Origin: Mobula hypostoma
Taxonomy: Eukaryota
Assembly (NCBI RefSeq): GCF_963921235.1
Contig: NC_086097.1
Location: 168,022,001-168,086,000 of the forward strand
Direction: 5' to 3'
Length of the DNA stretch: 64,000 bases
The notes below the pieces were generated by a model. It did no database searches. It saw only the letters and a program-made list of their open reading frames with translations, and was not told where the DNA came from. This document shows positions 1-64,000 of the stretch, in pieces (within the stretch, counting starts at the first letter, position 1; each line of letters opens with the position of its first letter). The position numbers and the translations under genes were made by a program.

Positions 1-770
1 CCACACTGATTCAAAAGAGGATTCTGCTACATTACCCACACTTTCCATAGCTGTAATAGTATCCCTGACCAGTAATGCCACCCCTCCTCCCCTTTTTCCC
101 CCCGTTCTATCCCTTTTAAAGCACTGAAATCCAGGAATATTGAGAATCCATTCCTATCCTGGTGCCAGCCAAGTCTCTGTAATGGCCACTACATCATAAT
201 TCCATGTATATATCCAAGCTCTCAGTTCATCACCTTTGTTCCTGATGCTTTTTGCATTGAAGTACACACATTTCAGCCCTTCTACCTTACTGTCTTTACA
301 CTGTTTATTCTGCTTCTCTTTCCTCAAAGCCTCTCTGTATGTTAGATCTGGCTTTACTCCTTTCACTGCTCTATCGCTCTGGGTCCTATCCCCCTTGCAA
401 ATTAGTTTAAACCCTCCCAAACCATGCTAGCAAACCTACCTGCAAGGATATTGCTCCCCCTCGAGTTCAGGTGCAACCCATGCAATCTGTACAGGTCCCA
501 CTTTCCCCAGAAGAGGTCCCAATGATCCAAAAATCTAAAACCCTGCCCCCTGCACCAACTCCTCAGCCACGCATTCAACTGCCGTCTCCTCCAATTCTCA
601 CCATTACTATCATGTAGCACTGGCAGCAATCCCGAGAATGCCACCCTTGAGGTCCTGTTCTTCAGCCTTCTGCCTAGTTCCCGAAACTCACACTACAGGA
701 CCTCATCCCTCTTCCTGCCTATGTTCACTTCATTTTCCCATCTAAGCCACAGTCATCGAGCTGCAGCTTG
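1..770 (-). mobile_element. Second CR1 family fragment: internally deleted ORF1 esterase plus the start of ORF2 endonuclease, running off the window
   Basis: FLDHWDLFW..GLHLN in the ORF1 frame; YFNAKSIRNK, AITETWL in the ORF2 frame. Confidence 0.9.
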
Positions 771-1121
771 ATGTACTTCATTTAGATGTAGTTATCAGGA
801 AGAAATATCTTCACCTGATAAGGGGTCTTGGCCTGAAATGTCAAATGTTCATTTCCCTCTATCGATGCTGCCTGACCTTCTGAGTTCCCTCAGCATTTTC
901 TGGGTATTACTTAAAACTTTTGGTCTGCAACGTCCTCCTACTCCAAGGCAAATGTTCTACAGTACTGGGAACAGGACATGACAAGATATCATTTAATGGC
1001 CCCTTGTCAGTTGATATGATAGTGCACCAATTTGGAGCTGTTGATTGTACAGCACACAAAATCAATTCAGAACAAGAAAAGCCCATTTGGCCCATCAAGT
1101 TCATGTTTGTTTCTTCTAGAG

Positions 1122-1203
1122 CAGAGGTTCACAACCCGGGGTCCACGGACCTCTTGCTTAATGGTATTGGTCCATGGCATAAAAAAAAGGCTGGGAACCC
1201 CTG
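1122..1203. mobile_element. Short (82 bp) hAT/Charlie-type MITE
   Basis: Imperfect TIRs CAGAGGTTCACAACC / GGCTGGGAACCCCTG; 8 bp target duplication degenerate. Confidence 0.6.
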
Positions 1204-4200
1204 TTCTTTTGAGTAACTAGTCAATTCCACTTCCCCTCCTATAAATCAGATTAATTCCTCTCAAACTCCCTTCTGAAACCCCTGTTTAAATTATGATAAT
1301 TACATGCAAACTACATACAGGAAAGCAATCTGTCACTTGTGATCATTAAAAACACAAGAGGTTCTGCAGATACCAGATATCTTGATCAACACACAGTTCG
1401 GCACGTCAAGCAGCATCTATGGAGGGGAATAAACAGTCAACATTTCAGACTGAGGCCTGCCTTGACATGTTACTTGAGGTCAAGCCTGATTGATGGGGAA
1501 ATTATACACTGTCACCACATGTGATCCTAATGACTGTACAAGAATAGATTGCAATGCTGAATGCCTCAGCAAGAACATAAAGATCTGGTTATGTAACAGC
1601 CTCGAGGAAGGCAGACTGGAGTTGCTCAGAATTCAATCAGAACCTTGGGGGGGGGGTGTGGAAGGGGGTTCTCTGTGGAGTTCATGCGTTCTACCTGTGG
1701 TCCTGTGGGCTTCCCTCAAATGCTTTGGTTTCGTTCCACAGCCCAAAGGTATGCCGGCTGTCAGTTTAATCAGCCGCTGAAAATTGCCTCTTACTATGTA
1801 GATGAATACAGCATCTGGGGGCTCTGTCTCCATGCTGTATGACTCTATTTGTAAAATTAAAAGTCAAGACTCCCGAGGAACAGATGGAACAAGAGAGACA
1901 TCTATCTCAGTATTTTTCCTATAACTTTTTACTTTAACAAATCACAAATAAATAGCGTCTCCAAACTGTAGTAATTGATTCCCCTTTATGTCACACTGGG
2001 CGTGACGATGAGGACGGCCCATGGCAGAATTCAGAAAATATTATGCTTGATTTTATGAAAGGAACTTTAATGATCTGCAAATGTCAGTAACTAAGCTCCA
2101 ATTTAGTCTCAGACTTGAACTTGTATCACTATTTCTGGCGATTCCCTGCAAAATGACATCATCCATGTGCCTTTCAAACCAGTTGAGCTGGGCCTTCACC
2201 CATTGTTTGAACATAGAACAGTACAGCACACAACAGGCCTTTTGGTCCACAATGTTGTGTTGACATTTTAACCTACTTCAAAATCAATCTAACGCTTCCC
2301 TCCCACATTAACCCTCCATTTTTCTTTCATCTGTGGCCCTATCTGAGTCACTTAAGCATCCAGAATTTATTTGCCTGGCAGCGTGTTCCAAGTACCCACC
2401 ATTCCCAGTGCAGAAAACCTATCTCTGACATCCCCCCTATATTTTCCTCCAATCTCCATAAAATTATGCCCTCTTGTACTAGCCACTTCCAACCTGGGAA
2501 AAAGACACTTTGGCAGGAAGTGTTTCGTACAAAGTCTAAGATTCAGACTGGGTACTCCCTTTGATCAGTGTTGAGTCATGCTTCCGTCAAGTGGTTACAG
2601 CCCCAGAACAGGAGATTTCCCATTCCTGTGGTACTATGACCCAGCCGAAGAGTCTAGCTACCCACAGACTCTAGAAACCACAGTGATACAGGCCACGAAA
2701 GAATGTTGTCCTCTCCAGTGTCCTTCCTGACCCCTTCACCGAGAAATTTCAACCCCATGTGTTAACACTTCTGTCAATACAATACGAAGTGCATGTCTCT
2801 TGGAATCATTTGGCAAACCTTTTAACAAAGTGTGTAGCCTCTTGAATCAGAGCTTCAGTTTACACTTCACTACGGTTAAACAGTCAGGTTCAGACCTGTA
2901 GGTAGATGCAATATTCCAGTTTGAGTGGTTCAAATGTTACACCACTGTAAAAAAATTTTTAAACCACACTAAATGGCAAAACTTCACTGTAATCTGCAAA
3001 ACAAAGCAATAAGTATCCCAATTACATGAAAATCTATCTTAATCTGTGAATGCTCCTGGGCCTTCAGTGTATTTAATTATTCAGAGCTGCTTAAAATCTG
3101 AGCGGAGGCATGGAGCTAAAATATGAACACCAACACCCTAAGCAAATAGGAGACGCAAGGAGCTCATGACAAGTAGCTGCAAATTTCCTTGCTATTGGAA
3201 TGGAACTGTATAATCTGAACTGTGCTCTGTGCACAGTAGGAGAATTAAGGGTTATGGGGGAAAAGGCAGATAGGTGGAGATGAGTCCATGGCCAGATCAG
3301 CCATGATCTCATTGAATGGCGGAGCAGGCTCGACAGGCCAGATGGCCGACTCCTGCTCCTACTTCTGATGTTCTAATGAGAGAGGAATACTTGCAGTTTG
3401 CTAACAGGCAACAGCAAACAACCTCCTGCTGTGCATTGTTCTGTGCTTTAGGCCTGCTTTTGTGTTTTACTCATAAACACAAGAGGCCAGATTACACTGA
3501 ACCTGACTCACACCTTCCCATCTTTCTGGGATACTCAGTTATGTAGGGACTTGCTGAGATCACACCTGAAGTATTCTGCTTGATTTTTAACCCCTTACCT
3601 AATAAGGGACTTGCTTTCATAGAAGGAGTGCAGCAGAGATTCACTAGAATAGTTCCAAGGACAGTGGTTTGCTACAATAGGAGATGTCAAGTAGATAGAG
3701 ACTGTATTCTTTAGAGTTTTGCAGAATGAGAGCAGACCTCGCTGAAACAACATTCTCACACGGCTCAGCAGGCTGGATGTTTCCTCTCCCTGAGGGGTCT
3801 AGGACCAGGGATGACAGAATAAAGGATTGTAACTGAGAGATTTCTTCATGCCAGGGGTGGTTATAGACCCAGGGACATTAGGGAGATACAAGAGGCTCTA
3901 GAAAGGCACATGAATGAAAGAGAAATAGCGGGTTATGTAGGAGGGGAGCATTAGCTTGATCCTGGAGTCTGCTGAAGACTGGCACAACATCATGGGATGA
4001 AGGGCCTGTACTGTGTTTTATGTTCACAGAGAGGGCAGTGAACCTTTGCAATTCTGTAGGGTCACGGAGACTCAGTTTATTCTGTAATACGCGACTCTTT
4101 AGTCCATTCATCCCTCCCCACTGATCGCCCTCCTGGTACTTACCCTTGCAACCCGACTTCACCCCTCTCCCTCCCGGTTTCACCTCCTACCTTGTGTTTC

Positions 4201-4245
4201 TTCCTCCCCTCCCCCACCTTTAAAATCTACTCTTTTTTTCCTGCC

Positions 4246-4495
4246 CGGCTGGTGGCGTAGTGGCATCAGCGCTGGACTTTGGGACAAAAGGTCACGAGTT
4301 CGAATCCAGCTGGCTACCCTACACGCTTTCCATCCATGCTGATAAGCTGGTGATCTCTTTGAAAACTCACCCGGCAGAAGGCAATGGCAAACCACTACTG
4401 TAACTTGCCTCATACGTGGTTCCCCACTACGTTAGAGAGGTGTGGAGGGAAATCATCCGCTAACCAGAGAAATTCCGGATGCAATGTACCTTTCC
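4246..4495 (+). mobile_element. tRNA-derived SINE with (CCTTT)n tail
   Basis: A box TGGCGTAGTGG, B box GAGTTCGAATCC; 9 bp TSD TTTCCTGCC at 4237-4245 and 4496-4504. Confidence 0.85.
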
Positions 4496-4998
4496 TTTCC
4501 TGCCAAAGGGTCGCGGCCCGAAACGTTGACCGTACTTGTTTTTTCATAGATGCTGCCTGGCCTGCTGAGATCCTCAAGTGTTGCTTGGATTTCTTGCTCG
4601 TTCTATACTCTGAAGAGCCACGGAGACTCAGTTTGTTCATACTAAAAATGGATCAATGGATTTCTGGATCTTAAGGAATCAGGAGGCACTGTAAATTGTG
4701 ATGAGGTAGATGGTCTCAATGAATAGTGGAACAGGCTTCCAAAGCCAAAGGAACCCCTCCTGCTCCAACTTCTTATGTCCTTGAACCTTGTGTGGCTCCC
4801 AGTCAATCCAAAGGCAGCATCAGTCAGCAACAACAAGGATCATGCCAATCGTCTTCTGTTGGCTCCTCTTGCCACAGACCTTCTTTAACCTTTCTAAAGC
4901 TCTCCCATAATCAAAGACATTTCAAAATCACAGGAATAAACAAATATGAATAAATTCATATAAATACATTCAATGTTTACAAACAGCAATACTATTCT

Positions 4999-5004
4999 TT
5001 TTAA
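4999..5004 (-). terminator. Candidate MPPE1 polyadenylation signal (ATTAAA)
   Basis: ATTAAA on the minus strand followed by a T/GT-rich tract about 1.1 kb after the stop; an alternative AATAAA lies at about 5869-5874. Confidence 0.3.
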
Positions 5005-6079
5005 TGAATATTGTCCATTCCATTCAAATGAATTCTTGCCAATTATGGACCGGGGGTAAGATAAGGGACAAGGTATAAAGTGTATCCCATGTTTCAGTTT
5101 ATCTTTTGCCCCAGTATCCAACCACTGAATCTACTGACACAGAAAGAAGCCAGGAGCAACACTGTTTCATGTTTCAGCCAGCTGCTGGTTGGTTCCCTGT
5201 AGACAGATGACAAGCTGTCACTGCGGTCTGGTCCAATAACTAAATGATCCTGGTGAGGGTTGCCTTTGGAATTTTTGGCAAAATCAGATATTCTTGTGTG
5301 GTCAGGAAGCAAGAATGCATCGACATGCTTTCAGAATACTTCACCCTGACTCCTACATCCACATGGTTACAGGTTCAGGAAGTTGATGTGCGTGTGTAAG
5401 ACCGGACTATGAAAGGGTAGGCTGAGTCTGGAAGGATTTACTGTTTCACTACACTGGTCAAAGGCATGGAGCTGGGTAGAGTGTGTACAGCTCACAGCAA
5501 AACAGCTACTGTAAAACAAACTGTCAACTTACTCAGAAACACACTGAGTGTTTCTAGGAAATATTGATTTATATTCCATTTTCTTTCCACATGAAGAAAC
5601 CATTGCTTTATATCTCATTTGAAAGTAAGCCACATAGTTCAGTAGAATACTACCAAAATTTTATATCAACTGCAATATGTACAAATTGGTTTACCTTGCT
5701 GGTGTGTTTCTTTGAATCTATTTGACACAATGTTTATCCGTCAGTAAAAATAACACCTAAAGCCTGAGAGAGCCAGGTACCCAGGCCAAATATTTCTCAG
5801 GCTGGTGAAGGAGTGATGTTAATGTTGAGTGTTGTCTTGGGACTTGCTTCTCGAAACTTCATTTCCCATTTATTTAAGCAGCGTGATCAGCGTACTTCCA
5901 AGCTGGTTTTAATGCAGGCATTGACAAGTTTTCACAAGTTCTAAACGGCCACAATCTCAGGAGATTTTTATAACCCATCCACCAAAAGATTCAAAAAACA
6001 ATTTCCTTTCCTCAGAGGAGTAGTAGAGTAGTTCACAGAATCTCACCCAATCCAGTGCACCACGTGATGGCAAACAAAG

Positions 6080-6274
6080 CTAATCAGATCGGTGTGCTTT
6101 TGCCAGACGTTTGTGTTTGTTAATCAAACTGTGTGTCACCCATTGGTGGAAATGGAAATGCAACAGGATCAAAAGGATTGCCAGACCGCCCGCTGTGAGA
6201 TAAATGGCTCCTACGGTACTTTCTTTTGGCATGAAACATTTGGAGAGTGCAAAGTCTGTTGCTGTAATGGTGGC
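6080..6274 (-). CDS. MPPE1: MPPE1 last coding exon (ATITATDFALSKCFMPKE...transmembrane helix...KHKRLAKAHRSD*)
   Basis: Strong acceptor ttctctttctctgcag; KCxxPxE then a hydrophobic helix; TAG at 6082-6080; total CDS 1197 nt = 398 aa. Confidence 0.93.
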   Translation of the reverse strand, partial: ATITATDFALSKCFMPKESTVGAIYLTAGGLAILLILLHFHFHQWVTHSLINKHKRLAKAHRSD

Positions 6275-6589
6275 CTGCAGAGAAAGAGAACAACTCAATG
6301 TCATTGCTGCTGAGGTACTGAAATCGCTTGGTGAGCACAGCACACAGAGATGGCCAACACCCATCACTAAAATATCTCATTGCAAACCACCTATAAATAT
6401 CTCCCTCTTTGAGGAGTCTCTTGTAGAAAAAGCAGAGTCATGTGAATTCATGCAAGGTTGAATCTTCTGATTGCACACCTCAGACTCAATATAAAATTTA
6501 ACTTTAGAGAATCAGACACTCTAATCCTCCACGTTTCACAAATTGTTTCTTCTTCTCCTCCCACCAGCTAGTTTCAGATGTCATTCACT

Positions 6590-6870
6590 CCTTGCATTGA
6601 TATCTTCAGCAAACACCACTGTCTGTAAGTTGCCTTCCAAACTACACACCATCCTGACCTGGAACATTTCACTGTTCCTTCACATCGCTGCATCGAAATC
6701 CTGGAACTCCCTCTCTCGCAACTGCCTTCTTCAACCACTGCATTCCTTGATGTGTACCCACACCACAGCAGTTCAAGAAGGCAGCTCACCGCCAGCTTCT
6801 CAAGGGCAACTAGGGATGGAGGTTCAAATGCTGGCTCGGTGTGTGAAGCCCACATCCCTTGAATGAGTTT
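6590..6870 (+). mobile_element. Old CR1-type LINE 3' end
   Basis: Residual KSWNSL coding motif and tail GCAGTTCAAGAAGGCAGCTCACC...AAGGGCAACTAGGGATGG. Confidence 0.55.
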
Positions 6871-7365
6871 AAAAACTTTTTTTTTGTCTTTTCACCAGCC
6901 TTCGCCACTCTGCCAGCTGGTACCAGCACCACCTGCATCATTCAATCTCTCTTACTCTTTCCACTCCTCCTGGTTCTTATGAAAGGTTATCCTTTCTCAT
7001 TTGCTGTCTGACCTGCTGAAGATTTCCAGCATTTTCCATATTGTTTCAGAGTTTCACCATGTACAACATTGTGATTTTACACACAGCAGCTTAATGGTGA
7101 CATTCTTGGATCAGCAGTCACAGCCTATGATTATTGACCCAGAGACAGGAATTCAAACCCTAGCATAGCACAGCACTAGAACTTAAATTTGTGGAATTAA
7201 TCGCATCAATTAATTGGTGGTGGCTACAAAACTACTATCTTCTTGAATACTTACACTGCTTACTGAACAAGACAGCATAGAAATAAGCTCGAGTCCACCA
7301 AGAACCTGCTTTTACACTAATCCAACTATCCTCCCCACATTCCCATCAATTTCCCAGATCCAACA

Positions 7366-7606
7366 CGAGGGAGAACTTCTTTACTCAGAGAGTGGTAGCT
7401 GTGTGGAACGAGCTTCCAGCAGAAGTGGTTGAGGCAGGTTCGATGTTGTCGTTTAAAGTTAAATTGGATAGATATATGGACAGGAAAGGAATGGAGGGTT
7501 ATGGGCTGAGTGCAGGTCGGTGGGACCAGGTGAGAGTAAGAGTTCGGCACGGACTAGAAGGGCTGAGATGGCCTGTTTCCGTGCTGTAATTGTTATATGG
7601 TTATAT
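7366..7606 (+). mobile_element. Young CR1 3' fragment nested in a SINE
   Basis: FFTQRVVAVWNELP C-terminal motif and (GTTATATG)n tail. Confidence 0.8.
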
Positions 7607-9797
7607 CCTACCACTCACCTACACACTTGGGGAAATTTGCAGTTGCCAATTAACTTACTAATCTGCATGGTCAAATAATACCCTTTGTGGCAGTGAATCT
7701 GCAGGCCTTACCTCCAACCTTGACATGACTCAGCACCACACTAGTGTGGCTGACTTCAAACTTCTTTGAAATGGTCTAGCAAGCCACTATATTCAAGAAA
7801 CTGGGGATAAGCAGTAAATACTTGCCTTGTCAATGAAATGAACTACCTTTTCATAGAAAGGTATAGTGCGCATAGTGAAAGTTGGTGAATACAGTGACGG
7901 TGAAGGAGGGATGCAGCATTCCAGGGAGTTAATAGTCTCTCAGCATACAGTGAGGTCAGTAGAAAGAGATGAACCCTTGTACAGACCAGGTCCCTGTACT
8001 GATCCAATGTACTTGTGTAGGAGGAAGTTCTCTTGGATGTTTCTGCCATGTTCAGTTGTCATTATTACTGTATGTGTCAGGACTCTAGTCCAGAAACAGT
8101 CATTGTACCTTCTTATCAGGAGTCAAGATTAAACTGCAAATTGGGCCTCAAGTGGCAGACTGTGGAAACCCCATCCCAGGAACACTGGCTAGCAGCAGAC
8201 CCAGCTCAGAGCTTGGCCTTGTTAGTTGTTCTGGGTCTTTGACAATTTTTAAATTGCCTCTGACAATCCTCCAGATTCTTTAAATAACTAAATTCAACTT
8301 CCCCAGCTGCAGTAGCGGGATCGAAACAAATCACTAGTCCAAGCCTCTGAATCCAACCCCACATTCAACACATTTGGATCACAGCAATCAGTTTCATTTT
8401 CCCTACCTTTTGTTTCTTGTCCATTTTCTGATTCCCTCCCTGCCAGCTTCACTTCCAAGTCTTTGTTTTCATCTACCACATCACAGACTTCACTTGCTTT
8501 CTTTCCTTCCCCTCTTCCCTACCTTTGAACTCAAAACTTGCTCATGATTTACTGGTTTGCCCTAAGATTCCAGCATGAACACTGTAGGTCAAATAGCTTC
8601 CTTCTGCGGAACCTCCACAATTCTATGATGCTACAAGGTTGTGGTTTACTCTTGGTGTTCTTAAGGTTACAGCACGCTAGCAGGCCCTTCCAGCCCAATG
8701 AACCCACACCATCCCGTTACTAACCTATACCTCTTTGGAACATAGGAGGAAACCAGAGCACCCAAAGGAAACACATGCTGTCACGGGGAGAACGTACAAA
8801 CGCTATACAATCAGCAGCGGGGATTGAAGCTGGGTTACTGGTACACTAACTGCTACACTACCACACCACTACGCAGTACCTGGCTTATCTTGTGTCTGAT
8901 CCAGCTTCATCTATAGAACAGGTAGATTTTCTTGACGTTCAAAAATTGATCAATTTCAGCCTTGAAAGGACGGAGAATTTCAGGACTGAGAATTCACAAA
9001 ATCTTTATAGCTTCTTCTCTATCTCAATCTTCAACATCCAACACCTTCCAGTGGGATACTAGCCCAGTCTTAGGTTCACTAACTAAAGGAAACATCTTCT
9101 CAGTCCCTCTCACAATATTGCATCTCTCCTTCATCTGAACTCCATGAGTGTACAAACAAATTAGGAACAGGTACGAGCCTAATTCACCTACACTTTAAAC
9201 CAATTACCAATTAATTCCCACAACTTGCTCCGCCATTTAACTAGATCCTCCCTGATCCAGCTGGAAACGCAATCTGATTCCTGCTCATCCCAGTTACCTT
9301 TTGCCTACCCCACTCCCTTCCATTTGGAGTATCTGTCCACCTTGGCCACAAAGAAAAACACCACACTTTGAGGAAAATAGTTCCGAGACTCAGTCATGGG
9401 TAAATTAGATCATAAATTATTGGAAGGTACTCTATGGGACAGGATGTAAAAGTATTTGGCGAGACACGGCTATCAAAACTTGCAAGGGTTTCGAGGGTGG
9501 GAGAGGACATGGTAGATAGAACTAGGCAGAAGGTTGACACATACGTACTTTGATGATAAATTTATTTTGAGTCGGTATGGAATAGACAGGCTAAAAGGCC
9601 TGTTTCTGTGCTGTTCTTGACCTTCAACCCTCTAACCAAATAGACCAATCTTTCTTTGTCTCCAGTTCAATCCTTTATACAAGAATTAATTCATCAAATC
9701 TACTCCACCATCTCAAACTTCCAGAGAGGATGCACACCACTCTCTTTTTAAAAAACATTTTAAGATGCCTTAAACCAAAAGAAGTCTGATTCCTTAC

Positions 9798-9938
9798 CAG
9801 GAGGAAGCTGGGGTTGTCGCGATTCCTCCAGTTGAAGGAAGGGATGCTGATCTCAGGGAGGTGCTGCCCGTGCAGCACAGTGCAGGCGCTGTGTGTGTGA
9901 CCACTCAGGATCAGACGAGGCTGAAACCACCACAGCAG
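9798..9938 (-). CDS. MPPE1: MPPE1 coding exon 8 ([19 protein letters not shown]...[14 protein letters not shown])
   Basis: GHTH motif and PSFxWRN; acceptor ttccag, donor gtaagg; 141 nt. Confidence 0.96.
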
Positions 9939-12135
9939 CTGGAACCCACCCAAAGAAGTTTGTTAGTACCAACACATTAAAAACAGTTTTGAACAGACAT
10001 GTTGATCTGTGCACCACGTTCATGTCGAGGTAGTAAATCACTGACAGAAAGACGCAGCATAGAAACATGCTCGAGTCCACCAAGGTCCTGTTTTTACACT
10101 AATCCCACTCTCCTCCCCACATTCCCATCAGCTTTCTCCAGATTCTACCACTCACCTACACACTCGGGGCAATTTACCGTCACCAATTAACTTACCAACC
10201 TGCATCGTGTTTAGGACATGGGAGGAAACGAGATCACCCGGGGGAAAAGAACCAGCTCACAGGGAGAAGGTGCAAACTCCACACACAGGTGGCACAGGAG
10301 GGCAGGACTGAACCTGGGCCACTGCAGCTGCGGCTCAGTTGCACCACTAGGAGGGCCACTGCCTCTAGTTAGTAACACCAGTTGACAGAGGAAAGGGGTA
10401 TACAAGTGCCCTGGTATCTAGACTGGAAGGGAAGTGAATATTTACCAGGAAGCACCAGACTGGTTTCTGTATCATGAACAGTGCAGGCAAACAGCACACT
10501 GCAGCTGTTCGAGCTGCAGAAATTTGCCCTGATGGAATTCACAAATCATCTTCCAAGTACTTGAGGTGCAGAATAAAATTCACTCTCACAGAAAGTGAGG
10601 AGTAACAAAGCAGTTAAATAAAATTTATTTTTCAACTCGTATTCCTTGGTACATGTGCAAATGATGCAGCTTCACATTGCAGAAAATTGTGATACGGATC
10701 GTTTCCAGCAGCAAACCACACAGGTCACCTGTGGTTTCCAGTGCTAACTGACCATTACATGTAGGGATGAGGTTTGAGGAAGAAATGGTCCATTACCTTT
10801 GTTAGTTTTACACACAGATACAAGTGCAGTACAAAATTGTTAGGTCCATGCCAAAGACTGGCTTATTTGGTGTGAATGTCACCAATCATTTTGGGGACAG
10901 GTAGTGATCAGTTGGTGCCCCCTCGGTAATAATGAAATGTCACAGATCCCAAGCACCAGCAAACAACGCACAGGGCCGCAAGAGGCTACAGAGGGTTGCA
11001 GCTCCATCATGGGCACAACCTGCCCCACCATCCAGTGCATCCCCTTTTTCTGTTACTACCATTGGGGAGGAGGTACAGGAGCCCAAAGACCCACAATCAA
11101 CAGTTCAGACAGTTTCTTCCCTTCCGCCAGATTTATGAACTGTCCATGAACGTTATGCCTTGCATCATTTGCACTATTTATTTTTGTAATTTATAGTAAT
11201 TTTATGTCTTTGCACTATAATACTTCTGCTGCAAAAAAAACTTCATTTCATCAGTGGTAACAAATTTGACCCGATTTTTAAGAGCTTGAGCAGTCAAAAG
11301 AATTTAACAAAAGGAATTAGGTTGGATAATCTGATCCTCCACAAGATATCCAGGTACCCACACAACATTACTGCAACAATTCCATTACATTCCCAGAGAC
11401 CACACTGCTAAAATGAGGATTACAGCCATGGTTGCTGTTCAACTATTTCAGCAGCTATAATCAGAACCACCCATTATCTCGCTACAAAATCGCCACCCTT
11501 GAATTAGCCAAGCAGCTTTGGAAATGTGCTGATGTGCACCTATGCTCTCCACCCAGTTTGCTGGGTGACAAGAGTTCAACCGGCCTGTAACAGGCACCCG
11601 CTCAGAAGTTCATTTGTGGTGATCCTATGTATGCACCTTCTCAACTGCTACAATTCTTCATGCCTCCAGCTCTGGCATTCTGAAAACATTGGTGGTTACA
11701 CTGCCCAGGTTCTCTGTAATCCAATTCCAGCCTCAACTCTTCAATTTTATCCAACTCTTTCTCATCAAGAATCTGTACACCTCTCCCTTAAAAATATTCA
11801 AGGACTCGCTTCCTCAGTGAGAGGAAGAAAGTGAGTTACAAAGACCTGGTGAGAAAAAATAATTTCATCTCCTATCTGTTATAAATAGGCGAGGCCTTTA
11901 CCTTATTTTTAAATATTAACCCCTAGTTCTAGATATTCCTCTCCACATCCACAGTCAAGACCTGTGCACTTCAGTGATCAGGGCTGAAGGACAGGGCATT
12001 GAAGTGTGCAATAGAACAAAGAGACATGGGAATATACATAGAAACATAGAAACATAGAAAATAGGTGCAGGAGTAGGCCATTCGGCCCTTCGAGCCTGCA
12101 CCGCCATTTATTATGATCATGGCTGATCATCCAAC

Positions 12136-15100
12136 TCAGAACCCCGCCCCAGCCTTCCCTCCATAGCCCCTGACCCCTGTAGCCACAAGGGCCATATCTA
12201 ACTCCCTCTTAAATATAGCCAATGAACTGGCCTCAACTATTTCCTGTGGCAGAGAATTCCACAGATTCACCACTCTCTGTGTGAAGAAGTTTTTCCTAAT
12301 CTCGGTCCTAAAAGGCTTCCCCTCTATCCTCAAACTGTGGCCCCTCGTTCTGGACTTCCCCAACATCGGGAACAATCTTCCTGCATCTAGCCTGTCCAAT
12401 CCCTTTAGGATTTTATACGTTTCAATCAGATCCCCCCTCAATCTTCTAAATTCCAACGAGTACAAGCCCAGTTCATCCAGTCTTTCTTCATATGAAAGTC
12501 CTGCCATCCCAGGAATCAATCTGGTGAACCTTCTTTGTACTCTCTCTATGGCAAGGATGTCTTTCCTCAGATTAGGGGACCAAAACTGCACACAATACTC
12601 CAGGTGTGGTCTCACCAAGGCCTTATACAACTGCAGTAGTACCTCCCTGCTCCTGTACTCGAATCCTCTCGCTATAAATGCCAGCATACCATTCGCCTTT
12701 TTCACCGCCTGCTGTACCTGCATGCCCACTTTCAATGACTGGTGTATAATGACACCCAGGTCTCGTTGCACCTCCCCTTTTCCTAATCGGCCACCATTCA
12801 GATAATAATCTGTCTTCCTATTTTTGCCACCAAAGTGGATAACTTCACATTTATCCACATTAAATTGCATCTGCCATGAATTTGCCCACTCACCCAACCT
12901 ATCCAAGTCACCCTGCATCCTCCTCACAGCTAACACTGCCACCCAGCTTCGTGTCATCCGCAAACTTGGAGATGCTGCATTTAATTCCCTCATCCAAGTC
13001 ATTAATATATATTGTAAACAACTGGGGTCCCAGCACTGAGCCTTGCGGTACCCCACTAGTCACCGCCTGCCATTCTGAAAAGGTCCCGTTTATTCCCACT
13101 CTTTGCTTCCTGTCTGCTAACCAATTCTCCACCCACACCAATACCTTACCCCCAATACCGTGTGCTTTAAGTTTGCACACTAATCTCCTGTGTGGGACCT
13201 TGTCAAAAGCCTTTTGAAAATCCAAATATACCACATCCACTGGTTCTCCCCTATCCACTCTACTAGTTACATCCTCAAAAAATTCTATGAGATTCGTCAG
13301 ACATGATTTTCCTTTCACAAATCCATGCTGACTTTGTCCGATCATTTCACCGCTTTCCAAATGTGCTGTTATCACATCCTTGATAACTGACTCCAGCAGT
13401 TTCCCCACCACCGACGTAAGGCTAACCGGTCTATAATTCCCCGGTTTCTCTCTCCCTTTTTTAAAAAGTGGGGTTACATTAGCCACCCTCCAATCCTCAG
13501 GAACTAGTCCAGAATCTAACGAGTTTTGAAAAATTATCACTAATGCATCCACTATTTCTTGGGCTACTTCCTTAAGCACTCTAGGATGCAGACCATCTGG
13601 CCCTGGGGATTTATCTGCCTTCAATCCCTTCAATTTACCTAACACCACTTCCCTACTAACATGTATTTCACTCAGTTCCTCCATCTCACTGGACCCTCTG
13701 TCCCCTACTATTTCTGGAAGATTATTTATGTCCTCCTTAGTGAAGACAGAACCAAAGTAATTATTCAATTGGTCTGCCATGTCCTTGCTCCCCATAATCT
13801 ATTCACCTGTTTCTGTCTGCAGGGGAACTACATTTGTCTTTACCAGTCTTTTCCTTTTTACATATCTATAAAAGCTTTTACAGTCCGTTTTTATGTTCCT
13901 TGCCAGTTTTCTCTCATAATCTTTTTTCCCCTTCCTAATTAAGCCCTTTGTCCTCCTCTGCTGAACTCTGAATTTCTCCCAGATCTCAGGTGAGCCACTT
14001 TCTCTGGCTAATTTGTATGCTTCTTCTTTGGAATTGATACTATCCCTAATTTCTCTTGTCAGCCACGGGTGCACTACCTTCCTTGATTTATTCTTTTGCC
14101 AAACTGGGATGAACAATTGTTGTAGTTCATCCATGCAACCTGTAAATGCTTGCCATTGCATATCCACCGTCAATCCTTTAAGTGTCATTTGCCAGTCTAT
14201 CTTAGCTAATTCACGTCTCATACCTTCAAAGTTACCCCTCTTTAAGTTCAGAACCTTTGTTTCTGAATTAACTATGTCACTCTCCATCTTAATGAAGAAT
14301 TCCACCATATTATGGTCACTCTTACCCAAGGGGCCTCTCATGACAAGGTTGCTAATTAACCCTTCCTCATTGCTCAAAACCCAGTCCAGAATAGCCTGCT
14401 CTCTAGTTGGTTCCTCGACATGTTGGTTCAAAAAACCATCCCACATACATTCCAAGAAATCCTCTTCCTCAGCACCTTTACCAATTTGGTTCACCCAGTC
14501 TACATGTAGATTGAAGTCACCCATTATAACTGCTGTTCCTTTATTGCACACATTTCTAATTTCCTGTTTAATACCATCTCCGACCTCACTACTACTGTTA
14601 GGTGGCCTGTACACAACTGCCACCAGCGTCTTCTGCCCCTTAGTGTTACGCAGCTCTACCCATATCGATTCCGCATCTTCCCGGCTTATGTCCTTCCTTT
14701 CTATTGCGTTAATCTCTTCTTTAACCAGCAACGCCACCCCACCTCCCCTTCCTTCATGTCTATCCCTCCTGAATATTGAATATCCCTGAATGTTGAGCTC
14801 CCATCCCTGGTCACCCTGGAGCCATGTCTCTGTGATCCCAACTATATCATAATCATTAATAACAATCTGCACTTTCAATTCATCCACCTTATTACGAATG
14901 CTCCTTGCATTGACACACAAAGCCTTCAGGTGCTCTTTTACAACTCTCTTAGCCCTTATATAATTATGTTGAAAAGTGGCCCTTTTTAATGCTTGCCCTG
15001 GATTTGTTAGCCTGCCACTTTTACTTTTCTCCTTAGTACTTTTTGCTTCTACCCTCACTTTACACCCCTCTGCCTCTCTGCACTGGTTCCCATCCCCCTC

Positions 15101-15169
15101 TTGTGAACTAACCTCCTCACGCCTAGCCTCTTTAATTTGATTCCCAACCCCCAACCATTCTAGTTTAAA
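12136..15169 (-). pseudogene. CR1 ORF2 (APE endonuclease + reverse transcriptase) with one in-frame TAG (13799-13801) and one frameshift (about 12920)
   Basis: NARS, ITETWL, GDFN, SDH endonuclease motifs; [29 protein letters not shown] motifs. Confidence 0.93.
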
Positions 15170-16095
15170 GTCACCTCAGTAGCCCTCGCTGATCTCCCTG
15201 CCAGGATATTGGTCCCCCTAGGATTCAAGTGTAACCCATCCTTTTTGTACAGGTCACGCCTGCGCCAAAAGAGGTCCCGATGATCCAAAAACTTGAATCC
15301 CTGCCCCCTGCTCCAATCCCTCAGCCACGCATTTATCCTCCACCTCATCGCATTCCTCCTCTCACTGTCGCGTGGCACAGGCAGTAATCCCGAGATTACT
15401 ACCTTTGCGGTCCTTTTCCTCAACTCCCTTCCTAGCTCCCTATATTCTCCTTTCAGGACCTCATCCCTTTTCCTACCTATGTCATTGGTACCTATATGTA
15501 CCACAACCTCTGGCTCCTCACCCTCCCACTTCAGGATATCTTGGACACGATCAGAAATATCCCGGACCCTGGCACCAGGGAGGCAAACTACCATCCGGGT
15601 CTCTGGACTGCATCCACAGAATCGCCTATCTGACCCCCATACTATCGAGTCCCCTATCACAACTGCCCTCCTCTTCCTTGCCCTACCCTTCTGAGCTACA
15701 GGGCCAGACTCTGTGCCGGAGGCAAGGCCACTCTCGCTTCCCCTGGGTAAGCTGTCCCCCCCAACAGTACTCAAACAGGAGTACCTATTGTTAAGGGGCA
15801 CAGCCACCAGGGCACTCCCTATTACCTGACTCTTCCCCTTCCCCCTCCTAACCGTGACCCACTTGTCTGCCTCCCATGGCCCCGGTGTGACCACCTGCCT
15901 GCAACTCCTCTCTATCAACTCCTCACTCTCCCTGACCAGACGAAGGTCATCGAGCTGCAGCTCCAGTTCCGTAACGCTGTCCCTTAGGAGCTGCATCTCA
16001 ATGCACTTGGCGCAGATGTAGACGTCCGGGAGGCTTGGAGACTCCAGGGCCTCCCACATCCGACACTGAGAACAGCAAACTGCCCTCACACTCAT
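15160..16095 (-). CDS. CR1 ORF1 protein: Cys-rich finger, leucine zipper and SGNH/GDSL esterase; uninterrupted 311 aa
   Basis: CxxC...CxxC, heptad LELQLDDL, IGDSIV, HIGTND, DGLHLN motifs; ATG at 16095. Confidence 0.9.
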   Translation of the reverse strand: MSVRAVCCSQCRMWEALESPSLPDVYICAKCIEMQLLRDSVTELELQLDDLRLVRESEELIERSCRQVVTPGPWEADKWVTVRRGKGKSQVIGSALVAVPLNNRYSCLSTVGGDSLPRGSESGLASGTESGPVAQKGRARKRRAVVIGDSIVWGSDRRFCGCSPETRMVVCLPGARVRDISDRVQDILKWEGEEPEVVVHIGTNDIGRKRDEVLKGEYRELGRELRKRTAKVVISGLLPVPRDSERRNAMRWRINAWLRDWSRGQGFKFLDHRDLFWRRRDLYKKDGLHLNPRGTNILAGRSARATEVTLN

Positions 16096-16240
16096 ACTGC
16101 CCCTCTCCTCAAATAACAACAGAAAATGAATGCCAAACCTTCCTCGCCTTGCCCGTTTCCGCCTAAGCCCGTTGAGCCGAAGCCCTTAAATCTTCACTCT
16201 GCTCCCGGCTCACTCCGCCACCCACAAACTATGCTGCCTG

Positions 16241-17250
16241 CTCTATGATCCTTAATTCGTTGAGAGTGGCTTCACAGGCAGATAGAGTTGTAAAGAGAGT
16301 TTTTGGCAGATTGGCCTTCATAAATCAGGACATTATGGACAGGAGTTAGAACATAGTACAGGCCCTTCGGTCCACAATGTTGTGCCAACCCTTAAACCCT
16401 GCCTCCCATATAAGCCCCACCTTAAATTCCTCCATATACCTGTCTAGTAGTCTCTTAAATTTCACTAGTGTATCTGCCTCCACCACTGACTCAGGCAGTG
16501 CATTCCATTCACCAATCACTCTCTGAGTAAAAAACCTTCCTCTAATATCCCCCTTGAACTTCCCACCCCTTACCTTAAAGCCATGTCCTCTTGTATTGAC
16601 CAGAGTTTTATAGAGCTGCATCATTACCCTGCAACTCTTAAACTGTATCCCTCCACTTAGGAAAGCTAAAACCCCATAAGCTCTCTTAACTACCCTGGAT
16701 GTTACTTTGAAGTTATTTAAGACATTCGTGAGGCCAAATTTGAAGTATTGTGTGCAGTTCTGGTTACTTACCTACAGAAACACATCAATAAGCGAGAAAG
16801 AAGCAGAGAAATTTTACAAGGGGATTTACAGGACTTGAGGCCTGAGTTACAGAGATAGCTTGAGTAGGTTAGGACTTCATTCCCTGGAATGCAGGAGAAA
16901 ATAAGGGAAGATCTATAGAGTTATATAAAATTATGAGGTGTATAGACAGGATGTGGAGACTAGAACTACAGGTCATAGGTTTAGGGTAGAAAGGCGGAAT
17001 ATTTAAAGGAAATCTGAAGGGAGACTACTTCGCTTAGAGAGTAGTGTGAGTGTAGAATGAGCTGCCAGTGGAAGTAGTAGATGTAACAATTGTAACACTT
17101 AAGAGAAGTTCTGACAGGTAAATGAATGAGAGAGGAATGGACAGCAATGGTCTGGGTGCAGGTAGATGAGACTCAGCAGAAAATTAGGCTTGTATAGAAT
17201 AGATGGGCCAAAGAGCCTTCTTTTGTGTTGTAGTGCTCTATGACTTTATA
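16241..17250 (+). mobile_element. Older CR1 RT/3' fragment, interrupted at about 16347-16695 by a minus-strand CR1 3' piece
   Basis: Degenerate VRPNLKYCVQFW and 3' motifs; the nested piece encodes TRGHGFKVRGGKF...FFTQRVIGEWNALP. Confidence 0.75.
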
Positions 17251-18673
17251 TTGAGAGAGTCCCTCCCTTATAGATCCACAGAAACACGAGAGACTGCAGA
17301 TGCCAGGTTCACTTGGGAAAATCAATAAGCCTCATTATGATGTCAACCATTTCATTCAAAAGACACTCCTTGGGTAATGCAGTAGAATTGTACATTCCTG
17401 GGAGAGTGGGCTTGTAAGGGGTGAATTAAATTGAACAAAAAGTCATATTTGATTCCTCTCTGGTATGTGCAGAAGTGTGGAACACAAAATAGTAGGTTTA
17501 GGACAAAGTGGTGTCAGTTTAGAATTGAGAATATTTTGAGTACAGGAGAACTGGTTGGTACACAGCCCTGAGCGTAATGACATGAACGTGTCTTTCTTCA
17601 GACACGCTGCCTTCCGAGATACGTGGCTAGGCTGAAGGCCACAAAGGGTAAGAGGGTAGGTACCACAGAGTACTACCATGACTGAATGGAAATATACTGG
17701 GGTAGCAATTATGCCACATTTTTAAAGTGTGAAATGGGGCAACAACTTTGTTGCATGATGGCATGAATATCAATTTCTCTAACTTCCAGTAATTTCTTTA
17801 TTCCCCTAGCCGGTTATTCTCTCACACCTTCTCTTCTCAACTGTCCATCATCTCCCTTGGATTTTCTTCCTCCTTCTCTTTCTTCCCTGGTCCACTGTCC
17901 TCTCCTATTAGATTCCTTCTTGTTCAGCCCATTGTCTCATCCACCTATCACCTCTCACTTCTTACTTCATCTCTGTCCCCCAAACAGCTACCTTCCCCCT
18001 CACCTGGTCTCACCGACCACCTGCCGGCTTGCACTCCTCCCCTCCCCCCCCCCATCTTATTCTGGCTTCAGCCCCCTTCCTTTCCAGTTCTGGTGGAGGG
18101 TCTCAGACCAAACATCGACTGTTTCTGCCCCTCCATAGATGCTGCCTGACTTGCTGAGTTGCTCAACTTCTTTGTGCAAGTTGGAATTTTGCCTTAGGCT
18201 GAGTCCAGATCGGTGCTACGAGCCAGACAGAGAGATACATTGGACACCTGAGATTCCCTCCAAATCTTTATAGATCGCCTTATTGATTAGTTGATAAGTA
18301 CAGTATTAATTTGCTTCCTTTTCTACATGATCCTTTTCTGTTTTTTATTCTACTGTACAGATAATACTAATGAAGTAGTTTTCTATAACCTTTAACACTT
18401 ACATAGTGCCTCCTTTGTTTGTGAGTTCCTCTAGCTACTGAATCAGAAAAGGACAAAGAATGTATTCAAAGATATTTTTATTACAGGGTTGTGTAGTTAA
18501 TTCTCAGGAGTAAAATGTGAACTCACTGCCTTTAGACGTGAAAGTAAGAATGTTACCTAGTGAACCACAGCTGATCTGCCAGCTGTAAATCCAGCTTAGC
18601 TTCCAAAGTATTCATGCTCTCCCACTGTGCAAAATAAAAACATCAAGACCAAAGTTACGAATGGATCCCTTAC

Positions 18674-18796
18674 CTTTTTAGAAGCTTCAGCGGACAAGGT
18701 GTCATATCTCTCCCGGAAGAGCAGCTTCTTTTCCTCAGGGGATGCAGAGTCCTCGCCCGTACACTCTGCATCGCTGACTCGATAAAGGGGATAATG
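18674..18796 (-). CDS. MPPE1: MPPE1 coding exon 7 ([41 protein letters not shown])
   Basis: HYPLYR motif; acceptor tcttgcag, donor gtaagg; 123 nt. Confidence 0.96.
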
Positions 18797-21179
18797 CTGC
18801 AAGAATCAGGTGCCATTAGGACAATAACAAACTGGATCACTGCACAGAGTGGTGGTTCGTGATCATAGGGCATGTCATTACTACAACACAGGTAATTTCT
18901 TCTCAACATCACTCCTCAACTGCTGTAGGACCGCTCTGAAGTTGTAAGAATGGTTGGTAAATTTCAATCCTCACAGGGGACTTTCAGGACCATGATAAAT
19001 TGGCCAGTTACTCTAAATAGAGGAGTATATAAAGACAATATTGTTTGCCCGCACTTTTGCTATAACGTAAACACTATATTCTACATTCTGCCATGGCTTA
19101 ATCCCTTCTACCACTTCAATGTGCTCATGTTTTGAAATTATCTTTATGGATGGCATACAAAAGGGAAGTTTTCTTCCTGTATCTCGGTACACGTGACAAT
19201 AATATACCAATTTCTCGGCAACAAAAACTAGACTTGGAACAAGGGCTCAGAGGACCACTAGTATAGAACATGGGGGATGAATTACCTGTTTCTATGCAAT
19301 TCCATGAGTATCCTTTCACTCCCAAATTGCTGCTGTCAGCAAAATTAACAACTGAAGTCTGGACCACTGATCCAGAAGTCAATGAATTTGAAGCTCAACA
19401 TGGTAGCCAGGGAACCTAACTTCATGTAATAAAAGTAACCTTGAAATGAAGTGTTGGCCTCCAGAAGTGACATGAAACCACCAAATTGTTGTAAAAACCC
19501 CCAAGGTTCTCTGATGCCCAATAGAACATAGAAGAGTACAGCACAGAAACGGGTCCTTTGGCCCACGATGTCCATGTCGAGCATAATGCCAAATTAAATT
19601 AATTGCAAGTGACTCATATCTCTATTCCTTGCAGATTCATGTGTCTACCTAAAAGCCTCTTGAATTAGAGGAACCAGAATAAGGTTTATTAGCACTGATA
19701 CAGAACGAATGCTGGCAGTGTCCACATACACATAATCCAGCACAACACTGCCTGTGTGCATTAGACTGCAGTGAACATCACCTGTTGTACATCCTACCAG
19801 CTGACAAGAATTGTTCCAGTCATTCTGCAAGCCTGCTACTTGTTTTGCCAGATCCTTTCATCCCTCCACAGGGGCAGCGCTACTGTGGCGCTTAACGGCG
19901 ACTCCTTTGAGATCAGCTGTGGAAAATGCTTAATTTCTACCTTTGACATCTCTCTTTTCCCTTTCCAAGGTGGATGGGGTTCTGACAAGAGACATTGACC
20001 TAGAGTTACACTCAGACTTTGGTTCTTTGCGGTGGTGGGACCCCACTCCCCGGGGGCTCACAAGCAGCCACTTTTGAAATCCCAAGGATGTGGCCTAGAA
20101 AGACGAGCGCGCTGTCAGGGTTCAGAGCATCACAGCCCCGTGGACAAGCCACCTCCACGGGATAAAACAGTGGATTGGCTGTCAGGGGCTCTGTACTCGG
20201 CCAATCGCGCACTTTCTCTCTCGTTGGTGGGGAAGAGTTTGTTGCCAATTCTCAAGCTGGAGATCTCAGAAAAAAAAGTGACACAGCAGACTTTATCATC
20301 ACAAGTCAGCGAGTTGTTGTGCCTTGTCTCCCCTCTCTGTGTGAAAGGGTAGCACTTCACCTTCCCTTTACTGGGGAGAGAGCGAGAGAGCCTGACACAT
20401 GGCAGGTTGTCTGGGTGAACAATTAGCTTTTGTTGTACTGCAGATCATGGTCTTTCTTGGGGACTTTGCTATTGCTTGCCTGGTGGGTGGAGGGTGCTGA
20501 TACCGTGGATGGGGGTGGGTAAGGGTCATTGTTTTACTGCTGCTTGTGCATGAGTGGGGAGAGTGGGGGGAGTTTGGAGTTCTAATGTTTTTACTGTCAC
20601 TCATTCTTTGGGGCACTCTTCTGTTTTCATAGATGTCCGCGAAGAACAAGAATTTCAGGTTGTATGTTGTATACATTTCTCTCATATTAAGTGGAACTAC
20701 TGAACTTTCTGCTGACTTGTCCCAGTGATCTTTCCATTCCAAGGACAGATCGATTATGCGGGCTGTTCACTGAGTGAGCCTTACAGCGATCATTGAGTCA
20801 CAAAGCTCACTTTCCCAACCCCATTGCCCTTCTACCCTCACTGAGCCCATCACTCTTCTGCTCTCCTCAGCCCAGTCCGTCGCCGACCTCATCACCCTTC
20901 TCCTTCAGCCAATTCCTCATCTAAAACTTGGACTCTTACTTGGATTACCCTACACCCTTAACATTCTGGAAATTGCTGATATAAGAGAGATCATTTTCTC
21001 ACAGTCAGGCTCAGGGGCAGGGCCTGCCCTTTCTCATATGGGAGTGCATCATTAGTTTAAAAAAAAACATGATGACAAGCATAAGAGCACAGCAAAGATT
21101 TAGTGTTGCTGTGAAAACACAATGAATCTGTTGACAGCAAAGCAAAATCACTCAAGGCAGATTTTTTAAAAATTCCTAC

Positions 21180-21257
21180 CTGAAGTAAAATAGGAGGGGA
21201 ATATTCTGTGAATATTCTCTTGTCTTTACAGTTCTCACTGGAATGATCTGAATCCAG
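21180..21257 (-). CDS. MPPE1: MPPE1 coding exon 6 (LDSDHSSENCKDKRIFTEYSPPILLQ)
   Basis: Ends PILLQ, which joins HYPL of the next exon; acceptor tttttccaacag, donor gtagga; 78 nt, phase 0-0. Confidence 0.9.
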
Positions 21258-22860
21258 CTGTTGGAAAAATATATTGTTAACATTTTGAAAAATCTCCCTT
21301 CAATTTTGCACAACTGTATATCAAAAGTAAATGCACAACTCACCACCAGACCTATTATCTCATGAACTAAAACAAGGCTGTAAGCCAAACGACTTCCAAT
21401 GCTTCAAACATGGCATCGCAAGGGGAAATAATGGGCATAAGCTGGTGAGGTTCAAAGATTTCAGCAGTGCTTTAAAAATTTAAAGGCTGAGTGAAAGGAA
21501 TGAAGAAAAGTGCAGAGCTTAGAGGAGAAATGGGGGCAAGGATTGTCGTAGGGAAGTACAAGCAGGCAGAGGGGCTTTACCAAGACGAAGACCTCCACCT
21601 GGAAGTTGGGCTTCAGGTGGACAGATCAGCTCTGCATTAGAAAGCATGTCTAGAGAGAATGACAGGTGACTTGATAGAGGTGTATAAGGTGATGTGAGGC
21701 ATAGACAAAGTGGAGAGCCAGCACCTTTTTTTGCAGGGTGGAAGTGGCAAATAATGGCTAATACGAGTGGGCATAATTTTAAGGTGATTCAAGGGAAGTA
21801 TGGGGGGGGATGGCACAGGTTTCTTTTTAAACACGGAGACTGGTGGGTGCACACACTTCCAGGGTTGGTGTTAGCAGCAAATACATTAAGGACAGTTAAA
21901 AGAGTTCTTAGATTGCCCCATGGATGAAAGAAAGATGGATGGCCATGCGAGAGGGAAGGGTTAGATTGGCACAACGTTGTGAGCAGAAGGACCTGTAGCA
22001 TGCTACACTGTCCTATGCTCTTGTTTGAGAACGGATGGAGATTCTGGAGATAACCGTAAAGGAGGACAGTGATTACTGGTCATCCTGCAGAGTCCGAGGG
22101 GGCAATGGGTGGGTGTGGTGATGGCACAAGGAGACAACGTCCAAACTGGAGAGGACCATGGGCAACAGCGTGGAACTACTGGGAGGGAATGCACTGATGG
22201 GGTTCAAAGATTTTGTTGGGCACCAGAGCATCAAGTGGTGTGGCTATACAACAGCCAAATCTGCAGCCGCAGGAGCAGAGCAAGTAATGGGCAAACATGG
22301 ATGTCAAGTCACATTCTGCCAACTGCTGGTATTGGAAGATCCTTAAGTTTCCCTCCCCCTCCACTGACCAAACCTCTGAACACCAAAAATCACAACTGGT
22401 TACTGCTCAAGTGGAGCTATCCCTGAACTGTACTCTATAACCAAGGGTGCAGAAACCACCACGAGAGATAAAGAAAGGTGGGGGGGGGAGGGGGGGAGTT
22501 GCTGCGGAGTTTATCAGTAAGTATTCAGACCTGGGGTGGCAGCATGATACCGTCAGACAGTAGTAGGTGACTGATTGTAACAGAAACTGCTGGAGAGAGC
22601 GACGTGGTGGGAGGATGACAGGGTGCCAAGAACATGTGGGGATGCAGGAATGTGGCGGTCAGGAGAGTGCTTATGAAGAAGTTAAAGAGAGGCAACATGT
22701 CAGGTAGAGAGCGAGTGGCGTCACAACAGTCACTGGCAAGGTGAACTGGTAAGTGTTACCCACTTCCCACACCCAGAGTTCATCAGCTACTGGAAGGAGC
22801 GTGCAGGTCGGACACAGTGGACCCTTCATGAACACTGCTCGCAAGCGACTTAGATACTTG

Positions 22861-23615
22861 CTCACAACACGCTGAAGGAACTCAGCAGGTCAGGCAGCAT
22901 CCGTGGAAAAGATCGGTCGACGTTTCGGGCCGGAACCCTTCATCAGGACTGTAGAGGGAAGAGGCAGAGGCCCTATAAAGAATGTGGGGGGAGGGTGGGA
23001 AGGAGAAGGCTGGTAGGTTCCAGGTGAAAAACCAGTAAGGGGAAAGATAAAGGGGTGGGGGAAGGGAAGCAGGGAGGTGATAGGCAGGAAAGGTGAAGAA
23101 GGAATGGGGAAAACACAATGGGTAGTAGAAGGAGGCGGAACCATGAGGGAAGTGATAGGCATCTGGGGGAGGGGCAGAGTGACATAGGGTTAGGGGAAGG
23201 GAGGGGGAGGGAATTACCGGAAGTTGGAGAATTCTATGTTCATACCAAGGGGCTGGAGACTACCTAGATGGTATATGAGGTGTTGCTCCTCCAACCTGAG
23301 TTCAGCCTCATCATGGCAGTAGAGGAGGCCATGTATGGACATATCTGAATGGGAGTGGGAAGCAGAATTGAAGTGGGTGGCTACTGGGAGATCCTGCCTG
23401 TTTTGGCGGACGGAGCGGAGGTGCTCAACGAAGCGGTCCCCCAATCTGCGTCAGGTTCCACCGATGTTGCCTCACTTGGAAGTACTGTTTGGGGCCCTGA
23501 GTGGTGGCAAGAGAGGAGGTGTAGGGATAGGTGTAGCACTTATCCCTGTAAGCACTTGTGAGTCTGTTGGGGTCATCTATTGCATCCGGTGCTCCCGGTG
23601 CAGCCTCCTCTACAT
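22861..23615 (-). mobile_element. Penelope-like element 3' region (GIY-YIG endonuclease C-terminus plus terminal repeat)
   Basis: RLGDRFVEHLRSV...VATHFN...RLEEQHLIYHLGSLQPLGMNIEF; the same terminal repeat recurs many times in the window. Confidence 0.88.
22914..22951 (-). ncRNA. Minimal type I hammerhead ribozyme motif in the Penelope repeat
   Basis: cagtc-CUGAUGA-a-GGG(uuccgg)CCC-GAAA-CG-UC-gaccg: complete catalytic core, stem I, stem II and palindromic ACGU stem III. Confidence 0.7.
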
Positions 23616-25054
23616 ACATTAATTCCATTTTATTCTCCCCACGTTCCCCTCAACCCCACCTTACTCCTCATCTGTACATCAGGGATAATTTGCAGCGAAC
23701 AACTAATCCTCCAACCTTCATGTCTTTGGGATGTGGGAGGAAATCAAAATACCCAGGGAAGGCTCATAGGGTCACAGAGAAAACACACAACACCCACACA
23801 GGTTTGGTGCTGGAGGTCAGGATTGAACCTGAGTCACTGGAGCTATGCGGCAGCAGCTCCAGTACTGATTCCAAAATAAATCACATCCACAATGCATCTT
23901 TAACAGGATCAGAATGTCTAACATGAGAGGGCATGCGTTTAAGGTGAGAGGCAGTAAGTTAAATAATGTGGAGGGCAATTCATTATTTTTTTTACATGAA
24001 GAGTGGTAGGTGCCTGGAATGCAGCAGCAGTGAAAGCAAATACAATAGAGACATTTAAGGGACTCAGACAGGCAGAGATATGAAAGATTCATATGGACAG
24101 ACGGGTCCAGTTCAGCAGGCTTTAATTACTAGTTGAATTAGTTCAGCACAATGTTGTGGGTCAAAGGTTTTGCTCCGGTGCTGTTCTGGGTTTCTGACAA
24201 GATGCAGTTGGGCAGTTCATAAATGGGTGACAGGATGCTGAGCAGAGAGCGAGAGATAACAGAAGTCTAAACAAGCCATGGTCAGGGATAAAGAGGGTAC
24301 CAAACACAGAGCCTGTAGGAGTAAATGGAAGAGGGTAATTGAAGGACAATTCTAAAGCAACAATGGGCTTGTAACTGGCAGGAGTATGAGCAAGTGAGCT
24401 GAGGAAAGTTAATTAGAGGGGATTCCATGAGCCCAGAGACAAACGGAAAATTACTCCAGTCAGGATACCAGGACAGATGTCCTAGGACAATTGGATGGAG
24501 TGATCTGAAACTACACAGAGGTAAAGAATCGACAAAGGAATGGGAGGTCAAAGGGAATGCAGAGTTCAAAGGTTAAAGCATCATGGTCACAGCTATACCA
24601 CAAGTCACTGGCTGTCTAATGAAATTTATCTTTTTGAAATAAAACTGTTTTTTAAACAAAGGTCACTGCCACAGATATTTGAATCAATAACTGACCACAG
24701 GGTTTGTATCAATGATTAACTACTTATATTTATGAGCGTGGAAAGGAAAGTCACATTAACTGGCATCATTTCACTTTGTTATAGCCACAGAATTGTTCAA
24801 AAAGCAAGTCAGCTACTTTCCCCATTTTAAAAACTGCTTTCCAACTAGTTGCAATCCCTGCTCTTTCACAATGTTTCTGGAATGTTTCCAATTTTAAGCA
24901 TTTATCCAAATCCCTTTCAAAAAATTATTATTGAATCTCCTTCCACCACTTTACAGGCAGTGCATTGGCAACCCACATTGGCAACCCACTAATAAGTTCA
25001 CCGCAATTAACTTCTGCTGGCATGCCACCCGTTCTGCAAATGGTGTTAACCCAC

Positions 25055-25163
25055 CTGTCGGGAGCAATTCAGTGCCAAGGAGAGCTGATGAAGATCATTT
25101 TCTACTTCCTCGCAAATGGAGCAACCATCCCCATGCAAAGCAATGCTGTTAACTAGAACAAAA
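25055..25163 (-). CDS. MPPE1: MPPE1 coding exon 5 (FVLVNSIALHGDGCSICEEVENDLHQLSLALNCSRQ)
   Basis: MPPE1-like VNSxAxxGDGC motif; acceptor tttgcag, donor gtgggt; 109 nt. Confidence 0.95.
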
Positions 25164-25624
25164 CTGCAAACACAAAGGGCAGCATAAATCTTCCATCCAT
25201 CCACATGATGAATAAGCACAGTTCTTCAAGCACACAAAGGAACGTTGCTGGTTTCTATTTTGGCTGCACTGAACTGAGGTCAAGTTCGAACAAAAACAAA
25301 ATATCAGCTTAATCCCGACCTCTCAGCATCACCCACTGCTACACCAGCTGCCTGCAGTACACAATCCCATTTTCTGCCAATTCCAGCTCTAGGCTCCCAT
25401 CCATTGAAATTGCTGAAACATATTTTACTTTAACACTTTATAAGTGTCACAAATAACCGAGGATGCGAGGACACCATTTGCTGCCACTCCATGAGTCCGC
25501 ACTGGATCTTCTTGAGGAGCAATCCACCTGGTTCCTCTCACTACATCCCATTGATTTCTTCTCCCTTGAGTACTGGGTGGGGGTGGGGGTGGGGGCGGGG
25601 GCGGGGGAAGAGGCTTCATGTGCA

Positions 25625-26155
25625 CTGCAACTCTAATAAATGAAACAAAGTTGTACAAGACATTGGCAAGACTGAATTTGGAATAGTGCATGCAAGTCTG
25701 GTCACCTACCTACAGAAAAGATAAGCTTGAAAGAATGCAGAGAAAATTTACAAGGACATCAGGACTGAAGGCCCTGAGTTACATAAATAGGTTGAATAGT
25801 TTAGGATTTAATTCTGTAGAGTGCCAAAAAATGAGGGGAGACCTTACAGAGGTATACAAAATTATGAGGGGTATGGATAGGGTAAATACATGCATTTCCC
25901 CACTCAGATTGGGTGAGGTGATAGGTTTAGGGTGAAAGGTGAAATATTTAAAGAAAATCTGAGGGGGAACTTCTTCACTCAGAGGGTGGTGTAACTGTGG
26001 AATGAGCTGCCAGTGGAAGTGATAGGTGCAGGTCAATTATGATGTTGAAGATAAGTTTGAGTAGGTACATGGATGAGAGGGACTTGGAGAGATACAGTCC
26101 AGGTACAGATAGATGGGACTAGGCAGAAGACCAGGTCACATGGACTAGGTAAGCT
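25625..26155 (+). mobile_element. CR1 RT C-terminal/3' fragment
   Basis: QVWSP..ERMQRKFTR..RGDLTEVYKIMRG motifs. Confidence 0.8.
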
Positions 26156-26172
26156 GTATGAATCTATTAAGC

Positions 26173-26928
26173 CAGCAGTCCCCAACTACCGGGCTGTGGA
26201 CCAGTACCGGGCCGCAAAGCATGTGCTACCAGGCTGTGAGGAAACGATATGAGTCAGCTGCACCTCTCCTCATTCCCTGTCACGCACTGTTGAACTTGAA
26301 CATAGGATTGCCAACTGTCCCGTATTTGCCGGGACATCCCGTATATTGGGCTAAATTGACTTGTCCCATACTTCCCCAGCTAAGGTTGAGCGTTCCTATG
26401 AAACCGTTCATGCCAAGATGGCGTGAAGCGAAGAAGCAGTTACCATTAATTTATATGAGAAAAATTTTTGAGCATTCCCAGACCCAAAAAAAACCTACCA
26501 AATAACACATAAAACCTAAAATAACAGTAACATATAGTAAAAGCAGGAATAATATGATAAATACACAACCTATATAAAGTAGAAATAATGTATGTACAGT
26601 GTAGTCGGGAAGATGAAAGCAAAACCGATTTGTGGGGGGAAAAAATCGGCACATACGCACATCACATGTGCACGTCACGCATGCGCACACAGGTGCCCGT
26701 GCAAGGCTTCATGATCATGATAGTCTTTCCTGGGGTAAAGTGTCCCAGGATTTGACTGCTACTCTTGTCCCTTATTTGGGAGTGAGAAAGCTGGCAACCC
26801 TAACTGTGAAAGACATGTTGAGGTGAGCCTAACCCTACTTGACCACTACCACCCCCGGGTTGGCCGGTCCACAAGAATATCGTCAATATTAAACCGGTTC
26901 GCGGTGCAAAAAAGGTTGGGGACCCCTG
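26173..26928. mobile_element. Non-autonomous hAT (Charlie-type) element
   Basis: TIRs CAGCAGTCCCCAAC / GTTGGGGACCCCTG; perfect 8 bp TSD TATTAAGC at 26165-26172 and 26929-26936. Confidence 0.92.
26303..26802. mobile_element. Second TIR element nested inside the MITE
   Basis: TIRs TAGGATTGCCA / TGGCAACCCTA; no TSD. Confidence 0.7.
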
Positions 26929-27759
26929 TATTAAGCAGATGAATCAACTTAAGAGTGCCCTGTTGAAGAAACGTCAGCAATTTCTTTCCCTTCCCCACAG
27001 ATGCTGCTCAAACCGCTCGGTTCCTTCAGCAAATTGTTTGTTTCTCCAGATTCCTGTGTCTGTGTGTACACTAAATGTATGCTTGTTAGTGTCCGTCCAG
27101 CCATGAGAGAGATCGATATCCAACTTCCTTTATGATCACCATTCAGAACAACCAAAAATAAACTACACTGAACCACTGCACTTCTAATATTTAAAAGTTT
27201 ACAATATGCTATTGCCTCTTTGCCACACACTTTCCATACATTAATTTTTTTAAACTAATTGGAGAAAAATACATTTATAGTCAAAAATAAGTGGCTAATA
27301 AGAATTAGAAGCAGGAGCCCATTTGCTGCCTTGAGCTTGTTCAATACCATGGCTATGACTAATGCTCACCTGTCTCAGGCCTCCTGATTACTATCAAAAT
27401 CTATTGCCTGCAGCCCTTGAGCATACATCCAGTGCCTGAGCATTTAAAACAGGCTAAGGGAGAGCTTCTTTTTAGATCTCGGTGTAGCTACGTTCTGAAG
27501 TTCACCGCAGCAAGGAAACAGAATTGATCAGGGCTTTCAGTAAAGAGCCAGAAGGATCCTTGAGGCAGCACAATCTGTAAAGCTGCCACAAAAGACCTCA
27601 GGAACAGGGCCTAACAGGATTGCTCTTCAACCTGGAATTTCAAACCTATTAAACAATGCTCCCTGACCAACTGAGTGTTTCTGATTTTACTTTGCGCTAT
27701 CAGGAGATGGCGTAGATCGAAAGGTTCAGATGGCCTGTTCTTGTGTCAAAATATTTCAA

Positions 27760-29555
27760 CAATTCAGTGTTCCACAGGGATCTGTTCTGGGACCTCGGCT
27801 GTTTGTGATGTACTGTGATATCAATCACTTGGATGAAAATGTAGATGGATGGATGGATAGCGAGTTTGAAGGTAAAACCACAATTGGTGGAGCTCTGGAC
27901 AGTATAAAGGACCATCAAGTAATACTGTGGGATACAGATCAGTTACAGAGAGGAACAAGTGTGAGCTGTTGCACTTTGGGAGGTCAAATGAAAGTAGAAA
28001 GTGTGCAGTTAGTGGCAGGCCCCTTAATAGAATTGAGGCACAGAAGGACGTTGAGGTCCAGGTCCACCCTTCACTGAAGTGCTATGCAAGTGGATAGGGC
28101 AGTAAAGAAGGGGTATGGCATATTTGTCTTCGTTGGTATTGGTGTTGGCAAATGGAATGTCGGCCTTCATTGCTAGAGGGATTGAATTTAAGAGTAGGGA
28201 GGTTATGCTGCAACTGTACAGGGCACTGGTGAGGCTGCACCTCGAGTACTGCGTGCAGTTCTGGTCTCCTTACTTGAAGGAGGATATACTGGCTTTGGAG
28301 GTGGTACACAGAAGGTTCATCAGGTTGATTCCAGAGATGAGGAGGTTAGACTATGAGGAGAGATTGAGTCGCCTGGGACTGTACTCACTGGAATTCAGAA
28401 GAATGATAGGAGATCTTATAGAAACATATAAAATCACGAAAGGGACAGATAAGATAGAGGCAGGAAAGTTGTTTCCACTGGTACAACTAGGGGACATAAC
28501 CTCAAGAGTCAGGGAGTAGATTTAGGGTGGAGATGAGGAGGATTTAGGGAATTGCTTTTCCCTAAAATTGGTGAATCTGTGCAATTCTCTGCTCAATGAA
28601 GCAGTGGAGGCTAACTCAACAAATATAATTAAAACAAGGTTGGATAGGCTTTTGGTAGTAGGGGAAATTAAGAGTTATAGGGGAAAGGCAGGTAGGTGGA
28701 TATGAGTCCATGACCAGATCAGCCATGAATTTATTGAATGGCGGAGCAGGCTCGATGGGCCAGATAGCCCACTCCTGCTCGTATTTTTTTTTGAGTACAA
28801 GGATAAGGAAATTATCTCAGTCCGCACTTGGAGTATTGTATGCAGTTCTCGACAGGATGCATGTGGAGACTGTGGAAAATATGCAGAAGAGGTTTACCAG
28901 GATGCTGCCTTAATTAGATGGTAAGAACTACAAGAAAAGTTCGGGCAAACTTGAGTTGTTCTCCCTAGAACGTCAGAAGGAGAGAAGCAACCTGACAGAG
29001 ATTTTTTAAATGATAAGAGGCATGGGTAGGGTAAACCAAATCTATTATCCGGGGCAGAAACATCAAACATTAGAGGACATGCTTTTAAGGCTGGGGGGAG
29101 GGGGGTTTAAAAGGTGCCATGAGGAGCAAGTTTGTCTTTTTTTATTATTATGTCAGGAGTGCTAGGTGCCTGCAATGGGTAACCAGGGTGGTAGCAGTGG
29201 AAGAAAGCATTTTGGTGGGTATTTAGTCATAGTCATAGTCATATTTTATTGATCCCGGGGGAAATTGGTTTTCGTTACAGTTGCACCATAAATAATTAAA
29301 TAGTAATATGTAAGTTATGCCAGGAAATAAGTCTAGGACCAGCCTATTGGCTCAGGGTGTCTGACCCTCCAAGGGAGGAGTTGTAAAGTTTGATGGCCAC
29401 AGGCCATCTATATTTGATAGACAGATGAATGTGAAGGGAATGGAGGGTTGTCAGTTACTGGAGGAGAATGTTTAGTATAAATTGGTAAAACATCAACAAA
29501 ACATGGTGGGCCAAGTGCCCTGTGCAATGCTACACTGTTCTGTTTTCTGTATTCA
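27760..29555 (+). mobile_element. Nested CR1 fragments: an old copy split by a younger copy at about 28136-28790 and a Rex1 tail at 29224-29404
   Basis: VPQGSVLGP in the old copy; LEYCVQFWSP and LYSLEFRR in the younger copy. Confidence 0.8.
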
Positions 29556-30475
29556 TCAGCTCTGACATCTACCTCCCAGTCATACACAAATTGTGCTTTG
29601 CTGATGCCAACACATCACAACCTTCCATTTTGTAACACAGGGATGAATTATTAGTGATGGCTCCATCATTCTAACCTACTACGTACATGCTTCATTGCTC
29701 TTCCGTAGTTACCAGTCTGACTATCTTTCAAAGTGATCCAATCCTGACAGTAAAGAGACATACACCTACACTGAACATTTTAAGCTGTGTCTTAAGCATT
29801 CCAGCTATCAACAGACAGGCACGGTGGACAATAACGCTCTGTTCAAATGATATCCTGGTGCAGTGGTTGCAACAGGATGCATTTACTTACAGTGCCCAGT
29901 GGAGAACCACCAGCCTACACAGACATTCTTCCTTTGAACGACTGATTGGATATAGACTACTTAAGCTCTGCCAGATACTCACACAGGCAGAGCAGGAACA
30001 CCCCTAGCTTATACAAAACACTACAGATACAACTGGACTTTACACTAACCACCCAACCTTTACAATAAGCCTTCATATCTACCTGGTGTAGCTTGCAGCT
30101 TTGAATTACTAGAAGCACAAGTGGATTATGCAGCAAACCGCCATTCCTGCTAACATAATTATGGTTTAAATCTCTGTTGGCAATATGGCTGTCACAGAAA
30201 GCTCCAGCTAATCACTGACCCTATCCTTTTCTCAGGAATGCCTAGAGAAAGGCTTCTGTTAAATCACTGCCACTAGGTAGATCCTGCCTACTGGTCTGTT
30301 CCACATTACATCTCCCTAAAAGAAAAACTCTGTGATTGAAAGGAAGTCAAATGAAGAAATATTACAGTTTCTCCCCACTTCATTAACTCCCAATCTACAT
30401 CACTATGGAACACACTTTAAGTATTCCCTAGCAAAAGAATCAGGCAGGAAGGTGGATATAACAGAGTCCACTTAC

Positions 30476-30556
30476 TTTATACCCTTCCTCGACACCACTT
30501 TAGCGGAGGTGAAGTTAAACGTATACTCAAACCTCTGCAGTTTGTACGAATCCATC
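30476..30556 (-). CDS. MPPE1: MPPE1 coding exon 4 (MDSYKLQRFEYTFNFTSAKVVSRKGI)
   Basis: Translated by hand; acceptor tttcacag, donor gtaagt; 81 nt, phase 2-2 fits both neighbours. Confidence 0.93.
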
Positions 30557-33500
30557 CTGTGAAAGCAAGCCAAATACAGAGGACGGCAGTCATTTATACA
30601 AACTCAACATTTTCAGACCAAAATGTCCTGTTTAATCGGAGTTCACACTGGAACATGCAGACATTATCAGGAGAAGATAGCAACAGCAAAGCTGGCCTAC
30701 ACCCCTGTAGCCAAACCTGCAACAGAAACATTTGAACTCATGGCAAACCAATGCCAACTGAAATCTATCAGAGTATCTATCCCAACCTGGTGGCAGGTCA
30801 TTTAAAAAAAACTTTCAAAATAAACCATGATGAAGAATCCTCAGAGAAGTGACTCATACACAAACAGCTTCAACCCAAGGGCACAATATCCATCTGTATT
30901 CAGCGCAGAACATGTGCAGACAGGGCGATCACAACCACTTACTAAAGCAAGAAAACCAGGCTTACTGTTCTTCCCTTTCATACCAACTTTTCCATGAAAA
31001 CTGATGATAAGGACGAATTAAGCTGAGTACTGCCTTGGTTTGTAATGAGTAGAATGAATACTACTCAAAAAGAAGGGATTAGTGGCAATCCATTGTCACA
31101 GGTTTGATTTTGTACTCTAATAAGGGGTATTTAGGGGTAAGCTGGTTAACTGGCAAGGAACCATGGACATGACTGATGACTGCAGAGATAGGAGCAGGTA
31201 CCTTCAAGTGAGGGTTATGTTCAGAGTAAGAGTTGGACTTGGACTTCTGCCCCTTTATTTGTTGAAGGAAAGGAATCAGTTAAAGTACAAAGAGTGCAGA
31301 ATGGAAAGTTTAAAAGATTCAGGGAGCAGCTATACTGAACCCTGTGACCACGCAAGTAGTTGAGGATAGTCTGTCACAGATAGCCTCGGATATATCTTTT
31401 CACCCATGATGCCCTTCACTGCCGAAGCAGCAGAAACTCAAGCTCACTGGTCTAATATACAACACATTTTATATCCGTCTACCATCCTGCAATTCCAACA
31501 GCCAGCACCTTCAACGTAAGCAACACACACAAGATATTGGAGGAACTCAGCAGGTCAGGCAGCACCTATGGAAATGAATAAACAGTCAACGTTTTGGGCT
31601 GAGATCCTTCTTCAGGACTATGAGACACTCTTTCAATGAAACAAGTCTCAATTAGATCACTGTCACACTCTACATTCCAGCAAGTCTTGGGTATCCAATC
31701 ACCTTGAAATCATGCAGTCAAAGAGAGAGCACAGTTGGTCACAATGACATTAATTCCATTTCTTAATCTCCCCACATTCTCATCAATTCCCTCAGATTCT
31801 ACCACTCACCCACACAAGGAGTAATTTACAGTGGGCAATTAACCTATCAACCCATAGATCTGAGAGGAAACCGGAACACCCAGAGGAAACCCAAGCGGTC
31901 AGAGGGTTAATGTACAAATTCCACACAACCAGCACCCAAGGTCAGGACTGAACCCATTCTTTGATGCCTTGAGGGGCTGGGTGCACTAGCTGCACAACTC
32001 TGCTACCCTACCACTACCTGCATTACTTCTAAAGTAAGTACGTTTTCACTTTGGTGCAAGGACAAAAATTGTACACCAATCTCCATGGGTGATCCCAGCA
32101 AAGCTCTGTACAATTACACCAACCTTCTTACCACTTAACTCCAGCCTCTTGAGCCAAAGCTCAACATGCAATTCAGTTCCAGATTACTTACTTCAAAGCT
32201 CCACTTCCCTTGTTTCCTGAACCAGCACAAGCCCTTTCCTCACACAAACTTTTCACTTGTTTAAAGCAATCAGTCTTATTATCTTTAGTTTACTTTGGAG
32301 TCTAAACTGAGAGATTTGCTCAAAAGCAAAAGATGTTCAAGATGTTTAAGATCAAACTATCAACAGTGATCACCCCTTTTCTTCTCCTCACCTGCCCATC
32401 ACATCTCTCTAGTTCCCCTCCTCCTTCCCTTTATTCTGTCCGCTCCTATTACATTTGTTCTTCTTGAGCCCTCTGCCACTTCCATCTATCCCCTCCAAGC
32501 TTTTTGCTTCAACCTCCTTCCCCCACCCACCTTCGCCCTCACCTGGTCTCACCCGCCAGCTTGTACTGCTCCTGCTCTGCCACCTTCTTATTCTGGCTTC
32601 GGCCCCCTTCCTGCCCAGGCCCGAAGAAGGGTCTTGGCCCAAAATGTTGTCCCTTCCACAGAGGCTGCCTGACTTGCTGAATTTCTTCAGAATTTGTGTG
32701 TTTTGCTCAATTACAGTTCAAAGTAAATTTATTATCAAGGTACATATATGTCACCATATACAACCCAGAGATTCATTTTCTTGCAGGCCTACTCAATAAA
32801 TCCATAACAGAATAATAGCCATAATAAAATCAATGGAAGACTACACCAACTTGGACATTCAACCAGTGTGCAAAAAACAACAAAATCAGCAAATACAAAG
32901 AAAGAAAGAAATATAAATAAGCAATAAGTACCAAAAATATGAGATGAAGAGTCCTTGAAAGTGAGTGCATAGCTTGTGGGAACATTTCAATGATGAGGCA
33001 AGTGAAGCTGAGTGAAGTTATCCCCTCTGGTCAAAGAGCCTGATAGTTGAGGGGTAACAACTGTAGTAACAGTGAGCATTGGTCCAAGGTGATAAATCTC
33101 CTGCTTGCTCCAGAAACCCACTGTGACGAAAGAATGACCAGGTGCTACTGAAATTCGATTATAAGCCAGTGTTTATATTTATGAGCCACTGCTCTCTGTT
33201 TGATGGTCTGCTACAACCTGACTGAGTACTTTAAATGGAGCAACTTTCTCAGAAATTTTCTATTCTCCCTATCCCAGAAAATGAAGCAGCAAGCATTGAG
33301 TGTCTTTTCACTGGGATGATCTGGAGCTCTTAGAGTCTGCCCGTAACTAAAGAGTGGACTGGATATATCTTTTATAAATTTCTATTTACAAGTTTATTGA
33401 ATGTTCCAATTCAACCTTCCTGATTTAAAGTCGGCAGCCTCAACCTCGATGGTCGGGTTTTAAGAGTGGGTTGGGGAAGGAGTTTGTGTCAAGAAACCTG

Positions 33501-33823
33501 AAAATCCCAGGATACTGCCAGCTCTGCCGTTTTTAATGGAGAGAATGAAATCAAACTGAAGGTTTTCAGCGGGTTGAGCACCATTTGTGGGGTGGGGGAA
33601 CAACTGTTGACATTTCAGATTGAGACCATTCTGATGGGACCCACACCCACCTTCAAGTTTAGCAAAAGCCTCAAACCAGAAGGCTATTTTCCTCAAATTT
33701 GGCACAATAGGCCGAAATATTTCTGAAATGTCTTTACTGACAGAGAGCCGGACAGGAGCAGGCATCACAGTAATCCCACCACAAAGTCCAGAGATTGCAA
33801 TTATTAAATGTTATTCTACTCAC

Positions 33824-33927
33824 TCGTGATGGAAGCCGATATCATGATTGCCAACAACTACGAACAACTCCGTGGTGGTAGAATGTCTGAACATTATTTG
33901 AAAACGCCTCACATCTTCTTTAAAGTC
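33824..33927 (-). CDS. MPPE1: MPPE1 coding exon 3 ([34 protein letters not shown])
   Basis: Translated by hand; GNHD motif; acceptor aatag, donor gtgagt; 104 nt. Confidence 0.95.
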
Positions 33928-36307
33928 CTATTAAGTATTCATTGAAAGAGAAACACAATTACAGTTTCATTAACCTCCTCAAATCAAGAAATAAAAAGGA
34001 ACTCGAAGCAATGTTGTGCTTCCTGGTTCAGTTCACCAGAGGTATTCACAGAGAACGTCCAAACAGGAATTCATCATGGGCTCCTTCACTTTCACCTTAA
34101 AACCCACCTGACTCCCGATGAGGCCCGTGTTTACTGGCTCCATGTCCATCAGTCTAGTATGCCCCACTCGCTCCTGATTCGGCCGTTTCTTCAATATTAA
34201 AACTCTCATCCTTTATTTCACATCCCTGTATCCCTACCAGACTGAGGGAGGTACAGTAATGCTGGGAGAACATTCAGACTCCACACAGTCAGCACTGGAA
34301 GTTGAGATCCTCCAGAGTATTGCGGTTCTTTCAATGAGCTATACTTTATCACTGCCATAGTAAAGCAATCAGTATAATCAAAGACCCCACACACCCCAGA
34401 CATTCTCTCTACACCCCTATCCTATTGGGGAGAAGATAGAAAAGCCTAGGGACACCAGACTCAAGGACAGCTTATATTCCTCTGTATCAGACTCTTGAAC
34501 AGACCTTTTTGTACGATAAGACGGACCCATGGCCTCACAATCTACCTCCTCATGACCTTGCACTGCACTTCCTCGCTAGCTTTTACACTTTATTCTACAT
34601 TGTTATTGTTTTACCTTATTCTATTTCAATGCACTGTGTGATGATTTGATGGTATAAGCAGTATGCAAGATACGTCTTTCACTGTATCACGGTACGTGTC
34701 AATAATAAACCAACACCAATACACACAGACTGATCAGAACTAAACACTGAGTTTTCCAATTTTACATAACCTTCCTGTCTAGTGGGTTGTTTCCACCACA
34801 CCCCCATCTTCCTCTGGTCTACTTTGTCCCTTTCCTTTAAATCCCACCCCTCCCAGCACCCATCTTCACCCCTTTCTGGTTCCATCCACCCACTACACAT
34901 ACAGTTCACGCACAGGCCTTGCCCAGCACCACACCCTTCCCTAGCTGGTTCTATCTACCCATCTACCATACACCTCTCCCCTAATTGTTCCCATTATCAC
35001 CTCTTTCACTTGTCAGGGTCCAGTACTGGGAGCACTTTGTGTTCCTGCTTAACCCCTCCAAAAGCTGCCTCCACCTTCACCCTACCCTCTCCACCTGCCT
35101 CTTCGTTTCTCTCTCTTTGTCTGCCTCCACCATCCATCATCATTGCCTCCAAACTCTACCGCACTCCCTTTCCCTGCCTACCTGTCATCTTACACAGCTC
35201 TTCAGCCCACCAGTCAGCTTGGAATGCTATCTCACCACACCCCTTCCCTTCCCTTCTCCGGTCATCTCCACTCTCGACCCTGGCACAGGATTTCTAGCTT
35301 TCTTTTCCTTTCCTCTCCTTTTCTCCCACAGATGCAGCCTGACCCGCTGTGTTCATCCAACAGATCCGGTTTCCAGTATCTGCAGTCTCTTGTGTCTCCA
35401 TTTCACTACCCTAATACAAGGTATGCCTACTTTGAAGGAATTTTACTCCTCTTCGCGAAGGGAGATCTGTGACACCCTTTGTGGCTTCTACCGCTGTCTG
35501 GCCCTTAGACCACATTCTTCCCAAAGTTCATTACTCCAGCCTCGTATCCTTCCTCTATATTCATCTTCTCTCCTCCTCCAATCATCTTATTTTTCTCTTT
35601 CTTTTCCCTCAGTATGCCAACACCTATCTGGCTTCAGATCCAATTGTCATTCACCCCTCATAGAGTCATACAGCAATACAGTATGGATACAGGCCCTTCA
35701 GCCTAATGCCCATGATAACCATGGTACCTGCCCAGTTAGTCCTAGTTTCCTGTGTTCAGCTCATATCCCTCCAAGATCTGTCCCTCCATGTACCTATCCA
35801 AGTGCTTCTTAAAAGCTCCTTTAGTTCCTGGCTTAATCACTCCTGGCAACTCCTTCCATATGTCCAACACCTTCTGTGTGAAAAGGTTGCTCTTCATCTC
35901 TTCATGCTCCTTATAAGTCTTCCCTCTCTCGCCCAAACCTATGCCCCCTAGTCTTCCCCTACCCTGGGGAAAAGACTGTTACAACCCATCTTATCATAAT
36001 CACCTATAATTTTAAACACCTCTGTAGGTTTGCCCCTCTGTGTGCTCAGATACAAAGGAAATAGAGGGAAGATGACTGCCATGCTCAAGACTTTGGTGAT
36101 GCCAGGCCTGCAGACATTCTGAGTTCATGGTTAGTCCCATTAACACCCCAACACTCTTTTAATAAGTTCACTTTATTTAGTTACTACAGAAAATCATAAA
36201 TTTTCCAAGTAATCCCACTAAAAATTTAAAACAAAATAAACTAAGTTTCTGGGGGAACAAATAGGAATGTCCTGGGAGCTAGCATTGAACAGTGGGCCAA
36301 ACAGCCT

Positions 36308-36578
36308 GCAGCGCAGTGGTGTAGTGGCTAGCACAACGATTTACAGTACCAGTAACCGCACTTCAATTCCCGCTTCTGCCTATAAGAAGTTTGTACGTTC
36401 TCTCCACGACATTCTCTGGCTGTTCCAATTTCCTCCCACAGTCCAAAGACATACCGGTTGGTCGGTTATTGTAAATTGTCCTGTGATTAGGCCAAGATTA
36501 AATTGGAGGATTGCTGGCTGGTGCAGCTTGAAGAGCCAGAAGGGCCTGTTCTATGCTGTATCTCCAAATAAAAATAAA
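36308..36578 (+). mobile_element. V-SINE/HE1-like tRNA-derived SINE; related copies at about 1640-1850 (+) and 8730-8880, 10090-10350, 23620-23860, 31770-32010, 61540-61720 (-)
   Basis: A-box-like TGGTGTAGTGG; central GTTTGTACGTTCTC...TTTCCTCCCACAGTCCAAAGACAT resembling the V-domain; A-rich tail. Confidence 0.7.
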
Positions 36579-37100
36579 ACGTTTAAACACGGGCAGGGAC
36601 TTGGGGCCACAGTGAACCAGAAGCTATGTAAGCTACATCACCAGATGTTGAGCCATTGGGATTTCCAAATAGTCAGAGAAAAGATCATCAGTGTTTACTG
36701 TACTTCTGATCTTTGGCCTGAAATGTTAACTGGTGCTGCCTGACCTGGTGGGTATTTCCAGCAATTCTGGCTTTACTTCATTTGCAGTTTTTATTTTACT
36801 TTTTATTGCTGTAAGAAAAAAGCTTCACTGAGAAAGCAGTCTCTCTGATATTCCCTATAACCTATTTTCCCACATTCCCATCAATCCTACCATCCACACC
36901 ACACCAGGGATAACTTGTACAAGTTGAAATTTATAATTTAGAAGTTAATTAGCCCCTGTAAATTTCCCTTGAGTGAATGTTCAAATCTGCATGTGTTGAT
37001 GGGGATGTGGGGTAATTAAAAGAGATCAATGTTTAAGTGATAGTTTAAGTGTGTGGCCCCTCTCTCTAGGACCCTGTAAAATGATACAAACACACATTAC

Positions 37101-37209
37101 CTTTGGGGAACTCCACTTCCCTTCGTCAAACAGGTCACCAAGAATAAACACAGCATCTGGTTCAAAGAGCCACATGGCTGTCTGAAAGGCCCGTTCCATT
37201 TGCCATTCC
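37101..37209 (-). CDS. MPPE1: MPPE1 coding exon 2 ([36 protein letters not shown])
   Basis: GDLFD metal-binding motif; acceptor tttctcaag, donor gtaatg; 109 nt, phase matches exon 1. Confidence 0.96.
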
Positions 37210-37434
37210 CTTGAGAAACAGAAAAGAGCATTAAACGCCTCAACCAGTGACAATATCCTAGAAATGTTGCCATTTCCGTACTTATCACACCTCTGTGTCA
37301 ATATATAATCATGCATTTTGAAAGAACTCTATTTGTAAGGTACTTCAAGGATTCAAAAATAGGTGGAAAAAGGCAAGCCAAGAAGAAAAATTGGCCATCT
37401 TAGTAAGATTTCTCCAAAACCAACACTAAGTGCC

Positions 37435-38166
37435 TTCAGAAAGGGTAGGATGAGGGAACACAAACCAAGCCTCATAGAGAGATCAAAAGTGGAGAGAGAG
37501 AGAGTGAGCCATTTCAAGTTCCAGGGTGTCAAGATCTCTGAGGATCTAACCTGGTCCCAACATATTGATGCAGCTATAAAGAAGGCAAGACAGCAATTAT
37601 ATGTCATCAGGGAGTTTGAGGAGATTTGGTTTGTCACCTAAAACACTCAAAAACTTTTATAGATGTACCATGGAGAGCATTCTGAGAGTCTGCATCACCG
37701 TCTGGTCTGGGGGGGGGGGGGGAGGGAGGGGGAGTGGCTACTACACAGGATCGAAAGAAGCTACAGAAAGTTGTAAAATTAGTCAGCTCCATCTTGGCTA
37801 CCAGCCTCTGTAGTATCCAAGACATCTTCAAGGTGCGCAGCCTCTTTATTAAGGACCCCCATCACCCTGTTACCATCAGGAAAGAGGAACAAGAGCATGA
37901 ACGCACATACTCAGCAATTCAGGAACAGCTTCTTCCCCTTTGCCATCTGATTCCTAAATGGACATTGAACCCATGAGCACTACCTCACTTTTTTTAAATA
38001 TTATTTCTGTTTTTGCACCATTTTTAATTTAACTATTTATTATACATACATTTACTGTGATTGATTTACTTTTTTCTATATTATCACATATTGCATTGTA
38101 CTGCTGTCGCTAAGTTAACAAATTTCACAACATATGCCAGTGGAATTAAACCTGATTCTGATTCTG
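37435..38166 (+). mobile_element. Older Rex1/Babar-type LINE 3' fragment
   Basis: FKFQGVKISEDLTWSQHIDAAIKKARQQLY and FYRCTMESIL motifs; (ATTCTG)n tail. Confidence 0.8.
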
Positions 38167-38400
38167 AAGTTCTCAAAACCCTGAACCCTACTCACCTGCA
38201 TAAATAACCTCCACAAGTTTAGTTCCAGGGTTCACCAATACTTTTGAGGGTATTTTCCCCCTCAGGTTGAGCGAGACTAGAAGTAGAGTCATAGGTTTAG
38301 GTGAAATATTTGAGAGGAATCTGAGGAGAAACTTCTCACTCAGAGGGTGGTGCAAGTGTGGAAAGAGCTGCCAGTGGAGCTGGTAAATGTAGGTTCAGCT

Positions 38401-39237
38401 CATAGTCATAGTTATACTTTATTGATCCCGGGGGAAACTGGTTTTCGTTACAGTTGCACCGTAAATAATAAATAGTAATAGAACCATAAATAGTTAAATA
38501 GTAATATGTAAATTATGCCAGTAAATTATGAAATAAGTCCAGGACCAGCCTATTGGCTCAGGGTGTCTGACCCTCCAAGGGAGGAGTTGTAAAGTTTGAT
38601 GGCCACAGGCAGGAATGACTTCCTATGATGCTCTGTGCTGCATCTCGGTGGAATGAGTCTCTGGCTGAATGTACTCCTGTGCCCACCCAGTATATTATGT
38701 AGTGGATGGGAGACATTGTCCAAGATGGCTTGCAACTTAAGACAGCATCCTCTTTTCAGACACCACCGTCAGAGAGTCCAGTTCCATCCCCACAACATCA
38801 CTGGCCTTACGAATGAGTTTGTTGATTCTGTTGGTATCTGCCACCCTCAGCCTGCTGCCCCAGCACACAACAGCAAACATGATAGCACTGGCCACCACAG
38901 ACTCGTAGAACATCCTCAGCATCATCCGGCAGATGTTAAAGGACCTCAGTCTCCTCAGGAAATAGAGACAGCTCTGACCCTTCTTGTAGACAGCCTCAGT
39001 GTTCTTTGACCAGTCCAGTTTATTGTCAATTCGCATCCAGGTATTTGTAATCCTCCACCATGTCCACACTGACCCCCTGGATGGAATCAGGGGTCATCGG
39101 TACCTTAGCTCTCCTCAGGTCTACCACCAGCTCCTTAGTCTTTATCACATTAAGCTGCAGATAATTCTGCTCACACCATGTGACAAAGTTTCCTACCGTA
39201 TCCCTGTACTCAGCCTCATCTCCCTTGCTGATGCATC
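38401..39237 (-). mobile_element. Young Rex1-type LINE 3' fragment inserted into a CR1 fragment
   Basis: IDNKLDWSKNTEAVYKKGQSCLYFLRRLRSF...; (CTATGA)n tail; CAGCT on both flanks. Confidence 0.88.
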
Positions 39238-40069
39238 CAGCTGTAACATTTATAAAAGTTTGGATAGGTACATGGATGACAGGGGGTTTGGAGGGATATG
39301 GGACGAATGCAGGTAGATGGGACTAGGCAGACGACCAGGTTGGCATGGACTAGTTGGGCCAAAGGGCCTGTTTCTGTGCTGTGGTACTCTATGAATCTAT
39401 ACCGAATAGCAGAATGCACTTGCCAGTTCCACCCACACTGGTCTGCTCATTAACCTCTCTCCCTGTCCCTCCTGTCGGGCACCAGTGCTATTTAAATCCT
39501 CAGCTTGGGCAAAATAACCGACCTTCTACACAATTCAAAGTTCAAAGTAAATTTTTTATCAAAGTTAACATATAGTAGCTTGAGATTCATACTTTACAAG
39601 AAAATAGAAATACAATAGAATTTTATTTTAAAAAATATAAAAATCTATTAACATACAAAGACTGACAATCAATGTGCAAAAGGCAAGCTGTTCAAATAAA
39701 AATAATACTGAGAACATGAGCTATAGAGTCCTTAAAGTTCAATCGCATAAATTATTTTCAAAATGGTGCATCTTGGGTGTTCTAGTGAAGAATGAGAAAA
39801 AGACTGCAGTGCTGAAATCTAAAACAAAAAAGGGAGTCACTTGAAATACTCAGCAAGTCCAGCAAGTTCAGCAAGTCCCTTCTGTATGAAGAAAAACAAA
39901 ACTAATCAGGCAGGAGGACAAAGGAGGGTGCAGAGAGCAGCAGGCAAGGGTGGAGGAGAGAAAATGATTCTGAAAGCGATAAACTGTAAACAACTATCTG
40001 GTGTGTGAATGAAATGAAGCAGATAAAGAGTGAGAACCTAGTCAAAAGAAACTATACAAAACAATAAAC

Positions 40070-41600
40070 ACAAAGAGATTCTGCTGATGGCAGAAATCTT
40101 GAGCAACACACACAAAGTACTAGAGGAATTCAACAAGTCAGGCAGCATCCACAGAGGGGAATAAATAGTTGATATTTTGGATCAAGACTGGAAAGGAAGA
40201 GGGCAGAGCTAGATTAAGAAGATGAGGGAATGGAAAGGAGTACAGGTGATAGGTGAGACCAACTGAGGGGGAAGGAGCGTGGGGGGTGGAATTGAAGTAA
40301 GAAGCTAGGAGGGGATAGGTGGAAGAGGTAAAGGACTGAAGAAGGGAATTATTAGGAGAGGATAGTGGACCATGGGGATGAAGGGAAAAGGAGCAGGAAA
40401 CTAAAGAGTGGTGATAAGCAGGTGAGGAGTAAATAAGGGCTGAGAAGGTAATCAGAATGGGGAATGGAAGCAAAGAGATGGGTGGAGGGAGGCAGAATTA
40501 CTGGATTTTGGAGAAATTGACATTTATGCCATCATGTCGGAGGCTACCCAGACAAAATATGAGGTGTGTTGTTCCTCCAAGCTGAAAATGGCTTCATCGT
40601 GAGCGTAGAGGACAGACATGTCAGAATGGGAATGGGAAGTCAGAATGTAATGGATGTCCATGGGGGAAATGATGGCTTTTGCAGTGGAGAGAGTGAACGT
40701 ACTTGACATAATGGAGTCCCAAGCTGCAAGAGGCTGCACCAGGTGCTTGGAAAGAAAGTGGAGGCTTTGAAATGTAGAGGAGGAGGACAAACTTCTCCTA
40801 GAGTTGGAAAATTCCACACTGAAAGATGTTACATACCCAGATGGACAATGATATTGTAACAGTGCAGAAGGTCACAAACCAATAGGTCATAGTGGGAGTG
40901 GGATTAGATTAGATCAGCTTTGTTTATCACATGTACATTGAAATAGGGGTGGGGAAGTTAAAGTGGCAGGCCCCAGGAAGCTCAAGTATACTCCTGTGGA
41001 TTGAATGCAGGTGTTCGGCAAAGTGATCACCCAATGTGCATTTGGTTTCTACAATGTAGAGGAGACGGCACTGTGGTTGGAAGAAATGCAAGTGAGTCGT
41101 CACTTCACGTGGAAAGATTCTTAAGGGGAGAAAGTGAAAGGACGAGTGTACTTCCACTGCAGTTGCAAGGAAAAGTGCTGTAGGAAGAAAGATAGCTGGT
41201 GGAAATGTAAGAGTACACCAGGGAATCATGAAGGAAATGGTTCCTGTGAAATGCTAAAAAGGAAGGTGAGGAGACGATGCATCTGGTGGTGGAATCTCTT
41301 TGAAGCTGATGGAAAGAGGGAATGATTGCAGGGGAGGAAGGTGAGGACCAGGGGAAATCTATCCTTGTTCTGTCCTGGAAGAGAAGTGGTGAGATCAGAG
41401 GCATGGGAAATGGAGAAGACGTGATCAAGGGATTTGCTAATAATAGTTTAGGGGAAGTTATGGTTCAAGAAGAAAGAAGATGTTGCAAAGGCAACCGTAT
41501 GAAAAGTCTCAGCATTGAAGCAAACATGATAGAGATGGAGGGAGAGAGAGAGAATGTAATATCATCCTTACAGAATGCAGGATGGGATGAAGTGTAGTGG
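40070..41600 (-). mobile_element. Decayed Penelope-like fragments (at least two)
   Basis: SHSHSDMSV..LEEQH and LYIVETKCTLGDHFAEHL remnants plus terminal repeat. Confidence 0.7.
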
Positions 41601-41665
41601 AGAGAGTTGGGATTCAGACCTATTTGTCTGCAGCCTTGTGAACTGACAGTTAGGCCCAACACAAA

Positions 41666-42538
41666 TGTAAACCCCTCACCGGGTTCGTATACAAACTTGG
41701 TTCATATGCAAACTTGGCTTGCATACAAACTTGGTTCATTAGCTAACTCTGCTAACAACCACGTGACTTAGCGGTGAGAAAGCCACCTTTCATAAACAAT
41801 AGACAGTACATCTAGGTTTGGGGTTCAGCTAAACAGGAACATCGTAATGTTCCAATCAAAGAAACTTTGATCTGAGTGAACGCTGTGTAAATGCTGCCCA
41901 TACACAAATATCAGTCGGCAAGAAATAATAGATCATACACCACATAAAATTATAAAGTATATTTACTAATTTCAACTTTATCAGTTATTGAAAGAGAGAA
42001 AAGAAAGAAGAAAAATAATTAAAAGGGCCCATTACAGTTGGACAAGTCTAAATGCACACATAACCATAGGAGCTCACCCCTTCCAAAACTGGGAATAACT
42101 GTTACTCACGGCGCTAAACCCATGGTCCGCGTGAAAGCACTCACCACATTCCGAACTTCCCTCAAAGTCCACTTCAAACAAACTGGCTCCCTCTCAGGAG
42201 TATTCACTCCCTCCTTGGAGCCATTCATCTGCACAAAGCACTTGGTGCAATGGGGACTCTCTTTCCAACTGCATTCTGCAGCATCTTCCCTTCTGTTCCA
42301 CCAAAAGACCCCAAACTGGACTACTGTCCATCACAAAGCTCTCTCCGTCCTGTTCTCTCTTGAACTTTCTCCAGATCTCACCATCCTGATTGGCTGACAC
42401 AACATTCCTAAGTTGAACAACAGGGCTTTTTTAGCCAAAACCAAAACATTCTACCAGCAGGTCACAATGCTTTTGCAGAAAACTGCTAAAATGAAATACC
42501 TACAGCATTGCAGTAGAAATCTAAACCAGGGCATTCCA
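41666..42538 (-). repeat. 3' LTR of the Gypsy element
   Basis: TG...CA ends; abuts polypurine tract GGTAGGGGGAAGAG; aligns by eye to 45619-46271. Confidence 0.85.
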
Positions 42539-43299
42539 CTCTTCCCCCTACCAAAAATAGTTGTGTCCTCATGACTGTTGAACGTATTAAACCATTATTA
42601 ACAACACAATAATCAAATGAATTTCTTGAGTTCAGGACCCCCAATCCATTTGTAAATGGAAGTAACAGATCTCACCATGGGAATGGACATCACTCTGTTT
42701 CCTAGGTGAATCCTCTGCTAGGCTAGCTAGGGGTTTCCTGACTCTCTAAGACCTCCTCATCTCATCTTCAGCTTCTCCAGATTCAACCACTCCTTGTGAT
42801 TTTTCCTGTCCACTAGAAGATGCCTCCCGTCTATCACTCGTACCTTCTGGAGGCTCAAGCCCCCTGCCCCACGACGAACTTAGCTTCCTTCCAAGCAGGT
42901 GCTGCCTCGGAGCAACCAACATCAGACTCGTCAGTAGAAAAGACATCTTTGCACTCCAACATCTCCTCAGCCAATCTCCCTTTCCACTCCTCAGGTATCG
43001 TGAGTCACCAAAGTTGCATGATTTTGATGTCAATTTCCTCGATCCAGGAAACTGTTTCTCTTTCATTTCCCCTGGAAAACTAAAAACAGGGGCAATTAGA
43101 ATCCCATGTCTGAGGGTAACATCTCTTCCTGAGGTGTCCCTGACAGTTCTGTTTGCATAAACAGCCGGAGGTCTCTGCAGCTCAGGTCTCACCACACTCC
43201 AGCAGTAAGCATGACTCTTCTTCCAGATCATGAGGAGGATCCATCTGGATGGCTGAGGCATTGGACATTCCAGCCAATTTGGGGGTTCCCATCACTCCA

Positions 43300-45490
43300 G
43301 CCACTCCTCCAGAATGTAACATGACGGGTTTAGACTGAGTGCATCACACATTTCCTTGTTTCTGCTCAGGAGGACTTCCTGCTTAGGAGGAACTTGCACC
43401 TTCTCAAAAGCAGCTCTGAACACAGGGTGAATGGACAAGGTTTTCAAGAAGTTATCTGCATGTCTCTCCTCGCATGCTCCCATGAGCCTTCTCACAATGG
43501 AAGTATTCGTTCCCACAAGAAAGGAAGCTTCACTCTTTTCAGCCGGATCTAGGCTGACCAACATTGGTGTGTCAATACTCTCAGTTACTCCAACATCTGC
43601 TCCTGAAAACTCCAGTTTCAACAACAAGTAACAATCGAATGAGTACTCTTCAGTACTTACCTCAAGGGCACTGAGTGGCGTCAATGGTAAATACGTCAAA
43701 TATCCCGCTTGTAAAAGAATCTGTAAAGCAAAGTAACTTGAGATGCTGTGTCAAGTATGGCTCTAGCATAAAGACCATCAATGCATATGGATACATCACT
43801 AAACCTTCAGGAACAGTGTTATGCACTTTAGTATTTCCCTTGATACACTGATTGGAAATGTATCCTCTCCATCGCCCCTTCCTTTACTGGGTCCCTCCAT
43901 AGTTTTGCCTCTTTTCTTCTCTGATTAACTGCTGACTTACTTTCTAAAGATTTTCCTGCCCCTCACAGCCCCAGTTGAAATGTCCATCTTCTCCACAGTT
44001 GTAACAGGTCGCCTCTCTAGTCTCCCTTTTCAACAGCAGTCCACTGTGTCGTAAGTCCTACAGGTGGGTCCCAACGGATGTATCACGCTTAGCTGAAACA
44101 TTTGCAGACATCATCGAGTCAGCTCAGCTCAAAGGTTTTCCACTTCGTTCTTCAAAAGCTCCATCTCTGTGGCATCAGAGGCTGCCACTGAAGACGTGAC
44201 TCGGCTTTTGGAAATGTTCCGCTTTTCAATCATGTTTTCCTCCTCTGTACCTTCTCTGAGTAACTCGGTAAAAGATGGAGGTGGGTGCATCTTGTGGGTC
44301 ATTCGAACATGTAGGCCAATCACATCGAATATGTAGGCCATGTAGGCCGGTGGCGCAATGGCATCAGCGCCGGACACCGGAGCGAAGGCTCCCGAGTTCG
44401 AATCCAAGTCAGGCCACTCCCTGAGCACACTTTCCATCCGTGCCAGGTTGAGCGTCGAGCTAGCCACTCGGCCTCGTAAAAAAAAGGGTCCAGTTAGGAA
44501 GGTTCATATCGTGACCCTGTTAATCCGAAAGGAGACCAATCCTGACACCACACGCCAGACAAGAATGGCTGACTGTCTGGTGCAACACACTTTTTTTAAA
44601 AAATCACGTGACATGCTAAAAAAAAATCACTTCACAACTTGCTCCATCCTCAAGCAATTTCTCTCAGACAACTGAATGCCCCCTTTGTGGCACAAACACT
44701 GCAGCAGTTTCTCCAGACTGAAAATGTAGGCAGACAGCTCCTCTCCTTCCTTCTGGAATGTGTTCATCATCAGATCGGCTGCACTTTCAGCAGTGCCAAA
44801 AACATCTTCCAGAGCTTGCAGGCAATTAGCTGACATGGCTAATGGGTTTTCCGCCCTTAGAAACTCACTGTATCAGTCGCCGGACCCTTTAAACTCTCCA
44901 CAGTCTCTGTTTTTCATATTATCCGAGCACAGCCACTCATCCATTAACTGATACTTCTGTTCCACCCAATCCTCATAATCTTCATCCCCATCGGGTGTGG
45001 ACTTGACGCCAAAGAACACTCCCAGGCTACGATACCTTTGGCATTTATCAACCAGTGATGTAATACCCGAAACCAGCCCAGAGTTTCCGTCAGCTGCTGA
45101 AGGACCCATTATACCTTTCACATTAGGAAACTCTTTCCCCTCACTTCGCAGAAACAGGAACAACTTGCCTTTAAAGTCTTCATCCTCAGCTACATGCCTG
45201 CCTTCTCTAAAAATATGGACTCCCAATGACCCTGCCTCTCCAGGGTCTCCCAACCCATCAGGAAGCGCAACTTCAGTTACGTCACTGCTAATCTTGCCTA
45301 ACACAACATCCTTACCAGCTGACTGGTCAAAATACCACTCAGTGCAACTTTTCCAAACACTTCTACAGAACTCAGCACTCTCAGTAGCAGCTCTCAGAAA
45401 CTTGGACATCCACCCCACTCAGAACACAAGCATTATCTGTGGATAATCTCTTTGAATCACACCAAACCTTAGTCCCTGCGGCGTCCATAA
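43300..45490 (-). pseudogene. PNMA-like gag with CCHC knuckle, followed by aspartic protease; multiple frameshifts
   Basis: EDYEDWVEQ, LQALEDVFG, FQKEGEELSAYIFSLEKLL, CYNCGEDGHFNWGC (about 43965-44006), AILDTASQVTLL (about 43730-43765). Confidence 0.8.
44345..44626 (+). mobile_element. tRNA-derived SINE inserted in the Gypsy gag
   Basis: A box TGGCGCAATGG, B box GAGTTCGAATCC, poly-A end; gag resumes on both sides. Confidence 0.8.
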
Positions 45491-45618
45491 CTAAGTACCT
45501 TAATCACTTTCCCCGACACTGGTTTAAACACAGGCTTGAACACACAAACTTCCATAATCAATTCTAAAACAGCAGTCACACCGCATCAGAGAAATCCCTG
45601 GGCGATGGTGCCCACAAA

Positions 45619-46271
45619 AGTAACCCTCTCACCCGGCTGATGTAAAATTGGCTCATTAGCTAGCTCTGCTAACAGCCACGTGACCCAGCAGTGAGAAGAG
45701 CACCTTGCGTGAACAATATACAGTACGTTTAGTGTCAGTATGATTTGGGGTTCAACTAAACAGGAATGTCGTCATGTTCTGATTACAGAACTTCAGTTGA
45801 GTGAATGCTGTGTAAATACTGCCGAATACAATTTGGGTATAACCGTTACTCACGGCGCCAAACCCATGGTTCTGCATGAAAACACTCACCACATTTCGAA
45901 CTTCCCTCAAAGTCCATTTCCACCAAACTGGCTCTGGAGTGTTGGCCCTTCCTCCTTGGAGCCACTCATCCGCACAAAGCACCTAGTGTAACAGGGACTC
46001 TCCCTCCAATGGCATTCTGTGGTATCTTTCCTTCTGTCCTGCTCCCGCCAAAAGACCCCAAACTGGATTACTGTCCGTCACATAACTCCGTTCTCTCTAG
46101 AACTTTCTCCAGATCCCACCATCCTGATTGGCTGACACAACATTCCTAAGTTGAACAGCAAGGCTTCTTATCTTCAGCCAAAACCAAAAGCAGGACACAC
46201 CACTTTTGCAGAAAAGTGCTAAAATGAAAGAGCTGCAGCATACCAGCAGAAATCGCAACCAGAGTATTACA
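45619..46271 (-). repeat. 5' LTR of the Gypsy element
   Basis: Shares long blocks with 41666-42538 (e.g. CCATCCTGATTGGCTGACACAACATTCCTAAGTTGAACA); lacks an internal segment present in the other LTR. Confidence 0.85.
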
Positions 46272-46799
46272 TAAACTTGAGTAAAATCACCTCAGTTTCT
46301 ATTAGGGCATGTTGTAGCCTTCGGGACCTTTTTTTTTACTGGCTATCCCCATAGTCATCCCGGTTTCACCCTGTCAGAAACACCCCTCACCCGCCCTTGC
46401 TAGGGGGTTAAGGCTTCTTTCGTCTTCATTTCAATTCTCACAAGGGGTCTCCAATTTGAACTATTAAAGCTATTCCAATTCCTGCTGATGCAGTCTGACC
46501 TGCTGAGTGTTTCCATCATTTTCTGAACTGGTGTGTTCTGGTGCACTGTTCCATTAAATCTGCTGAGCAGTGATTCTTCACATGAACTGAAAAACAAATT
46601 TGGAGTAGATGAGCTTCTATTTAGAATCCTTTCAATTGCTGCTGAACCTGCTGGGCAGGTCCTCAGTACAGGTGAGCAAGATCTTTAAATCCTGCATATT
46701 CACTTTCTCACGATCAACACAACTTTAATTCTGTATTGATTCTCTCATTTCATCTGCATTTTAAGAATTATTGTGGTGTTGGTATTGGTTTATAATTAA

Positions 46800-47850
46800 C
46801 ACAAGAGATTCTGCAGATGCTGGAAATCCACAGCAACACACACAACATGCTGGAGGAACTCAAGAGATCAGGCAGCATCTATGGAAATGAATGAACAGTC
46901 AATGTTTTGGACTGAGACACTTCTTTGGGACTGGAAAAGAAGGGGGGAAAGCTAGAATAAGAAGGTGGAGGGGGGGAGGAGAACAAACTAGAAGATGATA
47001 GGTGAAGCCAGGTGGGTGGGAAAGGTAAAGGGCTGGAGAGGAAGGGATCTGATAGGAGAGGAGAGTAGACAGTGGATGAAAAGGAAGAAGGAGGAGCTCC
47101 AGGGAGAGGTGATAGACAGGTGAGGAGAAGAGGTAAGAGGCCAGAGTGCAGAATAATAGAAGAGGAAAGGGGAAGGGAGAAGAAAAGATTATCGAAAGGA
47201 GAAATCAATGTTCATGCCATCAGGTTGGAGGCTACCTAGACGGAAATGAGGTATTGCTCTTCCACGTTAAGAGTGGCTTCAACATGGCAGAACAGGAGGC
47301 TATGTGCCGACATATCAGAACAGGAATGGAGATCGAAATTAAAATGGTTGGCTACCAGGAAATTCTACTTTTGCAGATGGAGCGGAGGTGCTCAACAAAG
47401 CAGTGCCCCAATTTAGGTCAAGTCTCACCAATGTAGAGGAGTCCACAGTAGGAGCACTGGATACAACAGACGACCCCAAAAGATTCGCAGGTGAAGTGTC
47501 CCCTCACCTGCAAGGACTGTTTGGGACTCCGAATGGAGATGAGGGAGGAGGTGAATGGGGACGTGTAGCAATTCTTTTGCAGGCAGGGATACATGCCAGG
47601 AGGGAGATTACTGGGGAAGGGTAAATGGTTAAGGGAATCACAGAGGGAGCAATCCCTGCAGAAATGGGGGCGGTGGGGGGGGAGTAAAGATGTTTTTGGT
47701 GGTAGGATCCCATTGAAGATGTGGAAGTTACAGAGAATGATGTGTTCATGGAGAGGTGGGTGAGAACAAAAGGAACTCTATCCCTGTTAAAGCGATGAGA
47801 AAATGGGATAAGTGTCCAGGAAATAGAGGAGATGCAAGTGAGGGTTGCCT
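46800..47850 (-). mobile_element. Penelope-like fragment; appears to continue at about 48590-48875 after an insertion
   Basis: Terminal repeat plus degenerate GIY-YIG region homologous to 22861-23540. Confidence 0.75.
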
Positions 47851-49746
47851 AGCTCAGCATGGGTGCACGAAACCGCACCAATGCAGTTATGAATGTAGGG
47901 CAGAAGAGTTGGGGTGCATTACCAGGGAAGGCATCAAAGTTGCAAGGCACAGCCTCAGTTCAGCACAGACAAGTAAACCTCACTGAACAGCGGCCCATTT
48001 CTCTTCTCCGGCCCCGAAACTCTGACCTTTTCAATCTGGCCTGGCAGTTAAATCAGCCAAACTCATTCCTCACTCTCGCACCCAAGCCCAGCTGCTTTGA
48101 TATGCTCTTGGGCCTGGGCCTCACCAGCTCAATTTGACCCATACCCAATTTTTCCAAACAGACCCAGTGCTTAAATCCGTCAAAAACCAGGTAGATCCTC
48201 AGTCTCGGCCCGGGCCTCTCTGCCTCAGCTCTGTCTCTACTTGGTTCTGCCACTATGAATTGCCTCCAAGCCTGCTCCAGCAGAGGCCAAACATCTGCTC
48301 ATTCCCCACTCACTGGCCCGGGCCCCGTTGTCTCCATTCGGTCTGTACATGCCATGTTGCAACTATCCTGCAACCTTGAGACTTCGGGTCATACCACCAA
48401 ATTGCCAGGTTATACAGGTAGCTCAGAAGTTCAAAGACACCCCGAAGGGAAGTTACAGGATATTGATCGCCGTGATCATTTTGGAGAAAAAGTGTGATTA
48501 ATAAAGTAATCAGTAGTTTTGTTTGCTGCCAACAAGTCATCGCTGTGTTTCACCAGCGCCATCTTAAACCAACTCAGACCATTCTAAATAGCCAATGAAA
48601 TGGCAAGCATAGATGAGGCCCATGGTTTGGAGAAAGTGGGAGGAGTCGAAGGAGAAATTGTTGAGGGTGAGGACCAGTTTTGTTAGACAGAGGAGGTGTT
48701 TGTGGAAGGGAACTGGTTAGATCTTTTGTCAAGAAAGAAGTGGCCTTCTTGATGGGGGGATAGATGTGTATAGGGATTGGGCATCCATGGTGAAAAGGAG
48801 GCGGTTAGGGCCAGGGAACTAAATGTTGTTGAAGAGATCGAGAAGGAGGTAAGGGACTGAACCAAGGGAGATAGAATGGAGTTTATTATTGTTACATGTA
48901 CCAAGATACAGTGAGAAGCGTGTCTTGCCTACTGTTTATACAGATCAAACCATTAGACAGAGCATTGAGCTAAAATAAGATAAAACAATGATAATACAGA
49001 ATAAATTGTAAAAGCTACAAGAAAGTGCAGTGCAGGTAAATAATAAAGTGCAAGATAACAATATGATTGACTGTGATGCCATCTCGTATCGTAGAAGAGG
49101 TCCATCCAAGAGTCTGATAACAGTAGAATGGAGCAGTCTTTGAGCTTGGTGGTCAGGCTTCTGTATCTTCTGCCTAATGAGAGGGGTGGGAGAGAGGATA
49201 TCCAGGATGGGTGGGGGTCTTTGATTATGCTGGCTGCTTTACAGGGGCAGTGGAAGTACAGAGAGACAATGGAGGGGAGGCTGGTTTCTGTGATGAGCCA
49301 AGCTGTGTCCATGACTCTCTGCAGTTTCTTGCATTCGCATGCAGAGTAGTTGCAATACCAGGCTGTTATGCAACCAGTCAGAATGCTTTCTATGGACATG
49401 CTGAACTTCTTTAGCCTCCAGAGAAGGTACCGGTATCGGTGAGCTTACAGTTTATCTGTTCCTCTACACTTAGTTAAAAATTTAAAACAGAAATGGAACG
49501 TTGTAAGCATTCCTGGTTATCACACCTTAGCTAAGGTGTTCTGGGGTTAAAGTTCCTCCCGATGCCTCAAATGGAGCATCAGGTGGCAACCTTGCTGTTT
49601 CTTTAGCATTTGTCTGTTTTACAAGGCCGAATTGCTAGCTCAACTCTCAACCCAGCACGAGTGGGTTTTGGGGTTAGTGCAACTTTAATGTATTGCATAA
49701 TCATACCCAAACTTGAAGGGTTAAATATATCAGGGTTTATATGAAC

Positions 49747-50590
49747 TGTGACGAGAATACACATAAAATTAAAGATGTTTGCTGGCCTAGGTTAGCATCA
49801 GTGACATCAGCAAGTGGTCTGCCACCTGCCCTCAGGGGAAGGAGAGATAAGGAACAATGGTGCAGCGTCTGGAGATGTGTAATGAAGGGACGTGGGAGAG
49901 AGAGCTGTCTGGAGCGGCTCCCCCTTTGAACCCTGAACTGTTTGAAGTGATGGACGGGCGATACCCCAGCAGGGGGATAAAAAGGGACCGGTTCGCGAAG
50001 GCAACACACACGCCACCCGAGGTAACGAGACCCTGGAAGCGGTACGCTTCTCACGAGTCGGTGGGAAGTACCAGACAACGGCCAGGGTGGAAAGGTACTA
50101 TCAGCGGGAACCCGGTGTGTGTCCGCCCTTGCCTGGGTGCCGGGTTCACTGCAGAGGATCGACCGCATCTGGAGGAGGGGTCACAGTCGGTGACCTCAGG
50201 TGACATCACCAAGGACCTGCCCAAAATCGCCGGTCTGTGAGTGAAGCCGTGTCTGAATGATCAGTTGTTCCTGTTCCCCCTCTCTCTCCCCCCACGTTGT
50301 CCATCGCCATGGCAACGATTACTGCGAACTGAACTACTAAACTGGACTGAACTTTGAGTCACTTTGAAATTTGGTCATTTACCCCTAGACAACGATAGAG
50401 CTTGATTGATGCTGTTATCTTAATTCTGTGCACATGTGTGGTTATCATTGCTGAACGGTTGCATTTATTATCCTTTCGATTACTGTGTTGCTTGTTTCTT
50501 TAATAAAACTTTCTTAGTTCTAGTAATCCAGACTCCAACTGAGTGATCCATTTCTGCTGGTTTGGCAACCCAGTTATGGGGTACGTAACA
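49747..50590 (+). mobile_element. Solo LTR, 844 bp
   Basis: TGTGACG...CGTAACA termini; perfect 4 bp TSD GAAC; TATA-like GATAAAAAGG at about 49976; AATAAA at 50502-50507. Confidence 0.92.
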
Positions 50591-52590
50591 GAACCGACCT
50601 CACAATCGAGCTCTTTGTGGTCTTGTACATTATTGTCTGCCTGCACTACATTTTACCTGTTACTGAGAGTTCTGTTACAGATTTTTCTTTGGACTACCTC
50701 AACCTACTGATGTGATAAAATGATCTGTATGGGTGGCATGCCAAACGAAGATTTTTCACTTGTGCTTTGGCACAGGTGACAATAGCAAACCGATTTATAA
50801 CAGGATATTCTTTGAAATTTAATAGATCAAGGGATTATACAATCAACATTTCAAAGACATTAAGGAGATATGATAACTAGAACAATTTACCCGAACCAGT
50901 AGTTGCATGAGCCCCTTAGGAGTTAAAACCACTCTTCAGCCCCTACATTAGTGCACAGTATGATGGACACAATGGTACATAGGACTGGTTTTGTGTTGTA
51001 TGACTATGGAAAGAGGGTGCAAAGCAAGTCAGTTTTGAGACTGGCAGACTTCTGTTACTCAAAAAAGCAGAGACAAGATTCTGTATAGATGAGATTCAGT
51101 ATAGATGAGATGGGCCTCTTTCTATGCTGTAGCATTCTAGGACTTTATGAGATGTGGAAACAAGGAAGATGAATTCCTACAGTTGGAGAGATCAAAAACT
51201 GGAGAGCACAGGCTAAAGATGAAAAGGGAGAGATTTAATAGGGACAACTTTTTCCCATCTACTAGATGGTAAGTACATGGATTGAGATGCCAAGCAAAAT
51301 GGATGAGGTAGGTGTGTTGAAAATACTTAAAAGGTACTTGGACAGGTACGTGGAGAGGGAAGTTTTGGAATGATATGGGCCAAACACAAGAAAAGGTGAT
51401 GAGCTTAGATGAGAATCTTGGTTGGCATGGACCAGTTGGGCTGAAGAACCTACCCCTGTGCTCTATGACTGAATGTATAGAGTTGGATCAGATTGATCAT
51501 GATCTCAGCAAATGGTGTAGCAGGCTCTAGAAGACTGAATTGTCTCCCATTATTTATTTCCTATGAAGCTTAAAGATGGATATTTCTAGTTATGGAAGTA
51601 GCTTTATTTCAGATAACTTTGCCACATGTAACTTTACCCCATGAGCATGCGGTCATCATATTTCACAAGATTCCACAAAATAACCTTCTATAACCACCTT
51701 AATGCACACACACAGAATTACGGTAAACTAGAAATTCAAAACCTTGGTGGAATACAAAATACAGACACATCCCCATTAGCAGAATCCAGATGAATACTAT
51801 TGCAGAGTTAGATTGGTTTAAATCTCCAGTAATATGGGGTGTGCTTCCGCCTGTGATTCTTATGAATTTAACTTGTCTAAACAACAATGGGATATGATGG
51901 TTCACTCCGCAATGGGAGCATATTCCAAAACCAAGTTAACCAAAGTTGCATGCACATCATCAAACATCTGTTCATGAAACATAAACCCATCTCTCCCAAC
52001 CCTCCACCTTGCCCATCAACCTCCTAATACCCCTTCCCATCCATCTCCCTCTCCGTTTCCCCAACACTCACTGACAGGAAATACAAGGAGCTCCTAAGGT
52101 GATTCATCTTTGCCTAAGACCTTAAGGATAATGGCTAAGAACAGACTCAGCATGTCAGAACTGCTCCACCATTCTTTAAGACCTTAGCTACCTCTGCTCC
52201 ATTTTCTTGCACTGTTTTAATATCTTGCTTCTCTTATTAGCTAGAAACTTCCCCATGCTCAGCAGTGATCACTGAGTACACCATTCAGCACAAACTTCCA
52301 ATCAGTCTAACAACATTCCACCTCCCTCACTTTGCTTCCTCTCACCAAGGCCATTTCAGATTCAATCAGCACAAATTTCATATGCCTAGAGCTTCTGAAT
52401 CAGCCAACTACGACCTTGTCAAATGCCTTACTAAAGTCCCATGCAGATAAGGTCTGCAGCCCTGTTTTCATCAGTGTGCTATTCAGATACATTCAAATCA
52501 GTCAAGCTTATCATCATTTCGACCATAAGCTGCTGGTACAGTACACAGTAAAAACGAAACAATGTTCCTCCAGGACCCTGGTGCTACATG

Positions 52591-53235
52591 ATTAGATTAG
52601 ATTATGGGGACACTCAGTCCTCTTTATTGTCATTTAGTAATGCATGCATTAAGAAATGATACAATGTTTCTCCAGAATGACATCACAGAAACACATGACA
52701 AACCCACTGAAAAACTAACAAAAACCACATAATTATAACATACAGTTACAACAGTGCAAAGCAATACCGTAATTTGTTAAGAACAGACCATGGCACGGTA
52801 AAAAGTCTCAAAGTCTCTCGGAAGTCCCATCATCTCACGCAGACGGTGAACCTCCAGCGCCGCAAACTTGCCAATGCAGCATCCTGGAAGCATCCGACCA
52901 CAGTTCGACTCCGAGTTCGTCCGAAAACTCCGAGCCTCTGACCAGCTCCCTGACACTGAGCACCAAGTACCATCTCTGCCAAGCGCTTCGACCCCGGCCC
53001 CGGCAACAGGCAATAGGCAAAGCTGAGGATTTGGGGCCTTCCCCTCCGGAGATTCTCGATCGCACAGTAGCAGTGGCAGCGAAGCAGGCATTTCAGAAGT
53101 TTCTCCAGGTGTTCCTCCGTGCTTCTCACAGCTGTCTCCATCAAATCAGGATTGTGCACGGCCCCTAGTTAACACATTACGATATCATTCGGAACGGCCG
53201 CGCACGCTGCATCGCGTCGCCATCTTCTCCTCCTT
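52591..53235 (-). mobile_element. Non-coding retroposon with AAGATGGCG head and (ATCTA)n tail
   Basis: CpG-rich; interrupts another repeat; 3' TGACAATAAA then a short tandem tail; no tRNA A/B boxes seen. Confidence 0.6.
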
Positions 53236-53432
53236 CCTTTTGTGCTAACCACAAAACTACACTAGACTATGTGAGACAGCACAAGGCTACACTAGACTAC
53301 GTAAAACAACATAAAAACTGCACTAGACTGCAGACCTGCACAGGACTACATAAAGTGCACCAAACAGTGCAGGGCAGTACAATAATTAATAAACAAGACA
53401 ATAGGCACAGTAGAGGACGAATTACAATATAA

Positions 53433-54209
53433 TAGTCATAGTCATACTTTATTGATCCCGGGGGAAACTGGTTTTCATTACAGTTGCACCATAAATAAGA
53501 AATAGTAATAGAACCATAAATAGTTAAATAGTAATATGTAAATTATGCCAGTAAATTATGAAATAAGTCCAGGACCAGCCTATCGGCACAGGGTGTCTGA
53601 CCCTCCAAGGGAGGAGTTGTAAAGTTTGATGGCCACGGGCAGGAATGACTTCGTATGACGCTCTGTGCTGCATCTTGGAGGATTGAGTCTCTGGCTGAAT
53701 GTACTCCTGTGCCCACCCAGTACATTATGTAGTGGATGGGAGACATTGACCAAGATGGCATGCAACGTAGACAGCATCCTCTTTTCAGACACCACTGTGA
53801 GAGTCCAGTTCCATCCCCACAACATCACTGGCCTTTCGAACAAGTTTGTTGATTCTGTTGGTGTCTGCTACCCTCAGCCTGCTGCCCCAGCACACAACAG
53901 CAAACATGATAGCACTGGCCACCACAGACTCGTAGAACATCCTCAGCATCATCCAGCAGATGTTAAAGGACCTCAGTCTCCTCAGGAAATAGAGACGGCT
54001 CTGACCCTTCTTTTAGACAGCCTCCGTGTTCTTTGACCAGTCCAGTTTATTGTCAATACGTATCCCCAGGTATTTGTAATCCTCCACCATGTCCACACTG
54101 ACCCCCTGGATGAAAACAGGGGTCCGGTACCTCAGCTCTCCTCAGGTCTACCACCAGCTCCTTAGTCTTTTTCACATTAAACTGCAGATAATTCTGCTCA
54201 CACCATGTG
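53433..54209 (-). mobile_element. Young Rex1-type LINE 3' fragment, same family as 38401-39237
   Basis: Nearly colinear with 38401-39185; same (CTATGA)n tail. Confidence 0.88.
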
Positions 54210-55015
54210 TGGGCAGAATAATAAATGATGTAGATCCACTTTAGACTGAGTATTGAGGAGTCTGATGGCTGGAGGGAAGAAACTGTTGCAGTTCAAAGGT
54301 TAAATTATAATAAACAAGAATTACATTCCGCAGGAGTTGTTATTTGAACAGAAAGAGTTCACAGAAGACTCAAGTACAAGCTGTCGGTACCACTTGGATT
54401 AATGGAACAGTTTTGTGTAAGCAAATATAGTGATCCCTTTTGTCTAACTGGTCCACTTGCTGAACCAAATTAAATGAAGACAAAATGGAACAGGTACATC
54501 TTGCCTAGTCCTTCCATGGGAAGTCAAACACTCCACGTGGATCAGACCACATCAGGAAACTTCCTACACGAATTGACATTATGACTCGGGTGTTCTTTTA
54601 CAGCAATCCAATAGTTTCATGGTCACTATTAATGGGGTAAGTGTTTTAATTCTGGGTTAATTAAATATACCGAGCAATTTTCACATCAACATAGTTATTA
54701 ATACATATCCTCTCCTCGAGCGTTGCTAAATCGTGAGATGAGTCAACTGCAGCTGCCTACATATTTTGTAACATCTCCAAAATCTAGGTCCACAACTCCT
54801 CTCTGTAATACAGCTGTCAACGTTTGCAATGCAGCAAGGTAAATTATTAAATCAAGCTAATCGAAATTCTGCAAGGCGGATACCAATGAGTCGAGGATAT
54901 TTCTGGACGTATGCAAAAGGAACTTTCAAAGAGCATCGGTTTCAACTTCTGCCGAACACTGCTTAAATAAGACACAAATTCTTTCAACCGAGGGATAGAT
55001 AAATTAATCTCTCAC

Positions 55016-55272
55016 CTTCTTAGTTTGTCCAACCAGTGACCCCTGAGTGCTCCCAGTAGATGGGTATCAGCAAGGAACAAAGCCCTGAGCACTGGCCCAG
55101 AGGGTCTGTACTGCCCGCGCTGGGCTGAAGCTTTCAACTGGGGCCAGCGACATCGTAGCAGCACCGCGTAGTAAATACCCAGCTCGCAGACCAAGGCCAC
55201 CCCGCAACCCAAAGCCAGCAGCTTGAGCAAGAGAGGGAGCAGCTGCTCGGGGTGCGCCCACCGCCTGCCCAT
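55016..55272 (-). CDS. MPPE1: MPPE1/PGAP5 coding exon 1 (start ATG 55272-55270; MGRRWAHPEQ...FLADTHLLGALRGHWLDKLR)
   Basis: N-terminal hydrophobic segment plus metallophosphoesterase motif ADTHLLG and the MPPE1-like GHWLDKLRR; donor AG|gtgag at 55015; 257 nt, phase 2. Confidence 0.93.
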
Positions 55273-55560
55273 ATCTGAGCCCCCGGCACGGTGAACGCAC
55301 AGTGAACCACTCACTCACTCGGCACTGCACTCCCCTCTCTCTCCCCCCACACACGGCACTGCGTACCGCAGCTCAACGGAGAGATTCGAAAAAAGACAAT
55401 CAAGCAGCATAATTCGCTTCGATGCAAGCAAGGAAAAATCAGCCGCATGGAATTTGGAACAACTGCACAGAATGAAACGGAAAATATTTAATCGTACATT
55501 TGCAAATGCAATCAAAGGTGTTACGTCGTTAGAGGTCGCAGTTGTTCATTTTGCAAAACA
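55273..55560 (-). promoter_or_regulatory. Probable MPPE1 5' UTR and proximal promoter
   Basis: Locally CpG-rich, non-repetitive sequence directly upstream of the ATG in an otherwise CpG-depleted window; TSS cannot be placed. Confidence 0.45.
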
Positions 55561-56711
55561 AAAGTGACCGTTTTCCTGAAACATGCCATTTCCTTTAATT
55601 ATTGTCGTAAATTCAGAACCTTATTAATTGAAGTAATATATTAATATGTACATTCTATTTAATTTTAAGTATTATTTCACTTTAAAATATCCTACTCTCC
55701 CACAGAACCGCACAAAGAGGAATTTGCTGTCGTCACAACTTTTTGGATTAAAAATACCTTTGAGCCTACTTGAAGTAGTAACTGCACGTCGTGCTATTGG
55801 GTGTCACTGGAGTATCTCCCCACCACAAGATGCTCGAAATGCTTTTTCTCACACTTTCTCATATCCAAAACAGCATTTAAAATAATCTGTGCTCTATAAA
55901 GAAACACAAAGGAGCTGGAGGATTTTAGCGGGTCAGCCAGGGAAATGCACGGTCGACGTTTCTCGCTGTAGGCGCCTGCCTGACCCGTTTAGTTCCTCCA
56001 GCTATTTTGTGGTTGTTTCATTTTTCCAGCATCTGCAATCTATGCCTTGGTTCTATATAAATATACCATTGTATTTAAATTGCAGTTAAATAGTTCATGC
56101 AGTCTTTTCATCTGATCACTTTTGTCTCTCCCTATCGAAGTCAAGTGGAGTTTTTGTCATATGCAATTGTATATGCACAGGTGCAATGAAAAACTAACTT
56201 ACAGCAGCATTACAGGCTCAAGGATGTGAAAATTATCAAATTTGAAAATGCGGTGGGTCAGGCAGCATCTGCAGAAAAAAATATGGCATTAACCCGTTCA
56301 AACTGATTACCTTTTCTCAGAACTCCGGCATTTCCCGTTTTTATTTCAGATCACCTGTTGCATTTTGCATTGCCCCAGCTGAAGAATTACACAGGATCTC
56401 TCTAATGGGGATTCATGAGTGAATCCAACTTGTTGGAATATTTTCCTTGCATTTACAGCAGTCTGGTCTCTGCGATTATCAACCAGATTGTGGGTGTCAC
56501 CAGTTTATACCACCAAACTGGAGAGGTTCAATACAAATTTACAAGGACTTGAGGGCTTGGGATATAAGGAGAGGCAGGATAGACTGGGGCTGTTTCCCTG
56601 GGTGGGGGAGGCTGAAGGGTGATCTTATAGAGGTTCATAAAACCATGAGGGGCATAGATAGAGTGAATATCTAAAATCCTCCTTGGTCTCCTAAGGAGGA
56701 GAGGAAGTTAA

Positions 56712-57250
56712 GAGCAACACACACAAAATGCTGGAGGAACTCTGCAAGTCAGGCAGCATCTATGAAAATGAATAAACAGTCGACATTTCGGGCCAACAAC
56801 CTTCTTCAATACTGGAAAGGAAGGGGAAAGATGCCAGAGTAAGAAGGTGGGGGGAGGGAAGGAAGTGCATGCTAGAAGGTGATAGGTGAAGCCAAGTGGG
56901 TAGGGAGGGGGTGAAGTAAGAAGCTGGAAGATGATAACATAGAAAATGTAAACAGCTAAAGAAGGAAGAATCTGGTAAGAGAGAACAGTAGACCATGGGA
57001 GAACGGGAAGGTGGAGAGACACCAGGGGGAGATGATAAGCAGTTGAGGAGAAGAGGTAAAAGTAAAAGTGGGGGGGGGAGAGAGAGCAGAATGTGAAAAT
57101 GAAGAAGAGGGAAGGGGAAGTGGATCAATTACAGGAAGTTGGAGAAATTGATGTTCAGGCAATCAGATTGGAGGCTACCTTGACGGCATATAAGGTGTTA
57201 CTCCTCAACCTGAGAGTGGCCTCATGGCGGCAGAAGGGGAGGCCTTGGAC
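56712..57250 (-). mobile_element. Penelope-like 3' fragment
   Basis: HEATLRL.. remnant plus terminal repeat homologous to 22861-23330. Confidence 0.75.
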
Positions 57251-58540
57251 CGTGTTCACAATTCTTGCAATTTCTTCAATTCCTAGATAGGGCAGTTGCC
57301 ATAACCAAGCTGTGATGTGTCCAGATAAGATACATGACAGCTTGCTCTGGTGCATCTGTAAAAATGAGTGAGAGTCATGCCAAATTCCTCAAGCCTTCTG
57401 AGGAAGTAGTGTCACTGATTGCTTCTTTGGCCATAGAGCCTCTGTGGTTGGAGAAGGGAAAACTATTTGTGATAATTACACATAGGAACTTGAAGCTCTC
57501 AACATCTTCATATCAGCACACATAAAATAGAGAAAATCTGCAGATGCTGGAAATCCGAGCAACACACACAAAATGCTGAACGAACTCAGCAGGCCAGGCA
57601 GCATCTATGGAAAAGAGTACAGTTGACATTTTGGGCCGAGACCCTTCATCAGGATTGGCAAATACCGTAGATACACACAGGAGTGTGCATTCCATACTGC
57701 TTCCTCGAATCAATGACTGGCTCCATTGTTTCACTGACATTGAAGGACAGGTTCATGCCACTAGGCTCTCAGTCTCTTTCCTGTACCCTGTCTTGTCCAG
57801 CTGGTTAAAGCTCTGGGCCATCAGTCCAACGAGCAGAACTCTGGTGCATCAGTACAAATGAGTAAGTTAGATAATGGATCAAAATAATTTCTAAATTAAG
57901 GAGGTAAAAATCCTAGCAACACAAAGTCAAAACATGTGATCTTTACACCAATAAACATTTCTACACAAAGAAGGGAACAGAAACTAGGAACTCTATTCAA
58001 CTATCTGCAACTTATAAATTGGTAAACTGGTCTATTACTGTCATATATAACAAAGGCACGGTGAATAGTACATTCGTAAAAATCATTTTATCACATCAAT
58101 GCACTGAGGTAGTACAAGGCAAGACAATATCAGAATGCAGTATAAAGTGTTACAGTTATAGAGAAAGATCAGTGCAGGCAGACAATAAGGTTCAGGGCTA
58201 CAATGAAGTAGATTGAGAGTTCAGGATTCCATCTTATCATACTAGGGGACCATTCAGTATTCTTATAACTGCAGGACAGAAGCTGTCTTGAACCTGGTGG
58301 CATCTTGTTTTAGGCTTTTGTAGCTTCAGTCCAATGGAGGGCAGGTAAAGTCCAGGGTGGGTAAGGCCTTTGACTGTGCTGGCTGTTTTACTGAGGCGGC
58401 GAGAAGTGTAGACACAATCCATGAAGTGGAGGTAGGTTTCAGTGTTGTGCTGAGATGTGACCACAGCTCTGCAGTTTCTTACAGACTCTGTCGAAGCAGT
58501 TGCCATTCCAATCTGTGATATATCCATTGTATGGTGCATC

Positions 58541-61493
58541 CAGTGGCGTATCTAAGGTATGGCACGTGCCACTTGAAGGGGGCGCCACTGAGCAGTTTCT
58601 ATTAAAGTCAGACAAGCCATCCTCGGATAGTGAAAAAATAATTTTCTTCAGATGTATGATCTGTCTTTGATTATCATGGGTGAGAAGCACTAGGATGGCC
58701 TTATTGCAGAGCATTGTGTAAGAAGACCATGAAACATTTCTTCACGAAGAAGGAAAGTGGAGCTGAAGGACAGAAGAGGCGGAAGTTGGAGGCAGAGGAA
58801 GCCAAGAAGTCAAGCAAGTTCTTCATGCCCTTCTTTGAAAAGCCCAGAATAAGTAGTTCGACATGTTCCATGGAGTCGCCTGCACCTGCTACAAGTTCGT
58901 TAGAATCTGAAGGTGGATCAAGTACAAATGCGTCACAAGCCGAGGAGGAAGTCAAGTCAGATAAACCCGAGTCTGATGAGATTAAGAGTGAGGCTGCCAC
59001 AGAGAATGTGGACATGACAGGAGGGGAAGACGATGGTGGTGGTGGTGGTGGTGATGTTGAGTTTATTGACGAGATTTTACCTGACGAGATTGAACCTGAC
59101 GACACTGAACCTAGTGAACTGGATGGTGTCAAAGAGCCTCGAACTGTCATACCAGAAGTGATTGAACAGCATGACATTGGACTTCTGAAGTTCGACAAGG
59201 ATACTGGAAAAGCAATTCTGCCTGATGCGTTGAGAACAGAAATAATAAAGCTGGGTTTGAAGTATTTCCAGAACAGTGAGGGGCCTTTCCTACCAATAAA
59301 TAACCGCTCAATGAACAAAACTTGGTTCAAGAGGAAATTGGGAAATGGTCATGGTGAGGAAGTGACTCACTCGTGGCTGGTCTATTCCCCTTCTAAAAAG
59401 TCTGCATTTTGTATCTGTTGTCTTCTCTATTCCCGGTCAGACCATCAATCCTCATTGGAGCAGGAAAGTGGATTCAATCAGTGGAAAGCACCTGAAAGGA
59501 TTAGTGTTCATGAAACTGCCAAGAATCATCGGGAATGTTTCACACAGCGGAAAGAAATTTAGCTGGAAACAGAGGAGTTATTGACACGGTATTTCAGTCA
59601 GATTGAAAAGGAAAAGCAGAAGTGGTGTGATATCTTGACGAGAATCCTTCACTGCATAAAATTCCTTGTGACTCAGAACCTGGCTTTGCAAGGGCACAGG
59701 GAGTCACTTCAGCTAGACGCTGACTCCAATGTGGGAAATTTCCTTGGCTTACTGAAACTACTGGCCATCTTTGACCCTGTCATAAAAGAACACCTCACTC
59801 ATTTGGAAAGTCATCTTGGATCCACGTCTATCTTTCACCGGGTGTCCAAAACAAATTCATCCACGTGATGGCATCCACTGTTTGCCAGAGTTTACTGAGA
59901 AGCATTCGTAAAGCCAAGTACTATGGTCTCATGTTCAACTCGACTCCTGATCAGGCACACTATGAGCAGATATCAGAAGTAATGAAGTATGTGGAAGTTG
60001 ATTTTGAGAGGAAAACAATCCGTGTTAGAGAGTCCTTCCTTGGTTTTATCCAGATAAGCCAGAAGGATTCTGAGAGCTTGGTTGAAGACATCTTGAAACA
60101 GCTACAGAAGGACGAAATGGAGCTGTAAGATTGTCGGTCACAGTGCTATGACGACGCTGCTGTGATGACTGGACACAGGAGTGGTGTTTACCAAAGAATA
60201 AGTGAGAAAAACAACCTGGCAGTGTTTGTGAATTGCAACAATCACTCACTCAACTTAGTGGGTGTACATGCAGCCAAGCAGGATACAATGATGGTCACAT
60301 TTTTTGTAACCATCGAAACTCTCCATGTGTTTTTCTCTCGTTCAACACAACACTGGGAAAAACTCAAAAACACCATGCCTGTGGTTGTTAAGTTGGAGTC
60401 CAAAACCAGGTGGAGTGCAAGGACAGAAGCAGTGAAGCACATCAACAAGTACCTTGAGGAGATACTTCAAGTTCTCAAGGACATGATAGACAATGAAAAC
60501 AAGACCAGTGAAACAAGAAGTGACACAAGGCAGCTGTACAACTGCATGTTGAGTTATGATTTTCTGATTTTGCTAGGATTTTGGAACAAAGTACTCATTC
60601 ACATTGACCGTATTCAAAAGAGGCTGCAGGATCCTAGCATGAACTTCCATGAGGCTGCCCTGGATTTGAAAGCCCTCAGAGATTATTTTTATGTTGAAAG
60701 AGAAGTGTTAGTCAGTGAGTCACTCGAAGAAGGAGTGGGTCTCTGTCAATAATGGAATATTGAAGTTGAAAGACGTCAGAGACGAAAGAAACGAATGGCT
60801 GATGAGTACTCGAGAGACGCTGGGTTAACAGCTAAGGAGGAAATGGAAAGAGTCATAAGGGGAACAATCGACCATCTTCACAGAGAAATGAACGAAAGGT
60901 TTGCTCATTTGCATGACACTGACGTCAAGTTTGGGTTCCTTCTCGATGTCGAGGGACTGTGTTACGGCACCGACAGTAACGGCCTAAAGAAGAAGTGCAA
61001 AAATCTGGGCGAATTGTACAGCTCTGATGTCGATGGACAGCAGCTATTTGAAGAAATTTTGGATTGCAGAATGAGAGCGTCTTCCCCAATCTTCGCATGA
61101 CAACATGTCAGATAATGCTAACCATCACAGTTTCCGGAGACAGCTGTGAGAGATCATGCAACAAGTTAAAACTAATACTTTCGTATTTGAGAGCCTCCAT
61201 GGGTCAAGGCAGACTCTGTGATCTTGCTCTGCTGAGTGTAGAAAGAGAAGAAACTGAAAAAAACTGACTTTGATCACATCATAGACCAATTTGCATCAGT
61301 GAAAGCAAGGAAGGTGCAGTTATAATTTTCATGTAGTGCCATAATTTGTTAATTAAAAGATTAACGAGCTTGACTTGTATTTTTGAGCTGTTATTTTATG
61401 GTAAAGTTATCTAAAAGATGAGTATGAGATGTTTAGACAGGGGCGCAATTTCAGTGCTTGCCATAGGCGCTATTTTCCATAGATACGCCATTG
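58541..61493 (+). mobile_element. hAT DNA transposon (Tip100/ZMYM1-like), about 2.95 kb, both ends present
   Basis: 14 bp TIRs CAGTGGCGTATCTA / TAGATACGCCATTG flanking a decayed transposase. Confidence 0.92.
58729..61325 (+). pseudogene. hAT transposase pseudogene (TTF-like zinc finger, DUF4371-like region, C-terminal dimerisation domain)
   Basis: WLVYS...FCICC, QNLALQGHRES, GNFLGLLKLL, TRWSAR, SCERSCNKLKLI, KARKV motifs; several stops and frameshifts. Confidence 0.9.
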
Positions 61494-63592
61494 AGTCCAT
61501 GCCAGATCTCACAGGACGCCCATTGGCCCCATTTTCTCGTTTATTTCCCTGTATCCTATTCTCTCCCATATGTTCATCAACTGTCTTAATTCTCCTATCA
61601 CCCACCTACACTAGGGGTAATTTCCAGCTGCTAATTAACCTACCAACTAGTGCTTTTTTGGGATGTGGAATCTAGCAGAGCACTAGTAAAACGTGCCAAC
61701 TCCACGGAGACAGTGACCTATCGATAGTCGCAAGCAACTCATTGGCTCAAACTTTAAATTAACAATTTTGTAAAAACTACAAAAAGTTGAAAAAAATCAA
61801 ATAATTTAAAACATATATTTCAACTGCTTATATCCAGCCAAGTCACATGTGGTGAAAATTATAGCAGATTGGATTTGCAAAAGTACATTGTGAAGTTATT
61901 TATAAAATTGTGTTCTGTGCGTTCCACAATGTGTTACATGAGAACTTTTGCTTCTGTCGTACTGTACATCATGGTTTTCCAAACACATCACTGCCAGTTG
62001 TAAAAGGTACCCCTTCCCCAAATTCTGTAGATTAGAACTATTTGTTAATGGAGTTGTGCTGCAAATTAGTCATTTATTTTCCAGGATGCAAGTGGAAATA
62101 TTTGCCATATTCCATTGAACAGAACTCATAAACACTTCAAATCCCTAATCTCAATTCACCTGCTCTTCCCTTCCCTTCCCAAAGGAGTAGAGGGGATATG
62201 GGTTTAATGCAGGTAAATGGTTAACATAGATAGACATCATGGTTGGTACGAACAACATGGGCATAAGGTCTGTGTATTTCTATGATTCTACGAAATAATG
62301 GTGTGACCTCGAGTTTATCCAGAAGGTCTTCAGTTTCTACTGAGTTTTCCTGGTTTTCTTTCCACTATAATTTGCCACAAACCAGTATAAATCACCTGAA
62401 AAGAAAATCATCTAAGTGCAAATTCATTTGAGTTTCCAATAACTCAACAAAGGTAAAATGTAAGCCCCATCCATAAAACTGTCCGCAGTCCTCAGAATGA
62501 ACCAATCATTGATGATACTAATCATTTGCAGGTCTTTAAGGGTCTAAAAAGATCCTCAATCTTTTGGGCACTGGTACACTTTACCAAAGTTTGACTACAC
62601 ACCCCAAAATAAAATGTTGATTTTGAATACTTACAATGTGTTACTCATTTCTCATAGTGAGACATTTCGAACAAAATTATATGCTATCATGTTGAATACA
62701 TTTATATCAGCTCAGCATTTTCTAGATATATTACATATTTCTCATCATTTTGTTTTTAAAAACTTAAATTTTAAAAACTGGTTCAGAATAAATTTTGTCA
62801 TTGGCGATGTGCGGATAAATTTGAGCAGAAACATAGGAGAATTTTTCAAGTGGGCACTGCTTCTGCCCAGGCCAATTAATGGGCAGAAACAAAATCCGTA
62901 CCCAGCAGGTGTTGTTTTTCAGATGGTTCTGCAGTTTCAAACACATTCTTGACTTATTTAATTAACTCAGGTTAAATTCCACTGTTGTTGTGGTGGAATT
63001 TGAACTGGCATTTCCACATGTTCCCTACTGATTATAGCTTGCTGATAACAAAATCAGATTACAGACTTCGGGCAGTATGTGTATTACAGTAACATCAATA
63101 CAGACATCCCACCCTGCAAAAACTCATTTCAGGGAGGTAGCACCCCCACCCCACCCCCGCAACACCATATCCCCCCCACCCCCCGCCGACCTCCAAGGGT
63201 GTATGTAATACTTTGTTTAGTGATTTTGTCTAATCTGTAAACCAAGTTGGGTATATGCAGAAAATGTGACATTAAAATATGTGCTTATATTACATAATAT
63301 TATCATGTTTATTCTATTACAACTTTAAGCAAATCTACTGGGAGTTTGGCCTCAGGACGTAGGACATCAATAGCGTAGCTCCTTGGCAGCCAGCCAGCTA
63401 GTTTAAATAATGTTAGCTACGCTAATAAACGAATGGCACCAGTTAAACTCACCTCAACATGTCGTTTACATTTTAACCCACCATGGGCAATAGAAAAGTC
63501 ACTGTTGCAAACAATGCAGCGAACAACACTGTCATTATTTTTGAGGTCGACTGTAAAGCCCGCCCACAGAGAAAACTGATAGGTCTACTTAG

Positions 63593-64000
63593 CAGGGGTC
63601 CCCAACATTTTTTTGCACCGCAGACCGGTTTAATATTGACAATATTCTTGCGGACCGGGGGGGGGGCGGTGGTGTTAATCACGACCGGAATATAGGTGAT
63701 AAGTCAATAGCATAACATTTTAAGTAACGTTTGAATATTAAACACAGCGCATATTTTCCCCGTATGAATATATAAAATCATTGCAACACACCAATATCGC
63801 TGGATCAGTGGGAGCCCTGGGCTTGTTTCCCTGCAATGAGACGGTCCCATCGAGGGGTGATGAGAGACAGCGATACTCGAAGGGTCCTTATGTCCAGTCT
63901 ATTCCGCAATTTAGTTTTCATTGCATTCATTGCGGAAAACTCCGCTTCGCAGCGATATGATGTTGGAAATGGAAGCAACGTTTTCAGTGCTTTCATGGCT
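63593..64000 (-). mobile_element. 3' end of a Charlie/Buster-type hAT transposon with transposase C-terminus (63805-63996), running off the window
   Basis: TIR CAGGGGTCCCCAAC; LLPFPTSYRCEAEFSAM..KTKLRNRLD..QAQGSH*. Confidence 0.9.

Follow-up and report, generated by a model that had tools for sequence, protein, structure and literature searches.

Comparative evidence for a candidate −1 frameshift signal at the ORF1-ORF2 junction of CR1 LINEs

How does a ribosome reach the second reading frame of a LINE when that frame lacks a start codon near its beginning? This question is raised by a CR1-type element in a 64,000-nucleotide stretch of the Mobula hypostoma genome (hereafter the window; NC_086097.1, positions 168,022,001 to 168,086,000). 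ORF2 translation in LINEs is an open question, and the two cases studied, L1 and SART1, use reinitiation. A first-pass annotation of the window proposed that this element makes an ORF1-ORF2 fusion in the style of retroviral gag-pol, by programmed −1 ribosomal frameshifting. The support that we find for this proposal is comparative, in that heptamer, phase, and missing AUG are conserved, and we consider it probable that frameshifting on U_UUA_AAC yields a CR1 ORF1-ORF2 fusion.

The element is nearly full length and lies on the minus strand, from about 16240 to 12037. Its ORF1 (15160..16095, minus strand) is open from stop to stop between 16185 and 15160, has its first ATG at 16095, and encodes an N-terminal CxxC..CxxC motif, a coiled-coil-like region, and a C-terminal SGNH/GDSL esterase (PF13472, E=1.7e-16) before terminating in ...EVTLN, that is, in L-N-stop. 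The protein matches the solved ORF1-encoded esterase of PDB entry 4C1B (E=1.6e-25), and its nearest named relatives are ray proteins, with 91% identity to a Mobula hypostoma protein. ORF2 begins with an APE-type endonuclease (14240..14929, minus strand; PF03372 and PF14529), deep within which lies the first in-frame ATG (14524), and continues with a reverse transcriptase and C-terminal part (12136..13798, minus strand; PF00078, E=2.2e-28); in the window copy a stop at 13801-13799 and a frame change near 12920 disrupt this frame. A 3′ UTR (12037..12135, minus strand) ends in tandem TTTCTATG repeats (about 12060-12037), and CR1-clade LINEs are known to end in short tandem repeats instead of poly(A). 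The element thus has an esterase ORF1, an APE endonuclease followed by a reverse transcriptase in ORF2, and 3′ TTTCTATG repeats, as CR1-clade LINEs do. Just upstream of its 5′ end, at about 16350-16720 on the minus strand, is a separate 3′ fragment of another CR1 (a C-terminal piece of a reverse transcriptase). NCBI lists a CR1 ORF1 protein 59% identical to that of the window element (P0022) as an SGNH hydrolase of Pseudomonas aeruginosa, probably because host DNA contaminates that assembly.

On the minus strand, positions 15169-15163 read TTTAAAC and 15162-15160 read TAG. ORF1 therefore closes with ACT TTA AAC TAG, so that the heptamer (15163..15169, minus strand) comprises the last base of a Thr codon and the Leu and Asn codons in X_XXY_YYZ phase; the UAG stop (15160..15162, minus strand) lies directly 3′ and is replaced in other lineages by UAA or, once, by UGA. 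Letters and frames agree with what the first-pass annotation had described here. The −1 frame is that of ORF2: it stays open between 15175 and 13799, reads FKLEWLG over the heptamer, and runs without a stop into the endonuclease, also as proposed. Counting codons from 15169, its first Met is number 216 (the ATG at 14524, in IMGDFN), close to the roughly 210 codons first estimated and inside the endonuclease. A UGA in the −1 frame (15176..15178, minus strand), 16 nt ahead of the stop of ORF1, leaves only the 13 nt preceding that stop as a place where ribosomes can enter the ORF2 frame. Heptamer and endonuclease are connected by a linker of about 77 codons (14930..15159, minus strand) that is rich in K, E, R, and G, poorly conserved, open in the −1 frame, and free of AUG. 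TTTAAAC by itself is common, with 24 matches on both strands of the window, five of them followed by a stop, and hence only conservation can carry a case for frameshifting; what exceeds chance at the junction is the heptamer's position, phase, and conservation. A second, divergent CR1 junction in the window (1..725, minus strand; ORF1 63% identical) has the heptamer at 411-405, a UAA stop, a G5 run after a 10-nt spacer, and the endonuclease in the −1 frame behind a Met-free linker.

A search of the window's own genome returned 2510 candidates, of which 40 were scored and 30 sister copies retrieved at 97–100% identity. The heptamer is unchanged in all 30, and within 100 codons of it (or before a stop) no copy has an in-frame Met, so that neither the in-frame AUG nor the heptamer changes in young copies that had been named as arguments against frameshifting are present here. 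In 29 of the 30, the first AUG after the ORF1 stop is out of frame (UAG AAUG) and opens an 8-codon dead-end ORF, which in the window copy lies at 15132..15158 (minus strand). The first-pass annotation mentioned neither this AUG nor the break in the window copy's ORF2. The endonuclease follows in the −1 frame in 29 of the 30 loci where it was located (sister copies and locus L118). These data indicate that the junction layout is a property of the window family and not damage to the window copy, and that the family is young and abundant (97–98% identical copies, 2510 candidates). At a divergence of about 1.5% per site, young copies cannot show selection.

Greater evolutionary distances were covered by 92 loci of the same genome, a set enlarged by searches with divergent ORF1 proteins and sorted by eye into eight lineages (F1–F8). 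The exact heptamer stands at the ORF1 end in 78 of these loci (F1 30/31, F2 11/21, F3 8/9, F4 3/3, F5 2/2, F6 1/1, F7 14/15, F8 9/10), and of the 84 loci where the endonuclease was located, 67 have it in the −1 frame; F2, an old lineage, has mixed endonuclease frames (7/6/4). A metagenome scan gave 26 loci, 11 of which reach the ORF1 end, five of those 11 from one assembly. Nine carry the exact heptamer: eight with a stop and one with a changed stop; of the other two, one is degraded and one has no junction. One metagenome locus (L051) is 99% identical to a protein (P0119) whose cluster includes a turkey entry. At locus L107, the ORF1 end and junction are tandemly duplicated within one copy. 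Searching viral_contigs with alignment A1 and protein P0114 found nothing. The check that the first-pass annotation had suggested, conservation and phase of TTTAAAC across CR1, thus came out in its favor, in that the heptamer is kept across lineages that are only 25–83% identical in ORF1 protein.

Conservation of a heptamer that encodes the end of a protein could reflect the protein. To separate nucleotide from amino acid constraint, we compared codons in 14 real copies with ORF1 esterases 25–83% identical, picked among copies with an intact heptamer. Of 33 conserved columns that allow synonymous change, only three use a single codon throughout, namely one Cys and the two codons that close ORF1, TTA and AAC. 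The terminal Leu is TTA and the terminal Asn is AAC in 14 of 14 copies, while elsewhere in the same stretches TTA accounts for 24 of 218 Leu codons (11%) and AAC for 22 of 71 Asn codons (31%). Moreover, the base before TTA is T in all 14 copies, under six different codons. Synonymous sites are not fully saturated (the CLPGA codons are alike in 11–14 of 14 copies), so the lineages are not independent draws; for these selected copies, the heptamer nonetheless appears to be conserved beyond protein constraint.

These counts bear on an alternative in which the slippery appearance is incidental: ORF2 would have an RNA of its own, separate or spliced, or conservation of the motif would have another reason, such as an L-N protein end combined with shared ancestry or a site acting at the DNA or RNA level. 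L310 and N311 are indeed invariant in alignment A1, whose members were chosen among L-N-ending proteins, and some other ORF1 codons are also well kept, but the protein does not demand a rare Leu codon, the rarer Asn codon, or a fixed wobble T under six codons. Splicing would lack a polypyrimidine tract ahead of the stop, and the AG within UAG varies, with UAA in F2, F3, F7, and F8. An RNA starting after ORF1 would, in the window family, still have no AUG before codon 216. We therefore regard this explanation as highly improbable. Among the joints listed (15 of 51) for contigs of four runs presumed to be RNA, one contig skips 14891-15138; the ends of the skipped segment are AT..TT on the plus strand and GT-AG on neither strand, so we rejected it as an intron, and it has no bearing on splicing or expression. 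The CR1 junction carries a real, deeply conserved nucleotide signal.

Protein databases extend this pattern. An L-N end was found in 69 of the 78 first-search proteins with a catalytic DxxH motif (120 examined) and in 122 of 251 homologous proteins over both searches, with named members from rays, sharks, coelacanth, frogs, turtles, squamates, and birds. The residue before L-N, which would need a U-ending codon, is an exception in 3 of 122 proteins versus 208 of 1220 in the background, but the depletion is similar at positions −6 and −7 (4 and 7 of 122). In a more distant group, 17 of 33 proteins end in Q-G-N (13), A-G-N (2), V-G-N, or K-G-N. Since Q, A, V, and K all have G-ending codons, these ends fit the heptamer G_GGA_AAC, which we infer for this group from protein ends only. 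No locus with the DNA of this group was found in viral_contigs, genome_contigs, or plasmids, the window's own genome gave only an L-N lineage, and no longer fused proteins of the group were found. The other 16 proteins have different ends; C-R-G, V-G-R, V-S-R, F-F-R, or similar in place of G-N occur in P0338, P0339, P0347, P0348, P0350, P0351, P0354, P0357, and P0358, which may use other shift sites or another mechanism. A frame-fused copy from another distant cluster (P0277) reads F-K-L at the junction point.

We next consider what lies 3′ of the stop, where frameshifting has to be weighed against termination followed by reinitiation, that is, a restart in the −1 frame near the ORF1 stop at an AUG or else a near-cognate codon, with heptamer and G tract serving as a reinitiation signal and ORF2p made as a separate protein. 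In 14 representative copies, all selected from intact ones, stop and endonuclease are separated by 92–305 nt, a distance that is always 2 mod 3, and the intervening sequence is open in the −1 frame in all 14, with stops in frame 0 in 13 of 14 and in frame +1 in 14 of 14. A linker open only or mainly in the −1 frame requires that translation enter at or near the ORF1 stop, which fits reinitiation as well. A Met precedes the endonuclease in 9 of the 14 copies and is absent in 5; the description of ORF2 as AUG-less hence stands for the window family and lineages F4–F6 and does not extend to CR1s in general. An in-frame AUG overlaps the ORF1 stop or follows it within 2 nt in 5 of 14 copies. UAAUG, an overlap that also yields the −1 phase, occurs in the ORF2 frame of lineage F7 (11 of 12 in-frame copies) and of L075. 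In three bird-like copies, an in-frame AUG begins 2 nt past the stop, and AUG, UUG, or GUG is found at that position in bird-like copies, F3–F5, and L054. SART1 is reported to use UAAUG, and L1 to start ORF2 independently of its AUG (PMC2881922, PMC3708506, PMC5009743), so that a missing AUG is no proof of frameshifting.

The candidate start, however, varies in both place and identity, and F6 and F2 offer only AAG/AGG or a later GUG. In the window family the UAAUG overlap is absent, and the first AUG after the stop, in UAG AAUG, is out of frame. Reinitiation also gives no reason for an invariant, in-phase X_XXY_YYZ heptamer, nor for a group ending in G-N. That candidate starts shift between lineages while the heptamer stays constant favors frameshifting, and we judge reinitiation to be unlikely. 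The two routes may coexist in F7-like and bird-like elements; the lineages L092-L106 and L075 combine the slippery heptamer with a SART1-like UAAUG in the ORF2 frame, making a dual route of expression possible.

The origin of the window family bears on the same choice. DNA downstream from 15099 is 92% identical to F7, whereas ORF1 is only 71% identical, and at the join (15086..15099, minus strand), which contains a second G5-AT-GGG tract from F7, the window family is 54 nt (18 codons) longer than F7 with the frame kept. The family is thus a recombinant in which an ORF1 like that of L118 meets an ORF2 like that of F7, with the join at a G tract belonging to F7 itself. The second in-frame ATG of F7, present in 14 of 15 donor copies, is GTG in all 26 matched window-family copies (four were unmatched). 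By this comparison, the chimera lacks both in-frame AUGs of its ORF2 donor, yet has kept heptamer, G tract, and frame and has been amplified. G tracts, as the join site of a recombinant, may also be template-switch points.

If ribosomes shift at the heptamer, what stimulates them? Stimulators of −1 frameshifting are typically a stem-loop or pseudoknot 5–9 nt downstream of the heptamer. Folding without pseudoknots revealed no stable local structure behind the CR1 heptamer (z of 0.11 for the window and −0.99 to +1.56 for 13 copies), and no conserved quadruplex was found on the G tract, one being predicted in only 2 of the 13; we therefore do not favor a local stem or conserved quadruplex as the stimulator. 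What is conserved is a G5-N(1-3)-GGG tract (15143..15152, minus strand), a candidate stimulator that starts 10 nt after the heptamer. The first-pass annotation had placed a G-rich tract after a 5-nt spacer, which is where G-rich sequence begins; the part that is conserved, the G5 run at 15152-15148, has a 10-nt spacer. Outside F2, 62 of 71 own-genome loci have at least four G in a row from the 8th base after the stop, as do 6 of 8 metagenome loci; among F2 junctions, 11 of 19 have such a run from the 7th base.

As a tentative lead, the C-rich CLPGA codons, which lie about 430 nt upstream, were among the top four windows for pairing with the G tract in 9 of 13 copies, in an unshuffled ranking; no compensatory change was seen among the 13. 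The CLPGARV codons themselves (about 15590-15565, minus strand) are unusually fixed (TGC 14/14; CTC, CCT, GCC, and GTC 11/14), also in L008-L110 and L051-L058, and this C-rich stretch is a possible pairing partner for the junction G tract, or may fold locally into a small hairpin. The G tract is more likely a protein-binding site or the arm of a long-range pairing than part of a local pseudoknot. Because its spacing equals that of the PRRSV stimulatory motif, 11 nt 3′ of the shift site, a protein-bound stimulator is our preferred guess, by analogy.

In the frameshifting mechanism that we favor, most ribosomes would end at the UAG and release ORF1p. The stop codon, together with the G5-N-GGG tract at the mRNA entry channel, would cause pausing, and a minority of ribosomes would move one base backward, their Leu and Asn tRNAs re-pairing on UUU AAA. 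These would then pass through the flexible linker and complete an esterase-linker-endonuclease-reverse transcriptase fusion. By tandem-slippage logic, the transframe peptide should read L-N (or L-K) followed by LEWLG, and not F-K before LEWLG as first predicted. As no protease domain was found among the Pfam matches of the window element, the fusion would stay whole unless cleaved by the host. A broader version, which we offer tentatively and hold to be doubtful as a whole, is that vertebrate CR1 LINEs use protein-activated −1 frameshifting, in which ORF1p, or else a host protein that binds G runs, recognizes G5-N-GGG at its PRRSV-like spacing and thereby sets the fusion yield, and in which the signal has persisted since jawed vertebrates arose, with a change to G_GGA_AAC among distant relatives.

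If frameshifting is indeed used, it would constitute a third, gag-pol-style route to ORF2 in one of the most abundant families of vertebrate elements. An active reverse transcriptase would be tethered to a membrane-binding esterase ORF1p, and the ratio of ORF1p to ORF2p would be fixed. It would explain the frequent absence of a CR1 ORF2 start codon and alter the design of CR1 retrotransposition assays and annotations. The junction forms a natural cassette of 30 nt with an unstructured candidate stimulator and can be tested directly in a reporter.

The mechanism itself is known; the family is one for which we found no description of it, and the candidate stimulator, unstructured and G-rich, is unusual. 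No proposal of CR1 frameshifting was found in the literature searched; an overlap or frameshift may already be mentioned beyond that scope, in the first accounts of CR1 from chicken and turtle or by Kapitonov and Jurka 2003. "CR1" occurs 0 times in the first 300,000 of the 449,034 characters of PMC5009743. The CR1-clade element ZfL2-1 (PDB 4C1B) resembles the window element in having an esterase ORF1 and an endonuclease-reverse transcriptase ORF2, and the word "frameshift" is absent from its esterase study (PMC3905857).

Among other retroelements, Dictyostelium TRE5-A and TRE3-A are said, in the passage cited, to need a −1 frameshift for ORF2 (PMC5911963). Like CR1, they are two-ORF APE-type non-LTR elements; unlike CR1, they are amoebozoan, target tRNA genes, and have another ORF1, and the cited passage names no slippery site and no experiment. 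An optional frameshift with a pseudoknot is described for Penelope-like elements in PMC8557442. SART1 and L1 share with CR1 a bicistronic mRNA and, according to the studies cited above, a dependence of ORF2 translation on ORF1, by UAAUG coupling and AUG-independent initiation, respectively. They differ in making a separate ORF2p, whereas the window family has neither UAAUG nor an in-frame AUG and its frames overlap on the heptamer.

The closest parallels to the CR1 proposal are viral. Retroviral and LTR-element gag-pol and coronavirus 1a/1b combine, as proposed for CR1, a shift-prone heptamer with an abundant structural protein and a rare polymerase fusion, but there a stem-loop or pseudoknot lies 5–9 nt downstream, and none was found behind the CR1 heptamer. 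For mammalian ribosomes, the review PMC5009743 counts both U_UUA_AAC and G_GGA_AAC among the heptamers most prone to shifting. The same review describes the PRRSV nsp2 frameshift, which is stimulated by a short unstructured CCCANCUCC motif 11 nt 3′ of the shift site that is bound by nsp1beta/PCBP. The CR1 motif differs in being G-rich, and both its binding by a protein and its stimulation are hypothetical; its placement resembles that of the PRRSV motif, the G run of CR1 starting with the 11th nt behind the heptamer.
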